From positions 1-5,454 of the forward strand of contig SUPR01000171.1 in assembly GCA_005191425.1 (NCBI GenBank): a stretch of 5,454 nucleotides of DNA. The letters are read 5' to 3'. Source of the DNA: Candidatus Helarchaeota ASGARD archaeon Hel_GB_B. Lineage in GTDB: Archaea > Asgardarchaeota > Lokiarchaeia > Helarchaeales > HEL-GB-B. Position numbers and translations under genes: made by a program. The notes beneath the pieces are model-generated. The model was not told the DNA's origin, did no database searches, and worked only from the letters and a program-made list of their open reading frames with translations. Shown in pieces: positions 1-5,454 of the stretch (positions are counted from its first letter, which is position 1; each line of letters starts with the position of its first letter).

Positions 1-9
1 TTTATATTC

Positions 10-18
10 TTTTTTTTT
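10..18 (+). terminator. Oligo-T tract, possible archaeal terminator of an upstream + strand gene outside the window
   Basis: Run of 9 T at 10-18 in intergenic DNA. Archaeal intrinsic terminators are oligo-T tracts. The upstream gene is not visible. Confidence 0.2.
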
Positions 19-89
19 CAAAAATTTAAATTTGTGATAAAAAAAGATTTCTATTGGAAATGAATTTTTCCTAAAAATTTGTTATGTGT

Positions 90-115
90 TTATTATAAAA
101 AATTATTATAAAAAA
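90..115. repeat. Perfect 13-bp tandem direct repeat TTATTATAAAAAA x2
   Basis: 90-102 and 103-115 are identical. The repeat is entirely A/T. Confidence 0.6.
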
Positions 116-269
116 ATTTTTGCTTATTCATTTTCAAATCAATAATATGATCGATAAATAATCACAAAAACATAGATAAAAAGATATACAATTTAATTGG
201 GTAAACAATTCTCTAAAAGCTGTTTTACTGTTTAAAAATATAGAAATTTAATAAATTTTAATTAAACAA

Positions 270-596
270 TTAACTAGATGTTTTTTTACAAATTTTATTA
301 TATACATTTTGATTGAAATTTGGACTCACTAGATATATTTTTCCATATTTTTGATCATTTTTTATTATAAATGAAGCATCTTGTAATACTTTTAAATGAT
401 GTTTTATATTTCTATAAGACATTTGCAGTATTTCAGATATTTGGTGCGCATTATATGGTCTTGTTAATAATAAGTTCATTATTTTCTCTCTAGTATCTCC
501 ACCTTTCCTACCAAATACCCACCAATATGCGGAGTCATCTGAAAACCTTAATATATCTTCATTTTTCCTTATATTTTCATTATCAACATTTGTCAT
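270..596 (-). CDS. ArsR-like winged helix-turn-helix transcriptional regulator (archaeal type)
   Basis: 108-aa ORF. YWWVFGRKGGDTREKIMNLLLTRPYNAHQISEILQMSYRNIKHHLKVL...KYGKIYLVS follows the archaeal ArsR/wHTH pattern as I recall it (W..GGxxRxxI..L..RPxNAxQ[LI]..L..Y..I.HHLxVL....YG..Y..S). A weak SD-like AAGTGA lies just upstream on the - strand. Confidence 0.88.
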   Translation of the reverse strand: MTNVDNENIRKNEDILRFSDDSAYWWVFGRKGGDTREKIMNLLLTRPYNAHQISEILQMSYRNIKHHLKVLQDASFIIKNDQKYGKIYLVSPNFNQNVYNKICKKTSS

Positions 597-1034
597 TATA
601 TCACTTTTCTTGACTTATTAAAATAAAAAATCGTTATTAATTCAGAAAATAATTTATTATCATTTTTTAAAAACAATTTGGTAAATTATTGGTAATAACT
701 ATGGAAATGGAATTATTGAATAAGATAAATTGATAATAGATGAAATTATAGTGTAGGAATAAGATTTACTATAAATATCTGTTCCATAATGAATAGCAAA
801 TATTATAGGTGATAAGATAAAATACTTGTTTCAGAACAATTAATCAAAATTTCATAGGGGTTTTATATTTATCATTTTAAAAAATACTAATTAATATTAT
901 TTCAAGATAAAAAAGTATTTTAATAATTGTCATTTGTCAAGATCAATAGTAAAAATTAGAAATTATTTTAATTTATTTGGTAATAAATTAATAAATTAAT
1001 ATTTGAAGATAATTGATATTTTATTTTAAAATTA

Positions 1035-1042
1035 TTTAATAA
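1035..1042 (+). promoter_or_regulatory. Candidate TATA box for the MR-family gene
   Basis: TTTAATAA lies 22 nt before ATG 1065 and 34 nt before ATG 1077, compatible with a leaderless or short-leader transcript. Weak evidence in this base composition. Confidence 0.22.
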
Positions 1043-1064
1043 GATTTTGTTAAGATTAATATAA

Positions 1065-2153
1065 ATGGGAAAAAATATGAAAATAACAAATTTAGAAACG
1101 GCATGGTTTGAATGGCCTTTATCTATAAAAATTGGAGCAATGCCAAAATTTAAAGTAACTGGGTCAATAGTAAAGGTTTTTAGTGATAATAATAAAGTAG
1201 GTATTGCAGGGACGCATTTTGTCAATTCAGATAATGCATTAATCGCGCATATAGAAAGGTGGAAAAAATTTGTTGTGAATCAAAATCCTTTTGAAGTCCA
1301 AAAAATTTGGAGAGATTTATATAATAATGTTAATCGGATTTTGTTGGGGATTTCACACGCAATTTCAGTCATTGATTGTGCCATATGGGATTTAATAGGA
1401 AAAGAAGTTAATAGACCAGTATATAAAATTCTTGGAGCATTTAGAAATAAAATACCAGCATATGCTTCACTTCCATGGTGGGTAAATCCAAGACAATTAG
1501 AAGCATATTTTAAAGGGATATTGGACCAAGGATTTAAAGGAGTCAAAGTACGAATTGGGAAAAATTTAGAGTGGGATATAAAAGTATTAGAAAAAGCTAG
1601 AGAACTAGGGGGAAAAAATTTTCATATCATGGCAGATGTAAATTCGGGATATAATTTTAGAAAAGCATTAAAGATTGCAAGAGTCTGCGAAAGACTAGAT
1701 TTAGATTGGCTTGAAGAACCAATTCCAAGTGATAATTTAGACAACTTAATGGAATTACGAAAAAAAGTAGATATTCCAATTGCAGGTGGTGAAAATGATG
1801 CATTTATTTGGAGATTTAGAGAGATATTAGAAAAAAGAGCATATGATATTATTCAGCCAGATGTTACAAGGTCTGGTGGTATTACAGAAGTTAAAAAAAT
1901 TGCATCGTTAGCCGAATCTTTTGGTATAGAGTGTATTCCACATATTTTTGGCTTTGGGCCAATACAATACGCTAATCTACAACTTATTGGTACACTCCCT
2001 AATTGTCGTTGGATGGAATATAGCTATATTCCCGCTGAATTTTTAATGACAGATAAAATTGAAATTGATAAAGAAGGAAATGCAATTTTGCCTTCAAATC
2101 CGGGTCTAGGATTTAATTTTAATGAAGAAATTCTAAACAAGTATAAAAAATAA
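1065..2153 (+). CDS. Enolase superfamily, mandelate racemase/muconate lactonizing enzyme family (MR subgroup); probable acid-sugar dehydratase, substrate unknown. Start may be ATG 1077 (MKITNLE).
   Basis: N-terminal capping-domain signature SVIDCAIWDLIGKEVNRPVYKILG. Metal ligands D191 (MADVN), E217 (WLEEP) and E243 (AGGEN). His-Asp dyad D266 (IIQPD)/H293 (CIPH), E318 (WMEY), K161-x-R163 on strand 2, and C-terminal PxxPGLG. Confidence 0.93.
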   Translation: MGKNMKITNLETAWFEWPLSIKIGAMPKFKVTGSIVKVFSDNNKVGIAGTHFVNSDNALIAHIERWKKFVVNQNPFEVQKIWRDLYNNVNRILLGISHAISVIDCAIWDLIGKEVNRPVYKILGAFRNKIPAYASLPWWVNPRQLEAYFKGILDQGFKGVKVRIGKNLEWDIKVLEKARELGGKNFHIMADVNSGYNFRKALKIARVCERLDLDWLEEPIPSDNLDNLMELRKKVDIPIAGGENDAFIWRFREILEKRAYDIIQPDVTRSGGITEVKKIASLAESFGIECIPHIFGFGPIQYANLQLIGTLPNCRWMEYSYIPAEFLMTDKIEIDKEGNAILPSNPGLGFNFNEEILNKYKK

Positions 2154-2180
2154 TAAAAATAATAAGAATTTCTATCTCCT

Positions 2181-2231
2181 CAATTTTTATTATTAAAGAT
2201 TTTCATTAATTAATTAATTTTTAGATTTTTT
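2181..2231 (+). terminator. T-tract region downstream of the MR-family gene, possible terminator
   Basis: Several T5-T6 tracts (aatttttat, gatttttc, aatttttag, gattttttat) lie within 30-80 nt of the stop at 2153. Confidence 0.25.
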
Positions 2232-2244
2232 ATTGATATTAATT

Positions 2245-2258
2245 GAAAAATTTATATG
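2245..2258 (+). promoter_or_regulatory. Candidate archaeal BRE-TATA promoter for the repeat-protein gene
   Basis: GAAAAA (2245-2250) is immediately followed by TTTATATG (2251-2258), matching BRE plus TTTA[AT]ATA-like TATA. It would imply a leader of roughly 130 nt. The very AT-rich background limits confidence. Confidence 0.3.
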
Positions 2259-2405
2259 TTAATTGTAAAGAATAATGAAATGTCAAATAAAGTAATATAT
2301 TTTAATTTGATATTTACAAACAATTTTTTAATCTGGTTTTACTAAATTAATTATCAAAAAACTAGGAATAATTATTAATAAGAGAAAAACACACAAATAA
2401 TTCTG

Positions 2406-3920
2406 GTGTTCATTTATATGTTTGAAGATGACGACTTTGAAATGCGTATGAAAAATGAAATTGCACCCGTTATTTCACATCATTTAGGAATTTCATTAGA
2501 ATTATTAAAGAGTTTTCCAGTAGAAATACTAAATAGAATATTAACTTCAATAAATATAGTACCAGATGACACTCTTAAACGAATTGTAATCATAAATGCA
2601 AATCATCCCGAGAAAATACCTGATTTAATTGATGAACATTTAGGAATTGGGACATATAATAATGTACAAAATGTTCCTGTATATGATGAAAGTTTGGACT
2701 TAAAAGCTGGTATTCTGGCGATAGTCCCTGAAGATGTACGAGACAAAGTAGAAAGTAAAATAGATGAAATAACTGATAAAGAAAAATTAATAGATCTGAG
2801 TCAAAAACCATTAAATGAACTTTTAGCGGATCTGGGTATTGAAGAAAAAGTGGAAGTCCCTGAAATTGAGGAATATGACGAAAAAAGAGATGTTATTGCA
2901 GGAATTCTTGCAATGGTGCCCGATGAAAATTTGAAAGATGAAATTGAAGAGAAATTAAATGAAGTTGAAGATGTTAATACATTAATCAAATATGCTACTA
3001 TGGAATATAATGATTTTCTCAGGGAGCTGGGAATTGAAAATGAACAGGAATCAATTGGAATGCCATTTGAAAGTGAGATACCAGGTACTTCTGTAGAATC
3101 CATGTATTCATTTCAATCGCCATTTACTAACCGACCTACAGATATAAATGATGATATAAAAGCTGGAATTCTAGCCAGACTACCACCCTCTATAAGAGAT
3201 TTTATTCAAGATAAAATAATGGCTATTAATAATACAGAGACTTTAATAAAATTAAGTAATATGAATTATCTTCAAATTCAAAATGAATTAGGACTCCCAG
3301 TTACAGCACCCGCTCTTGCCCCACCGTCTGTAATAAATCCAATTGATACAGCAGCAAGGAGAGAACAACAAATCGAAACTTCAAATGCAAGCCAATCATC
3401 TCAGTCCCAACCAGACCAACACTTAGATGAACAAACTCAAGAACGATTAAAACAAAGAAATGAAGAAATAGAAAAATACTCTGAAATCATAATTAAAATA
3501 GTCGAAAAAGTTTGTGGTAAGGAACCTCCAAAAAATTTTGAAGAAAAAAAGAAGATATTGAAGAGAATATATCCATCCCGGTTAAAACGCCTTGTTGAAA
3601 TTTTTAAAGCACAAAAAAATAAGAAACGAATATTACTAATGTTTGATTGGTTTGTTATATCGCAGCGTATCGAGGAAATAGAAACTTATGTAGAGCATTG
3701 GCAAGGAGTTAGCGCTGGCATAGGTGGTTATAGGGCAGCAATTAATGTTAGTAGATATGACACTATTATAGAACATTTAAAAGAAAATGAACTAAAACAA
3801 ATTATAAATACATCTTTAAAGGCATTAAATAAAATTCATGACCCAAATATTCAAGTTAGAGCTGTAGGAGTTGAGGAAATTAAATTAGTTGCCAATATCT
3901 TATTACATAAAGTTCGGTGA
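2406..3920 (+). CDS. Hypothetical modular protein (~500 aa): three 48-49-aa repeats, Pro/Gln/Ser linker, basic C-terminal domain. Probable true start is ATG 2418.
   Basis: Long uninterrupted ORF in stop-rich AT DNA with internal amino-acid repeats. GGTG at 2405-2408 sits 9 nt upstream of ATG 2418 and looks like an archaeal SD, so the GTG at 2406 is probably the RBS rather than the start. Confidence 0.9.
   Translation: MFIYMFEDDDFEMRMKNEIAPVISHHLGISLELLKSFPVEILNRILTSINIVPDDTLKRIVIINANHPEKIPDLIDEHLGIGTYNNVQNVPVYDESLDLKAGILAIVPEDVRDKVESKIDEITDKEKLIDLSQKPLNELLADLGIEEKVEVPEIEEYDEKRDVIAGILAMVPDENLKDEIEEKLNEVEDVNTLIKYATMEYNDFLRELGIENEQESIGMPFESEIPGTSVESMYSFQSPFTNRPTDINDDIKAGILARLPPSIRDFIQDKIMAINNTETLIKLSNMNYLQIQNELGLPVTAPALAPPSVINPIDTAARREQQIETSNASQSSQSQPDQHLDEQTQERLKQRNEEIEKYSEIIIKIVEKVCGKEPPKNFEEKKKILKRIYPSRLKRLVEIFKAQKNKKRILLMFDWFVISQRIEEIETYVEHWQGVSAGIGGYRAAINVSRYDTIIEHLKENELKQIINTSLKALNKIHDPNIQVRAVGVEEIKLVANILLHKVR
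2697..3296 (+). repeat. Three intragenic protein repeats (2697-2840, 2889-3035, 3153-3296)
   Basis: R1 DLKAGILAIVPE-DVRDKVESKIDEITDKEKLIDLSQKPLNELLADLGI; R2 DVIAGILAMVPDENLKDEIEEKLNEVEDVNTLIKYATMEYNDFLRELGI; R3 DIKAGILARLPP-SIRDFIQDKIMAINNTETLIKLSNMNYLQIQNELGL. They align with a single one-residue gap. Confidence 0.93.
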
Positions 3921-4068
3921 TAACTTAATAACTTTTTATAATAATTTATTTTCTATTAATAATTAATATTATTTTAAATAGATACAAAATTTAATAAATA
4001 AAAATTCAGTAATTGATTTCAGAAAATAATAGTTTTTTCATCATAGTATCAAAATATGGAAGATAATT

Positions 4069-4860
4069 ATGGTAAAATTTAAGACAATCGATGATTTATT
4101 AAACTCCGATTTTGTTATATTAGAAAAGCTGGAAAAATTACTTAAAATTGCAGATAAAAACCCTGAAAACATGAATAAAGAACAGATGGTGGAGATACTC
4201 TTATATGATACAGTTCTAGGACTTGATGAAATATTAAATATATTGTTTACAGAATTTGAACTGAGGGAAATCTGGAAATATATTGAACCAAGAAGTAATA
4301 ATTTTAATTATAAAAAGTCAAATATTATTGGTATTTTAATCAAAATTCTACCGACTAAAGGACAACGAAAAATAGAAACAGTGATTGAAGAAGCCATTGA
4401 TGAAGATATGATTTTTAGACCGTTAATTTATTATTTATTCATCATGATGCCTGATGGGAGGGCAGTATTTACCTTCAATTTCAGACCTATCGAAATTGGT
4501 GATCTAACTATGTTTACAAGTGCCCTTAATGGAATTTCAATTTTGTTGGAAGAATTAACTAAAAGAGATAGGATTGAAAATATAGAGTTAAGTACTAAAG
4601 AGCAAAAAGACACAGAACTGGAATTAATGTTTGAATATGGTGAATTAGAATTAAATTATTCTTTAAATAAGAATTTAATCGGTATTTTAATTGTGAATAA
4701 AGAAACCGAGAAAATTAGGCAAGCTTTAAAAGATTTTATTTCTGAATTTGAAAAAAAATATGGAAATCATTTTTTACCTGAATGGAATGGGCGAATCTCA
4801 GATTTTTATTCAGCTAAGCATCTGGTCTATAAGATTTTTTCGAATTATTTGGAATTTTAA
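4069..4860 (+). CDS. Protein with a C-terminal longin-like domain and N-terminal helical (HeH/SAP-like) units
   Basis: aa 118-259 show the beta-beta-alpha-beta-beta-beta-alpha-alpha longin order: IYYLFIMMPDGRAVFTFNF, then helix DLTMFTSALNGISILLEEL, strands IENIEL / LELMFEYG / LIGILIV, then IRQALKDFISEFEKKY and WNGRISDF..AKHLVYKIF. This pattern is typical of Asgard longin-like proteins as I recall them. Confidence 0.75.
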   Translation: MVKFKTIDDLLNSDFVILEKLEKLLKIADKNPENMNKEQMVEILLYDTVLGLDEILNILFTEFELREIWKYIEPRSNNFNYKKSNIIGILIKILPTKGQRKIETVIEEAIDEDMIFRPLIYYLFIMMPDGRAVFTFNFRPIEIGDLTMFTSALNGISILLEELTKRDRIENIELSTKEQKDTELELMFEYGELELNYSLNKNLIGILIVNKETEKIRQALKDFISEFEKKYGNHFLPEWNGRISDFYSAKHLVYKIFSNYLEF

Positions 4861-4869
4861 TAGAAATAA

Positions 4870-5454
4870 TTAGACATCTAAAACTGTAGAAATTCTTTGA
4901 AGTTCAGGGCCCGTTGTTTTTCTACCTATTATTGCGCCATAACTATTTGCAATGATACCTGAAGACCCAACCATGTCTACTCCTTGATTTACTGAACCAA
5001 TATCACAATTTATTTTAAAAAATTCTTCAAGAAAATTTAATTCGTCAATCGAAGAATTGGGATTAACAAGAAGTCCTTTGTTGGTCAATAGGGCATTAGA
5101 GCCCACAAGTTTTGATCCTGCAACCGTGCCTTGAATTACATCATCAACTAAACATGTATCCTTAATAATTTGAATAATATTTTTATTATAATCTGGATTT
5201 ATTATTGCAGCCCTATCATTTATTAAAATATTATTTCCAAGTGCAGTTAAATCGGACGGTATTATCTCTAATTGTATATCTAAGTCTAACTCAATTATGA
5301 TTTGTTTAAAATTTGATAGCTCTTTTCCTTCAACAATTTTTGGTAATAGAATACCCTTCGAATTTCCTGTCATTAAAATACCGATTATTCTGCTATTCGA
5401 TAAATGAGTTTTAAATACAGGGACATTTAATGTTTCAGATATGATATTTTGTAA
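4870..5454 (-). CDS. eif6: Translation initiation factor 6 (aIF6/eIF6, ribosome anti-association factor), 5'-partial
   Basis: Motifs GNSKGILLP, ALGNNILINDRAAIINP, GTVAGSKLVGSNALLTNKGLLVNP, GSVNQG and ANSYGAIIGRKTTGPEL. The frame stays open past the listed Met (5373) to the window edge (LQNIISETLNVPVFKTHLSNSRIIGIL-MTGNSKG), so the real start lies outside the window. There is no eukaryotic C-terminal tail. Confidence 0.97.
   Translation of the reverse strand, partial: LQNIISETLNVPVFKTHLSNSRIIGILMTGNSKGILLPKIVEGKELSNFKQIIIELDLDIQLEIIPSDLTALGNNILINDRAAIINPDYNKNIIQIIKDTCLVDDVIQGTVAGSKLVGSNALLTNKGLLVNPNSSIDELNFLEEFFKINCDIGSVNQGVDMVGSSGIIANSYGAIIGRKTTGPELQRISTVLDV

Follow-up and report, generated by a model that had tools for sequence, protein, structure and literature searches.

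A family of Asgard archaeal proteins built around a small acidic four-helix domain, the AGILA unit

The locus and its repeat-protein gene

The analyzed stretch of 5,454 nucleotides ("the window") is low-GC archaeal DNA. It contains an ArsR-type regulator gene, an enolase-superfamily enzyme gene, the gene that is the subject of this report, a downstream open reading frame and an aIF6 gene truncated at its 5' end (Table 1). The longest frame of the subject gene is open from a GTG codon and encodes 504 residues; this numbering is used throughout. Because the homologues begin with MF[ED]D, translation probably starts at the ATG at position 2418, giving a protein of 500 residues as in the homologues. 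The four additional N-terminal residues of the longest frame, VFIY (2406-2418), are then probably untranslated. A cluster representative almost identical to the protein is recorded under a Candidatus Helarchaeota MAG as a hypothetical protein of 500 residues. The public sequencing runs in which DNA of the gene is present are hydrothermal-vent and marine-sediment metagenomes, and no RNA run containing the gene was found among the public runs listed.

The 263-residue protein encoded downstream shares 70% identity with the corresponding protein of a Lokiarchaeota-labelled MAG and has no match in Pfam or NCBIfam. Its C-terminal part of about 140 residues (residues ~118-260) is a member of a domain family present in multiple copies, with 7-12 matches per Helarchaeota genome, situated within open frames of 270-1700 residues. 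This family may resemble the roadblock/longin-like families that are expanded in Asgard archaea.

Table 1. Features of the window and, in the last three rows, methyltransferase genes adjoining one-unit family members at other loci
Feature	Position	Strand	Description
ArsR-type regulator gene	270-596	-	
Enolase-superfamily enzyme gene	1065-2153		
Target open reading frame	2406-3920	+	open from GTG 2406
Repeat-protein gene	2418-3920	+	500 aa; probable ATG start; homologues MF[ED]D.., 500-512 aa
N-terminal five-helix domain	2430-2648	+	aa 9-81 of the 504-aa reading; motif K.[DE]I.P.I...L..L....LN.I
AGILA unit R1	2685-2846	+	aa 94-147; four short helices; net charge -9
AGILA unit R2	2877-3038	+	aa 158-211; four short helices; net charge -10
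Disordered Pro/Ser/Glu linker	3039-3140	+	aa 212-245; pLDDT 37-45; 30% identity among orthologues
AGILA unit R3	3141-3302	+	aa 246-299; orthologous to the sister subgroup's unit beside the C-terminal domain
Conserved segment P..NP[IV]DTA plus helix	3321-3386	+	aa 306-327
Basic C-terminal domain	3429-3917	+	aa 342-504; pI 9.6; net charge +9; helices and one beta-hairpin
Downstream open reading frame	4069-4860	+	263 aa
aIF6 gene	4870-5454	-	5'-cut
Eco57I/TaqI_C-type gene, locus L004	1881-3932		adjoins one-unit form
Eco57I/TaqI_C-type gene, locus L005	6250-8112		adjoins one-unit form
Eco57I/TaqI_C-type gene, locus L013	5147-7192		adjoins one-unit form

Sequence and predicted structure of the AGILA units

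The protein contains three paralogous copies of one acidic four-helix domain of about 52 residues (called the "AGILA unit" here). The copies have the consensus D-x-x-AGILA-x-x-P ... LI ... LG, with AGILA at residues 101, 165 and 253, and are situated between positions 2697 and 3296, exactly D98 to L297. A preliminary description of the DNA had reported this consensus, with invariant AGILA, P, D, K, LI and LG, and linkers of 16 and 39 residues, all of which was confirmed on reading the sequence. The BLOSUM62 local scores of the unit pairs are 89-104, compared with 23-26 in 1000 shuffles, none of which equaled the observed value (z 14-16). Upon aligning the profile of five three-unit orthologues with itself, R1R2 was matched to R2R3 with a probability of 99% (E 6e-18) and R1 to R3 with an E-value of 4.6e-8, and no further cryptic copies of the unit were found. 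The N-terminal domain, considered as a cryptic fourth unit, was rejected (hhalign probability 0.2%, best pairwise z 2.8, blank self-hhalign).

Among the five three-unit orthologues the units are 66-81% identical and the linkers 18-51%. A tree of 51 units separates the three positions into clades of their own. R3 clusters there with a sister subgroup's C-proximal unit, and R1 and R2 cluster (97/98 support) with the N-proximal unit of that subgroup and with the single unit of the shorter forms. At the level of DNA, the units are alike only over a 28-nt core, TAAAAGCTGG.ATTCT.GC..., with 68-79% identity, which confirms the short similarity described earlier for R1 and R3. The three orthologous clades, the higher conservation of the units relative to the linkers and the near loss of similarity in the DNA bear out the proposal of an old, selected duplication.

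The residues that all units have in common (D, A-G-I-L, P, spaced I/L, LS and LG) look structural. In addition, each position has conserved polar residues of its own, for instance MEY.DFLREL in R2 and MNY.QIQ.ELG in R3. These residues are more easily reconciled with a distinct docking surface on each unit than with a single binding site present in triplicate. The net charge of the units is -4.2 on average, ranging from -2 to -10.

The full-length AlphaFold2 model, built on a 41-row alignment, has a mean pLDDT of 83 and a pTM of 0.47. The N-terminal domain is modelled as five helices (residues 9-78), and the C-terminal domain is helical with one beta-hairpin (residues 342-503). Between them, an identical pattern of four helices recurs at residues 95-142, 159-207 and 247-294. 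The linkers at residues 83-91, 213-244, 299-306 and 330-337 are disordered, all having a pLDDT below 50. A lone unit of 54 residues, modelled with 51 unit sequences, has a pLDDT of 92.2 and a pTM of 0.74, with helices at its residues 2-12, 16-27, 32-39 and 43-49. The shared helix pattern, together with the high confidence of the single-unit model, therefore suggests that the units are equivalent, independently folding domains. The earlier picture of helical domains arranged like beads on a string holds in these models, in which the units come out as equivalent. A solenoid of HEAT/ARM/TPR-like repeats, in which neighboring repeats would stack into one unbroken superhelix, was rejected, the units being separated by poorly conserved segments of 10-34 residues at a pLDDT below 50 in a full-length model of low pTM.

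The last unit is directly followed by the segment P..NP[IV]DTA (3321-3350, residues 306-315), which is flanked by low-confidence stretches. Its residues P306, N311, P312, D314 and T315 are invariant across 19 homologues. Residues 313-314 are assigned as a strand by DSSP, and the segment may, on the evidence of the model, be an added strand of the hairpin of the C-terminal domain (residues 425-429 and 442-445) or else a linear motif. Conservation within the family is highest in the core signature of the C-terminal domain, HP.RL ... W..S..IE.I..V.HWQ ... G.[YF].A.I...R[YF]D. A predicted complex of two copies of this domain (residues 338-504) scored 0.00, which speaks neither for nor against such an association.

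Distribution, architecture and neighborhoods of the family

When the full-length profile was compared with 1.84 billion representative sequences, 24 proteins were found at E<=1e-3. The unit profile gave 32 matches in 5.8 billion proteins, all from one family, and the profile of the C-terminal domain again found only this family in the same 5.8 billion. The names on the family's records are Helarchaeota, Lokiarchaeota or Promethearchaeota, with the exception of one MAG labelled Deferrimicrobium. The contig in question, DATKTP010000137.1 (loci L008 and L011), is filed under a bacterial name, Candidatus Deferrimicrobium sp. The genes next to its family member match Helarchaeota loci and include a uL16 (Ribosomal_L16) gene. 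With its archaeal neighbors, the contig is probably misbinned or mislabelled. Apart from this contig, the searches agree with the expectation that the homologues would be restricted to Asgard archaea. Each of two genomes searched has one member of the family, and an alignment-based search of species-representative genomes found three loci.

No significant match to the whole protein, its relatives or 43 single units was found in Pfam, NCBIfam, PADLOC or PHROGs, and comparison of the PDB sequences with the full-length, unit and C-terminal domain profiles gave nothing below an E-value of 0.04. Foldseek searches of the PDB with the full model and with a single unit gave no matches at E<=1e-3. In the ESM Atlas, the shape searches returned no informative rows and a feature search with the C-terminal domain no usable match. 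A description of the family was not found in searches of the literature. This is in agreement with the initial impression that the repeat has no named family, as the unit lacks a confident match to any described one.

The general plan of the family comprises an N-terminal five-helix domain, one to three AGILA units on disordered linkers, and a C-terminal domain that is basic and hardly varies. The clade to which the window belongs has gained a third unit. The sister subgroup has duplicated the N-terminal domain instead, and thus has two N-terminal domains and two units ("2+2"), while forms of about 345-390 residues have one of each. In P0039 and P0043 the N-terminal domain and one unit are followed by a lysine-rich stretch and a single hydrophobic C-terminal helix (Kyte-Doolittle 2.7-2.8), which replace the C-terminal domain. 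These two proteins are paralogues with a putative transmembrane tail anchor; P0043 occurs in the same assembly as P0030, a form that has the C-terminal domain. Another branch carries the C-terminal domain after a different N-terminus and has an additional GFDEHLYFTD tail. In P0037, which shares only the C-terminal domain with the other members, a different N-terminal unit of about 83 residues with the motif IA[GE]F[DN]...P.G.L.YL is present twice (residues 37-119 and 144-226), and duplication of modules therefore recurs in the wider family. The IIAGFD...LNYL region of P0032-type relatives was aligned to the unit profile with an hhalign probability of 1.7%, by which it is not established as a divergent unit.

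Conservation of the neighborhoods is confined to the subgroups. In the three-unit clade the order is enolase-family gene, target gene, a gene for 264-266 residues and aIF6. On the contig of the closest relative (L001), the enolase-family gene is immediately preceded by a GmrSD-type gene (type IV restriction; 2406-4079) that has no counterpart in the window. The block of the 2+2 clade (L002, L003, L011 and L012) consists of PPDK, a gene for 289-375 residues, DCD, a divergent uL16 gene upstream of the target, the target gene, an ABC ATPase gene (~550 residues), a gene for ~255 residues (in three of the four loci) and a Ras/Arf-like GTPase gene. Two clades thus place the family gene near genes of large-subunit maturation, aIF6 in one and uL16 in the other. 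This proximity, found in these two clades only and in both with the whole block syntenic, may be due to chance. The one-unit forms adjoin an Eco57I/TaqI_C-type N6-methyltransferase gene (620-683 residues) in three loci from differently labelled Asgard MAGs (Table 1); two of these loci, L005 and L013, also have genes for a PCMT-family methyltransferase and for MazG in the vicinity. No operon partner common to the three-unit, 2+2 and one-unit forms was found in 12 neighborhoods. The gene for 263 residues was rejected as an obligate partner. It adjoins the target only in loci that are syntenic over the entire block, and the relatives of its C-terminal domain found in two 2+2 genomes are not on the contig of the family member.

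Relation to known helical modules and possible function

The small natural domains closest to the AGILA unit in shape, all of them weak matches, are MLLE, the XD domain of paramyxovirus P, the GA module and the modules of protein A, which are helical modules that bind partners. The paramyxovirus XD, the streptococcal GA module and the B domain of protein A have three helices, to which the AGILA unit adds a fourth. The unit has no sequence relation to these three and is found among other domains than they are, in a cytoplasmic Asgard protein. Comparison with the four-helix-bundle ribosome-binding domain of Zuotin (Zuo1) gave scores at noise level and no sequence match.

Like the AGILA unit, CUE and UBA domains are short and helical, often occur in tandem separated by linkers, and have a junction of a hydrophobic residue and proline after helix 1. 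The units might accordingly be read as divergent CUE/UBA-like ubiquitin-binding domains, and the protein as a tandem receptor of the Asgard ubiquitin/ESCRT system. This is very unlikely. CUE and UBA form a compact bundle of three helices in about 40 residues, whereas the modelled unit has four helices over 54 residues. The units do not keep the MFP and di-Leu signature, and the residues preceding their proline vary (IV, MV, RL, NI and QL). None of the 43 units matches CUE (PF02845) or UBA (PF00627) at a Pfam E-value of 1 or less, the whole protein likewise has no match, and nothing was found in the search of PDB sequences. Remote homology to the eukaryotic MLLE/PABC domain, the C-terminal domain of the poly(A)-binding protein that occurs also in UBR5/EDD, would make the units receptors of PAM2-type short linear peptides. 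It must be regarded as highly improbable, and hmmscan against Pfam-A found MLLE/PABC (PF00658) in none of the 43 units at E<=1. The proposal that the units represent degenerate repeats of the nucleic-acid-binding (HhH)2-like type found in topoisomerase V can hardly be credited. The length of about 50 residues and the paired helical hairpins are what such repeats would have, and there are sub-threshold matches to IMS_HHH_1 in three of the 43 units (best E 0.02) and to Topo-V_HhH_2_2nd in P0022 (E 0.03, 14.8 bits against a cut-off of 27). However, the glycine-rich hairpin (h-x-G-h-G) is absent, the loops VP-ED, LP-PS, QKP, TME and NMN lack a conserved glycine, the fold-search lists contain no HhH protein, and a nucleic-acid role of this type is made less likely by the acidity of the units.

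A different kind of explanation is that the units dock no partner at all. They could act within the molecule, masking the basic C-terminal domain by autoinhibition or polyanion mimicry, or serve as spacers that set the reach of the N-terminal domain. Such roles would account for the strong complementarity of charge (-2 to -10 in the units against +9 in the C-terminal domain), for the number of modules differing between clades and for the structural look of the residues invariant across all units. They are nevertheless unlikely. The position-specific polar residues of R2 and R3 exceed what a spacer needs, the tail-anchored paralogues retain a unit in a protein that lacks the C-terminal domain, and the low pTM of the full-length model gives no confident interdomain arrangement.

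The evidence favors, over these intramolecular and spacer roles and over membership of the CUE/UBA, MLLE or HhH families, a modular, multi-specific adaptor with a C-terminal localizing element. This reading is itself tentative, and our confidence in it falls a little short of even. The idea of a multivalent binding scaffold, derived from the sequence, is reasonable as a hypothesis. In such an adaptor every acidic helical module on its flexible linker would dock its own protein or peptide partner. The residues shared by the units would build the fold, and the position-specific polar residues would confer specificity. The varying number of units and the partner-binding nature of the nearest domains by shape, weak as those matches are, also speak for this reading, whereas the finding that no operon partner is common to the subfamilies speaks against it. 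The C-terminal part would fix the location of the protein. It is assigned this role because two paralogues have a lysine-rich stretch and a presumed transmembrane tail anchor in its place, and the division of charge between the units (average -4.2) and the C-terminal domain (+9) points the same way. In a bolder version, which we consider improbable, the AGILA unit is a new Asgard-specific module binding peptides or ubiquitin-like proteins, and the family, made up of soluble forms with the basic domain and of tail-anchored paralogues, consists of tethers on membrane or organelle surfaces that recruit different cargo or partner proteins. If true, this would be an archaeal adaptor system invented in Lokiarchaeia, analogous and not homologous to the tethering and adaptor proteins of eukaryotes.

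Asgard genomes are closely studied for the origins of eukaryotic cell organization, and a large share of their proteins has no annotation. The AGILA unit is a genuine new small domain, restricted to the Asgard lineage, inside a three-domain family. The analysis delimits three domains that occur together and had no earlier description, namely the N-terminal domain, the AGILA unit and the C-terminal domain with its HWQ motif. Their architectural variants are mapped, the tail-anchored paralogues included, and clean domain boundaries are available for expression. Asgard MAGs commonly contain such lineage-restricted families, and in having no eukaryotic counterpart, conserved partner or assigned function the present one is of modest interest. 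Should the docking role be wrong, it would be one more such family. If, on the other hand, the modules serve as docking sites carried by an anchor that associates with membranes or ribosomes, the family would represent a lineage-specific adaptor system for Asgard cell biology.
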